Below are positions 1 through 64,000 of a DNA stretch of 64,000 bases, in pieces. The position numbers were made by a program, and so were the translations under genes. Source of the DNA: Lytechinus pictus (lineage: Eukaryota); NCBI RefSeq assembly GCF_037042905.1, contig NC_087251.1:10168001-10232000 (forward strand). Direction: 5' to 3'. The number at the start of each line of letters is the position of its first letter. The first letter of the stretch is position 1. The notes below the pieces were generated by a model. That model worked only from the letters and a program-made list of their open reading frames with translations. It did no database searches and was not told the origin of the DNA.

Positions 1-1548
1 TGATTTAAGTTTGACTACCATACAATGTTTCATTTCGTAAACCCACATATTTGGATTGAACGATGTTCTACTTGAGGTCTTTTTCTCAAGAGTCCATTTC
101 AACTTGTTAATTTTGCTTCAGGACATCAAGAGAAGAATGTGATAATGCAACAACTGATGAATCTTGAACTGAGTTATTAATTTTTGCAGTGTTTCAGATG
201 TATTTGTGCTTAACTAACTTGAATCTTCTTTCATTAAATTCATAATTGTTCCTCTTTTTATGAGTGTCAGACAAAATCCTCAAAATGTGTATGTCTTGTT
301 ACTTTTTATATTATATTAAGAATGTTTCATGGTTGAAATTAAGTTCAAATAACAATACGCAAAACTTGCTAAGTTACTCTGGTACCTACATCAGCCAAAT
401 ATCCCCCCCCCCCCATGAAAGACTTATGTGGTGGGTTTTTTTTCAGATGAGAATGATGCAATTAAAATAGTTACATGTAGGCCTCTATTAAATGTCACAT
501 GATCACATCTTTATCAAGCAATGTGAACATGGGGATGTGTCGTTAGTCACTATTAATATTGTTGATTATTACTGGTATTCATTGCTGTTATTTTTTATAT
601 TTCAATGATAAACTTCTCTGTCATTTTAAATCTTTTTTGTTTTGTTTGGACATCATGCAAGTCATATAGGGAAATTACATTCATCTTTCTCATGGTTGAA
701 ATTTATATTTCTTAGAAATGGGTTGTTTGACAAATGAAATGGTAGAGGAGAAGAGTCTTGATCATTTTTGTGAAGTCATCCTCAGCCCAGCAGCCAATTT
801 CCTTAACAATGTCTGTTTAAGTCTAAATTTTGAGGAGCTATACTCCTGGTTTGTGTGTTTTATTGTAAGACACACCCACTACTAGCACCCCTCCTGTGTC
901 ATAGAGGAAAGGAGCCTGTAGATTTATTTCCTTATCTCATATACTTCCAACTGAGAGAGAAGCAGTCACAACATTCAGTCCATGACTTGGTAGAGTTCAT
1001 AGAGGGTTGTTGTTTAGGGATGGAGGTTGAAAATGCATCCTTTCACTATTTGATAGTTTTAAACATCTTACTTTGCTTGTTTAAGCAGTCTTTCTGGATA
1101 ATATTTGTAGAAAGATTTCTTAAATACTCTGCTTTTGATAAAAAAATATTTGGTTTCATTTTTATGTGAAGCAAAATATTCACTTAAACATCAAGGGAAA
1201 AAATAGTAGGAGCTCAGGGCGATTTCACCCCAAAATGCTCAAAATAGCCCTGAAAAAGAAATGAGCCCTGGAAAATCCTAATTTTACTGCCTGACTTGCA
1301 TAGTTACATATTTATTTCCATTGGTTTTATTTGTGTACATTTCATAGTATCATGTAACAAATAAGTAGGTTATAAGTAGTGAATTCATTCATATATTGCT
1401 TGTCATCTTTGTAGTTTAAATAAAGCTGTCATTATTTTCTTTTAAGTAAGGGGTGTTTATCGGTGGTGTAAGTATATTCTCCATATCTGTTTGTATAATA
1501 TCTTATAAGCAGCATTCTCTTTATGTTTTGATCTGTTTTATGTTATAG

Positions 1549-1636
1549 TAATGGCTCCATTGGTGAGTGGGTTCTTGAATCTATGACCTGTGTGAGAATC
1601 TTACAGGGACATCGGGGTCCAGTAAGAGATATCCAG
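1549..1636 (+). CDS. Penultimate coding exon of a WD40-repeat protein (upstream exons not identified)
   Basis: Acceptor ...tgttatag (AG 1547-1548) and donor CAG|gtaaga (GT 1637). 88 nt = 1 nt + 29 codons: NGSIGEWVLESMTCVRILQGHRGPVRDIQ, containing the WD40 'L-x-GH' motif. Splices in frame (phase 0) to the exon at 3782. Confidence 0.9.
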
Positions 1637-1760
1637 GTAAGATATATCATTAATCTTTTCAATTGATTCCAACTGAATTAAATTTCATTTCCTTTTCAAC
1701 TTAGTTCAATGCAATTAATTTTAATCAATAATGCACTACTCATTTTATTTGATTTCAATT

Positions 1761-2918
1761 AATTAGGTGATCTGTCAATCGACAGATCAACTATTAACTT
1801 TGTACGAATTTTCTTTTTTATTTATTTCTTTATTTGTTATTAGGTGATCTGTCAATCGACAGATCAACTATTAATTTCGTATGAATTTTCTTTTTTCTTT
1901 CTTTATTTTTATTTTCCACCCTTTTCTTATTCCACCAAAATCTCAAAATCTACATCTTCAATTTTCTTCAAAATACTATCAGTTATGGGGACATATCATG
2001 TCATGTGTATAAAACAAGTTCAAGGTCATCATGGCGTCATCTAGACGCCATTTTGTAAAATCACATTATCAATCATATCTTCATTATCAATTATCCAAAA
2101 TTAACAATATTTTATATCACATAAACTTCAGGTCAACTGTCCATGTTATCAAAGGTCATGTAAAGGTCACGACGTGCGCATACGCGTGCTTCAAAATTTT
2201 TAAATGCTCAAAATCACTTTTTGACCAAAGTAGAGTATGAATCAGGTCATTTTAAGCATTTAAAAAATTTATACGCGCGTTCTCACGCATAATGGAACTA
2301 TACATCAAAGGATTGCCATTTTTTTCATATCAATGGATTGATAATATAATTCTGAGTAATTTGATACCTTGATCAACCTTCTACGACACGTAATAACGGA
2401 ATTAGCCTCCATCAAAGTTTACAGCACGCGTGTGCTAACCATAGACAATATATGTGCATAAACATGCCTATACAAAATTCATTATAGCTCTTCAGGAAGT
2501 GTGTTGACCCTCACTTTTTTTTTCATATTCGAATAGAGTATGGATGGGAGATATGATTTCATGCCACATTTGACCCTTAATTTCATCATGACGTCAAAAT
2601 GGCGTCGGAACTCAAAATTCCCATTTTGCTACTTATGACGTCATCATAGTTATGCAAATTTGACTCTAACTCCGTAAATATTGGTCAATTTTTGCTCAGT
2701 GTTTTATATGTTGTAGCTGAGGACATACTCTTTCTAATGTGATGGCTATATTCACATTTAAAGGAACTAAACATCCTGAAAAATGGCAAGTTATAGAGGC
2801 ATGTCATTTTCGCTCATTTTGTGTGCAATCTCTATGGGAAATGACTTTCTCAAAACTGGATTTTACTGAATCAGAGACAGATCACCTAATTCGTCCTCAT
2901 GACGAATTAAAATTCTAG
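1761..2918 (+). mobile_element. Non-autonomous Helitron2/Helentron-like element in the WD40 intron
   Basis: Asymmetric 16-bp inverted repeat: AATTAGGTGATCTGTC (1761-1776) and subterminal GACAGATCACCTAATT (2876-2891). 5' hairpin GATCTGTC-aatc-GACAGATC; 3' hairpin TAATTCGTC-ctcat-GACGAATTA (2887-2909), then CTAG (2915-2918) and T. No TSD; flanked by TTCAA-rich tracts. Confidence 0.75.
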
Positions 2919-3781
2919 TTTCAATTCTATTGAGATAAAAAATATATTTTATTTCAATTCAGTTCAATTCAATCATTTTCAATTAAATTCCATTGATGTT
3001 TTTTTTTTCATTTAAAATTATCAAACATTCCTTTTACATAATTAGTTACAGAAAACCAATTTTGCACTGAAATACAACAGAATTGTTCCATTTTTATTTT
3101 AAGCTGTAAAGTGTAAGAAACAATTGAATTAATGATAAGAAGGAAGCAGAATGATTGGTCTATATTCACTCATCTAACTTTGTTTATTTCTGCATTCAGA
3201 AGCTTCTCTTTTAGTTTTCACTTAAATAGTGATAAAGATTAACATTGTCTATTTAGGGGTTACCAATTGAAATCATTTGAATGACATAACTAGTAAACAA
3301 TGTTTTGCTAATATGAAATTCATTATTTAGCAGTATAAGACTCATGATTCATAAAACATATTATCAATCACAAATTATGACCTACTTCTAGAAGCAACTG
3401 AAATCATGCCATTTAATTGGCTAGGAGCAAACTTGCCTTGGAATGATAGCATATGTTATGAATAATGATTTTTATGAAACAGGCTCTGACTAGTGATCTT
3501 TGTCAATAGGAAGTGAGAATAATTTGAAGAATAGCCGAAGGCTTTGAAATAAATTTTGGTTAATTGTCAGTCGTAATGAAAAAGAAAATCTTTTCATAGT
3601 GTTTCTAAATATTATCGGGATATTGTATGATCATATTGTTGTTAATTAGGCCTATTGATAATATTGAATTAAGTTATGAATATGTTAATGAATGTCAAAT
3701 CAATTCATTAATTTAAATTGATTCATTCATTCTTGATTGATTCATAGATTATTTTTCTTTAAAAAAAATATATATTTCAAG

Positions 3782-3916
3782 GTATCTAATGCTCGAGTTG
3801 TGAGCTGCAGCGAAGATAAAACAGCCAGGATCTGGGATTTAAGTCCTCCGCCTCTTAAACCAGGAGATGAAAATGGAATCAACCCAGAGATAGTCAATGA
3901 AAGAGATAGTGACTAA
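3782..3916 (+). CDS. Terminal coding exon of the same WD40-repeat protein (repeat spacing resembles F-box/WD40 proteins)
   Basis: Acceptor ...atttcaag (AG 3780-3781). 45 codons, VSNARVVSCSEDKTARIWDLSPPPLKPGDENGINPEIVNERDSD*, TAA at 3914-3916. Joined to the previous exon it gives a complete WD40 repeat, CVRILQGHRGPVRDIQVSNARVVSCSEDKTARIWDL. Orthology cannot be assigned from one repeat. Confidence 0.92.
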   Translation, partial: VSNARVVSCSEDKTARIWDLSPPPLKPGDENGINPEIVNERDSD

Positions 3917-5940
3917 GAGAGATGGACAGAGATGTTAGAAAAGAATAATGATGCTTGAAGATTTAATAAGACATTACATTTACAGGGGGAATATACTTTG
4001 CTTATACTGAAAGGAAGTGAAACTGAGAAATACTAAATTAAAGAGATCGTGACTAAGATAAGGCAAAATAAGCAAAAAATACTATATTACTAAGGGGTAG
4101 TAACTAAGAGAGAATTGGAAAAGGATAAGCTTGATGGGTTTAAAAAGACATCTGCAGGGACATTTATTACTTCTGCTAAGAGAGAATAATTGGGGATTAG
4201 TCACTGAAAGGGACAGTTACTCAGAGAGAATTAAAAAAAGTGAGTCTTACTATAAAAGCATAATAACTAAGAGAAGTTATAGTAAAAGTAAGAAAATGAC
4301 AGGGACTGAAAGCTAAGCCACAAAAAAGAAAATGTCTAGTGTATAGTTAGTGAAGTAGAAAACTATAAGAGATAGTAAATAAATTATTAGAGAGTGGAAA
4401 AGTTAATGACTTTGATATGTTTCTTTTCCTACCTCTGACAATAAGCCATTGAATTCTTGTATCTCTGGGAATACAAGTGTTGTTCTCACTTACATTCTTG
4501 AGAGAGCATTACCCTTGGTGTGTAATAGTTCTCTCTGAGTTGACAAGTAAACCATCCAATATATTATCATGATTGGAGAAGCGTATATTATTTCTTCCGG
4601 GGGTACCTGATGAATGTTTGCCTGTCTGCCGACAGTACTAGGCATCCTAACAATGAATGACAAGAGAATACTAGAAATAAACTTTCAAAATGAATCTAAA
4701 TTCCATCAATTCTGTCAACTGTTTGGTTCAAAGTTCTTCCTCTACGTGCATATTTGGCAGTACATGTATTGTTAGTGACTGTTTTCCATTTTGATGCTGT
4801 GATGACAAGTCAGTTTGTATTCTCATTCATCTTAGTTGAGATATTCCACTCTACATAACTTTAGAAAATGATTGTGTTCCAATACAGATATTGTCCAGTA
4901 ACGTTCAGAGTATTACTATGTAAACTAATTATGCAAATTTTATTCCGTCCAGTGTATTTTAACCAAAGATAAAGAAAATGGATTATATGAATTCTGTAAT
5001 ATGCAGCTCAAGTATTCTTACAATTTTTATATATCAATTTATTTGTAAAGTTATGTATAAATATATATATATTCATGAGAAATGCTAATTTTGTGCATAC
5101 TATGTGTGTAATTTATGTATAAGTACATGTACAGTATGTATATGATTCAAATTATATGCTTCCCTTTAATTTATTTTATTGGATTGTTCATTGCTAAATG
5201 TTGAAAATATGTCTTACATATCATTGACCAATATGTAAATGATTGTACCATTTTAAACAATTTATTTTTTTCAGGTGTCACAAATATTTTAATACCACAA
5301 ACAAGAAAAAAAAAAATTCTCTGCATGTCTCATTGTTTTAAAATATTGATTTCTTTTTGTATTCTTCCAGAACTATTGAACTGTAATATATTTATATCAT
5401 TTTAACACTGCATTCTGTATAGATGTATATACATGCATATAAAAATGTTATTTTAAATGGCTGATTGAAAAGATTTACACAGGGTAAGTGTTTGTAGTAT
5501 TTTAATGATATGTCGATGTTGCCAAGTTCAGATTGATAATCATACCTAGGATCTACATGTATCATATTCACCTATCAACATACCTGGTTAGAAGAACACC
5601 TCCATGTATATATGATCCTTTGGTTGTGATATATGTGAGTATTTGCAGTGTAATTTGTTGATATTGATAGATGAATGAATGAAAGAAGTGTTTGGTCTTA
5701 TCAGCTGATGTCATCATAAGGTGATGGAGAGGGAAGGGTTCTGTTACCCGAGTTGTATTTGAAGCTCCTAAGACACCTAACTTTAGTTTCCAGAATTATG
5801 CACTTTGTTTGTTAGGCCTTTATTTAAGGTGTTTCAGTAAAGCCTCATGCAAACATGGCATGACAAAGCTCTACAATATTAATGTCATGTTCAGACATTG
5901 AAACAATTCACTCCGCTTATTTGCATCTCTTGCAATAAAA
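3917..5940 (+). other. Probable 3' UTR of the WD40 gene (3' end uncertain)
   Basis: AT-rich sequence after the stop, with TGTA/ATTTA motifs. AATAAA at ~5934; other AATAAA exist (e.g. ~4675, ~7061). Confidence 0.45.
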
Positions 5941-6043
5941 AATGTATCCAAAGTTTGTGGAGACAAATTCATGACATTTAAAATATTTTATATCAAGATG
6001 GTTTTATGCCTCTCTCTTTTTTTTATCAGTCCACAACACTTTA

Positions 6044-6460
6044 AAGCCACCGCACACCTTACGATTGGTCTGCGACCCAATTTTAGAATGAAACATAGTA
6101 GAATTTGATGCTATAATTAAGACATGGAGTATCTTACTGTGTAATGTTCTAAGTTATGGCACGAATACCTATGTTCAAATATGTGACTATGCTGTCATCC
6201 TTATTAGAATAAAAGCGAATTTAATATCTAGTCGTAATGACGTCATAACAATCATACGATTGGTTACGATTTGAAACATAATTTGGCCTTTACACCAAAA
6301 TAAAGGTTTGTAATCATCCAAAATTGTTATATTAGTATTCTTTCAGTTAATTTGAACCTCAAATAAAAAGACACTTTTCGTTCACATTTTCAGAAAATGA
6401 GCAAAACCTGTTTTAACCCAAAATCGGATCGTGGACCAGACGTAAGATGTGAGGTGGCCT
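6044..6460. mobile_element. PIF/Harbinger-type MITE (417 bp)
   Basis: Imperfect ~35-bp TIRs (AAGCCACCGCACACCTTACG... / ...CGTAAGATGTGAGGTGGCCT). TSD TTA at 6041-6043 and 6461-6463. Confidence 0.85.
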
Positions 6461-7623
6461 TTAGCCCTTTGAAGAAAAATATATCCTGCACCTGTAAATG
6501 TATTTTGATCCTTATATCCCATTGTTCTTGAACACAGATGTTGCTTAGCTTTTTGAAGAACTTTGTCACGCCAAATCCAAAAATGATTTCTATTTCCCAT
6601 CAACTAAAGTTGAAATAATATGCTGATAAAGATTAAAATTCCTAATGTTCAAATACATGACATATGCAAGGTTAAGTTTATGATAGAATTTAATCAAGAT
6701 TACTTGAAATACAAAAAAAAATCACATTTCATTTTTAAGGGGTTCATTAAGTCATGTTTAACTCCTTGTCTAATTCTAGTCTGAATCAATAGATTTCACA
6801 TTACTAAATATATATATATATACATACATGTATATATATATATATATTTCTCTACATCTGTGTTTAAGGCAAATTTTTTGTCTTCTTTCAATGTTCGTAA
6901 TGCGCCTTAACGCCCTCTACCTTCGTCTTTACATCTAAATGTGTATTATGATGGAATGAACCCATTCATAGACTTCGCCCTTTCGTAGGATTTATGCATA
7001 TATATATATTGATTATTTATTTTGATAATTTGTTATATTCATCAATCATCACTACCGTCTAATAAAAATTATAAAATATATAAACTATTTAAAATTTGAC
7101 AGTTACTTGATGCAAATATAATCTCCAAGAAATACATGGTCTTTGTCTTTACCTAATGAGTCCATTCCATCCATAATATGTTTGTGTGAAACTTGATGTT
7201 TATCTTTCTATAAGTGGATTTAAAGGTGTGATTTTTACAACCAAAACATTTTGTTAGTTTTGTATTTTTGAGCTTCCCATTTTATAATTATTTAGATATA
7301 TTTTTACCATCAATCCAACTAATTTTGTATATACATGTTTATTCATTTTTGTTGGTGATCGTTCAATTTTGGATTTTCTTTGTCTGTGAAAGAAAAACAA
7401 TAACTTGATAAATTAAAAAAAAGTGACATGAGCTTGCCCAACATAATTAATCCGTATCCTTAGACAGGCCGTGCATGGTGTATTTTCTTTGTGTAAAGCT
7501 TTTATAGAATTCCTTTCCCAGCATCATTTAGTGATAGAGATGGCAGTATTTCAGATGACATTGATCTTGAAATACCAGGCCATTCCCCTCTGTAGAACAA
7601 ACATGAAGATACCATCATCACTA

Positions 7624-8108
7624 CAGGGTGGTACATAAAATAAAGAGGAAGATTTTACATTGTCTGCTAATAAGCCTTCTCAGTCAAATCAAAGTTGTAA
7701 AAAAAAATATATAAAGGAGGATAAGAAACAAAAGCAGAAGAGTAGACTGATGTAAAAAAAAAATGCTTAGGGGCTCACACAATGAAAAATATTTAATTTG
7801 GGGGTTGAATTATTCATTCTATATAATTTTGGGGATGATGGAAAACTACTTTAATAATGTAACCTATCTTGTACTATTTACTCTCATCTTTTCATGTTAA
7901 TGTCTCAACTTATGAACTTAAATTTCATTAATTGGCCATTGCAGATCATAATTATTTCTTTAACTAATTGACACTGAACACCAAATTGCATGATGACCCT
8001 TTACAAGCTTTCATTTAAATTTGATTCTAATCTCTGAACACATCATTTGAGTAAGATACGTTAGTCTGCTTGCATGTCAGTCAAGGTTTATTTTAATGGA
8101 ACACCCTG
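7624..8108. mobile_element. Tc1/mariner-type MITE (485 bp)
   Basis: TA|CAGGGTGGTACATAAAATAAA ... TTTATTTTAATGGAACACCCTG|TA: ~21-bp imperfect TIRs with a TA duplication. Confidence 0.75.
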
Positions 8109-8269
8109 TATTGGTATATTTTTATGGAAAGTTGATGAGAGCTGCACCTGTGAATAATCTGACATTTTAAATGTCAGAAGCTGTTTTTACGATGTTCCTC
8201 CTCTCCTCTCAAACTCACTTTATTTTCAAATAGAAGACAAGAAAAAGAAGAAGAGTAAAGCGTTTTTTG

Positions 8270-8560
8270 ACCGGTCATGAAATTGGATGGATTGAAGTGG
8301 GGCGAAACGGGACGGGTTCGCTGTTTGGATGTGTTTATTTAAGAATGTCTTCATTGTGTATACGTATTGACAGTATATATTTCAGTCTCAGCCAGATGTA
8401 ATTCGCGTAGGGCGGAGATGCGAGCGCCAAACTAAATAAAGAGAGTAAGACAGGAATGGGTGAACGTCACAGCGCCAGTTTTGGCGTGCGAGTTGATTTC
8501 GTTCCAAAATATGTCGGGGGTTCACCCCTCTCGTTTCTTCGGACTCGATTGCTTTACTGC
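8270..8560. promoter_or_regulatory. CpG-enriched promoter-like island
   Basis: Local CpG excess in an AT-rich background. ATTGG (reverse CCAAT, 8282), GGGCGG (8410-8415), GCGCCAAA (reverse E2F-type TTTGGCGC, 8424-8431). Motif evidence only. Confidence 0.35.
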
Positions 8561-10035
8561 TTCATTATGACAGAACTGATGACAAATATTAGCATTGATA
8601 TTGACTTATTATGTCAAGAAAAGATTTAAATCTTTATCACATACGACATAATAAATACCAAGGTCCATTATGTATTAAGTTAACTGTTGTTGATTGAATA
8701 CGCATAACAAAAATTCAGTCTTTAGTTCTATTGCATTGGCCTACAATCAATTATGTAACGTTCTTTAAAAAAAACAGACTGAAGAAAAAGTGGCGACCGA
8801 ACGTGAAGTACCAAAGATAATGACATCACGTTCACTTTGCGAAGGTGTGGATTATGTTCAACATGATAATGATGGAGATGGCAATTATAATCTGTTTCCG
8901 AGCGTGCAAAGCTTTTAACATAACTTTGATATTTGTTAAACTATTTTGATTTTATCGAGTTAATCATTTACTTTTTAATTGACTGTATTTTGTTTTACAA
9001 ACTCATGGAAATCGCAATAAAATACCCACGACAAAATTGTCAATTAGGCCCACTTTTAACAATTATCGTTAAGTTGTTATAAGCCTGTATTTAGAACGTA
9101 GCCCAGATGAGAAAGAAAGATTCACCTACACCCCCCCCCCCCCCCATTATGCCCATTGCCCCTCCCCTGCTTGTTTGATTAAAAGGACTCTAATGATTTC
9201 AATATGCTCTCCTATAATTGATAATACCCTTTGACATGTATAATATCCATCCACTGACCTGTCTAAGGATGAAGTAAGTCAAGGCCAAACGGTCATTCTC
9301 TTTCCTCTATCGATGTCCGTCTTGCCTGAGGTCACCGAAGAATTGACCACCAACTTGACCGACAGAATAGAGAGATCAGAAAAAACGGAGCTCTGTTGCA
9401 GTGTTTCTTCTGATTCTGATGCGGTTGTGGCTAGGTGTAAAGGTAGGTTAAACGATGATATCCTCTGGCAACCACAATTATAAAATCACACAAAAAAAAA
9501 GATTATATGACATTATAACTTGATGCAATTTATTCTTTATCCAAACAATAGCCGTTTCCTGCTATTCGCTCAAAGATGATAATCTGATTTTAATCATAAT
9601 TTTAATTACGGGCATATCATGGAAGAACCAAACAATTTGTAATCTGAGCCCCTCATCTCGATGATTTCCATAACCTTATAAATGTATTCTATGCTTTATT
9701 TTCCACTTAGTCAGCTTCGTTTTCCTTATCTTAATTGAACAATTTAATTTTTACCCTGAACAATCGTTAAAGGAGTCATGGTTGGCTACCGTTCTTTATC
9801 AGCTAAATTGACATTGTTTAAATGATTAATAGTTTTCCTGCCCTTATTTTGATGATTTTATTTTTCTAAATATTTGTCACAAAGAGTAAGTTTGGGATTC
9901 ATACCTGACTTTAGAATAGGAAAAATCAAATACATGAGACCCGTTCCCAACCAGATCTAGCGTGAATGTTGTTATGTTTTGTGGTGGTGGGGATGTTCTT
10001 CCGCCGGGTGTTATCGAGAGCGGATCTGCATTCAT

Positions 10036-10047
10036 CCCCCCCCCCCC

Positions 10048-10082
<35 letters not shown>

Positions 10083-10115
10083 ATAATAATAATAATAATA
10101 AATAAATAAATAAAA
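10036..10115. repeat. Compound simple repeat: poly-C, poly-A, (AAT)n/(AAAT)n
   Basis: Read directly. Confidence 0.9.
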
Positions 10116-13100
10116 TGAATAAATATAAGTTGTCTACTAATTACATGCATGGGCTACACTCTGAGTGATGCATTGCCTTCGTTGTAAATAATAAGGACAT
10201 TTTTAAAACATTTTAAAATGTTTTTCTTGTTTATGATATTCCTTTTCAAGGCCTTTATATACGATGATCCTTCCACACGGAACAAGACAAGGATTGAGAT
10301 CGAAAGATAAGATGTATTTGGCAATCAATCGATCTTCAATAGCTGTCTAATAGGACACTCACCCTGGATGTGACGTCATAGAGAACATCCAGGGTGGTCT
10401 TTGCCAAGGAGATGCCTTCATCAAGATAAAGATGAGGGAAGATGGAGATTGAAGAGGTTGAAGGAGATAGATGATAATGACGACCATTAAAGAGAAAGTG
10501 AGTCATCTTTTTTTTTCAACGCGAAAGAAATTCCGCATAACACTTTACAATGCTGTTGATATCTTATGAATATTAATTTATTACCATTTTAGAAATCCAA
10601 AATTGTAAGCAAAATATTGTTAGGGGAAAATACTAAAAAAATAAAACTTTCCTCTAATTAGCTCAAACACAGTAGATCTCTTGTCATATTCTTATGTGCT
10701 TTATGATAGTCTTGATAAATTCGTTTTTACAAAGCAATTTTAAATCTTGTGCATGTTAGTTATGTGTTTGAACAACAGGAATGCTGGAAAACATATTTTA
10801 ATAATTTGTTTGTTTCTTGACAGACAAATGCTACGTAAAAATGAAGCAGAAATTAGTTCTCATTTCTTGGGACGTATATATAAAGACTACATGATAAAAA
10901 TGCGTCATGGATAATGAAATATGTAATGTTTCATTTGTTTAGGGTTTTAATCGTCACTGTTATAGATTTGACAGAGGCCTATTCGCTTAAGATTATTAAC
11001 TTATATATAGTTCATCCGCCAGCCTGATGACGACATTTATCAACATAAAAAAAATCAACCTTAAATTTCGTCAGTGTATCTGGTTTTCCTCAAGTACAAT
11101 GAGGGGATCATAATAACGTCAAATTAAATGAAAGCTATACCATATTGGATTCTACCTTATTTTCAGATGATTTCTCCATCCCATTATTTTCATCAAGATG
11201 AAAAATCAACACTTTTTACTAACCTAGGATTCTACTCATTCGTCAACTATAATAGGGGACATACCTTTATACCTGAAGCTCTCAATACATGTCTAATCGT
11301 TATCCCACTCGCATAATGTTTATCATGAATTAAATTTTTTTAATTGTCAATAAAAATACTTTTGTCAAAGTTCTACACGGCAAATATCAAATATCGTACT
11401 TGCTTGGAGTCTTGTTTATACTCCATAACCGAAAAGCATATTTGGCGATTCGAAGATGATCACTCGCCGGCGGCATTGGGGAGGAGACGGGATGAGAGAT
11501 CGATGCTAACAGAGTGTGAGGCGAAGCGCCTTGCCTCGTTGAGTACTCCATCAATATACATACTTCTTCCCTAAGAAAGAAATGGATCAATAAAATTGCT
11601 TTTTATCAAAGAGATGCAACACAGACGTCTGCAGAACTATCGTTTCCTGGTTAAAACATGGGATTATTTATGAATATTCAATAGTTGGCCTAACATCATC
11701 CTTTTGGTTGACAAAAAAAGTCAATTTTCTTGAGTGATTTTAATCAGGATTACCAATATTCATTTTGAAAACACGGTAGTAAGTGAGGTTGAATAGCCAT
11801 GCATTGGTCAAAACATTTTTTAACCCTTTTTAACGATTTTCTTTGTAACCCATTGCGTACAGTCACATGATAGTCAACTTTCATAACAATAAATCGCCAC
11901 ATCCATAATAGCGAATTACTCATGATGGTGGTCTCTATAGTTTCATGAATTTTATCAATATTATTTTCAATTGATTTATGCCTGGTAAATCCAATTTTTT
12001 ACCTTCGATGGTTCAGTTGGCAGTGTCAGTAAATACGTTTGGATTTTATGTGTTTTGTGAAATCATTCGTTTATGTTTGAACGCAGGTTTAAAATCGGAC
12101 TCCGATATCTTATTAGTTGCGATTTTAATCCATTACCCCTTAACTTGCACAAAACCTACGACCATGTCATATATATTATTAGCTTTACATTAATTCCATT
12201 GGTTTTCTGCGTTCAGTAACTTGGTGCTAATCGATAGAAAGTATAACAGAAAATTTCAATATTATTTGAAATTTATTCTCAAGTCATTTTCACTTCATTT
12301 TCAAGTACAAAGAAAAACGGTGAAACCCCTCAAATTCATTAAAAGGGGTTTTAAAGCATTTAGATCACAATACGGGTTGTTTAGTATCGTCACCAGTCTG
12401 ATAGTGAAAAAAAAGGTTTTCCGTTTTCGCCAAAATAGCAATTTCAATGTTTGTATCAAAGATGGGTTTATATGTATATCAGATGATGATATTTAAACAA
12501 ATATAATGGCTTACCTATTTCTCGTACTGTTTAGGGGTAAGTTGAAGTAGTTATCTATTGTTTTACGAGAGCACAGTATAATCAATAATTTATTCACAAT
12601 ATTCCAGCAATATACTTCCAGTTGGTTTGCATATACCCAGGTACCAGTCATGCTCATGTATCCCCTTCCAACATTCACAAGTTCGTCCCTTTCTCCAGCA
12701 ACTTGAAGAGATGAAGATAACTTGAAGGGATATCTGATCATGACATTATTGGAGCATTGGGAGTGTCGATTCACTCAGCCTACGTCTCGGCGCCCAAAGG
12801 CTCTGCGGTTTCGCTTCACGACGCCACAAATCTCACTTTCTTTCCAGACTCATTTGCAAGTAATCTCAAAGACGATGTATAAGGCATATCATTACTATAT
12901 TATCCAAACGATTGTGAGAATTTTTTTAATGATATTTGAAAATGAACAAACATCCATCCTTAGTTTGAGTATTGTGACATTAAGCAATAATTACAAAACA
13001 AAACGAAAATACATGTAACTGGATTCCAGAGATATAGAAAAGAGAATATATTCATTCATTAGAACGTTATTTTTCAGAGACGAGACACTCTATTCATGAT

Positions 13101-16023
13101 AGGCCTATTATATAAGTTCGAATCGTTAGTGATTTCTAAATATTAAGTTTTTCGATATAGTATACAGCCCCAAAGTGAAGCAGTATTTTACTACTGATGC
13201 GGCTACCCCACTGACGTACAGATGGGAGGGGGCCGTGGGCCCCTGAAGTAACACGACTGAGAAAAAAAAGGAAATAAAAGAAAAAGAAAACGGTGGAATA
13301 TTTCTGAAATTGGTGTCAAAAGATACAAAATTATATTTTTTTTTTCAAAAATGTAAATAAAAAATTGTTTGCTTGCTTCGCTCGCTCTCAGCTTCTTAGA
13401 AATGTCGCCCCTACCTCATGTCTGTCCTTTCAATATTTTTGGTTCTTCGTACCAACATGACCAATGGACTACTATGTTTCAGATACGAACTATTATGTAA
13501 ATAAATGGATAAATGCATTTTCAATACAAATACTACAACTTGAAGTCAGTTGTTATTGTTATCATGGTTATTTTAATATGAAATAAAGTCAAAACAATTT
13601 TTTTAATCAATAAATAATGTCCACATTTACACCCATATTATGAGTTATAGCAGTTTTACAGAAGTTTCAAGAGTTATAAGATTCGATGGATCGTTATTTT
13701 TTTTATATATTACAAGTCATGAAACCATCACTTTCTTTACACATTGAGCGATAGAAATCATCAATTTCCAGCCAAAATGGTGACTCCATTGAGCAAAAGA
13801 TAACATTCTGTCTGTGGCTTACTCTATCTTGCGGCGAAGGAGCTGTACTGCGTGAAATAACAAAGAAATTAATTTGATAGTTCAACATGTAAAAGTAAAA
13901 GCGATATTGTTAATAACTGATTAACATCGAGTAAGGAACATACAATAAAATTATCTGATTGATGTTACTTAACATTCTGTATTTCACGTTATTTGAACAT
14001 TAATAGCAGGTTGGTTCTGTTCTGTCTCCTCCTGTTCCTTCTGTATTAGAAAGCAAATAAAGTATTTGTTAATGAATATTATACAAAAATAATGTTAATA
14101 CGGACCGGTTATTGATGAGTGACCATGTCTCATTTCTGATTTCGTTTATAGAACGGAAAACATTGCAGGACGTCTGTTAAAGTCATTGTTCCAGGCCTCA
14201 TGTCGACTCAATGAGCATTTAACACTTTCATCCAATCACTCTGCGACCTGAAAAAGACATTTATCCTTCCAAATCTTTTCCAAACATAATACCCAAGCCC
14301 CCATGATCCAGTTATTCACACCTTTCTCCCTGAAAACTCAAACTATTACAAAACAATAGATCCCAAACTCGCCAAGAGGCTAGATTGAGAGAAGATCAAT
14401 GATTCTTGATGGATATTTTACCCCACCTACTTACAATTTTCAATAAAACACCATAGGCCTACTTCTGTGCTTCCACTTTTTTCTAACGATCTATAGAATT
14501 TTTCAACGTCTACATCATGAACATTTTCAGTCCTTCATGCTCATGTATTTTTTTTTCTTTACTGAAAAGATAAATAAGTGTGTATTCTATAAGAAATTCA
14601 AATCTCATTATTAACACTACATGCATGAATTATATGCAAGGCGTGTCAGCATTTGAAAAATGTGACAGAATATTTTGAATATTGTATACATGTAAACCAT
14701 GATCATTTTTTTTTTAGTTTTATATATATTTTTTAACTTCAAGTGAAGTTTTATATTACGTTATTGAAATCAAACTTCTTAAGCAGCTTTTGTCAATTGG
14801 GTTTAACTAATCATTGCATAACTATAAAAGGCCTATTCTTTCATGTTTCCTATTTTGTAGCCACGGTGACTGTGTTTTATTCACTGCTGTAAGGAGAAAT
14901 ATAAATTTATAGATAAATTTATTTTAGTATAGCATTATGCTTTTTTTTATACATAGCAGCTTTCACGGATAAGCACAGGCACCCATCAAAGGAAAATGAA
15001 ATAATAAAAAAAAACCCAGTATGTTTCGCAGCCAATCATTTCTGTCTATCAAACAAAATTAACCCTTCAATTACAAATGATGACGTCATTAGTTGTTTGA
15101 AAGTCATTGCTGTTGAGAGCAATTAAAAGCCTCAGTTTTCCCATGAGAACCATTCTCTAATACCTCCCGTTGCTTAATTGATAGACATCATACCATTCTA
15201 CCATATAGTCTAACCGTGGTATATAGGGTCTATGGTCTAACCCTTTATATTTAAATGCAAAAACAAGCACATGTTTGTTCTGCTTCGAAATAATGGGTGA
15301 CCATTTATCATTATAATTGTAATATTTTATCTCTATTGTTTCTTGTTTTAATGCAATATCTTTTAGTTCTATAAGTATTCTTAAAGTATTTTTCTTTCAT
15401 CTGACTGAACGGTGATTTCGTGCTTTTTCTTATTATATACATCAACTTTTCTTTCTGTCTTCTTAAAATACATATGATCTCCATTTATTTGGAGTTAATT
15501 TAAGCACTGTTTGGAAAAACTTGGGTATTGACAGACCGATTGATTTTCAGGGTTTTTTTTTTTCGATACTGGTACATGAAAAAAAAGTCCGTATTGTCTG
15601 TCTGCAAACATCAAAGATTTAATATTTAACTATGGTTCAGTGATCTTTTAATTACATTTTGTTTTCATCTGTTTTCATCTATTTTGGATTTTGCGGTATC
15701 AGTGGTAGCTATTTCACGCCTTTTTATTTTTTGACATTGAAACTTGACACTTTTAGCGTGGGCATATAGGCCTACACGCGTTAATATTTGCTCAAAATAT
15801 AGTCTTCATATACTGTCAAGTGCAACTCCTCTCCCACGCATGATGGTAACTAATTATACAATCAGTCAATGACACATGCACGCCTATAATGTAAACAATT
15901 ATTATAGGTGTATGAAATAAAACAGAAATATTGACGACGAAGATTATTCCATTGAAAATAGAAATTGTGACATATCCCTAAATAACACAGAATGGCTTAC
16001 ACCGGCATGACCGGAGCATTTTA

Positions 16024-16484
16024 AGGCCTGGGGGCCGTTTCATAAAGCTGTTCGTAAGTTAAGAGCGACTTTAAGAACGACTGGTGATCCTTTATTGTGG
16101 TATATGGTATATTCATTGACGATGGTTACGCGCGTAAGAAAGGTTCACCAGTCGTTCTTAAAGTCGCTCTTAACTTACGAACAGCTTTATGAAACACCCA
16201 CCAGGTCCCACTGGCCGATAGACACAAAACGTATTCATAACGGATACAGCGGACAAGCAAAATTTCGAGGTGGCTCCATCTGTTTTCATCCGCTCCAGCC
16301 AAAGGACAAATTGGGCGAACAATGAAATCACAGTAGACGGATGCTCAATGGACAGAGAGCGTATGAGGCACGTATGCAAAGAGTACACAACGGATACATA
16401 ACGTTTTCAAACGAATTTTCCGTTTTACATCCTCTCTGCATCCGTAAGTGCAGTGGGAAATAGGTCCATGGTGGGACCAAGCCT
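16024..16484. mobile_element. PIF/Harbinger-type MITE hosting two smaller insertions
   Basis: TSD TTA at 16021-16023 and 16485-16487. Removing the nested element restores left TIR AGGCCTGGTCCCAC; the right TIR reverse complement is AGGCTTGGTCCCAC. Confidence 0.8.
16031..16201. mobile_element. 171-bp palindromic MITE (Harbinger-like, CWG target), copy 1
   Basis: 51-bp perfect inverted arms (GTTTCATAAAGCTGTTCGTAAGTTAAGAGCGACTTTAAGAACGACTGGTGA). Flanked by CTG and CAG. Second copy at 49255-49425. Confidence 0.92.
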
Positions 16485-16948
16485 TTAACGTAGTGACTCT
16501 GACCATGTTCACACTGTGCCACACTGTGGTCTGTCCAGTAGGGATACGATACAATTGTGTGTGCTGGAGATCATATAGATACATGGGAACAAGAAAACCA
16601 ACATGTGTTCAACATGTGATGGGAGAAAATGAAGTAAGCAAGTATAATATACTGGTCAACACGTGTGATGCTGTATATATTGTGCATTTTTCTACCGTTT
16701 ATCTAGAAGTAGAATGAAGTGATGATAGAGTATATCAACATGGTAAAATTACATTCAAGTTTTAATAGGCCCCTATATACCGGTATGTCTACGTGTAAAA
16801 GTGCAAACAAAATATTTTTCTTTTTAATTGCAAGGACAGCTGATGAGTAAATTCTTGAAATATAATTTAAGTAATGTTATCAATCGATTATGTGATCAGT
16901 TTCCTTTCAACTTTTCGTAGCTTTGCACTGGTAAGAAAAGATCTAAAG

Positions 16949-17389
16949 CAGCGCTTCTCAAACGGTGGGCCGCGAAGCTCTCTCAGGTGGGCCGAAAGAT
17001 GCTCGGGGGGGGGGGGGGAAATAGGAGAAAAACTATAGTATATTTCACAGACCTGTCCGAACATGGTATGTCCGATCAGTCTACGCGGGTCAAACAAAAC
17101 TAAATCAACGCTTATGGTATCATGCATGTTGCAAAGCATGAACATGCTTAATATGATGGTTTTAATGCATTATGTTGTTAATTGTCGCCCATTTACTTGA
17201 CATTTGCGAATGCAGATTAATTCTCAAAAAGTTTATTTCTGATGTACTTCAGAGCTTTGTGTTCAAATTTCAAGAAACATGTTTTCATCAAAATGGACGT
17301 TTTCTTATAATTTGGTAGGTGGGGATGGGCCTCGAAAAAAATCTGAGAGTCAAAGTGGTCCTCGAGTAAAAAAGGGTTGAGAAGCGCTG
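16949..17389. mobile_element. hAT (Charlie/Buster-type) MITE (441 bp)
   Basis: TIR CAGCGCTTCTCAA / TTGAGAAGCGCTG. Perfect 8-bp TSD ATCTAAAG (16941-16948, 17390-17397), close to the NTCTAGAN Charlie target. Confidence 0.92.
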
Positions 17390-20300
17390 ATCTAAAGGAT
17401 TAGCGTTCTTCAAGATATAGAACGACGCCATCTTTCGTCAATCAGTGCATGCATGTGATGTCGATATTTAGTGGTTGATAATGTTAGGGTGCTTATTGCT
17501 TTATGATTTCTTATTCCGTCTCTTTTAACATTTATAAATTCATACAAATTCAATTTTATCCCTTCTCAGCTACAAATATATTTTGACTTCTTCAAAAATA
17601 TATTTAACACATTCCACAATGACATTCACTGTGCTTTCCTCCCCCGCATTTCTCTTCGCCTCTCTGAGTCATTTTCAGTCATTACATTATTTAAACTCAT
17701 TATATTCTTAATGATGATGTCTTTTGTCCATTTTCACTACATTAGATCCCAATTATTGAAGAGTCTCTTATTTGTTTATCAACTGGGTGGACATGTGTTA
17801 TGTTTACAATATACTTTTTAAAAATTTCAACAAAAATTGTTTATGCCGAGTATCAATAAATATCTTTCTAAATGATTTTCGTGCCCACTCAAGTAATTTT
17901 CCCTCGGTTTACAGCTGCATAGCCTGCATGAGAAGGCCATTTTTTATTTGACTTTTCTTTTCAGTCAAAAGCGTCTCCCCAATACCGAAGCCTATTTATG
18001 CAAATATTATATGCAGCACTGCTTAACATGAAGTAGGTGCATTTAAAACACTCATACTTGTATCAAACTGTGTTCATATCCTTAAATCTGGTTTGGCCGA
18101 TCATTTTACTCTGTATGGGGGCTCTACCACAGTATCCCCGATATGTGCACCCCTACCATGCACCCCTCCCTCTTATTCACTCTTAACCACTGGTCAATTG
18201 GATCATATGGTGTTCCAAAACCACTTTCTCCTCTACGTCACTAAATTTAGACATGAGTGAGAAAATGTAGGTTACGATGAGTACAGTGCAATCTTTGTAT
18301 GCATATAAATTAGTGCCTTGTGGACGATGAGAACTTTCCCAAGCCGGAAGTGTTTCTTCTTTATTTCTTCTGTAGTTCTATCTGCTATAACTAAATCCTG
18401 TGTGACAAATATAGAAAGTTTAAGCAGTCATTTTTTTCTCCTTTAGTTTCTGGTTTCATGCAGATACGCATGGGGGTTACTCAAGTTCATCACAAAGCTT
18501 TAAAAAAAAGACGAAATATGAAGGACAGAAAACCACAAAAATCGCATGGTACAGTGGGCCATGCGTGGTGGTATATATCGATTATACATCAGACTAAGGT
18601 CAATTTATTATATAGATTTTAATTTCCCATATATTTTTTTTTTCAACGATGAAAATGAATATAATGTTTATTAAAGATATTTCAATCAAATTATACGAAA
18701 ATGTATTTTGTTTAGATTCTTGGCATCGAATAATATATTGTAGGCCTGCAATTCGTTGACCTCTATTGAGGGAATGGCAAATGCAGTTAAAGTCTCTTTT
18801 GAAATTGAGAAAACCTTCAGGTTCGACGTACAGGTGAGAAAAAGATTGAACGTGATGCATTTACAAAATAAAGTCTGTTACAAGCATTCAATAGGATATC
18901 AAAAAGATCAATATCGCGGTGATAAATTGTCAAACCATTTTGGAAGTAATCACGACAAAATGACAATTTCAACCGATTCAATTTGGCAGATTTAAGCCTT
19001 GTGATGCCTTCAAATGATTGATGAACCAGGGAGAATTGTAACACACACATCATGTTTTAATGCAGAGAAAAATCACCGCTCACCTCAATTGTGTTTGATC
19101 ACGAAAAAGACCGAGCTTGGTAATTTCAGATTCCAAACAATTTTGTAGGATAACGATCTTTGAAGATGATTTTCGTCAGCAGCGCGCCCTTTTTCATTGT
19201 CGTCTTCAACAAAACGGCAGTGCCGATAACTGCGCCATCTAATTAAGGCGTAATAAACGTTGATGTGTATTTGATTGCTTACACCTCTAAATTAATTTCT
19301 TTGAGAGGTCCCCAGGGTATGACATGCCCTTCCTTTGAGCCTCCCGTTTCCAAAGGAAAGGATAATATAAGAGGTAAAGGTATTCTAAAGACCGAAACCT
19401 TGCGCTGTTTTATGGCGGTCTTTTGAAAGCGAGAAAATGACGGATCGGTATGAGGTATATCGGCTCAGCGTTCGTTCTTTAAAAGCATTTGAAAATTTAC
19501 CTTGAATATTCGTCCACCGCTTTTAATTTCAAAGCATGGATACGTTTGATAAGAAATTGGATCGACAGTTCAGCTTTTTGTCTTTTATATGATTATTACT
19601 GTAACGAAATGATTGGATTTAGAGATTGGTATAACCTTTTACATCAGAATGAGACCAAAAATGGCATGCCACCTGGATGATCTCTGAAGATCCATATCAA
19701 AATTGGTAATCATGTGATTTATGTCACTGTTAAATTGATATGTTGATTGTACAGATAACCCATGAAGTGTGATTGGATTTACTTATGTCGCTAAATGTAA
19801 ATGCATCGTGGCCTTTTGTGGCCATTATTCTATCAATCCTTTCCTCGTCCTGTCTCGCTTTACCATTCTGATTAGGATGTAATTTTGTTTTATCTCATAA
19901 AATCTAATTTATGCGGGTTGGATAGAAAGGAAAGAACGCAGTTATCCACTCAACATCTTGTCTTTTAACCCTCAAAGTTGATTGAGTATTGTTCTCTCAA
20001 TTGACAAGGTGGTTAAACACACTTGCAGCTAAATTGTATTTTACAATATCCTTCATAATTTTGTAACTAGATTTGCAGGTGTTCTCCCTGGTGAATTTAG
20101 ATATCAACTAAGATTCCTTTCTTGAATGGAAGATTCGCAGTATATCACAGGTATAATTCTTTATAAGGGTCTTACTTCATCTGAATGATTAATGCATTGC
20201 CGTAGGGAGAATGCTTTTAAATCATGAGAATGTTTTTGTTAGAATGCGATATATTTACTCTGGATGAAATAAGCTCAGCTCAAAATGAGATAATTGAAGA

Positions 20301-21978
20301 TCTATTATATTCTCAATCAGTGCATTAGTCGTTTTCCCTTAAAAGTTTTAAGAAGATTACTGATATAAGTGACGATGTAACTGTATACTGCACACAATGC
20401 TCATAACGATCTGATACAAATTCATCAGCATTATAATGTAAAGCTCACTACAGTGATTTTACTACACATTCATGTGAAATAAAAAAGAAGTTTAATAACT
20501 GTAATCATCGAATACTTTCTACAATAATTACTGTTGAAACCAAGCCAAATTAGACCATTATGAGACCAAATGAGATCATGTTTGCGCGGAAATAAAACAG
20601 AGTAGCAAATATACATGTACATGGGGGTATTTATGGACGATGAGGCTTTGAGACAGAGTTTGAGCTGACTTCATACATTGTCTTGTCATAGGTTGAAAGA
20701 ACAGCCAGGTGTAGGAGGAATATCCTAAGCTAAGGATAAGATTTTCTGGAATCTTCTTGTCAGAAGTAATCACCGATTCTCAAAGAGGTTTACAATAATG
20801 GTAAAAAGGTCGAAAATAGGGTCAGAAGAGCGGTATATGCTTTGAAATGAAGACGTTTCAATTCTGCTGTCTGAATCCTAACCGACATGTTACCACTATT
20901 GAACAAACACCACTTTTATACAGGTATGCATCATAGGTATTGTGATCTTATTTATTAAGTAGGGAAATAGAGAAGCAAGAGTAGATGAAATAGGAAGAGG
21001 GTCTTCTTGCTTGCATAGGGGTTTTGGTTAGGGGGTAATGGGTGTTATCATACAAGAGGCTGTCACTTCGACATCATTGATCATGCATGAATATTGTTTC
21101 TTTTCTATGTGAATGTAAATATGCACGAGTCTACATATCTTCGAGCAAGATCTACTGCATCCCTACCATACGAAACAGTGTAGGTCTACATCTACCGTAT
21201 ATCAACATTTCACGAAAGGGTACATGCATATAGATTTAATTGCTTCAAAATAGATATAAACTTAAAATAAAATTAACATTTTATCTTTAAGATTTATGAA
21301 GAAAGCAAACATGTTAGTCATCCTGATTTAATACCTTTTATTAGAATAAACACATTTTCGGCAATGAATGTTATTTTTTACAAATATTTAGTCATTAAAA
21401 AAATAATGAATTTAGCATGACGATATTCTCAGAAGCACTATCTGTTATCCTGAAAATCTGATACCACGCAGCTAACAGTTGTCAATATTCAATACGTCAC
21501 AAGAACCTATTTCAGATTTCTTTTCGACGAAACAGAGGAGGCATCGCCAACGCAGAGAACAAATGTTTCTTAGAAAATGATTGATGTTGTCCGATTCTCA
21601 TCATCATTTTTTTAAAACAGTTTTTGAGTGAAGCACCATAAGTGTATTTCTCAATAACAACGTGATCTGTTTGCAGGTAAATTTCAGAATGATAGCGTAT
21701 TTTAGGGAAAATAATTATCATGATGAATGATGAAAGGTCTCAGTTAAGGACTAGAGGAGGTGGACCAGGATACAAGGTCTGGGGTTCGAATCCAGCAGTG
21801 ATGGTCACTCGCTAATGACTCTCCATGTTTCTTTGCAAATATTTCAAAGAGAACCTTTTTTAATTTAATTTTTAATATTTAAGAAAGAATGAATCTATCA
21901 AGAAGATCAGTCCCGTGATTATGATTTTCATATTGATATCAGAATTAATTTAACGCAGATTTGAAAGTCTGTATCTAA

Positions 21979-23112
21979 AGCCCCTTTCACAATTGACGTA
22001 CGACCATTTGCGACCTTTTGGTCGTGCGACAGGCTGCAACAGGCATCAATCGCTAGTCATCTCATAAGATCGCACAGAGGCTTTCACAGTCGCATACTAT
22101 GCTCTTATTGTGCTCGTGCGGTCACATGCGAGTGTTGCACTAGGGATTGCGAGTGGAACGGTCGCATACATGCGAATGAAACGGTAGTGCAATGTTGTAA
22201 GCCGTTGCGATCGGTCTTGCAACAGTCTTAGGGCCCATTTTATTATCGCAACCAGTCGCAAGACATGTCTCTGTACATGTAGGTCGCTTGCACATGTGCA
22301 AGTGTTGCACGACCTCCAGTCAAGTAAATGCGACTACTTAGTTGTGCCACCTCTCGCACCAAGTCGTACAACGTTGAACAACACTCGCACGATGATCGCC
22401 CGACCGATGGTACGACCCCGGGTATGGCCTGATGCGAGTGAATCGATCGTATTTGATCGCGTTCGGATTTTGAACATGTTCAAAGTTCAGATGTGACCAG
22501 TCACGACCACCTCGAGTTCGTGCGACCGTCTACAACGACTGCGAGTGCTCGCAAGACACCAAAGATCGATCGTGCAACAACAAGAAAAAACTGTTGCAGG
22601 CGGTCGTAAACTGGTCGGACGTCAATTGTGAAAGGGGCTGAACAGTCGCATACATGCGAATGCAACGGTAGTGGAATGTAGTAAGCCGTAATTTCGATCG
22701 GTCTTGCAACAGTCTCATATTATCGCACCCAGTCGCAAGACTGGTCTCTGTAGGTCTCCAGCACATGTGCAAGTGTTGTACGACATCCAGTCGACTAAAT
22801 GCGACTATACTTAGTTGTGCCACCTCTCGCACCAAGTCGTACAACGTTGAACAACACTCACACGATGATCGCCCGACCGATGGTACGACCTGTTGCGAGT
22901 GAATCAATCGTATTTGATCGCGTTTGGATTTAGAACATGTTCAAAGTTCAGATGCGACCAAGTCACGGTCACCTCCGACCACCTCGAGTTTGTGCGATCG
23001 TCTACAACGACTGCGAGTGCTCGCAAGACAACAAGGGATCGATCGTGCAACAACAAGAAAAAACTGCTGCAGGTGGTCGTAAACAGGTCGTACGTCAATT
23101 GTGAAAGGGGCT
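21979..23112. mobile_element. PIF/Harbinger-type non-autonomous element with a tandemly repeated right part
   Basis: TIR AGCCCCTTTCACAATTGACGTACGACC; the right TIR occurs twice (ending 22639 and 23112). TSD TAA at 21976-21978 and 23113-23115. 22156-22639 is repeated as 22640-23112. Confidence 0.9.
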
Positions 23113-23690
23113 TAAATGACCCTCGCAGAAGATGATAATGATTGTGTCACAGTCGGATTTGGTAGGTCGACAAGAGAATGCACGAGACATCCAAAATAAT
23201 ATATTATGACAATGAACGCAATCTCTGTGCATAAAGATGCTTTACACAATACGGAGAATATATTTTTTTAGTTCGGAATCATGAGTCAGTAATGTTCTGG
23301 TTTTGATGTGGTTTAAAGTTTGGTTTCTGAGGTAGATGAAGACCATATCACCTGATGCTATTTTAAGGAGTCCAAATGAGGGTTTAAGAATCTTTTAGGT
23401 GGTAAGGAAACAACGGGTATAAAATCACACTCGGAAGATACCTTAGAGGTTGAAGACACATTATCACCATACAAAAAAAGAAGAAAGAAAAGAAATCATG
23501 ATAACTGTGGGGTCATTGGACCCTTCAGGTGTCTGAACAAGGGATATTTTTCTTATAATGCTGTTCATGCCAAATTATACTTTGTATATGTGCTCTCTTT
23601 ATGAACACTCCTTCGTAATTCTTCAGCAGATCGTTTTTCTCCATGTGTATTTTTGCTGGGTTTTTTTTTGCATCATAGTTTGAATAGGAT

Positions 23691-24700
23691 ATTCAATTCA
23701 ATTCAATTTATTTCACATTTGCATAAAAAGACAATACATACAATTAAAGTGATAAAAGGCATATAATACATGAGATCACACAAAATACAGAGAATACAAA
23801 TGTGTGGAATTTAACAAAGGCCAAAGGCCTATCAAAGGCAAATCCCAAACGGTTGCAAGCAGGAAAAAAGTTTTATAGATAAAAACAAAACATAAAAAAA
23901 AAACTAACCAAACACAAAAGGAAACGACAAAACGGCTTAAGGAACAATTCATGAGTTTACAAGATTTTTTTTATACTTTCTTTTAAAAGAGTTGAGTGTT
24001 GGACATAATTTAAGATCAATGGGTAAACTATTCCACAGAGTGGGTCCAACATATTCAATTGTAGTTCGTGAGAAATTATATTTGAAATTAGGCAAATAAA
24101 AGTTGTCAGACTGTCTAGTAATGTAATTACAAACATATTTGTTTTTCACAAATAAATCATCATAAAAAGAGGGAAGAGCATTGTGAAGAAACAAGTACAT
24201 GAAATTTGCAATTTGATAGCTGTTTATATGACTGATAGTAAGTAAATTAAGTTTTTTGAACAAAGGTTGTGTACTGATTCTTGGGGAGGAATTGGTAATA
24301 ACTCTTATTGCACGTTTCTGTAAAACAATTATTCGGCTTAAATGGACCATTGCACAATTACCCCAGAGTATATTGCAATAATTAAAGTAGGGCAAGACAA
24401 TCGATTGATATATCATTAGAAGTATGTTTAATGGAATTGAATTTTTTAATCTGTTGATTGCACCAATGGATTTAGAAACTTTACAATATATATAATTTAT
24501 GTGGTCTTTCCAAGTCAGTTTGTTGTCTATGACTACACCCAAAAATTTCGTAGAATTAACTACAGGAATTTTACTATTTTGAATATTACTGTATATAAGG
24601 TGCGGTATTTTAGAATGATTCAAATTGGGAATATTTACACAACAGTGGCTTCTGCTGGGATGATATGTAAATTTTTAAAAAAGAGATAATTAAAGTTTGA
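23691..24700 (-). mobile_element. 5'-truncated CR1/L2-group LINE (Crack/Daphne-like), RT C-terminal region and 3' tail
   Basis: ORF 23949-24623 has KFLGVVIDNKLTWKDHI...VSKSIG...LLMIYQSIVLPYFNYCNILWG...GPTLWNSLP...SFKRK, typical of post-RT regions of CR1/L2-group ORF2. The minus strand ends AATAAA + (TTGAA)n at ~23691-23712. 5' boundary approximate. Confidence 0.92.
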
Positions 24701-25883
24701 GACCTTGATAACCCCCAATTACGAAAATCGTATACCATTTATTTTGTTTTCTCCTTATAAGTTCTCTTCAGATTTTTTATACATAATAATGTCAGTGTGC
24801 GGGGTAACGGAATTCGTTTAGATTCATGAAATCCTGCATTCAAGGCACGCTTGGGTTAAGGAAACGTTTCACATATATTTTTCTGGTGATATAGTTGACA
24901 GAAGGAATGAGAAACCGTTACATCTTATCGCAATCATTAACAAAAAACCTTCATGAGGCATATATTCTATTTAAACTAAATAGAAAACAACTAGGTCCTT
25001 GTTCGGTAATACATGAAAACTTTGATTTTTTTTTAAACGTAATTGAAATAAACCCGACTTCTTAAGGTTAAGTCATCTTGCTTTGTTCTTGTACCCCCGT
25101 AGTAAACAAAAGTCAAGTTTGAAAAAGAAAGGGTTTAAAAATACTAGATTGTGATTTGATTTATGACTCTTTTCTTTGGCTTTTCAAAAACATTATTTAA
25201 TAAAAAAATCATCCCCGTTTTTTCTCTTGTCACGGAACTTTACCCCGTAATGCCCCCTCCCTTTCTTGTCAAACCTATAGATCCACCACTGTGTAAATAC
25301 AAACAGACCTAACACCACTGTTGAACTTGAAGCCGTCCATAACTTGCGATCCCCATTCCAGATTTGGTTAAATGTCAATCATATAATTTCTCAAAATTTC
25401 CCAAAACTGCACTGTTTTTCGGACAGCAGGCGCAAATTATAGAACAGCGGGATACGAGGGTTGGCAACATTTGGTACAAGTACTTCGTATCGTCTGCCAA
25501 AAAGCCTCTTTCCGCAACTTGCGGTTGTCTACTAACACTGCCATTAATACGCGTAATAACGGTTCAAATTGTTCTGAATATAGCTTCTACAAGAATAATT
25601 GCAATATCATGCTACAAAAATTTCGACTTCAAGGGTTTATCTCAACGTCGAATGGTTGCGAACGAAACGCAGGTCGAGTTATAAAGGGTCACAAATATTG
25701 CAAATAAGTTCTCAAAACCAATTCACTGTCTGAATTATAAGTTTTCATATCGTTGTAAGATGTTGAACTAAAAGTTCGCTTTGATTTGTCAATGCTATAC
25801 CAATCACAAGTCATGACCACGGGCCATAATGTTCCAATAATGCTGCTAAAAGTCAAGATGTTGTTGCGTATGCCAGCCTTTAA

Positions 25884-26130
25884 CTCTTTGCACGCTGAAT
25901 TATTTTTGGGGGATAATAATGACAATTGTTTCCATGTTATTTTCTTTAATTCAAGATATCCATATTGCAACAATTGTACTTATTATTATTATCTAGATGT
26001 TATCCAAGAACTGCTGCCTTTTATTAGCTTATCTAATTTGAAGATAGGGGAGAAAACTAATTATTACAATTATTGTTGAATTAGATTGTACGAATGTGCA
26101 AAATTGCAACATCAAGCAGCGTGCAAAGGG
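25884..26130. mobile_element. piggyBac-type MITE (247 bp)
   Basis: TTAA|CTCTTTGCACGCTG ... CAGCGTGCAAAGGG|TTAA: 13/14 TIR match with a TTAA duplication. Confidence 0.88.
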
Positions 26131-28699
26131 TTAATGCAAGATTCGAACCCCGTTATGGTGACGTTATTGGTCTGTTCAATCACATAAAGAATCATATCTG
26201 ATTGATTCATGTTTGTAAAAATCAAATTACATTATGGTATAAAAGAAAGGCGAGGCCTGACTTTGCGCAACTTTCGCAGAAGTATTGAAGAATTCGAAGA
26301 TTGCAACATTTTCATTCCAAACCCACCTATTTTTTTTTCGAGAGATGAGAGTTAAAAGAAACGGACCGATCCCAGCTTATGATCCATTCATTCCTGGACT
26401 ATCTACACTGTACTTGAAATATAGGAAATGTCTGCATAGTCATGTACAGTAACATCAAATAAGATCCCAAAACCAACATTACTATTTTTGCAGAGGAAAT
26501 TCAGTTCAATCCAATTCAATGTAATTCAACTAAATCGTGCAAACTAACAGTCGTCTTCTTCAGGTTTTAATCATAAGAAGATAAAAGTTGTGAGATTTAA
26601 ATTAAAAGAATGATATTCCCTGCACCACAATTGCTCAGGTTCTCCACTCCGCCCTAAATTTTAATATCATCATGAACATTAAAGGTTTATATCGGTTATT
26701 ATCTTAGCCTGTCAAACATTCAAGCATCTAAATAAAGACGCAATAAAATATCAGAATTCTAAAATAAGTAGCTGTATAATGATATTTCATGGAGACCACA
26801 TAATCAATATCCAATTTATAATGCATATTAACCGTATGTTTGATAATGTCATTTTACTAGTTGAACTATTCTTCTTTTTCTTTAGCTTAAAGCCTGTATA
26901 AACTATAATGATATAAGTTTTCCATGGGTTTTGCAGTTAAGATACCCATCCACGTTTACCCATACAATTGCAGTCAAACTCCACGGGGTCTCGCTCAATT
27001 ACGAGGGACACCCACAAGGCAGGCCGTGAGCCGATTCACATCCATCCTCATCACGTCTCTACATTTTTACAGGCTTTTTTTATTCTCTCAAAAGATGTCC
27101 TTTAGAGTTCACCAGTGTCTTTCAGAAGAACCTATACACTACCATTTAAGTGTCTTTTTTCAATATGAATATATGAATCTGTATTTATAATCATGATTCC
27201 TATGCATAGGCCTAAATTGTGATTGACGCTTCACTGATTATATTATATACAATAAATCTTTTACGATGGTCAACCATTCTATTTAAGCTTACATCGCCAT
27301 TATTCATACGGTTGAGGCTTAAAAACTTTTATAATAAACAGGAATAATGTCAAATTGGTGCAATGCTACTTTCAAACCAATATTCCTATAAACCTATAAG
27401 CCTTTATGCAATAGATGTATACCTGTGTAATCAGATGCATTATATTCCCGGGTTATATTTAGTACTACCAACCAGGTAACAAGATGTCTGTCTCCTCCCT
27501 TGGTATTATTGTTCTCCTCAGTTATTACAACCTTGCTACTGTTACCGATTAACCATCAAACCAACCAAGTGGGAACAAAAAACTTGAAATGGAGATATGG
27601 AGAAATTAAATCAATCTGAGATATGATCTTCGTGACCCGTGCTTGTACTTCCTTTCGACAAGGGCTCATAAATTACACAAATATAGATTCATAAATTTTT
27701 CCTCTGATCATCTGATAGTCCGTTCATTTTTTTTTTTTTTTTAGGAGACTCGGTATTTTTAGCTAAAAGAATATAGTTGGCTTTGTTCAGAGTGCTATAT
27801 TCTGAATGGTTGAGCATGAAGACTTCCGAATAAAGTGGAAAATCAGGTGATGTGGATCTATTATGATGACTAAACTAAAAAGGATATTCGATAAGAGGCA
27901 TGGAATGATATCTATCGTCGTATTAGAGCAACTTTTCAGTTAGCAAACAGATTGAGTTGAGCGAATCCTTCCCCTCATTAATTACTCTTAGTATTGATAG
28001 GTATACTCTAATTTCCTTTAATAATATAAAATTAAGACGGTTATTAAGTTGTTGATTCCTACTGCATTTCAATGATTGTACCCGTCGAGGCGTTTTCTTT
28101 CCCCTATCTTGTTTAATTTCAATACAATGCCAAAAATGATCATTAAAAAAGCTAAAATCCTATAAAACAAATAAAAAAATATGCAAAATTTGACAAATGA
28201 ATTTGCACATTCCTTTATACAAACAGCACTAGTGTTTATTACATTTCCTTAAAAAACTCCTTTTTAACTAAAAAAAAAAAAAAAAGAACTTCACTTCACA
28301 AATAAACATGGCAACGTTGACTATCGGAAGTTTTTTTTTTAACTTCCTATCCAGTACAGGAGGTCCATCAAGGAACGAACCATTTGTATATATAGCAAGT
28401 AAAAACATAATGACACTTTGTAAAAGTGCTCTCAACCATTATGGTTTTAAAAGGTAAAAGTCTAGCTTCAGATCAAATAATAAATAAATCATTTTTTTTT
28501 TCAAACTAGGGGGTAAAACATACTTTGTTTAAAAAACTCCCTTGGGAAGATTTCCGTGAGAAACACGGGTAATGGGTATTTTTTTTACTAATGCATCGAA
28601 ACTTCCAAGGTTTTAATAGCTACCATCCTAAATGTTTATTCATAATTTGAAGGCAAAATGTTTAGTTGATGTTTTTCAGTATACTCTCCGAATTTTCAA

Positions 28700-30560
28700 T
28701 TTTTTTTTGTATTAAGTAGTTTTTATTGACAACTTCAATTCATACACAAAGTACAATATATATAACAAATAGAAGTTTGATGTCTTTACAAATTGATAAA
28801 TACCTTGACAACTCATAAATTTAACACCATTTTTTCCCTTAATGTTACAATAAAACACAATGTCAGACATCTTCCATTACATAATTGTAAATAACATTGA
28901 TGATGATAATATGCATTAAGAATAAACTTCTACAATAAATTCAACATATTGATTTTTTTTCAAGTGTCAAATATAAACATAAAAAAGTGATTTTCCAAGT
29001 ATACAAAAATCAATCTTTAATAAAACCTAAACGAATTGAAGCCATCAGCATTTTTTTTAACCCCATCGTCTCGGCCTCTTCACTCAAATAAATTCAATCT
29101 CAACAACAAACTCAGCCCTGGACCCTACCCCCCCCCCCCCGACCCTCCCTAAAACACCCCCATCCCCTATCCGGTGGAGAACTGGCTCTGGGCTCAAATT
29201 AATGGTCTAATGTTTAAGTTTTCCCATTTAGAGAAATGGATTGTAAGAGTCCCCCTCTTTGTTGCTAATTTCTTTTCTTCTCTTTGACCCCCCCCCCTAA
29301 TACTATTTTCTATTTAATTCTCGGTTTTTGTAAATAAGGTATTTAACTAAAATCAAGGCATGATTAATTAATTGATATTTACCTTTACTTCTCTCCTGCT
29401 TCCCGAAAAGAGTTTCCTGCCAACTAAATTTATTTATTTCAAAATTTAAACTTCTTGCACACAGATCCCAAAGTGATTTTGAAAATTCACAAGTATAAAA
29501 TAAATGTTCATACGTTTCTCCTTCCTTTTCACAAAATGAGCATAAATTGGTCGAAACAAGACCAAAACGGAAAAGGTGGTGGATAGTGTATATTATATTA
29601 TGCAAGAGTTTATACTGAAACTCCCTTAATCGACTATTTAGTGCGCAATATCTTAGTCTAAAAAATATACTTTCTATTTCCTTATTGGTAAATCATAATT
29701 CGTTCTAATTCTGTCGAAAATAAAAGGTTTAATTTCATTTTTATTCAACAGCTGTTCGTATATTTCTTTTGATTTTAAAAAACATTAAATTAGTTGTTTT
29801 CTTACCCAAATTGAAATCGATTCCAGAGTTATGTTTTGCATTTATTTCGATATTATTCTTCCAACTAACGGGTAAACAGGCATAAATATGCTTGATCTTT
29901 TAAACATCATTTGCATCTAAATTCAAATTAAGAAAATGTCTATCACATTTTAGTTTGCCATTATTATCCAAAATATGATGCAATTTATAAACCTCTTTAT
30001 CGTATAGAATCTTATCAAATATACAACTCCCTTTATATAGAATAAGCTTATTATTAAAAATCACCACTTTCCCAAACTCTGTACTTCTATTTACCCACTC
30101 TTCTAATAAGTCCATGTAAAACTTGGAAGCTGTTACTTTCAATAAACCTGGTATATAGTCACATGAAAATATAAAATCTCCACCCAAATGTTTGGTGGCA
30201 AAATTAAAGTAATGTTTCCATTTCATATCGTCATCTTTATTCAAATGTTTTTTAATCCACATTATTCGCTGTGCCTTTACCTGCACAGGGAAGTTTAACA
30301 TGTTTAATCCCCCTTGCTTATAGTCTAAAAACATTGTTTTCCTATTAATTTTGTCTTTCTTACCTTTCCATAAGAAATCAAAGTTAATTCATCCAATGAT
30401 TCATAAACCCATTAGGAACAGGAGTAAGAGACGCTCGATATAGAGGACTTTAGAATAGATATGCACCTTCAATAGTTGAATCTTCCCCATGAGCGTTATA
30501 TCCCTTAGCTTCCAAAAGTTCAAGAGTGTTTTAATTTTGCTTAAGATTTCTTTTTTTATT
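28700..30560 (-). mobile_element. 5'-truncated, frameshifted L1/Tx1-clade LINE (ORF2 C-terminus, 3' UTR, poly-A)
   Basis: Minus-strand pieces EILSKIKTLLNFWKLRDITLMGKIQLLK, FDFLWKGKKDKINRKTMFLDYKQGGLNM and SRLREFQYKLLHN...CSFCEKEGETYEHLFYTC (CCHC zinc-binding motif). AATAAA (28722-28727) then A9 (28700-28708). Possible TSD TTTTCAAT (28693-28700, 30560-30567), but low complexity. Confidence 0.92.
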
Positions 30561-30647
30561 TTTCAATAAAAGAGGATCTTTAAATCATCCAAACATTAAT
30601 GCGTGGTGTCATTACGTCAATTAAACACAAATATTAAATATTGTATT

Positions 30648-31881
30648 CAGTACCTTGGGTCAAGGCATTGGGGTGGCACCAAAGATTTTCAGTCACTAAG
30701 TGGGCGTGCGAAGCGCGCTCAATAGCCAGGTATACTGACCAAATAGAAACTTAAGGACTGTGCCATTAAACGGATATGTATCTCACTGGTCAAATAATGC
30801 GAACGCGAAGCGCGAACTGATTTTTTTCATATTGAGACCTTCTAAAAGAGACAGTATAAGCTATTTTTTGTAATCATGATACGTACCTGTCTCACTAAAC
30901 CAAAAGTGTGAGTGCGAAGCGCGAGCTGATTTTTTTATATTGACCCCAAACGGACATTCTAAGGACAATTTTTTTAAGGAATTCATGAAGAGTATACATA
31001 TCTCACCTTAGTCATCTAATACGAGTGCCAAGCGGTTGCTGATTTTTTTTTAGAATTACACCTAAAGATATGAAGGACTTTTTGTAGTCATTGTTATTGT
31101 GTTCATACAACACATTTCATTCTTCATCAAACCATCCTTTCATTCTGTCATTTTATCATGCTATTAATTCATGCCTCATTATCTCAACTACTGTTTCCAT
31201 CTCTGTTCATAAGCTCATTATCATCATGTTTCCATCTCCGTTCATAAGCTCACTATCATCATGTTTTCACCCCTAGACCAACAAAAATTGTAGTCATAAA
31301 CATGATACGTATCTCTCTAATCAAATATTACGAGCGCGAAGCGCGTGCTGAGAATTTTTGAAATTCAGGCCAGAAGAGGGGCATTCTGTAAAACTTGTTT
31401 GTAAGAATTCATTAAGACCATAATTATTTCACTAACCAAATGATGCGAGCGCGAAGCGCGAGCTGAAAATTTGTTATATTCAGACTAGAAAAGGGGCAGT
31501 CACTTTAAGTATAACAAGAATCACATGTTACTACATAAAATAATAAAAACTCGAAGTGCGAGGAAAACGGGATGTTTTAGTATTATTCAACCCCCTTGAA
31601 CGGGATTATTTATCGCATTAAACAGACAATACGATCACCTGGAATGATAAACACACTGGCCCTTAGCAAATTATGTTTCATAAAGTTATAAAAAATATTT
31701 CTTATGGAATATAATATATTAAACATAATTTAATATTGCATAATATTTGATATAATATATAATACAATAATTTCTTCTCCCCCACGACTTTTCTCTTTCT
31801 TTCTCCCTCTTTTTCTCCTTTTCCTCGTTTTTTTTTGTGTGTGTGGGGGGGGGGCGCATGCTCCCCGTAGTTACGTCACTG
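30648..31881. mobile_element. Degenerate hAT-like element (CAGTGGCGTA-type ends) with internal ~100-115 bp repeats
   Basis: Left CAGTACCTT (eroded), right TAGTTACGTCACTG. Flanks ATTGTATT / ATTGTAAG (6/8). GCGAAGCGCG motif recurs internally. Confidence 0.65.
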
Positions 31882-32066
31882 ATTGTAAGACTGAAATTAA
31901 TATCACTTATTCAACAGAAAAGGAGGTGTATACATAAAATAACCCTCGTTGAATTTAGTATAGCAATAGCCTTAAAAGTGCAGTATTTCAACGCTCTCTG
32001 TATATTGAAAAAATGATTTAAAAAAAAATGATTAAAAATGTACATTGATTTCATATTTCATTTTCG

Positions 32067-32107
32067 TCACTTGATAAAGAGTTGCAGCGGCACTCGAAAG
32101 CTCGTGA
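32067..32107 (+). ncRNA. Minimal type I hammerhead ribozyme motif, U3-A8 variant (Penelope-like repeat remnant)
   Basis: Stem I TCAC(32067-70)/GTGA(32104-07); core TTGATAA (32071-77) plus one A; stem II GAG-t-TGC-agcg-GCA-CTC; GAAA (32096-99); palindromic AGCT stem III; predicted cleavage after UC (C32103). Activity not shown. Confidence 0.6.
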
Positions 32108-32113
32108 ACTTGT

Positions 32114-32200
32114 AAGCTAGTGAACACTTTTTGCGAGAGGGATCACGAATTTCCTAGAAAGCTAGTGAACAATTTTTGCGAGAGTATTCACGAATTTCCT
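32114..32200. repeat. Two-copy ~45-bp tandem repeat next to the hammerhead
   Basis: AAGCTAGTGAACA(C/A)TTTTTGCGAGAG...TCACGAATTTCCT occurs twice; the unit begins with a copy of the hammerhead 3' end. Confidence 0.85.
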
Positions 32201-35200
32201 TGTTGACCATAGTAGATTGCGAGACAAATTAATACCCTCTAGCGATTATTTCAGTCCGCAATAATGAACCTATTTAGTATGATTTCATATCTATTCAAAT
32301 AATGTTTAATGCTATCAACATATAACTTCTCTACAAACTTAGTTAATTGGGGTTAAATAGTTATCCTTACCTTCCCCACTGGGTGTAACCTTTGTGGTTA
32401 AACTACTTTTGTCACGGTCAAGTTCAGATGGGTCAACATGAGCTTTGTCATTAAAAATAATTGAGTTATTTCTCTCGGAAATATATTATGACGTGTTCTT
32501 TTTAAAATTCGGACGATTCGGATACGAAGGGGTAAAACGATGAGGAGAAAGGGAAAATGAAAATGAAATATACCAAAGTATGTTCCTTTCAAATTAGTTC
32601 TAACAAAATTTTGAATGCAGCTTCAGATATTTAGTGTCTCTTTTCTTTTCCAATTAAGTTAAAGAGAACAAAATGATTGGATCATGTATCCTATTGTCCA
32701 AATCGGAGATTTCATTATGCTGCCTGGTTATTAAAGGTGCATACTTTTGTAGATGTGAAGGTGACATCACAGTATACTATTTGAAGAAGTATATGCAGAT
32801 CGTAATTCATTTTAGACAAAAGTATGTCTAATAACATCGAACATAAAACATTCCATGAAATTCGTTGCAGACTGCAGAACTAACGATAGCGATGTAATCA
32901 GTCCTATACGTTACAGATTTCATGACTTGAAATACATCCAAATCGATTGTTGATAGCAACCAGTCGAACTCTGGATATAGATTCAACTCTTTAAGATTTA
33001 TTGAGTTTTAAAGCAAGAATATATAGGATTTTAATTCAAATCCAGTTTGAGACTAGTTAAAAGCATCCACAGTCGAATTTTGATTATTCAAATCTATACC
33101 AATATACATCTATGCCGTAACACAAACTTTAATAGAAATGGGCACATCCTCATAACTCTCCTTTAGATTTCCATAATTAGGGTAAGGGGGTTAAGTCAAT
33201 GACTTTCTCTTTTCCATCCTTTCCCTCCCTCTTTCTCTGGGCGTTAATTCTTGTGGTCAATCCCGGACAACACACCCTTGTTGACTTCAGGCTTCCTAAA
33301 GAGAATTCAAGAAAAGATTTCCACTGAGCGATTTTTTTTTTCCGGACGTGATTTTAAGAAGTCATTGACACGTGAAATTTCGTTCTTTTTAAGAAACAAA
33401 CTTGCAACCCCATTTATGCAAAGTCAGATATGGTCGTATTTCTTATTTTAGACACTTTTCTACATGGTAACTGACTTCACAATTTAGGGTTATGTTATGT
33501 TCTATGGCTAACAATAATACATAATGCAGAAAGTCATAGATCATATTTTGTTATAATACAGCACAATGGGATAGGTAACAGTTATCTACATCACATTGGA
33601 AACTCAAAGCTACAATTGCTACATAAGACAAAGGGCTGTGCCCGGTTATCATCAGACTAACAAGAATTTTCTAATATAATTATTATAAACACAAATCTCC
33701 TGAAAGCACAATATTTAATTACAGCATTACCTACAGCTGTTCAAATGTAGCTATGGTAACTGCAAATTTAACTGAAGATTTGTCACAATGTGAGATGGAG
33801 GGGGTGGAGGGGTGGGGCATGGGTGGGTGGTAACAACAAGAAAAAAGGGGGAAGTCGGATGCCGGGGAGTATAACCTTATCTCCTTATGCATGTAGCCAC
33901 ATTAAAGTAGAATGGAAAGGCAATCACAGTTTGTTAAACTTCCTGGGCGGAAGGGGGTGACTGAGAGGCCCTACTTTCATCTTGTTATCCCTCCCAAGTC
34001 GATACTAAACGTCAAAGCTTGCTCAGACTTCAGGGATTTTACAGATCACGTGATAGTTCCGCCATTATCAATGTCACATGTCAATGTCAACTCTGATGAC
34101 GGGTCTGTAGGGAGAAGAACTTTCTAAACAATAGAAAAGTTGGTTGCTTGGATTCATCTCCTCATCGACGGCAATCATCTCCGTCCCTCTTTCCTCTCCC
34201 TTTCCAAGTATTTCTGTGCTCAACGTGTTGTCTCTTGAATGTGTGTGTATATATGCAAACATGAACATTCGGGTACCTACTGACAAGATTGATGACACTG
34301 TTCAATTCTGGATTCTCTAGAATCTGGAACCATGCATAGACGAAATGACTAAGCAGTTAACAACATGAACGGGAGAAGAGGAGCTACGAAGGAGGTTCGA
34401 CAATTGTAATAAGCTTGCTACATGGAATAGCGAGATAGCTACAACTCTGAATACTTTTGAGTATTAATTCACATGGATACGCCAAGTGTTTGTGGGGATG
34501 AACTCCATGATTTAAGATTCACTGGTTACAATGACGGTTAGTAATGAAAACGTCTTCACTCCAAACCTGTAAGGATTGATCCTCAGGTGACTTAAGAAAA
34601 CATCCTCACATCTATTCTTCACACCTTAAGCACATATTCTTAGGCGTCGTATGTAAACACGGCTCAGTCATGGCGAGAACTTCACGACGTGTAAGATAAA
34701 ATCAATTAGAGTGAAGAAGTAACTTAAAAGTCTTTTATTTTCGGCTTAAGAAGTTACCAAGAAACTACTCCTCCCCATAACACTACTGAGTTTTCCTTCC
34801 TTTTTATACAAATAAAAATAATTACTTCACACCTAAAAAGTACACTCTATTATCAAGAGTAAACGTAAATACGTTTAAAACGATTAAAGAGTGAGAGTGT
34901 TAACAAATGTATCTCTTACTTTCTTCGTTTAAGTTGGACATGATTACCTCCAGTGTATTGGAACATTTATTTTCAAGTCACAGGTCTTAAGAAGCATGAT
35001 ACTGCATTTCAGTGTTGTGTGCTGAGACTTATGAGATGGATAATGTTAAATAAATGATGTGACTATCTGTTTTAATCATTGTGATATGGCAATTACAAGC
35101 GTAATCCATGCGTCGAAGTGAAATCTCAGCTTTGAATGAAACAGTTAACTGCCATTTGAATGACAGTTAGTCCTGCTCGTCATTTTGTTGATTTGCCGTC

Positions 35201-35507
35201 AGGCTAACGATTAGACGGTATTTAGTCGTTCCACTAAATAATAAAACGACATGTATACAGTTGATTGGCAGTAAGTGGTGGAGTGTATTGAGAGAACAAT
35301 GCATGGATGAACAACACATCACCGAGTTCACTTGAAAAGATCTTAGTTTTTCATCCTTCTGCGTTCGTTGCTCTTTTATCTTCACTAGTTTAACTCCCTC
35401 GAACCCTAAGTTATATATTTATATTACTTGACTATTACTATTGATTATGATGATGATAAAAACAAGACTAGTTATATTTCTACATTCTAGTATTTTTCAT
35501 TTACCAG

Positions 35508-35567
35508 CAGTGGCGTACCTAGGATTTTCCACAGGGGGGGCAAAACCGTCCGCCAAAAAAATTGACA

Positions 35568-35602
<35 letters not shown>

Positions 35603-35729
35603 TCTTCGATCACAAATAAAGGATTTCGTTCCAGAAAAAAATTGACAAGCAAAAAAAAAAAAAAAAAAAACAAAAACAAAAAGGTCTTCGATCATAAATA
35701 AAGGATTTCGTTCCAGAAAAAAATTGACA

Positions 35730-35764
<35 letters not shown>

Positions 35765-35920
35765 TCTTCAAGCTCGTCAGGGGGCATTAAAGGTCTTAAA
35801 GCTCGTCAGGGGGGGCAAAAAAGGTTTTTCAAGTCCGTCAGGGGGGGCAAAGATACGTTTTTGCATGGGTTGTGACTCGTCAGGGGGGGCAGAGTGCCCC
35901 CCCCCGTAGGTACGCTAGTG
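35508..35920. mobile_element. hAT-like non-autonomous element with poly-A-containing internal tandem repeats (413 bp)
   Basis: TIR CAGTGGCGTACCTA versus right-end reverse complement CACTAGCGTACCTA. Perfect 8-bp TSD TTTACCAG (35500-35507, 35921-35928). Internal AAATTGACAAGC(A)nGGTCTTC x3 and AAGCTCGTCAGGGGG-type units. Confidence 0.92.
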
Positions 35921-36527
35921 TTTACCAGTTATTTCACAATTCAAAGCGATTTCCCATTGCTGATCTCACACCATTATTCCAGACGTAAATTACTCTTTCA
36001 ACATACCACAGGTCATACCCCCTCCTGTATTTTCGGTCTTTTCATGTCTCTTGGCTCCCTTGTAGCGCCGCCATAACGAGGTGTTGTATAAAAAATAATG
36101 ATAAACTCATTGAGAAATACGAATAGATCATAAATGACATAATAAAAATCAAACAGTCTCTAAAAAGAGAGGGGCGGGGGGGGGGCGAGAGAAAAAGGAT
36201 TTCTATCATTTTGTGTGTGCATTGTTAAAAATATGTTTTAGTTTGTCTCTTTGATACCACATTATTTTGGTATTAAAATTTAAAGACGCGATTGAGAAAA
36301 ACATAAAAGGATATCTTTCTAAACATGTTTGTAACCCCTCACTATCTGACCCCCTTTCCTTCTCATTATTCTCTAGTTTTTACCTCTTCAAATATTTTCA
36401 CAGAATAGGCTCAAATTCTGACCAGTACTTAAAATTACATAATACGGAAATTCAGTAGTTCTTCGGTTAAAACTGTCATTTTTTTACTTAAAAAAATAAG
36501 GAGAAACACAGAAGAATGAAAGACAGA

Positions 36528-36656
36528 NNNNNNNNNNNNNNNNNNNNNNNNNNNNNNNNNNNNNNNNNNNNNNNNNNNNNNNNNNNNNNNNNNNNNNNNN
36601 NNNNNNNNNNNNNNNNNNNNNNNNNNNNNNNNNNNNNNNNNNNNNNNNNNNNNNNN
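36528..36656. other. Assembly gap (129 N)
   Basis: Run of N. Confidence 1.
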
Positions 36657-38936
36657 GGACTGAATACCCTCATACATATGTGAGAAGACAATTGGACAGT
36701 AATCTTGGAGAATTTGTTACTTTTTGTGGAGTTTGTTTTGGAAGGCTTCTTGCCAATTGTTGTGAAGTTAACCTTCAATAGAGAACGAAAGAGCTTTTTA
36801 TCGTTCTCTCTCTCTTCCTCTTTCTCTTTCTCTCTCATCTTTTTTTCTTCGAGCTTCCAGTCAGTTGATCCTGTTTACAGCCAGCTATAGCTTTTCGACA
36901 CAAGCTACTCAGCCCCAATCCTCGCCCAAAGCATCCCTAATTTCTTCTCAGACCCATCATTTTTCTCAGGGGTATGACAGGCTACGAATGCGAATGCCCT
37001 AGAAATGTCATGGCCCCATATCTTCTGTCCTCTATTTAGTTCAATATTACATCATAGCAATTAATAATCAATTAATCACACGATATACCTTACATGAGGT
37101 TGTTCAAGATGAATGTGTTTATACAAACAAAAACATTAACATTTGTTTAGGCGGATATTCTTTGGAAGAGGTGAATAATCATACAAATTGACGAGGTTTT
37201 AACATGTAGTTACATAGTCAAAGTGATTGCACTTTTTTTCCCGATTGATTGCAAGCAAACGTCTCAAAAATGATTTTTGCCATTTAACCTCGCAGAATTC
37301 TTACGTACCTGTGAGTGAAAGCCTGCATATTGATTATTTTAAGCCTACATTTAGTGCATAATTACACAAGTATAATTATTGAAGAACTTTTTAAACACAT
37401 GGTACTATAAAAGGTGGAGTTACTGACGTCATAAAGCGGAGGAAATAAAGTAAGAGGAAATGGCTTCGACGTTGCATGAAATAATGATTCTTTCTAGTTC
37501 ACTTGTTTCTTTCTTTCCATGCATTTTTTGTTTTCTTCTGTTTTATTCTTAAACTCGTCGTTTGTCGGACTTCCAACGGATGGATATTCAGATTCCTGAT
37601 TTGAGCATGCGACTGTGACCACTGGTCGGAGCTCTAGAATGAGAACAAGAAAACAACGGGACAAAAATAAATATCACGTTGTAAGATTTCGTTTGGGAAG
37701 ACATTATTTGATACAATACCAGTTCTTGGTGTCGGGAAGCCCTTTGGAGAAAGCCAATCGGAACTTGTTGATTCTAACAAGCGATTCTTCATCACGCTTA
37801 ATGTTTGTCCATCCTTTCTTCTTTGATTGCAAGTGACAAGAACTGTAAACAACTTTTGTTAAAAGGGGACATAAATATTTCACCTCATTTATCTGGATTC
37901 GACTTCAAGAAGCAATATGAATGTTAAATATGACTCTTCTTGCGATCATTAATAACATCAAAGATTACACCAATACATCTATGGAATGTTAATTTTCTTG
38001 TAAACACATTTTTCACAAAAATGTCGTTTGAAGTAATAGATGGTGACTTATTTTATAATAATATTGGGCTATATGATAAAGCCTTACAAAAATATCAAAC
38101 CAAAAGGGTTATTTAAGGCAGGTTTTGTAGTTTAATAGGTGTGTTTATGTTTCAAATTACTTTAAAATGTATATTTTCTAAAACATTTGCAAGACATGCA
38201 GACATAATATAGATACTCGCAGTTTGTCTCCTTTGACTTGTGTTTCGTTTAATTTTCATTGTCAAAATGAAATATGACTTCTCTAATAGGAAGATCATAA
38301 CTTGATACAGCAGAAAGAATGAATCATATCAACGTTTAAAGTGTTAAACTCCGAATAATGTACATTGGTAAATATCAGTCGGTATGTCAACATCTTCACA
38401 AGATTACACGTATGTCAATACAGTGTAAAACCGGATGAAGGTTTTAAAATAAATTTTAAGTTTTTATGATTTACCAGACTGCTAAGAAATCCAATTTTTG
38501 GCATGTTATTTGACATGTTATTATTCTGGCTAAGCAGCCAGGGGACCTGCGCCTTTAAGTCTTTTCCACGAGACTTGTCCAAGGGACTTGCCGAATTAGC
38601 GCGAGCTTGTTGACTTGGTAATTAAACTGGGATAATGTGGTGTAATAAACAATGGTTCGGCCACAGTTCTAGGTGAATGTTAGCATTTTAATATCATCTC
38701 TATCATCGAACTATATAAGTTATAAGAATGTTATTCTCCACGCAAATAATTACGAAGATGTTATATACTCACACACTGTGGTCCTCATTCACAAATCATG
38801 AATAATGACACACACTACCATTTTCTAGAAGCACTTGCTCGCTCATTAGTCAATTAATAGCATTTTTAAGAGGTACATTATAACACGATCGAAATAAATG
38901 ATATAATTGTACGTATATTCTTTGCCGTATATCCTC

Positions 38937-40919
38937 AGTGGCAGATCCAGGATTTCTTCGGGGAAGGGAGGTCCCAAAGGGGGTCCTCTTTTTCTTCCAG
39001 AAATGTTGACAACACACACTCCAAGTCTTCACTCCAATCGCGCACCTTGACGCCAACCCCCTCCCCCCAAAAAAAAGAATTACACACTGCTTATTTGGCA
39101 TTAAAACCTTCGCGGAGAGTTTGGGAAGAGGAGTACAGACATCGATGTTAGGTTTTCTGTGTTTCTTGTTATTGTTGTTTTATACCATAATATGGATCAG
39201 GTATGGCAAGTACACTGGGTTTACTTCTATAATTGTTGTTATCATTTAATTTGCAAGGCATTATTACATACAGGGCGAAGACAATTGCGGGATAGGTGGA
39301 TGCATCTCCAAACTTTTCAGATGGGGGATCAATGGTCTTTTTTCATATTATATCAAAATCTATCACAAAATTGAATTTACATTTTAAAGTGGTAAAAATT
39401 TGTGGTCGCTCGCTCGCAACTTTTTTTTTTTAGATATTATTTTTTAATCGATCTCCATACGTCTCTCAAAATGTTTGGCTCAAGGACCCACTCCCCCAGG
39501 CGCGTAGCCAGGGGGCGGTGGGGGCGGTCGCCCCCCCCAAAAAAAGTCCCCAAAAAGAAAGGAAGAAGGGAAAAAAGAGAGGAGGAAAGGAAAAGCGAAG
39601 GGAGGATAGGGAAGAAAGGTAGCTTTGTGAGTTTTTCTTTTTATTCTTTTATTTTTTTTTTTCAAAAGAATTAGTAACTTAATGAAACTACTTCACTCTC
39701 ACTCTAATATATATAAATTTTGCTTCCGCGCTTCGCGCGGTCAAATGACAATATTGCAATCCTCCTTTGTTTCCCTCACCTTTTCTCTAAACATGTTTTC
39801 CACCTCGGCTATAGGACTAGTGTGTTTCTTGCCAGGTAAAGTTCAAATGGATACATTAGGGCATGGAATAAGAGGGAGGCTAGGCCGAAGTATTTCCGCA
39901 CTTCTGGTCGGTTCGACCCCTGGCGGGTAAAATCTTGATATCAATTTCTGCCGTCACCCTCATTTGGCCGCTTCTCCCTTTTTTCAGCTCATTACTAGAC
40001 AACCATAATTAGGGGGCAAACAGGTTCCTCATTTTAAAAGAGGAAGGTATAAAATTCGTGTCGTAGTAAATAGAAAAGTACAGTATTTCTATCAAATTCT
40101 ACGAAACTTAAGTCATTTCCTCATGTCATGTTTTGTTTTGCGCCCTCAGTTTGAAATTTTGAATGACATCATTCAAAATGAACCAATACAGGATGAGTAA
40201 AATAAATTGTACATCATACTTTTTGATAAAATCACAGAAGTTTCAACTTTCTGAGCTCTATTTTCCTTGTAATGAAGTTCAATAATTTTAGAAAATCAAA
40301 TAGAATAAGAGCCGATGGGGTATTAGAGATATCTGCATTTGATTAAACGTCCACCCTGTGAAATTTCAGAGTTTCATTGCTCTGCGCGGGAAGGAATATC
40401 TTCCTCCCGGCATATACCATTCTTCTCCTCTTTTTGCGAGTTAAAGAAAGAATGTCGCTAAATTGTATAATTAACTCTGATCTTTCCAAGGTAAGCATTC
40501 AATATAACTTAGAGAATACCCTTATCCCGGACCCTTTTCTTAAAAAAAAAGATAAAACGCTTCAGCTTCCGCGCTTCGCGCGGGGTAATTATTAATTTCA
40601 GATCCTACATTTTATCTCTTTTTGTTCATGATCACTTTTGAAAACAAGGTTCAAAATTCATAATAAAGTCAACTGAATTGGAGCTGATATAGGTACTACA
40701 GACAAGAGAGACGGCTCCTTTTCATTTTAATTTGATGAAACATCGAAAGCTTCGCGCTACGCGGTTGCACTCCCCTACTGTACAAACCACGCGCATACAC
40801 ACACACGTATATACACCCACATAATTATGCATAACATAATACATCATGTCTGTAACTATAGCTGGTCATTGGATTCACCCCCCCCCCCGCGCCATTATGA
40901 AGGCATGTCTACAACACTG
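38937..40919. mobile_element. Cluster of degraded hAT-like fragments; boundaries unresolved
   Basis: End-like motifs CAGTGGCAGATCCAGG (38937), CAGGCGCGTAGCCAGGGGG (39497) and TCTACAACACTG (ends 40919). CGCGCTTCGCGC motifs at ~39727 and ~40570. No matching TSD pair found. Confidence 0.4.
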
Positions 40920-43208
40920 ACCACTAGGACCAATCTTTTAGTGGACGTCTGTACGAGTATAAGAATTTAAGGTAAACAAACTGCTTTGGACGCCATTTTC
41001 ACTTAAACGTTCAAAAGGACTTCAATTACTAAAAGCAATACACCATTACCCGTGTTTAATGAAAAGGTAACAACGTAACCACAATGTACATATTTCAACC
41101 GCAAAGTTAGCGCATAAATTTAGGGTTGTGAGAAATATGTAAGGTTTCCAGATAAGTTCCACTCAAATCTTTGATTTAAAAACCTGTAAATTCATTTAAC
41201 AGACACCTTGCACAACTCTTGCCGATAATAGATGACCCGCGCAGGTGCACATCTCTATTTAATAGTTCCTTGAGGTATCACAGTCCAAATTCCTTCCTTA
41301 CAATCAAACACGTCATTAAAAGATCAAGAGAAAGGTACAGATACTAGAAAGAGAACCAATAAGAATCCCTAGAAATTGTACCAGCCCCACTCTCCACAGA
41401 GATTGATGTAGAGAGAGAGAAAGGGAGATATAAAGAATAGAGAAGGAGAGCGACCCAGATCAGATTTTTTGTTCATCTCCCTTTATCTGTGACAGCGTCG
41501 GTCGGTTCAGTGGTGACATAGCGGGTAACATTAGTCCGAATCTTGGGCCTTTCATTCTCAGGGCTTCACCGGGGAGATCGGTGGCTACCATCCATTCCAA
41601 CAAACAAAGGCCATCATTTATTGTGAAAAAAAGACGACAGCAGGAAAAAAGGATGTCACACCAGCTTTCTGTCACTTCACTTATCCACGCTACAAGAGTA
41701 CGTGTGAAAATGGCCATTCTAAATGTCTAGATATCGACAAACATCTGAATGCAGGCGTTACTCCAAATGAGCAGAGTAGGCTAGGTTTAATTGCAATCAA
41801 GAAGTTGTGAGCACGCCACTTCTGATTCGTATAATTTCCTGGAGCACATCATTTTATTATTATTAGAGTCTTAAAAAAAAACAACGAAAAGACCGTCTTT
41901 CATATAGTTGGTTGAAGTTAGGTCTTGTTTCCGTAGGTCCCATAAGCACCAAAACCATACAATCCCTTAAAGAATGCAAGCAAATACACAGACTGGAATG
42001 ACATGACACCACGCAACTTCGTATAAAATATGAGAGGTTAAATGAAAATATCTGAAAACACTCTAATCAGATTTCCTCTTATTCCGTTTCGAAACCATGG
42101 CGTAGGATCGCATCTCGCATCTATTTCCACATAACTGAATGAGTTTGACAAACTAACGGCTAAAGAAGTCGCCTTATTGCTATAGGCTGCACTATCCTAA
42201 TGAACCGTTTATATTGGCCTTATGAGTGAAATCTGGTCTCCATTATATTTTAAGGTGAAATATAATCGTATAAAATAAGATTGTGAAATTGAAGGTTCAT
42301 TCTCTTCTGTTACCATTTAGTCAAACTATTTTCCTACCCTGGGGGCTTGAAGGTTCAATGACCTGACGTATGATTCCGCTATTATAAAAGTGATACTTTA
42401 ATTATAACTGATTATCGGGAATTTATTGTGATCATGCATTTCTTGTTCTGAATAATGCGAGCTAAAAGGGAAAAGAATCTGGTTTTATATTTTGGATATG
42501 GTACTGCGTGGTTCTATCTCTCTCTATATAAAGTAATAAACATATGGAAGCGTTTTCTTAGATTTTTGTTAACTGACCAATATTGCCCGGCATTTTTTAT
42601 TATGTTCCATGAGACTGTTTATTCTGCTAATACCTCTAATACCTCTTACGTATTAGTCAAAATAGGAGATATTCAAAACACTAATGGGCTACCTAGCAAT
42701 GTTTTGTGACTTTAGTAACTTTTATATAAATTGGTCATATCATGTTAGAATTTGAAGTTTTAGAGTATTAAAAATCAAGACTCGCCATCAAGGAAAATAT
42801 ACCGACAAATAATTGAAATTCAGCCTTCATCTGCCAGAGGGATTTAACGAAAGTACCACCTCTGAGCGATGCTAGAGGAGGACGGTTGTGGCTGCCCTTG
42901 TGAAAAAAGAAAAGAAAAAAAGAAGAAAATTGAAAGAAAAACAAAGAAGAAATAAAGAGTATCAATCAACAAATTTATGGACTGTGTAAATGTATATAAC
43001 CCTTCTTATCCAATAAATTGAGAAAAAAAAATGATGTAATCATCATATCATCTTTAGCTCGTCACTCCCTCCATCAAAAGACCCTGACACCGCCCCTGCT
43101 TGGTTCCATTTCTCACCGACTTCAAAGCGTTGTTTAAGTCCTACTTTCTTAAAAAAAACAAAAACAAACAATTCAAGGTTAAAATTAAAGTTGCACATAT
43201 CCTGGGTA

Positions 43209-46200
43209 TAGACGGGTCAATATATGGTTTGACCCGGAACAAATTGCAACAAATGATTTTTCAACGGTATTTTGTACTATTTGACCTCAGGAATAACATA
43301 CTAAAAATCTACCAAAATCCGCATCCGGGAAAGTGGTTATTTTCAAGATGGCGTCCAAGATGGCCGTCATTCACTAAAAATGGATATAACTCGCTCATTA
43401 TCCACCCTAGAATCCTATTTGGATTCATATTCCATGATCCAATGGGTAAAATAATTTATTTATACAAGTTAGAGTGAATATCAGCACTCCAGGGTACCAG
43501 GAAAATCCAAGATGGCGCCCAAAATGGTTGCCGTAGTCTAAAAAATCCACAATTCATCTATTACTTACTTAAGTGGCTTTAATTTGGTTTCCATTCGATT
43601 GTTTTAATGATGAAGTAGTACGTCGGGACAAGTTACAACGGCAGCCAGTGGTCTGGTGTTGTCGAAAAATACAAGATGGCTTCCAAAATTGAGTTTAAAA
43701 TGGCTGTTAATCCTTAAAATGGACATAGCTCATGTCACATCCACCTCAGTGATATGATTTTGATGTCTAGACCATGGTTTCAATGGTCAAATAATACATT
43801 GTGACAAGTTACAAGGACAGTCAGTGGTTCGGTATGTTAAAAAATCCAAGATGGCTTCCAAAAATGGAGAAAAAATGCTGTTGCTACTTTAAAAAAAAAA
43901 ACATAGTTGTTAAATATCCGGGAATATGATTTTTTGTGCCTATACCATGGTTAAATGGGTCAAATAATAAATCAGGATAGGTTACAAGGACGTTTGGTAG
44001 TCAAGTATGTCCAAAAGTCCACGGTGGCTTAAAAAATAGTATCAATTAGCCGCGATGGTATTTAAAAATGGACATAGTTATGTTTTATTCGGCAAGTGCA
44101 TATGATTTTGTTGCCTATTTATATCATGGTTTCAAAAGGCAGAAAATTAGTTACAAGGACAGTCAGTGGTCCAGTATGTCGAAAATCTAAGAAAGCTTCC
44201 AAAAATCGGAGTCTAAAATGACTGCTGTTACTTTAAAAATGGACATAGTTCCTTTAAAATCCACCTAGGAGATATGATTTCGGTGTCCACACTATGGTTT
44301 CATGATTAAAATAATATGTTTGGACTGGTTACATTGGTATGTAGTTGTCCAGTTTGCCTAAAACACAAGAGGGTTTTTAAAAAAGGAATCTAAAACGACA
44401 CATATCATTCAATAGTGGTCAGAGTTCTACAATATTCATCTGCAAGAAATAATGTTGGTGTCCAAATTGTGGTATGAAGGGTCAAATAATACATTCGGAA
44501 AAGTAACAAGGATGGTTAGTACCCCATTTTGTCAAAGAATCCATGATGGATTCTAAAATTTCATCAAAATGGGTGCTGTTACCAACTCATGAAACAATAT
44601 GATAACTTTTCCCCATGCATTTAAGTGTAGGCACCAAGATTATTTCTAACAGGTAGATATTTTATGTAACGGTAGTCACTTTAGAACCCATTCTTAAGCC
44701 AACTTGGATTTCAAGGCAAAATGGATTGCTGCATATCATGGTAACCAGTCCCAAAGTATTGTTTGGCCCTTGAAACCCTAGTGTAGACACCAAAATAATA
44801 TGTTCTACATCCACTTTTAAGTAACAGCAGTCTTTAAGACCCCCATTTTTAAAGCCATCTTTGATTTTTGGACATATCTGACACCTGACTGTCCTTTGAA
44901 CTTATCCCAATGTATTGCTTGACCCTGTAAACTCTAGTATAGACAGCAGAATCATACCTCCAAGGTGTATTTATAATAAACTATGCATACTTTTAAACAG
45001 CAACAGTCAATTTACACCCCATTTTTTGAAGTAATCTTGGATTTTTTAACATACAGACAACTGACTGGTCTTGTAACTTACCCTAGTGTATTACTTGACC
45101 CTCTTAAACCATGCTTTTAACACCAAACTCATATTCCCCAGATAGATGTTAAACAAACTATGTCCTTATGTAAGTAACATCAGACATTTTTTTACTCCAT
45201 TTTTGGAAGCCATCTTTATTATTTGACCCTTGAAACCATAGTTAGACACCAAAATCATATCTCACAGGCTGATTTAAAACGAGCTATGCCACTTTTAAAT
45301 ATCAACAGCCATTTTAGAATCAAGTTTTGGAAGCCAACTTATGTTTTTTGACCGACCAGGCCACTGACTGTCCTTGTAACTTGCCCTAATGTATTAATTG
45401 ATCCTTGAAACTAGTGGTTTAGACACCAAAATCACCTTTCCAGGCCGATATGAAATGAGCTTTGTCCGTTTTAAGTATCAGCAGCATATTTTTAAGACCA
45501 ATTTTTGGACACCATCTTCGATTTTTGGACATACCAGACCATTGACTGTCCTTGTAACTTATCCTAATATATAATTTTTGACCCTTGAAACCAGTGGTTT
45601 AGACATCAAAATCACATATCCCAGTCCAAAATGAAATGAGCTATGTCCGCTTTAAGTATAAGCAGCCATTTCAGAATCAATTTTTAGAATCCATCGAGGA
45701 TTTTGCACATACCAGCCCACTGACTTTCCTTGTAACTTGTCCCAATGTATTATTTGACCCATTTAACCATGGTATAGACAAAAAAAAAATCATATTTCTG
45801 GACATTGAGCAAACTATGTCGGGTTTTTTAAGTAGCAACAGCAGTTTTCGATTCCATTTTTGGAAGCCATCTTGGATTTTTGAACATACTGGACCACTGA
45901 CTGTCCTTGTAACTTGTCCCAATGTCTTATTTGACCATTGAAATCGTGGTCTAGACACCAAAATCATTATGTCCCAGGCGGATATGAAATGAACTATGTC
46001 CATTTTAATTATCAACAGCCATTTTAAACTCCGTTTTTGGAAGCAATCTTGGATTTTTGGACACACCAGACCACTGGCTGTCCTTGTAACTTGTTTCAAT
46101 GTACTATTTCACCCTTAAAACCATTGAATGAAAAACAAATTTAGATGAATTGTGGATTTTCAGCCCACGGCAGCCATTTTGGGCGCCATCTTGGATTTGC

Positions 46201-46497
46201 CTGGTACACTGGAGAGCTTATAATTCTTTCTAGCCTAAATCAACTTTTGAACCCCAGACCATGGAATATAGAACGAAATAAGATTCTAGGGTGGATAATG
46301 TGTCAGTTGTATCAATTTTCAGTGAATGGCGGCTATCTTGGACGCCATCTTGAAAATAACCACTTTCCCGGATGCGGATTTTGGTAGATTTTTAGTATGT
46401 TATTCCTGAGGTCAAATAGTACAAAATACCGTTGAAAAATAATTTGTTGCAATTTGTTCCGGGTAAGGCTATTTTTGGTCGTATATTGACCCGTCTA
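43209..46497. mobile_element. 3.3-kb foldback non-autonomous DNA transposon, Academ-like
   Basis: Termini TAGACGGGTCAATATA / TATATTGACCCGTCTA; 3-bp TSD GTA (43206-43208, 46498-46500). 43232-43361 is an almost perfect inverted copy of 46335-46464. Interior is ~175-bp units that switch orientation near 44600. TAG ends with a 3-bp TSD fit Academ; a TA-TSD reading with GAC ends is also possible. Confidence 0.85.
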
Positions 46498-49020
46498 GTA
46501 TAATAACACAATCTTGTGTGTAAATTGCACGTAATCTTGTGTAGATTTTACCCATCAAACATGTTTTTACCTGATAATTTACCCAACAAAAATTAATTTG
46601 CATGTTTTGTTTTAACCCCTTTTGCTCTTTTGTTGTTCTTTTTTGCTCAACCCATTTTAGATTCCACCTGTTCTTAGAAACCATCAGTAACTTTGTTTCT
46701 TCTTTATTTTTTTTACATGCCTATACAGGAGAAGTGCTAGGAATCCCCCCCTCTCTCTCTCATTACAGTAAATAAAATACTGAAATTCAAATCAAGGAAT
46801 CGAAAGACGAAAGGGAACAATCTTTCTTTTTCGTTCAGAGAAAGATATTAATCACAAAAGTACCACAATTACCCACTTGAAAATAAACGGAACCAATTAT
46901 TGCAAAAATCTGATGTGAAGCGGTGATCATTATTTTCAATCAGAATTAAGTGAAATAATGAGATGATAATTAGATGGGATGTCATCGGGAGGTACCATAG
47001 ATCCCATCTAACTTAACTATCGGGTCTTTTCATCCTTTCCGTATTTGAGGCTCGGCTTTCATATCAAAATCATCAAACCAAATTTTCTTAATCCATGACC
47101 TTCATTATCGTAATAGAGGCAGCGTTTTTTATCAAGTGGGAAATTAGGTAGTTAGGAGTATTGAAGATGTACTTTTTTGTCAAATGCTGTATAGGAGACA
47201 ACGCACGAGGAGGGTTAAATATTGTACCCTTAAAATGAAATCATGCTTATTGGAGTTCCTTTTTGTGAGAAATGTTGCTCTCATCAAGGTTTTATTATTG
47301 TGCACCATTGAGGATGAGAAATATTTATTTGTATTAGTGACCGTACGAAGTGGGGGAGGTGGTGGTGGACGGGGGCTCACTCACCCCCATAAATGGTAAA
47401 CCTAGCTTTTTATTGATAATTTCAACAAATTCTATCGTTCTATTTCAATGTTGAAAAATACAAAAGCGTCCTTGCTGCCAGTTCGGTCGATTCGCTCCCC
47501 ACTTGTATATTCTTGAACATGTCATGTATCCTTGTCTCCATGGGGAAATATCATGCGTATATAGCCATGGCTGCATCACTCTCATAGAGCTAAGAGTGAT
47601 GCCGTTTTGCCCCTCTTCGATACTTCTCAAGAATCCATCAAAATAAGAATGATTGCAACTTTTCGAGGATGAAGGGTTCTTTTCTCCGTATTAGCTGTGA
47701 CTCAATTTGAAACCGTTCGAAGTAAATATGACTTGCACATTACGGATTGAGTAAGACCTTTCTATCCTAATGGAATATGAAATTATATTGAAGGCCTGTA
47801 AAGCTTTTCAAACCATTTGAAGAGTTATCTTCTTTAAAACGAAATGAAATATTACCTGTTGTCCGTCACTTTGTCTATATACCTCCCCGTATTTCTTGAT
47901 AAAACTCATCCTCGTTTCTTTTATCCTTTGTTCAATTTTCACAATCATTTCCCTTTCTCTGGCAGTGGGTATAGGTTCTTCAATCATCATTAAACAACAA
48001 GCTTGGTTTACGTGATAATCTGTTCAATTCCTAACCATGACACGGTTTTCAAAAACCTTCGTTTCATGGCAAGCTAACTACTTTTAATTTGCTTCTCTTA
48101 TTGTGTTTGTTTTGAATTTTGTAGAAATGTCCCTAAATGCAAGCACAATACAGAAGAATTTTAGGAATAACGATTTGTGAAAATCTTAATCTCAATCAGC
48201 CAATTTAACATACTTTCACATTCTTCGTGAGATTTCAGTTATCTCTATCTTCTTATATAGGGCCCCTAAACCTCCCCCTTTCTCTCCGACCTATTTTGTT
48301 TTTAGCTGTATTTAAACTCTCCCTTTTCGTACTTTTTTAAACGAACGTCCATTTATCTTGCCCCATCGTTCCACCATGGACCTATTACGAATAGGTCCAT
48401 GGTTAAACCTCCTCATGACCATGGAACCTGAAATTTACTATCGTATACAAATGTTTTCTTTACTCCGCCTTAGTCTAAGTTAAATGGTACGTTCTAACTG
48501 TTTTTGTTAATAATATATTGTAGTAGTACATTATCCCCCGCCTTACCATTCTTTCGGTGCAATTTAGCCCAATGATGTGGTTTCGATTCGCAATAACGGT
48601 GTCATTGAAACGAAGAATGAAGGCAAAGTTTATTCCAATATCCATTTAGGGCTACCATGATTCAAATTAAACCACAGGTGCAATGACAACATTTCAAACG
48701 AAAAAAATAAAATACCCTCTAAAAGAGTAAGGAGACAACACTCTCATCCTAACCACTGTATAAAGGTAAAGTCTTACTTTTGCGACTCCCCTGAAAAAAA
48801 AAAATAAGCCTAGAACCATGTGGGGAAAATATCACTTAATAATTAATCGAAATTTCGCAGTTTGGTTTGCCTTTGGTATATTTAGATTTGACCTTAAATG
48901 TTAATATCTGAACCTTATTCTTACCTTAGGATTTAAACCCTCATCTTAACTTAAGTGTAAATTTTAACCTAACGTCAACAAGGATTTATAAAATATACTT
49001 GCTTATTATGCAAAGCAGCT

Positions 49021-49139
49021 GTTACGCGCACGGAATAAATTCTTATCGAGTACCCATTTGCTTCACCTGGGTAAAGTGCAGCACATTGTGGATCAAATTA
49101 TTTCTTGCTGAAGGAAATGACGCCATTGATGGCATTCCA
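49021..49139 (-). mobile_element. SINE central (CORE-like) fragment
   Basis: Reverse complement (...TTTCCTTCAGCAAGAAAT...CCACAATGTGCTGCACTTTACCCAGGTGAAGCAAATGGGTAC) aligns with the copy at 54720. Confidence 0.7.
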
Positions 49140-49254
49140 GAAAAGAGATGCACTAGTCTACAATAATCAATTACTGTTAAAATAAGACTAGATATAGCAC
49201 TTTAGCTAAATAGATGTGTTTTAGTTAATAGATTTTCATATATCATTGTATCAG

Positions 49255-49425
49255 GGGGACGTTTCATTAAGCTGTTCGTAAGTTAAGAGCGACTTTAAGA
49301 ACGACTGGTGAACCTTTCTTACGTGCCAAACCATCGCCAATGAATATACCATTTACCACAAGAAAGGATCACCAGTCATTCTTAAAGTCGATCGTAACTT
49401 ACGAACAGCTTTATGAAACACCCAC
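49255..49425. mobile_element. 171-bp palindromic MITE, copy 2
   Basis: Same arms and length as 16031-16201. TSD CAG at 49252-49254 and 49426-49428. Confidence 0.92.
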
Positions 49426-52400
49426 CAGGACTCTCTTTGAAAGTTACTAAATCCTGTGTGTTTGGAGAAGAGTAAATATTATACAGGGTATAGAAATCCA
49501 TTATTTTACCTTTAACATTTGTCCATGGTTTAGGGGTTCATTTTACATAAATCAAGAGGTAATAGAACTCATGTATCAACTAATTGTTTCAATCGTTTTA
49601 TGGCATTCTGCACAAACAATTCAAGCTATAACATGTATAAGGGCAAATATTTCCCACCAAGAAGAACACATTACGCCATGGCCATTGTAGAGTAAACATA
49701 CATTCCTAAGGGATGATCGTCAGTGATTTAATGCCAAATCTTAATTGTTTCGACATCTCTTAAATTAAGATGACATGCACGTACCAGTAAACAGAAGCTC
49801 ACTGCTTTGTTAACTAGAAACTTTAGTTTGACTTTCCGTCCGAAGAAAATGCTAAAACAAAGATGTAAAGATATAGAAAGTAGGCAGGGCATTTCGTAAC
49901 TAAATAAAAAAAATGGGAAGAGCAGGAAAAGGGATGTTTCTGTGTAATCATTGGACAGTTGTTGAAAAATTGGCGTGTAATTATGATCTAATTCGTTTAA
50001 TTTTGCGTATTGCAATGAGAGACAGGTGTGTTTTATTGCTTTTGAACGACGTTAGTTGTTCAATTTAAATTTAAAACGCAATTTAAAATCGGAGTTGAAA
50101 GAGTAAACCAAAAAATAGCCCTCCAATCTGATTAACATGATATTGAAACCCTATAATAAAAATGAATCACTTACATTTGATATAAGAGTTTAAATTTTTA
50201 CACCGGGAGTTCAGTAAACTTCCATGATACGTTTAGGTATATATTATTTGTAATGATTTAAATAGATTATTCATTCTCAAACCAACGAACCCCAACGAAC
50301 TCTTAAATGATTACTACCGCGTATCATGATTGATACCATCAACTCACCACCAGACCCTCTTGCCCCCATGCATGCCGTCCAATTCCAACCCCCCTCCACA
50401 GCCTCTTGTGTACAATCTTTGCCACCAGAAAATCTTTATTGGAAATCAACATTTAAAATGACCCATCTCTATAACAAGTGTACCGCAGACTACAATTAGC
50501 ACCTTTCTGAAAAGCACGCCTCCCATTGCGGCGCCAAACTCGAAGAAGGCGCCGTTATGTAACCCAAAGTTTGACAGTTCTTCAACTTTCGATTTCCCTG
50601 ATCTCTATCTAGTACACACGTATATAGATATAGTTTGAAGTGTCTTGTCTTCGTAGATACAACATTATATTGCTATTGTAAGGGTCATTAAAATCTCGAA
50701 AAGGGAAATTCCTATATGTGATGATACTTTTAATGTATTTCCATAAGAGTTATAATCCGGTTACTTACACACTTTTGAATTAAGACACGTTTCCTTCCTT
50801 AGTTTTCAATAATATATTTTTTACAATATTTTTAGTGATGTAACTTTTATTCCTCTCACATTCAAAATGTATTTTTACAAGCCATCAAATGATTTACATC
50901 AGATGGAGATATTGTAATGTAAGGCCTGCTTATTTTCCCCCAAATTCATGTAACTCAGTAGACTATATAACTTTTTCTTTTAGAAAATTAATTATTACCC
51001 AAATATTACTTAGATAGCTCAAATGCTAAATCATGAATAATGGTCATTCGATGGTTAAATAATCTCATTGAATTGCAAGTCATCAAATAGCTTCTACATA
51101 AAAGGAAAAGTATTGTCGAATAAATTTATATTTAATTGAATAAAACATCTGTCAGTTACATGAAAGATAAATATTAATCAAAATATCATTTTGACAGACG
51201 TGGTACAATAAAAAAAAAATTTAGCATGTTATTATTGACGATAATATTGAGCCCAATGCAACTCATATCAAAGCAACAATTTGCCATTATAATTATTAAT
51301 CAAAACCAACAAGGAAGTCCACATAGCAACGTTTACAACTTTTTATATTCATTTGAAATCAACTGGATCCCCGAAGCGGAAGCCATTGAACAAGAAGGCT
51401 TGGAGATACTAGTAGTGTTCTAATTGATTGCATACCAACAGGCAATTGACACTGATTAAGCGATAGACAGACAACTTGTCTTGAATTATATTGAATTTGA
51501 TAGATTAAGAGATGCTAACTCACTGTTTGTTATTCTTTATTATTATCCACCTTTCATTCCTTCAACATGAAACTAAAGCAGCTAAAATCCAACAGGCCTA
51601 TTTGTTGACAGCATTTGCCCAGGCAGAATGTGATAAAATCGATTAACATTAAACTGAATTATAAAGAAATTATGAGCTCTTGTATTTCTTTATACTGTAG
51701 AAAAAATATGGTAATTTATTCGCACATTTCAAAACCAACCTTCACTTTGTAACGATAGATATTTAGATTTGTTCTACTGCTTTTTTTATTATTTAAAGTA
51801 TTATATATCTACACATGTATAACATAACTGGTTGTATTTGAAATTTTAAGCAAAGAGATGACAAATTATCGGTTTTATAGGCATAAATATTTACAGTTAT
51901 GAATAAAGATTTAAATCACAAATTCTTCAATGTATTTTTTGTGTATAAAATACAAAAAAATGATCAAATGTGGATACCATGCTTATTATTAGATAAAAAT
52001 CAAATTACTTAGCTCTATGATATCTTACTGTGTAAGGCCTAAAGGCATATTTTGTTATCTTGTAAGTTAGGAAAATTGTGAAGAATTAAACATATTCTTT
52101 ACAACGCCATTCAAACACGGTATATGAAGAGGAAAATATACTATGTGGATAGGAGTACTTCAAAATTTAATAACAATTTTTTATCACATCATCTTCAAGA
52201 CAAAGGAAAACAATCTCTCGTCCAAGCATGAAACGCAATAACTTCCGACGAAAAATTAGTTTACGAGCGAGTGATGATTTTTTGTTGATAAAGATCATTT
52301 TTTTACACAGTTTCTTTGACCTCCCTTCCTCTGGTAACGAGTTATTAAGCCGAAATTATCCATTAAATTGTTGCGCTTAGGAAAAGACACCTGCATGTAA

Positions 52401-52751
52401 GGAGGAATTCTATAGACATCATAAAAGGTAGAACCTGAAATAGCTCAGACAGGTAATGAACTCCCAATTTCGTATTTTTGGGGTTCTTGAAGAGGGTTTT
52501 GGGGCTAATGGCAATTTTAAGAAAAATCTTGTCAATTTTCCTTTAATTATTTTGACCTGAATCGTGCAGATTACACTTGTAAAAAACATGCACGGAGAAT
52601 TTCAATGACGAATTAATTTACAATCCATGAAATAGATATAGAGAAATAGACAAAGGACCCTCTTTTTTTTTATTGTGAATAATCTAACATGTGATTATTG
52701 CAACTATTCTTTTATCAAATATTTTATTGTGACCGTTAAAAGAATAAGAAG

Positions 52752-52860
52752 GTACCGTGGCCATGTGGTATCAGGTGCCTGACTATAAACATTATTAAAG
52801 TCCAGGGTTCGATTCCTGCCACGGTACTTGACCTCCCTGAGTAACATATTTCATCTAATT
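52752..52860 (+). mobile_element. tRNA-derived SINE head
   Basis: A-box-like TGGCCATGTGG, B box GGTTCGATTCC, closing stem GTACCGTGG/CCACGGTAC (52752-60/52819-27). No proper anticodon arm, so not a tRNA gene. Confidence 0.7.
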
Positions 52861-53946
52861 TTCTCTTTTATTTGACATAAAAATGAAAATGCTACAAGTA
52901 TTATTTACAATGTGTATATAAACTTGTGTTTTAATGAAATAATAAGATAAAGTTGCCTGGAAACGATGCATCTCATTCTGAAAAATGACACAAAACTATT
53001 GACAGATATAACAAACGATGTTGTTTAGTTGATAATCGTCTTTTAAATTCCTATTATTACAAAGCATTCGTATATAATAATATCTGTTGTCATCTTCAAG
53101 CTAATTATTATCATACTATCGAAAACTGCTCATCATATTTGCAAAGAAGCTGCTCTCTATTTTGTCACATAATCAAAGAAATCTTTAAAAAAGGCAAAGA
53201 AATTTCCACATCTTTTTCCAAATAAGTGAAAAAAAAAAATCTCTTCCTGTTATGATTCAGATGTAGGATAAAAAGAGCAACCTATTTGAGACATGTAATT
53301 AGATGTTTAAGCATCTCTATTGTGTGTGTTTATATTGTTCGTCTGTGATACGGGGTCATCTTTTATTCCATTAGTGTTGCATGCTGTGTTAATCGAACAT
53401 ATTACGGACAAACAGACAATACTAATGGCCTAACCACTGAGCCTTTCTAGCATTCATATCTGTGGTATCTAATAGAGATTACAGACAAAATAATATAACC
53501 TAAAATCACCTTGAGTTGTTTGCTTTAAACTGAAAGTAATAGCCATTGTTGTAGTAATGTATTGAAGCGCGTTACGGGATAGGCTCCCTGTTAGTCCCAC
53601 TAACGTTCATTGTGTGTTGTTGATATTGAAATAAACATCGGTAATTATAGGATTGTGGTAAACTGAAAGACATGAGACTGAAATAGACTAAAACAAAATC
53701 CATGCCCACCGTAGTTGAAAATAGTCGTGATACCAGACTGAGGTTTTAAATGGATGATGTGAAAAACAATAGGCCTTAATCAAAATGGACTCTATCAAAG
53801 CCAGACAGATGCCATTCATTTTCATGTTAATTTATTTATAGGCAGCAACCTTTTCTCAACAAAGTTTTTTTTTTTTAATAACCAAGTTTCTTTGTTTGCA
53901 ATTATTATGAAAATACCACTTTCAATACTGTTATCAATATAATTTT

Positions 53947-54015
53947 CATTATTATTATTATTGTTATTATTATTATCATTATTACTATTATCATTATTAT
54001 TATTAATTATTATTG
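53947..54015. repeat. (ATT)n microsatellite
   Basis: Read directly. Confidence 0.9.
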
Positions 54016-54136
54016 AAGTAAAAAAAATCGAAAAGAGAATAATAAAAATAATTACTAAAAAACGATTTGATATATCGCATAATAATTATGCTGAGTTTGT
54101 GAATTTATATGAACGAAAAAAATAAAAAAAGGTTAA

Positions 54137-54223
54137 AAAGTTTGTCAGTGTTCAGTCCATGTTAGAGTCTGATAAGTAAAGTTTGTCAGTGTTCAGTCCA
54201 TGTTAGAGTCTGATAAGTAAAGT
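54137..54223. repeat. Perfect 41-bp tandem duplication
   Basis: AAAGTTTGTCAGTGTTCAGTCCATGTTAGAGTCTGATAAGT x2, plus AAAGT. Confidence 0.95.
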
Positions 54224-54719
54224 CTACAACCCTAAAGACAAGATAGAAGAAGACACTGAGTGGATTGTAGGATTAGATATGATAAAATGACGCATTGGTG
54301 TCCAAAGAGTAAAAGAGCATCAGGATCTCTCTCTCTCTCTCTTTATCTATTCCAAATTCCGTTCGACGATTGGCGTTGATGTCAAGCTATCATCAAGACC
54401 ACACACATTGACAGAATGGAAAAGATTGCACATAGATAGATAGATAGATAGATAAAAGGAAATAGAGAAGATGAAGAAAAGGAGGAGGATTAGCATAAGG
54501 AAGGAGAGAGATAAAGATTCAAGAAAATAAAAAGAAAAGGGAATAAAAGAGTAAAATGAAGATGTACGAGAAAGATGGAAAGAAATTAACGTAAATCATA
54601 AAGCTCAAGCTTAAGTAATATACATTTATGTGTGTGTACGTATTCTATAAATTAGCAATATGTTTTATGGTATATGATAAATACATACGTACATCTATAT
54701 ATATATATATATTTATATG

Positions 54720-54915
54720 GCGTAATTTCCTTCGGCAAGAAATTTTTCCACATTGTGCTGCACTCGACCCAGGTGAGGTGAATGGGATACCCGGTATGAT
54801 TTATTCGTTGAACGCTTTAGCGCCTATTAATATGGCGGCTCAGCTACAGCCGGGGTAATCAAAGCGCAGTAGAGTATATGCACATAGTACCTGCGCTATA
54901 TAAATTGGCATATTA
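54720..54915 (+). mobile_element. 5'-truncated SINE with CORE-like centre and L2-like 3' end
   Basis: CCTTCGGCAAGAAATTTTTCCACATTGTGCTGCACTCGACCCAGGTGAGGTGAATGGG resembles the CORE domain. AAAGCGC...GCGCTATATAAA resembles an L2-type tail. Second copy at 49021-49139. Confidence 0.75.
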
Positions 54916-56479
54916 CATATTGTTAAGTTTACCATACATAAATTCCACCTCGGTAATGATCACATTGTCCTTAATTTCTTTCAAAATGATAGTCGTAGAA
55001 TACCTCAATCTCATTTCTTCTTAGCACAACTCACGAAGTATTATCCCTTTACACAAGCAGTAAGGATTGGTATTAATTCTATTGTGATGCGTTTATTTTT
55101 CATGTGTGAAAACGGGCCCAGAAAAATGGACATGAATTGTCAAGAAAATTATATATTTTTTAAACGGAAGAATGAAGAGAAAAGACATGAAAGAGGAGGA
55201 AAAAAGAGACAGAAATTGGAAAGTTCAGGAAAGTAAAGGGGGGCAAAGGTGATACATACTTATATGAAGAGGGAGAAGGAAAGATTTGTCAGCTTAACAG
55301 AAAGGACCAGTGGCAAAGTTAGAGACGATTTAAGATCTTAGATATGTTAAACGGTGACAAGAGAAGAGCAGTACACAATAGGATGAGTGAGTGTCTGTAA
55401 GCACATATGAAAAGGAGCGTAATTACGCCCAATAGCCCTGGCTTCAACTGACCAGGTAATAGCGGGAGGGCCCTCTATTTCCTTTTCAAAGAGATGTCTT
55501 ACGTCTCTTTGAGAGTTTTCAAAGTATCTTTGCAAGTTTTGTTTAACAAAACATTTTGCAGCCAATTGAGGTGATTACGGTATAGGGATATGACGAGTAC
55601 AGCCTCAGTCAGCAAAATGGGTGTGTAAGTAAAGAAAGTTGAGTCAGGTTACGAGGTGCAAGATACACGATATAGTATTCCAATGTTTTTATCTAGCTTC
55701 CTTTCATGCGTAATGAAAATAATTTTTCTTATTGAAATAATGCCTTAAGAATGCTCAAGTGTATGCATTTAGAGAATAAAATTCCCAAAATTATCGTTTC
55801 CCTTATCATCTCAAATAATTTTTCAGTTTGATTATAACACAAAGCAATAATCTGCTTTAGAATAGCCTGTCCATCTATATATTCGCAGTATAGAAGCACA
55901 GTAGTAAACCCAATAAAGACATATAGATAAATGTATAGAAAAAAGTATAAATGTACAATTCAACTCAATCAATTGATGGAAGATATTTTGATACCCTGTA
56001 TACTACGTGAATAATATAAAGGGATTTTCTTCGTAGCCTTTTCATGCCAAGATGAAGATTTGAGACCCGGTATCAAGACTGATGTGTCTAACAATTTTGA
56101 TATTTGAAGTGGAATCGTCTTGTCAACGGACAGATAAAGAGACAGTGAGTAGAATTAGTCTGGGTAACGATAAGGCTGGTTAGTATAGTTGGAAGAAAGA
56201 TGAAAAATCGAAATATAGAATTGGAGAGTGAAACACATTCGTCATTACATAATATATCAAATGTGAATTAATTTCAAACGTCTTGGAAGTCTACTATACA
56301 AAACTATTCCATTATGGTTAACTTTTTTGTATAATCCATTTCTGTATGGTAAACTTTAGATAGGACCTATAATCCTTTAAAGTTAACAAAACGTATAATC
56401 GAAATGAGTAATAACTTGAAGAGGACAAAATAATGCATGGAAAACCCTTATTATCATCGTCATGACTGAAATGCACTTG

Positions 56480-57360
56480 ATACATACTTATACTTATCCT
56501 TATACTTTTAAATCTCATTTCTTGAAGTATTCTACTTGAATCACTCTTATGTATTTAAATCTCATTTAGGACACTCAAATGATCCTGATATTAATAACTT
56601 CTTCTAATTTTACATTAATACGATAGAATGAATATCATGTTACTTTTAGTATCATTATCAAAATACTTAAATCTTCTTTGCTTAGATTATCTTTAAATCC
56701 CATTCTAAAAAAAGGTAAATCAACTTAAATGATATTCTTTTTTTTTTTAGTTTAATTTAATTATCCTTATATATACAATTCTTAAATCTCAAATTGATAA
56801 ACCGAAATCATCTATAGATTATTCTTAAATCTCATTTTAGTGCACTTTAATCATCATTACTGATATCATTTTTGAAATCTCATTTGAATTGTTTCAACCG
56901 AAACGTATTTTATATCACATTATAAAACATAATTAAATCATCCTCATTGAGTTATTCCTAAATCTATATTACAAAAAAAAATTTAATCTGTCATCGCTAT
57001 CTAAATTCTTATTTAAACCCGTTAAGTAATCCTTATATAGATAATTATTTTTTTTATGATTCTCATTTTGATATAACGAAATCAACGTTCTAGATTATGC
57101 TGAAACACATTATAAAACATACTTAAATCATCAAAATATGATTTAAATGCACTAAAATCAACATTATAGATTTTCTTTGTCACACTTAAAAACATATACA
57201 AAATTCAATAATCAATCAAACATTATTGTGTACATTGTTATTTTATTTAATTTTAATGTTCATAAATCACTCTTATATCTTGATCCAATATTAGCATAAT
57301 TGAATCATCCAATAGCCAGATTTAAAATCCCTCTTACAAATACTTCAATCTTCTTTTACT
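56480..57360. repeat. Degenerate AT-rich minisatellite-like array
   Basis: Recurrent TTAAATCTCATT, AAATCATC and ATAGATTATT words at short spacing. Exact period not determined. Confidence 0.55.
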
Positions 57361-59663
57361 TGAAATAATTATGTCGAATATTTTGTAAAGCGATTTGGCA
57401 TTCTTTTGTCAGTACTTTAAATTCTGTATTTTCTTCGTTTTACATTCAAGCATATACTTAATCTCTCTTATTTGAATTATATTTATATCTTAAATTTCTT
57501 ATATGTAGCATTCTTAAAATATGATACTAGATATTCAAATTATTTTGTTTTAGAGGAAATATTTAATTTCATATTTTTCTTACGTAGGGGTCCGTTTTAT
57601 GTTTCTTAATATAAGAATAAAATTCTTAAGCTACCCTCATATAGATTTTTTAACCGGCAAAATTTATGTTTTTTAATTATCTGTTTTTATGCAAACATGA
57701 AGATCTTACCACCAACGTAAAATTACAAAATTTTTCACATTTTTTTTTCAAATTGCTTACATGAAATGAATTCTTAACATACAATATAAGTCATTTGTCT
57801 AACTTTGTTATTTGTCCTCTGGTTCTTTTATTACATCTCCCTGACTTGTGGTATTTTAATCCATATCCTTGGATATGAAGAGACTCTTGGCAAGGAATTA
57901 TACACGCACCGGAAGATGTAAGACCCTTGGTATAAGACTGGACTGGACATGCAGATTAGCGTGAAAATTAATGCCCTTTTCCAAATCAACAACATATTTG
58001 AGGAGATCAGAGACGGGTTGCTTTAACAAACGAGAATATTTTCTCCTGAAATACCAGTACGGATCAACGGCTACACCATGTACCACCACTCCCTTAAAAA
58101 AATATTGTATAACCAATTAAGGAGGTACTTGGTATAACGTTAACTTAATAATGGACCATAATTTTAACAAGAAAGAAATAACGAATTGTTTCGAGAGAAA
58201 ACATCATCATCATGAGAACTGAAAGCCTTATTGTTTTAGCTTCTCATTAAGAGTTTCAAACGAATCTTACTGAACTCTCTGCAATAAACCTACTGAAGCA
58301 TTTTAAGTGTACTTTGACTGCAACAAACGGTGGCACAGATGACCTTTATAGAAGCGACTAAATTTACAGAAGCACCAAAATAAAATGAAAAAAAATAAAT
58401 AGCGTGATTTAAATCATTCTTTTTAATTGGATGTCAAAATAATATACAATGTTGTAAAACAAATGGAACATGTACAAATTTAGTTTTAAAAATATTTGAA
58501 GAATGAAACCAAGCCTACTTGAGTAATATTACTGTCTGATCTGGTATGTTATGATACAAGGTATGCTTTGTTTGTGTAGTGCAACCTGATACCACACTCA
58601 TGTTTTCATGATGAACAATATTTTTTTATTTATTTTTTAACTTGGAAAGGAGTGGGGAGGATGTACATTATGACATGCGTGCGTATGAAATAGTAAGTGG
58701 ATCAAAGGGAAATAACTCTTCACAGCGATTTGCCCGAGGGTTTTCCTTAACACGGAAGACAGCGTACGGGACTGATCTAAAGAAACCCCAGGCGCAAGAA
58801 GTGAGTCAAACTTCCATGTGCCCATTCGTTCTCATGTTCTCTTTAAGAACAAAACTTTAAAAGAGGGAGAATGGGAAGGGGAGTTTGGCAATGAGAAGAA
58901 GATGCTGGAACATATTCATGAATGACATCATCAATTCAAAGTACAATAGAGAGGTGAAGAGGGACTAAATATCATCATCAGATTTCGCTGTCAGGATATC
59001 ATCACTCTCGGATTCTCATTGCAAGGAAATTCAAAACTCAATCGGTTTGTTAATGGTTTATATATAGCTTTCTTGTAATCTCATTTCTCACTCTTCGTCA
59101 TTTATTCCTGTCTTTACTACAAACCAGACAAAGAAAAATAAGACTGTTGTTTTGTTTTAGTTGAAGTTGTCATTCTAAGACAATTCGATACCACTGTCTT
59201 TCTTCTATCGTAGGATATTTCTTGCCTTATCGAACCTTTCGACCACTGACTAAATATTGAATCATGACATTTAAAATCCACTTCTCAAAGATAAACTCCT
59301 TGCCAAAGTCTCCTACTGTAAAACATTTATTTAGGCTACAACACCTTCAAAAGTAAATTTTAGCGAGGATAACCATCCATATATAGTGTTGAAAAATATT
59401 GTAGAGCAAAGTTTTAAGAATAACGTATTAAGAAAACTTAGCGAACATGCATGTCAGCATTTTAAAACATGCAGAATTTTGTAGAATTAAGAACATCTTA
59501 CTTCGTAGCCATCATGAATTAATGACACTCATTTTACTTTGACTTTGTCAAGCGCGTTTCGGATATCATCTGTTCACGCTATAATTTAACATGTCTATCG
59601 TGCCGGTAGGATGTTATATAAAAGAAATCTCAGCTCATATTGTTTTTCAAATCAGGACACAAT

Positions 59664-60636
59664 GGCCCGTATCTGAAGTCAGGTGTAATGGTCTAACTAA
59701 AGGCCCCCTCACACCTAACCGAATTGCCTGAAATATGCCTTGTGATGGCTGGCGAAAGGCATTTTTTAAGAAATCGTTTTCAATGGTAACTGATATAGTA
59801 AATCATAATTATTTACCCTTTGTGTTTGGGTTCGTACACCTTCTGAACTAACAGCTGCAATTATTCAAATTCGCGCAGAAATTTTGAACATGTTGAAAAT
59901 TTCCCGACGAATTGAGAAATCGTTGGTCATCTGTTTGAATTCGCATCTCTTATTTAGTCTGCGGTTATCGTTAGTTTGTCGTTCGTGTTTTATTGTCGCG
60001 CATAGTCCCTCTTCGCGCTTTTGCCAATGTGGACCGATCTGGAAAGAACCCTTAACGAAGCAACACGAGGACACAAAGTACACGAACGCCCGATCTATTC
60101 CCTCGTCTTCGTTTCTAATCGCACGCCATATCAAACCATTGCTCACTGTTCGTTCGTCTTATTGGGTTATATCAACCCTTCGCTCGCCTTCAGCTGCAGT
60201 TTACTCAAAGAGGTGAGCCAAAAATTGATATCCTTCGTATGTCATATTTATCTTTCGCTTACCGTTCGTTGATAAAATTTGACAAATGTTACTGATCGCA
60301 TGATTTGACGGAAATTTTATTTGAATTCGTTGAATTCGCGTGCATTTCGTGCATTTTTCCCATTCGTCACCCTTCGTCCGCCTACATTCGGTCAGGTGTG
60401 AGGGGGCTTTAACGGACTAACGGACCCGCGGACTATCGGACCCGCGGACTATTCATTTAATGGTGAAGACTATTGTCATACTTATCCTTCCCAGGCAGTT
60501 AATAGTGTTTTGGGAGTCAAATGAGCTGATACATTGAACCTCTACTGTTAGAGATTTATGTAACAACAGGCTTTCCATAGTTAAACCACAACTTAAAACC
60601 AGAGATTAAATCAAACCCGACTTCCGAATACGGGCC
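59664..60636. mobile_element. Harbinger-like MITE hosting a nested element
   Basis: TIR GGCCCGTAT(-)CTGAAGTCAGGT / ACCCGACTTCCGAATACGGGCC. TSD AAT at 59661-59663 and 60637-60639. Confidence 0.8.
59701..60409. mobile_element. PIF/Harbinger-type non-autonomous element (709 bp), nested
   Basis: TIR AGGCCCCCTCACACCTAACCGAAT versus right reverse complement AAGCCCCCTCACACCTGACCGAAT. TSD TAA at 59698-59700 and 60410-60412. Confidence 0.92.
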
Positions 60637-60982
60637 AATGGGTGCTCCTGAAGACAGAAAATGGGCCTTTTATAGCGATACACAAATATGTCATTTTATA
60701 GACGGCTCCATACGGCTATGTAACTTAAATACCCCTTGGCTTTGCTACTAAGATTATAAATATGCTAAGGATGGTATATCTCTGTTAAGCGTGATACAAT
60801 AAGGAATTTAACACCAGTTGCTCGGTTCATCTTCAAGAAGAAGGACGCCATTATACATAAAGCAACGCCGAGGTTTGCGATCTTCGAGCGATGTCTTCCA
60901 TGATGTCAAAGTTTCTTTTCTTGAGGTTCTGCATAACCATATAGCCTCTAATGTATACATGCAATGTAAAGACTTCACCCGC

Positions 60983-61078
60983 AATAATAATGATGATGAT
61001 GATGATGATGATAATAATAATCATATTCATCATCCTCATCAGCAGCAGCAGCAGCAGCATCATCATCAACATCAATAA
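60983..61078. repeat. Compound trinucleotide microsatellite (AAT/GAT/CAT/CAG)
   Basis: Read directly. Confidence 0.9.
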
Positions 61079-61411
61079 TCAATAAAAATAAACGGTTTGA
61101 ATAAACTGCAATATTAACTGCAGGCTCTGAGCTCAAGACTGCGGAGGTTTCTGGATATGACCATTAATTTAACGCTAATGAATGGTCAGTTCCTTGGTGC
61201 CCAAACATGCTCAGTATGTATGAATGCACAATCCCATCTGAGACATGATGCCTATGGGCTAAGGAAATGTTTAATCATTTGAGGAAAACTTACATGATTG
61301 AGTCGTTTGAGTTTGAGGACAATCGACAGCCAGCATATTTCTGTCTGCCTGAACATTAACAACAAAAAAAGACGAACATAGATAGGCATACAAGGCTACT
61401 CCAGGGGACAG

Positions 61412-61558
61412 GGGTCCGTTACATTAGAAAACACAATTATGGTAACTTCATCGTTTTTATGGTCACCGGACTCGGCAGCCAATCAAAATAAAGGCTTCCG
61501 TCGTATTTCCGTGACCATAATGGCAAAGTTACCATAATACTCTTTATGAAACGGGCTC
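61412..61558. mobile_element. Harbinger-like MITE with CWG target (147 bp)
   Basis: CAG|GGGTCCGTTACATTAGA...ATTATGGTAACTT and AAGTTACCATAAT...CTTTATGAAACGGGCTC|CAG. Tips are related to the 171-bp family. Confidence 0.75.
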
Positions 61559-62648
61559 CAGAATGTAGGTTTGAAAAATTACTTCAGCAAGTGAGCATCA
61601 AACACTCCAAAGAATTTACCCAATATTTCTTAAAGATGTGTAACATGCATGATAGGGTAAAATAGAAGAACAAGTGTGTATATAAACATTACATAACGTG
61701 GAGTAAACTTTCGACAGCGAACATGATTTTTACCTAACATTTTTTATCTAACAAATCTTCATATTTACTTTTGACCCAATACTGCATTAATCTTTCCTCG
61801 ACTTTTGCTAGAATGTTGACCAACCATACTTTGTTTATTATCAAGTGTATATGATGATGTGACGGTAGCCCAAGGTAAATTTCTGATGACAATTTAATAG
61901 TGTATTTTGATCATCAAATAATTACGATTTGTATGAAAATGTTATAAAATGGTATATGACCTTTTATTATTTTGTTAATACTGTTTAGGAAAAAGGAGAC
62001 ACATTGCCAAACAATTCATCGTAACATGTAACTATGTTAGCTTAAAATTCATAACTGAAAAGAAATATAATCCTCTGGTCACTATATCCAAAGATATTTC
62101 CATTTCTGTATCATTTTTATTTGATAATATTAGATTGGGCGTCATAACCTCTTCTGCATAGTGGTTGACATGATTTTACTTACAACATTTAAGCAATGGG
62201 TGCGAATTTTCTCTTTGATATAAGGGGATTATTTCCTTCCTTGCATTATACCCCCATCTCACTAGGAAGGCGATCGTGGCGACCATGGCGATCTGTGTGA
62301 ATCCCGCAAATCGTAGCAGAATCTTCCTCGAATTCTATTTTTAGCCTGCGAGACGATTGCACTGCAACTTCTATGCGACCGACCTGCGCTGAAGGCGATG
62401 GTAATACGCTGAAAGTACGACGATGCCACTTTCTTGCGACGATTCGAGGCAGATGTGATGCGCTGCTTCTGCGATCAAAGCGATCGTACAACGAGGCTCA
62501 TAAGCTAATTAGGACCTCGGTACGGTGGTGCTACGAATGAAGCGATTATGTTACGTTCATGATGGGCTCTTGAAACGATTTCAAGCAATCGGCATACTAA
62601 TCGCGGCACATGACACATTTTTCAGTCGATTGCCAACCTCCGACCAAC

Positions 62649-62786
62649 ATGGATGTCCAGAATTTGGTTGGACTTATACATCTTGGCATTCTAAAAGAAC
62701 ATCAGTTAAAAGTTGAATGCGAGGACAGGAGAAGGAGGAGGCCAAAAAGATACAGGGTCCGATCCTGGCTGTCACCTAAGTCATAA
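62649..62786 (+). pseudogene. N-terminal stub of Harbinger transposase
   Basis: MDVQNLVGLIHLGILKEHQLKVECEDRRRRRPKRYRVRSWLSPKS*. RRRR..RY[W>R]VRSWL matches the RRR-x-WVRPWL N-terminal motif of Harbinger transposases (AGG is one change from TGG). Too short for the ORF track. Confidence 0.75.
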
Positions 62787-63143
62787 TATACAATATTTTT
62801 AAAATTTCATTCAAAAGATGTCGATGAGCCTAATAGTTAATATGAGGGATGCATCCATAATTTCATAAAAGAGCATAAAAATCTTTGATATTCTGTTTAT
62901 TTTTTTCCACAAAGTTTGTCACTCAAAAATATTTGGTAAATTCCTTTCAAATTTGCTGACAAGAAGTAGTCTACTGATGTGAGAGCACTCATAAAAAGGG
63001 AGGGGGAGGGGGGCACAATGCCAGAATCTCCCTAAAGATTGCCTTTCCCAATCAATACATTAGTGATCGAATCATTAACAAAATTTGATGGTGTCTACTG
63101 TCACTGTGGTTAGAATTCAATTTATTTTCAAAACATAATCAAT

Positions 63144-63377
63144 TTATTTATTTCTGCAGAGGTAACCCATTTCGTCATCAAGACTTGTGAGCGTCTTATT
63201 TCTCTTTCCAGCTGGCTCAGCAGTAAGATTTTCATCCTCCTCCTGTACCCCCTCCTCTTCCTCCTCTACCTCCTTCTCTACCACCACCATAACCCCTTGA
63301 TCTTCCTCTTCGACCGCCGGCCTAAGAGGGGTAGCTTGGGCAGCTTTCCCTTTTCTGGTCCTCTTTCTGGGAGGTAT
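63144..63377 (-). pseudogene. N-terminal stub of the second Harbinger gene (probable Myb/SANT/MADF-type accessory protein)
   Basis: Stop-free 77-codon frame starting at ATA (probably a mutated ATG): IPPRKRTRKGKAAQATPLRPAVEEEDQG...EEEEEGVQEEDENLTAEPAGKRNKTLTSLDDEM.... NLS-like basic start and acidic tract, convergent with the transposase stub. The DNA-binding domain is not present, so identity is inferred from position. Confidence 0.6.
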
Positions 63378-64000
63378 GTTTGAAAACGCCGTGGTATCGC
63401 CTCGTAATCTGTTGCAAATATGATAATCCGCACCATCGGCACGGCGTTTTATAGCAGCGCGGACCGTTGTTGCGCAATCGCTGCCCAGTCATCAGCGGCG
63501 CAGCAAAAGCGCAACGCGAACGCCTGTAGCGGGCTGAGAACGTGTGCCACATGCCACCCAAAGAAGGAAGCGTCGTGGTGGAAGCTGTGTGAAGCGTGTC
63601 GAGCGCAAGGCAGTCGCCTTGTAAACGGAAGCAGTGTAGCAGAATTGTCTTGGGAACGGGCCTGAAAACCACGGGCGATCGGTGCCACTTTTAATGCGCT
63701 TATACTACGCTTTATGCGTTGGGGCTCCGTTACAGCTACGAATATGTCGTTTGTAATACGCTCATGACTCGATTGTGATGCGCTTTAGCACCTCCGCGAT
63801 CTCGCTACGTAAGTTTTGAACATGTTCAAAATTTTGTGGCGACCATAAAGATGGTGGCGATCCTTGCCGCTTCAGAAAAGATCAAGGTACGACGGAGACG
63901 ATTGAAAAGATCAAGGCACGATCAAGCTACGTTATACCACGCTTTGTCGATTTTTGACGATCGCAGTGGAATCGCCATCTAGTGAGATGGGGGTATAACA

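What the first reader, a model, noticed from the sequence alone, without database searches (positions are those of the whole stretch)
32067..32200. Orphan minimal hammerhead ribozyme (U3-A8) followed by repeats of its own 3' half
Seen: all core positions in order: TCAC-TTGATAA-A-GAGTTGCAGCGGCACTC-GAAA-GC-TC-GTGA. AAGCTAGTGAAC (32114) and GAAAGCTAGTGAAC (~32157) repeat the cleavage-side half with UA at the site. Known: C3-G8 can covary to U3-A8; minimal type I hammerheads with a palindromic stem III occur in Penelope-like element repeats and cleave as dimers. No Penelope ORF is nearby. Inference: relic of a Penelope or retrozyme-type element; the extra halves might serve as pairing partners or substrates. 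Stem I is only 4 bp, so it may be inactive.
Basis: partly seen in the sequence, partly recalled or inferred. Interest (0 to 1): 0.7.

Follow-up and report, generated by a model that had tools for sequence, protein, structure and literature searches.

The report
Penelope retrotransposon tail with minimal hammerhead
The motif is a real minimal hammerhead ribozyme of a kind already known from Penelope-like jumping genes, sitting in a 221-base dead-end copy of a very abundant, young sea-urchin element, so it is ordinary.

Summary

**Not an orphan.** Window 32060-32279 is a 5'-truncated insertion flanked by an 11-bp target-site duplication. It is the 3' end of a young Penelope-like element (PLE). 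The genome holds at least 505 copies of the 41-nt motif and 876 copies of the 3' end. Full copies elsewhere are partial tandems of a 2,867-bp unit with an 823-aa RT + GIY-YIG ORF. They also show head-to-head pairs and the optional 32-34-bp "tail".

**The motif is a PLE minimal hammerhead.** It meets every published trait of that class. Two sister PLE families carry it at the same place, with compensatory helix II changes and C3-G8/U3-A8 covariation. A covariance model built from 22 other families finds only this site in the window (30.7 bits).

**The repeated "3' halves".** They come from a 45-bp tandem duplication inside the pseudo-LTR.

**No evidence of cleavage in vivo.** None of 60 sampled copies starts at the cut site. 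Starts cluster 25-32 nt after a TATA box.

**Limits.** RNA reads could not be obtained. Earlier notes of this scan had already found PLE hammerheads elsewhere in this genome.

The parts
32046..32056 (.). Left target-site duplication TGATTTCATAT
   Evidence: Identical 11-mer at 32280-32290, read directly. Other copies also have TSDs of about 8-12 bp.
32057..32059 (+). Three extra bases (TTC) at the 5' junction, belonging neither to the element nor to the TSD
   Evidence: In full copies the element reads GATA before ATTTTCG.
32060..32248 (+). 5'-truncated 3' end of the Penelope-like element, part of the pseudo-LTR (unit positions 2679-2867), ending at the short RT start site ...CTAGCGATTA
   Evidence: 96.8% identical to L036 unit 2679-2867. 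876 genomic copies of the terminal 30-mer.
32067..32107 (+). Minimal type I hammerhead ribozyme, U3-A8 variant. The predicted cut is after C32103, and a partner is needed to form helix III.
   Evidence: 505 genomic copies with up to 2 mismatches, reversed-pattern control 0. Covariation with families A and B and 20 others.
32114..32200 (+). Two 45-bp tandem units. Each starts with a copy of the hammerhead's 3' half (AGCUA-GUGAAC) and holds a UUGCGAGAG box.
   Evidence: TRF result. The same repeats occur in both pseudo-LTRs of L036 and L039. Box tally.
32115..32123 (+). Box 1: AGCU + A + GUGA. It could pair with 32099-32102 and 32067-32070 to complete a monomeric hammerhead cutting after A32119 (speculative).
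   Evidence: Invariant in 53 copies. The alternative fold is -8.6 against -9.2 kcal/mol. Absent from family B.
32160..32168 (+). Box 2: AGCU + A + GUGA in this copy
   Evidence: AGCC in 30 and AGCU in 19 of 53 copies.
32219..32227 (+). GCGAGACAA box near the 3' end, shared with sister PLE families A and B
   Evidence: Seen in the downstream sequences of L046, L049 and L036.
32249..32279 (+). PLE 'tail': an optional extension that is the start of the next unit, including the ORF start codon at 32264-32266
   Evidence: Matches unit positions 1-32/36. Present at one end only of head-to-head pairs. Tail described in PMC11167929 and PMC8557442.
32280..32290 (.). Right target-site duplication TGATTTCATAT. 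The first T is ambiguous with the last base of the tail.

Best explanation
Window 32060-32279 is a dead-on-arrival, 5'-truncated retrocopy of a young, high-copy Penelope-like retrotransposon (PLE). It was inserted by target-primed reverse transcription and is flanked by an 11-bp target-site duplication.

The copy holds the part of the element's pseudo-LTR that lies between the probable transcription start and the reverse-transcription start sites. Near its 5' end, seven bases in, sits the element's minimal hammerhead ribozyme. This is the U3-A8 version of the PLE 'min-HHR' class: a 4-bp helix I, an unpaired A after A9, a long helix II that starts G-C, and no helix III, only the palindrome AGCU.

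By analogy with tested PLE motifs, such a motif can reach an active fold only when two copies pair through the palindrome (a double hammerhead), and even then it cleaves weakly. The repeated '3' halves' arose from a 45-bp tandem duplication that spans the ribozyme's 3' half and a GCGAGA box.

Shown here: the insertion anatomy, membership of the family, and covariation of the motif. Inferred: the catalytic mechanism. This solo copy has no promoter of its own, because the TATA box lies just upstream of the truncation point. It is most likely inert.
For: - Repeat family: 712 first-look candidates at about 97% identity, 505 copies of the motif and 876 copies of the 3' end.
- Retroelement: the ORF upstream on the same strand has RVT_1 (E 6e-8). 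It also has GIY-YIG, which passes Pfam's cut-off in sister family B (27.3 bits), is weaker in A, and scores 13.8 bits in this family. Two Cys lie between GVVY and YIG.
- PLE architecture: partial tandems of a 2,867-bp unit, head-to-head 5'-truncated pairs inside one TSD, and an optional 32-34-bp tail.
- Sister families A and B (60% aa identity) carry the motif at the same place. Helix II is fully compensated (GAGU/ACUC, GUUG/CAAC, GUCU/AGAC), the palindrome switches between AGCU and ACGU, and the core switches between C3-G8 and U3-A8.
- Across 22 other families, 88% of cells are paired against 62% in shuffles (0/500) and at most 45% when slid. Helix II is 98% paired.
- A model built without this family finds only this site in the window, at 30.7 bits.
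- Every trait matches the published description, including U3-A8 (PMC4209133).
Against: - No Rfam hammerhead model matches, even at E <= 10. This is expected for a motif with no helix III and an inserted base.
- There is no direct evidence of cleavage.
- None of 60 sampled copies begins at the cut site.
- Published PLE min-HHRs cleave poorly in vitro. In one PLE, cleavage was not needed for insertion and left no read ends (PMC4209133, PMC11167929).
- Copies within the family are 95-100% identical, so they say nothing about selection. The covariation evidence rests on between-family comparison, and those sequences were picked with a pattern that fixed the core, G10.1-C11.1 and A15.1-U16.1.
Confidence: 0.9

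Rival explanations
1. The motif is conserved in PLEs for a role other than self-cleavage. It might be a structured element at the 5' end of the pseudo-LTR transcript, or a site bound by the element's protein. In that case cleavage plays no part in the life cycle of this family.
For: No copy among 60 starts at the cut site. 9 of 60 start 0-9 nt upstream of helix I, which suggests that uncleaved RNA is the template. Published in vitro activity is low (PMC4209133). In Anolis PAc, cleavage was not needed for insertion and no reads ended at the site (PMC11167929).
Against: The catalytic core letters, the 3-8 covariation and H17 are kept across more than 20 families while the helices change freely. 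That is the signature of selection on the ribozyme fold itself. PLEs of fungi carry efficient monomeric hammerheads (PMC4209133).
Confidence: 0.25
2. A cis-completed monomeric hammerhead. Box 1 (32115-32123) pairs with the AGCU at 32099-32102 to give a 4-bp helix III, and with UCAC at 32067-32070 to give helix I. One RNA then folds into a full type I hammerhead that cuts after A32119, with no dimer needed.
For: All pairs can be drawn, and the fold is about as stable as the minimal one (-8.6 against -9.2 kcal/mol). Box 1 is invariant in 53 copies. A natural variant has the ribozyme fused directly to box 1 with A17.
Against: Sister family B has no second box, and family A has only an imperfect one. 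Other families show none that fits. The boxes are explained by a 45-bp tandem duplication. The copies are too young for invariance to mean selection. The predicted MFE structure is a different, non-catalytic fold at -14.2 kcal/mol. No copy starts at unit 2739 exactly.
Confidence: 0.07
3. A chance hammerhead look-alike inside the terminal inverted repeat of a MITE or DNA transposon with subterminal repeats. This was my own first reading.
For: Many copies lie in inverted pairs flanked by about 9-bp duplications.
Against: The 'arms' vary in length and continue into an RT + GIY-YIG ORF. Direct partial tandems exist. The motif covaries across PLE families.
Confidence: 0.01
4. A retrozyme: a non-autonomous tandem repeat that makes circular RNA through hammerhead cleavage and ligation.
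For: Animal retrozymes derive from PLE pseudo-LTRs according to the preprint 10.64898/2026.07.22.740005.
Against: The window copy is solo, TSD-flanked and 5'-truncated. The family's units are 2,867-bp coding units, not short tandem arrays. No short tandem arrays of the 221-bp piece were seen among about 100 loci.
Confidence: 0.02

Closest known systems
Minimal hammerhead ribozymes (min-HHR) of metazoan Penelope-like elements, including the U3-A8 variant of Schistosoma mansoni Cercyon (Cervera & de la Pena 2014, PMC4209133)
   Same: Location in the pseudo-LTR; type I topology; no helix III, only a palindrome at 15.2-16.2; an unpaired base between A9 and G10.1; G10.1-C11.1; a long helix II; a 4-bp helix I; U3-A8 in place of C3-G8; mostly solo truncated copies and nearby opposite-strand pairs.
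   Different: A different host (sea urchin, according to earlier scan notes) and its own helix sequences. In this family a 45-bp duplication repeats the 3' half of the motif downstream.
Poseidon PAc of Anolis carolinensis (PMC11167929)
   Same: Partial tandems, RT + GIY-YIG, two RT start sites 30-40 nt apart that give the optional 'tail', a hammerhead in the pseudo-LTR/ORF junction region, and no sign that cleaved RNA is the template.
   Different: In PAc the ORF starts inside the ribozyme. Here the ribozyme lies about 155 nt upstream of the ORF start and about 190 nt downstream of the previous stop. In sister families A and B the stop codon lies inside helix II.
Rfam Hammerhead_1 (RF00163) and other canonical hammerheads
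   Same: The same catalytic core and cleavage chemistry are expected.
   Different: No helix III hairpin, no loop-loop contacts, an inserted base and U3-A8. There is no match even at E <= 10.
Animal non-LTR retrozymes
   Same: Type I hammerheads with a weak, palindromic helix III, thought to derive from PLE pseudo-LTRs.
   Different: Retrozymes are short tandem arrays that yield circular RNA. This is a single truncated retrocopy.

Membership tests
PLE minimal hammerhead ribozyme (min-HHR) | Core boxes in type I order: N3-U4-G5-A6-N7-N8-A9, G12-A13-A14, A15.1/U16.1, H17 | tested here: met
   UUGAUAA at 32071-77, GAA at 32096-98, A32099/U32102, C32103.
PLE minimal hammerhead ribozyme (min-HHR) | Positions 3 and 8 form a Watson-Crick pair (C-G or the known U-A covariant) | tested here: met
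   U3-A8 here and in families B and D; C3-G8 in family A and 18 others. The count is circular for this pair, because the sequences were picked with that rule.
PLE minimal hammerhead ribozyme (min-HHR) | One unpaired base between A9 and G10.1, and a G10.1-C11.1 pair | tested here: met
   A32078; G32079-C32095. The same holds in all 22 other families, though the search pattern fixed it.
PLE minimal hammerhead ribozyme (min-HHR) | Long helix II supported by compensatory changes | tested here: met
   6 bp with one bulge. Across families helix II is 98% paired, with 3 of 4 pairs changed on both sides.
PLE minimal hammerhead ribozyme (min-HHR) | No helix III hairpin; palindromic 15.2-16.2 that allows a double hammerhead | tested here: met
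   AGCU at 32099-32102. It is AGCU or ACGU in all compared families.
PLE minimal hammerhead ribozyme (min-HHR) | Short helix I (2-5 bp) | tested here: met
   UCAC/GUGA, 4 bp. The inner two pairs are 86-95% paired across families, with changes on both sides.
PLE minimal hammerhead ribozyme (min-HHR) | Lies in the pseudo-LTR of a Penelope-like element | tested here: met
   Present in both direct repeats of L036 and L039, about 190 nt after the ORF stop and on the ORF strand.
PLE minimal hammerhead ribozyme (min-HHR) | Recognised by a structure-and-sequence model of the class | tested here: met
   Model R2, built from 22 other families, scores 30.7 bits with E about 1e-6. It is the only significant hit in 64 kb.
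PLE minimal hammerhead ribozyme (min-HHR) | Self-cleavage after H17, as a dimer | not testable with these tools
Indirect test: 0 of 60 copies start at the cut site.
Penelope-like element (canonical, C-terminal EN) | A single ORF with RT followed by GIY-YIG, with two Cys between GIY and YIG | tested here: met
   RVT_1 at E 6e-8. GIY-YIG scores 27.3 bits in family B, 17.2 in A and 13.8 in this family. GVVY-x-IPC-xx-C-xxx-YIGET is visible. The nearest Atlas clusters carry RVT_1 + GIY-YIG.
Penelope-like element (canonical, C-terminal EN) | Partial tandems forming pseudo-LTRs; adjacent inverted 5'-truncated copies; a 30-40-bp tail at one end; TSDs of variable length | tested here: met
   The features are defined in PMC8557442.
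Penelope-like element (canonical, C-terminal EN) | The RT groups with PLE/TERT RTs in a phylogeny; assignment to a clade (Penelope/Poseidon, Neptune, Nematis) | not tested
   No reference PLE set was at hand. The PDB sequence search gave no TERT hit.
Rfam hammerhead families (RF00163, RF00008 and others) | Reaches the family's gathering score | tested here: not met
   No hit at gathering score or at E <= 10 on 31900-32400.
Animal retrozyme | A short head-to-tail array of hammerhead-bearing units with no ORF | tested here: not met
   A solo TSD-flanked copy. The family unit is a 2,867-bp coding unit.
MITE / TIR DNA transposon | Fixed terminal inverted repeats and no reverse transcriptase | tested here: not met
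   The arms vary in length and run into an RT ORF.

The most novel reading that the evidence does not exclude
In this PLE family, the 45-bp duplication placed a second AGCU-A-GUGA box 12 nt after the minimal hammerhead. A single RNA could then form a 4-bp helix III in cis and act as a complete monomeric type I hammerhead, cutting after A32119. That would remove the need for a dimer that limits other PLE min-HHRs.
Probability: 0.07. Interest if true: 0.5.

Novelty: new member of a known kind. Interest (0 to 1): 0.2.

Why it matters
It matters little beyond annotation.

Three small points may be of use to people who study PLEs:
- This family gives a clean natural case of C3-G8/U3-A8 covariation between sister elements in one genome.
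- The 5' ends of genomic copies cluster at a probable pseudo-LTR transcription start and avoid the ribozyme cut site. This agrees with the published view that uncleaved RNA is the template.
- A duplication has placed a possible cis partner beside the ribozyme, which can be tested at the bench.

Tried and rejected
- **TIR/MITE reading.** I took this up, because copies lie in inverted pairs with about 9-bp duplications. I dropped it when the interior proved to be an RT ORF in a perfect 2,430-bp head-to-head palindrome.
- **Rfam.** Nothing at gathering score and no hammerhead at E <= 10. The weak snoRNA-like hits at 32246-32325 (minus strand) are below threshold and span the tail and the TSD, so I treat them as chance.
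- **First covariance model.** R1 and the first pair count used a structure two columns out of register. The slide control exposed the error. The corrected versions are.
- **Within-family covariation.** A search for diverged copies gave only one structural variant, because the low identities came from differences in repeat number.
- **PDB sequence search with the ORF.** No TERT or RT hit.
- **Bacterial-type promoter/terminator scan of the pseudo-LTR.** Nothing found, and it is not relevant to an animal element.
- **Large protein searches.** Not used, because the family scans sufficed.

Full report
**1. The observation**

- Helix I: UCAC 32067-32070 pairs with GUGA 32104-32107.
- Core: U3-U4-G5-A6-U7-A8-A9 at 32071-32077, followed by an unpaired A at 32078.
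- Helix II: 32079-32095, six pairs with one bulged U, and a first pair of G-C.
- 3' side: G12-A13-A14 at 32096-32098, A15.1-G-C-U16.1 at 32099-32102, and C17 at 32103.

The predicted cut after 32103 is therefore placed correctly. The two repeated 3' halves at 32114-32125 and 32157-32170 open two 45-bp tandem units.

No Rfam hammerhead model matches, at gathering score or at E <= 10 on 31900-32400. The motif is still not a chance match. A descriptor written for PLE-type minimal hammerheads hits once in the window and never in 200 simulated windows.

**2. What surrounds it**

The motif is not an orphan. A search of the window's own genome with 32040-32215 gave 712 first-look candidates, and the scored ones were about 97% identical. 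The 41-nt motif occurs 505 times with up to two mismatches, against 0 for the reversed control. The 3'-terminal 30-mer occurs 876 times.

Many copies lie in inverted pairs, and I first read them as the arms of a DNA transposon. That reading failed for three reasons.
- One pair (L031) is a perfect 2,430-bp head-to-head palindrome whose interior is an ORF with a reverse-transcriptase domain.
- Other loci (L036, L039, L042) hold direct partial tandems of a 2,867-bp unit with an 823-aa ORF.
- The ORF ends in a GIY-YIG nuclease with two cysteines between GVVY and YIG. The Pfam match passes the cut-off in sister family B and is weaker here.

Copies end either at ...CTAGCGATTA or 32-34 bp further on. 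The extension is simply the start of the next unit, including the ORF's ATG.

These are the published hallmarks of Penelope-like elements: partial tandems that form pseudo-LTRs, adjacent inverted 5'-truncated copies, a 30-40-bp tail at one end, TSDs of variable length, and a hammerhead in the pseudo-LTR (PMC8557442). The tail has been traced to two RT start sites (PMC11167929).

In the window, the copy covers unit positions 2679-2867 plus the tail (32060-32279). Three extra bases sit at the 5' junction, and the copy lies between 11-bp duplications, TGATTTCATAT at 32046-32056 and 32280-32290. No PLE coding sequence is in the window.

**3. Is the motif a real member of the PLE hammerhead class?**

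Elements at about 60% protein identity to this one fall into two sister families, and both carry a hammerhead at the same place after the ORF.

| Family | Core | Helix II | Palindrome |
|---|---|---|---|
| A (e.g. L046) | CUGACGA + A | GUCU...AGAC | ACGU, then C |
| B (L049, L050) | UCAC-UUGACAA + A | GUUG...CAAC | ACGU, then C-GUGA |
| This family | UUGAUAA + A | GAGU...ACUC | AGCU |

All three inner helix II pairs are compensated. The palindrome stays a palindrome. The 3-8 pair switches between C-G and U-A.

Pattern searches show at least 1,503 C3-G8 and 591 U3-A8 matches in the genome, against controls of 24 and 139. They fall into some twenty consensus families. On an alignment of 22 such families that excludes this one:
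- 88% of cells pair, against 62% in shuffles (0 of 500 reach it) and at most 45% when the partners are slid.
- Helix II is 98% paired.
- The two inner helix I pairs are 86-95% paired, with many double changes.

One caveat applies. The pattern fixed the core, G10.1-C11.1 and A15.1-U16.1, so only helix I and the inner helix II pairs are independent evidence.

A covariance model from that alignment finds the candidate as the only significant hit in the 64-kb window: 30.7 bits, E about 1e-6, next best 14.2 bits.

Every feature listed by Cervera and de la Pena for metazoan PLE min-HHRs is present (PMC4209133):
- a short helix I of 4-5 bp;
- a long helix II;
- a base between A9 and G10.1;
- the G10.1-C11.1 pair;
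- a palindromic 15.2-16.2;
- the U3-A8 covariant;
- mostly solo copies, and nearby opposite-strand pairs.

**4. How it most likely works**

Shown: the stretch is a truncated retrocopy.

Inferred from the literature: the ribozyme needs a second copy to build helix III through the AGCU palindrome, and it cleaves weakly even then (PMC4209133).

I looked for a genomic trace of cleavage by mapping the 5' ends of 60 copies, taken in contig order from the 3'-end pattern hits.
- None starts at unit 2723, the first base after C17.
- Nine start at unit 2677-2686, which is 25-32 nt after a TATAAATA box and 0-9 nt before helix I. The window copy (2679) belongs to this group.
- The junctions are sharp.

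This suggests that the pseudo-LTR promoter starts transcription just before the ribozyme, and that uncleaved RNA is what gets copied. The same was reported for Anolis PAc (PMC11167929). The window copy lacks the TATA box, so it could be transcribed only by read-through.

**5. The repeated 3' halves**

The 45-bp units run from an AGCUA-GUGAAC box to a UUGCGAGAG box. They resemble the stretch from the ribozyme's 3' half to the conserved GCGAGACAA box near the 3' end, a box that families A and B also have. I take this to be a tandem duplication.

Box 1 is AGCU-A in all 53 copies examined. Box 2 is AGCC in 30 copies and AGCU in 19. One natural variant has the ribozyme joined directly to box 1, with A17 and a single unit.

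On paper, box 1 can supply helix III and helix I in cis, which would give a complete monomeric hammerhead that cuts after A32119. The computed energy is close to that of the minimal fold, at -8.6 against -9.2 kcal/mol. A different non-catalytic fold is more stable, at -14.2 kcal/mol. Family B has no such box and family A has only an imperfect one. I give this idea about 7%.

**6. Verdict**

This is a known kind of element and a known kind of ribozyme, in a family that may not have been described by name. Earlier notes of this scan had already reported Penelope-type minimal hammerheads, and head-to-head fragments of them, elsewhere in this genome. I reused from them only the host name (sea urchin). 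Interest is low.

Noticed in passing
L036:3716-3750 (unit 2654-2686); window 32060-32067: A TATAAATA box lies 25-32 nt upstream of a cluster of copy 5' ends: 9 of 60 sampled copies, plus the window copy and L004. The pseudo-LTR transcript therefore probably starts 0-9 nt before helix I of the ribozyme.
   Followed up: partly
L014:1235-1445 (minus strand; G000:C2:55655479-55655558): A variant copy in which the hammerhead is joined directly to box 1, giving A17 instead of C17. Only one 45-bp unit is present. It is either the ancestral form or a deletion between the repeated boxes.
   Followed up: partly
L046:3350-3363, L049:3358-3361: In sister families A and B the ORF runs into the hammerhead and its stop codon lies in helix II. 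In the window's family the ORF ends about 190 nt upstream of the ribozyme.
   Followed up: no
L056:45-88, L057:45-88: A third U3-A8 family (helix II GUCCAC...GUGGAC, palindrome AGCU) whose helix I seems to have only 1-2 pairs. Its parent element was not looked for.
   Followed up: no
L059:90-125, L069, L068: Some C3-G8 families are followed about 10 nt later by a stem-loop of the form GGUCCUUUUUAGGACC-A-ACA. It resembles a histone mRNA 3'-end signal, as earlier notes of this scan reported.
   Followed up: no
L031:1027-5902: A perfect (100%) 2,430-bp head-to-head palindrome of the element, with a 16-nt spacer. It is either a very recent insertion or an assembly effect.
   Followed up: no
window 29303-29605 (minus strand): A 100-aa ORF with a zf-RVT domain (E 2e-8). 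It is a fragment of a different, non-Penelope retroelement, 2.5 kb upstream.
   Followed up: no
window 32246-32325 (minus strand): Weak C/D-box snoRNA-like matches (snoR22 at 24.6 bits, snoU43 at 21.6 bits, E 0.5-0.7, far below gathering). They span the PLE tail, the TSD and the flank, so they are most likely chance.
   Followed up: no
L036:4216-4971: A minisatellite of 23-bp units (ATGGTCATGTGAC...) lies next to a full-length copy of the element. It is unrelated to the element itself.
   Followed up: no
L002, L003, L007, L014, L015, L017, L018, L126: Eight copies at about 95% identity all lose similarity to L036 at unit 2597. This may be a subfamily with a different upstream part, or a preferred 5' end.
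   Followed up: no
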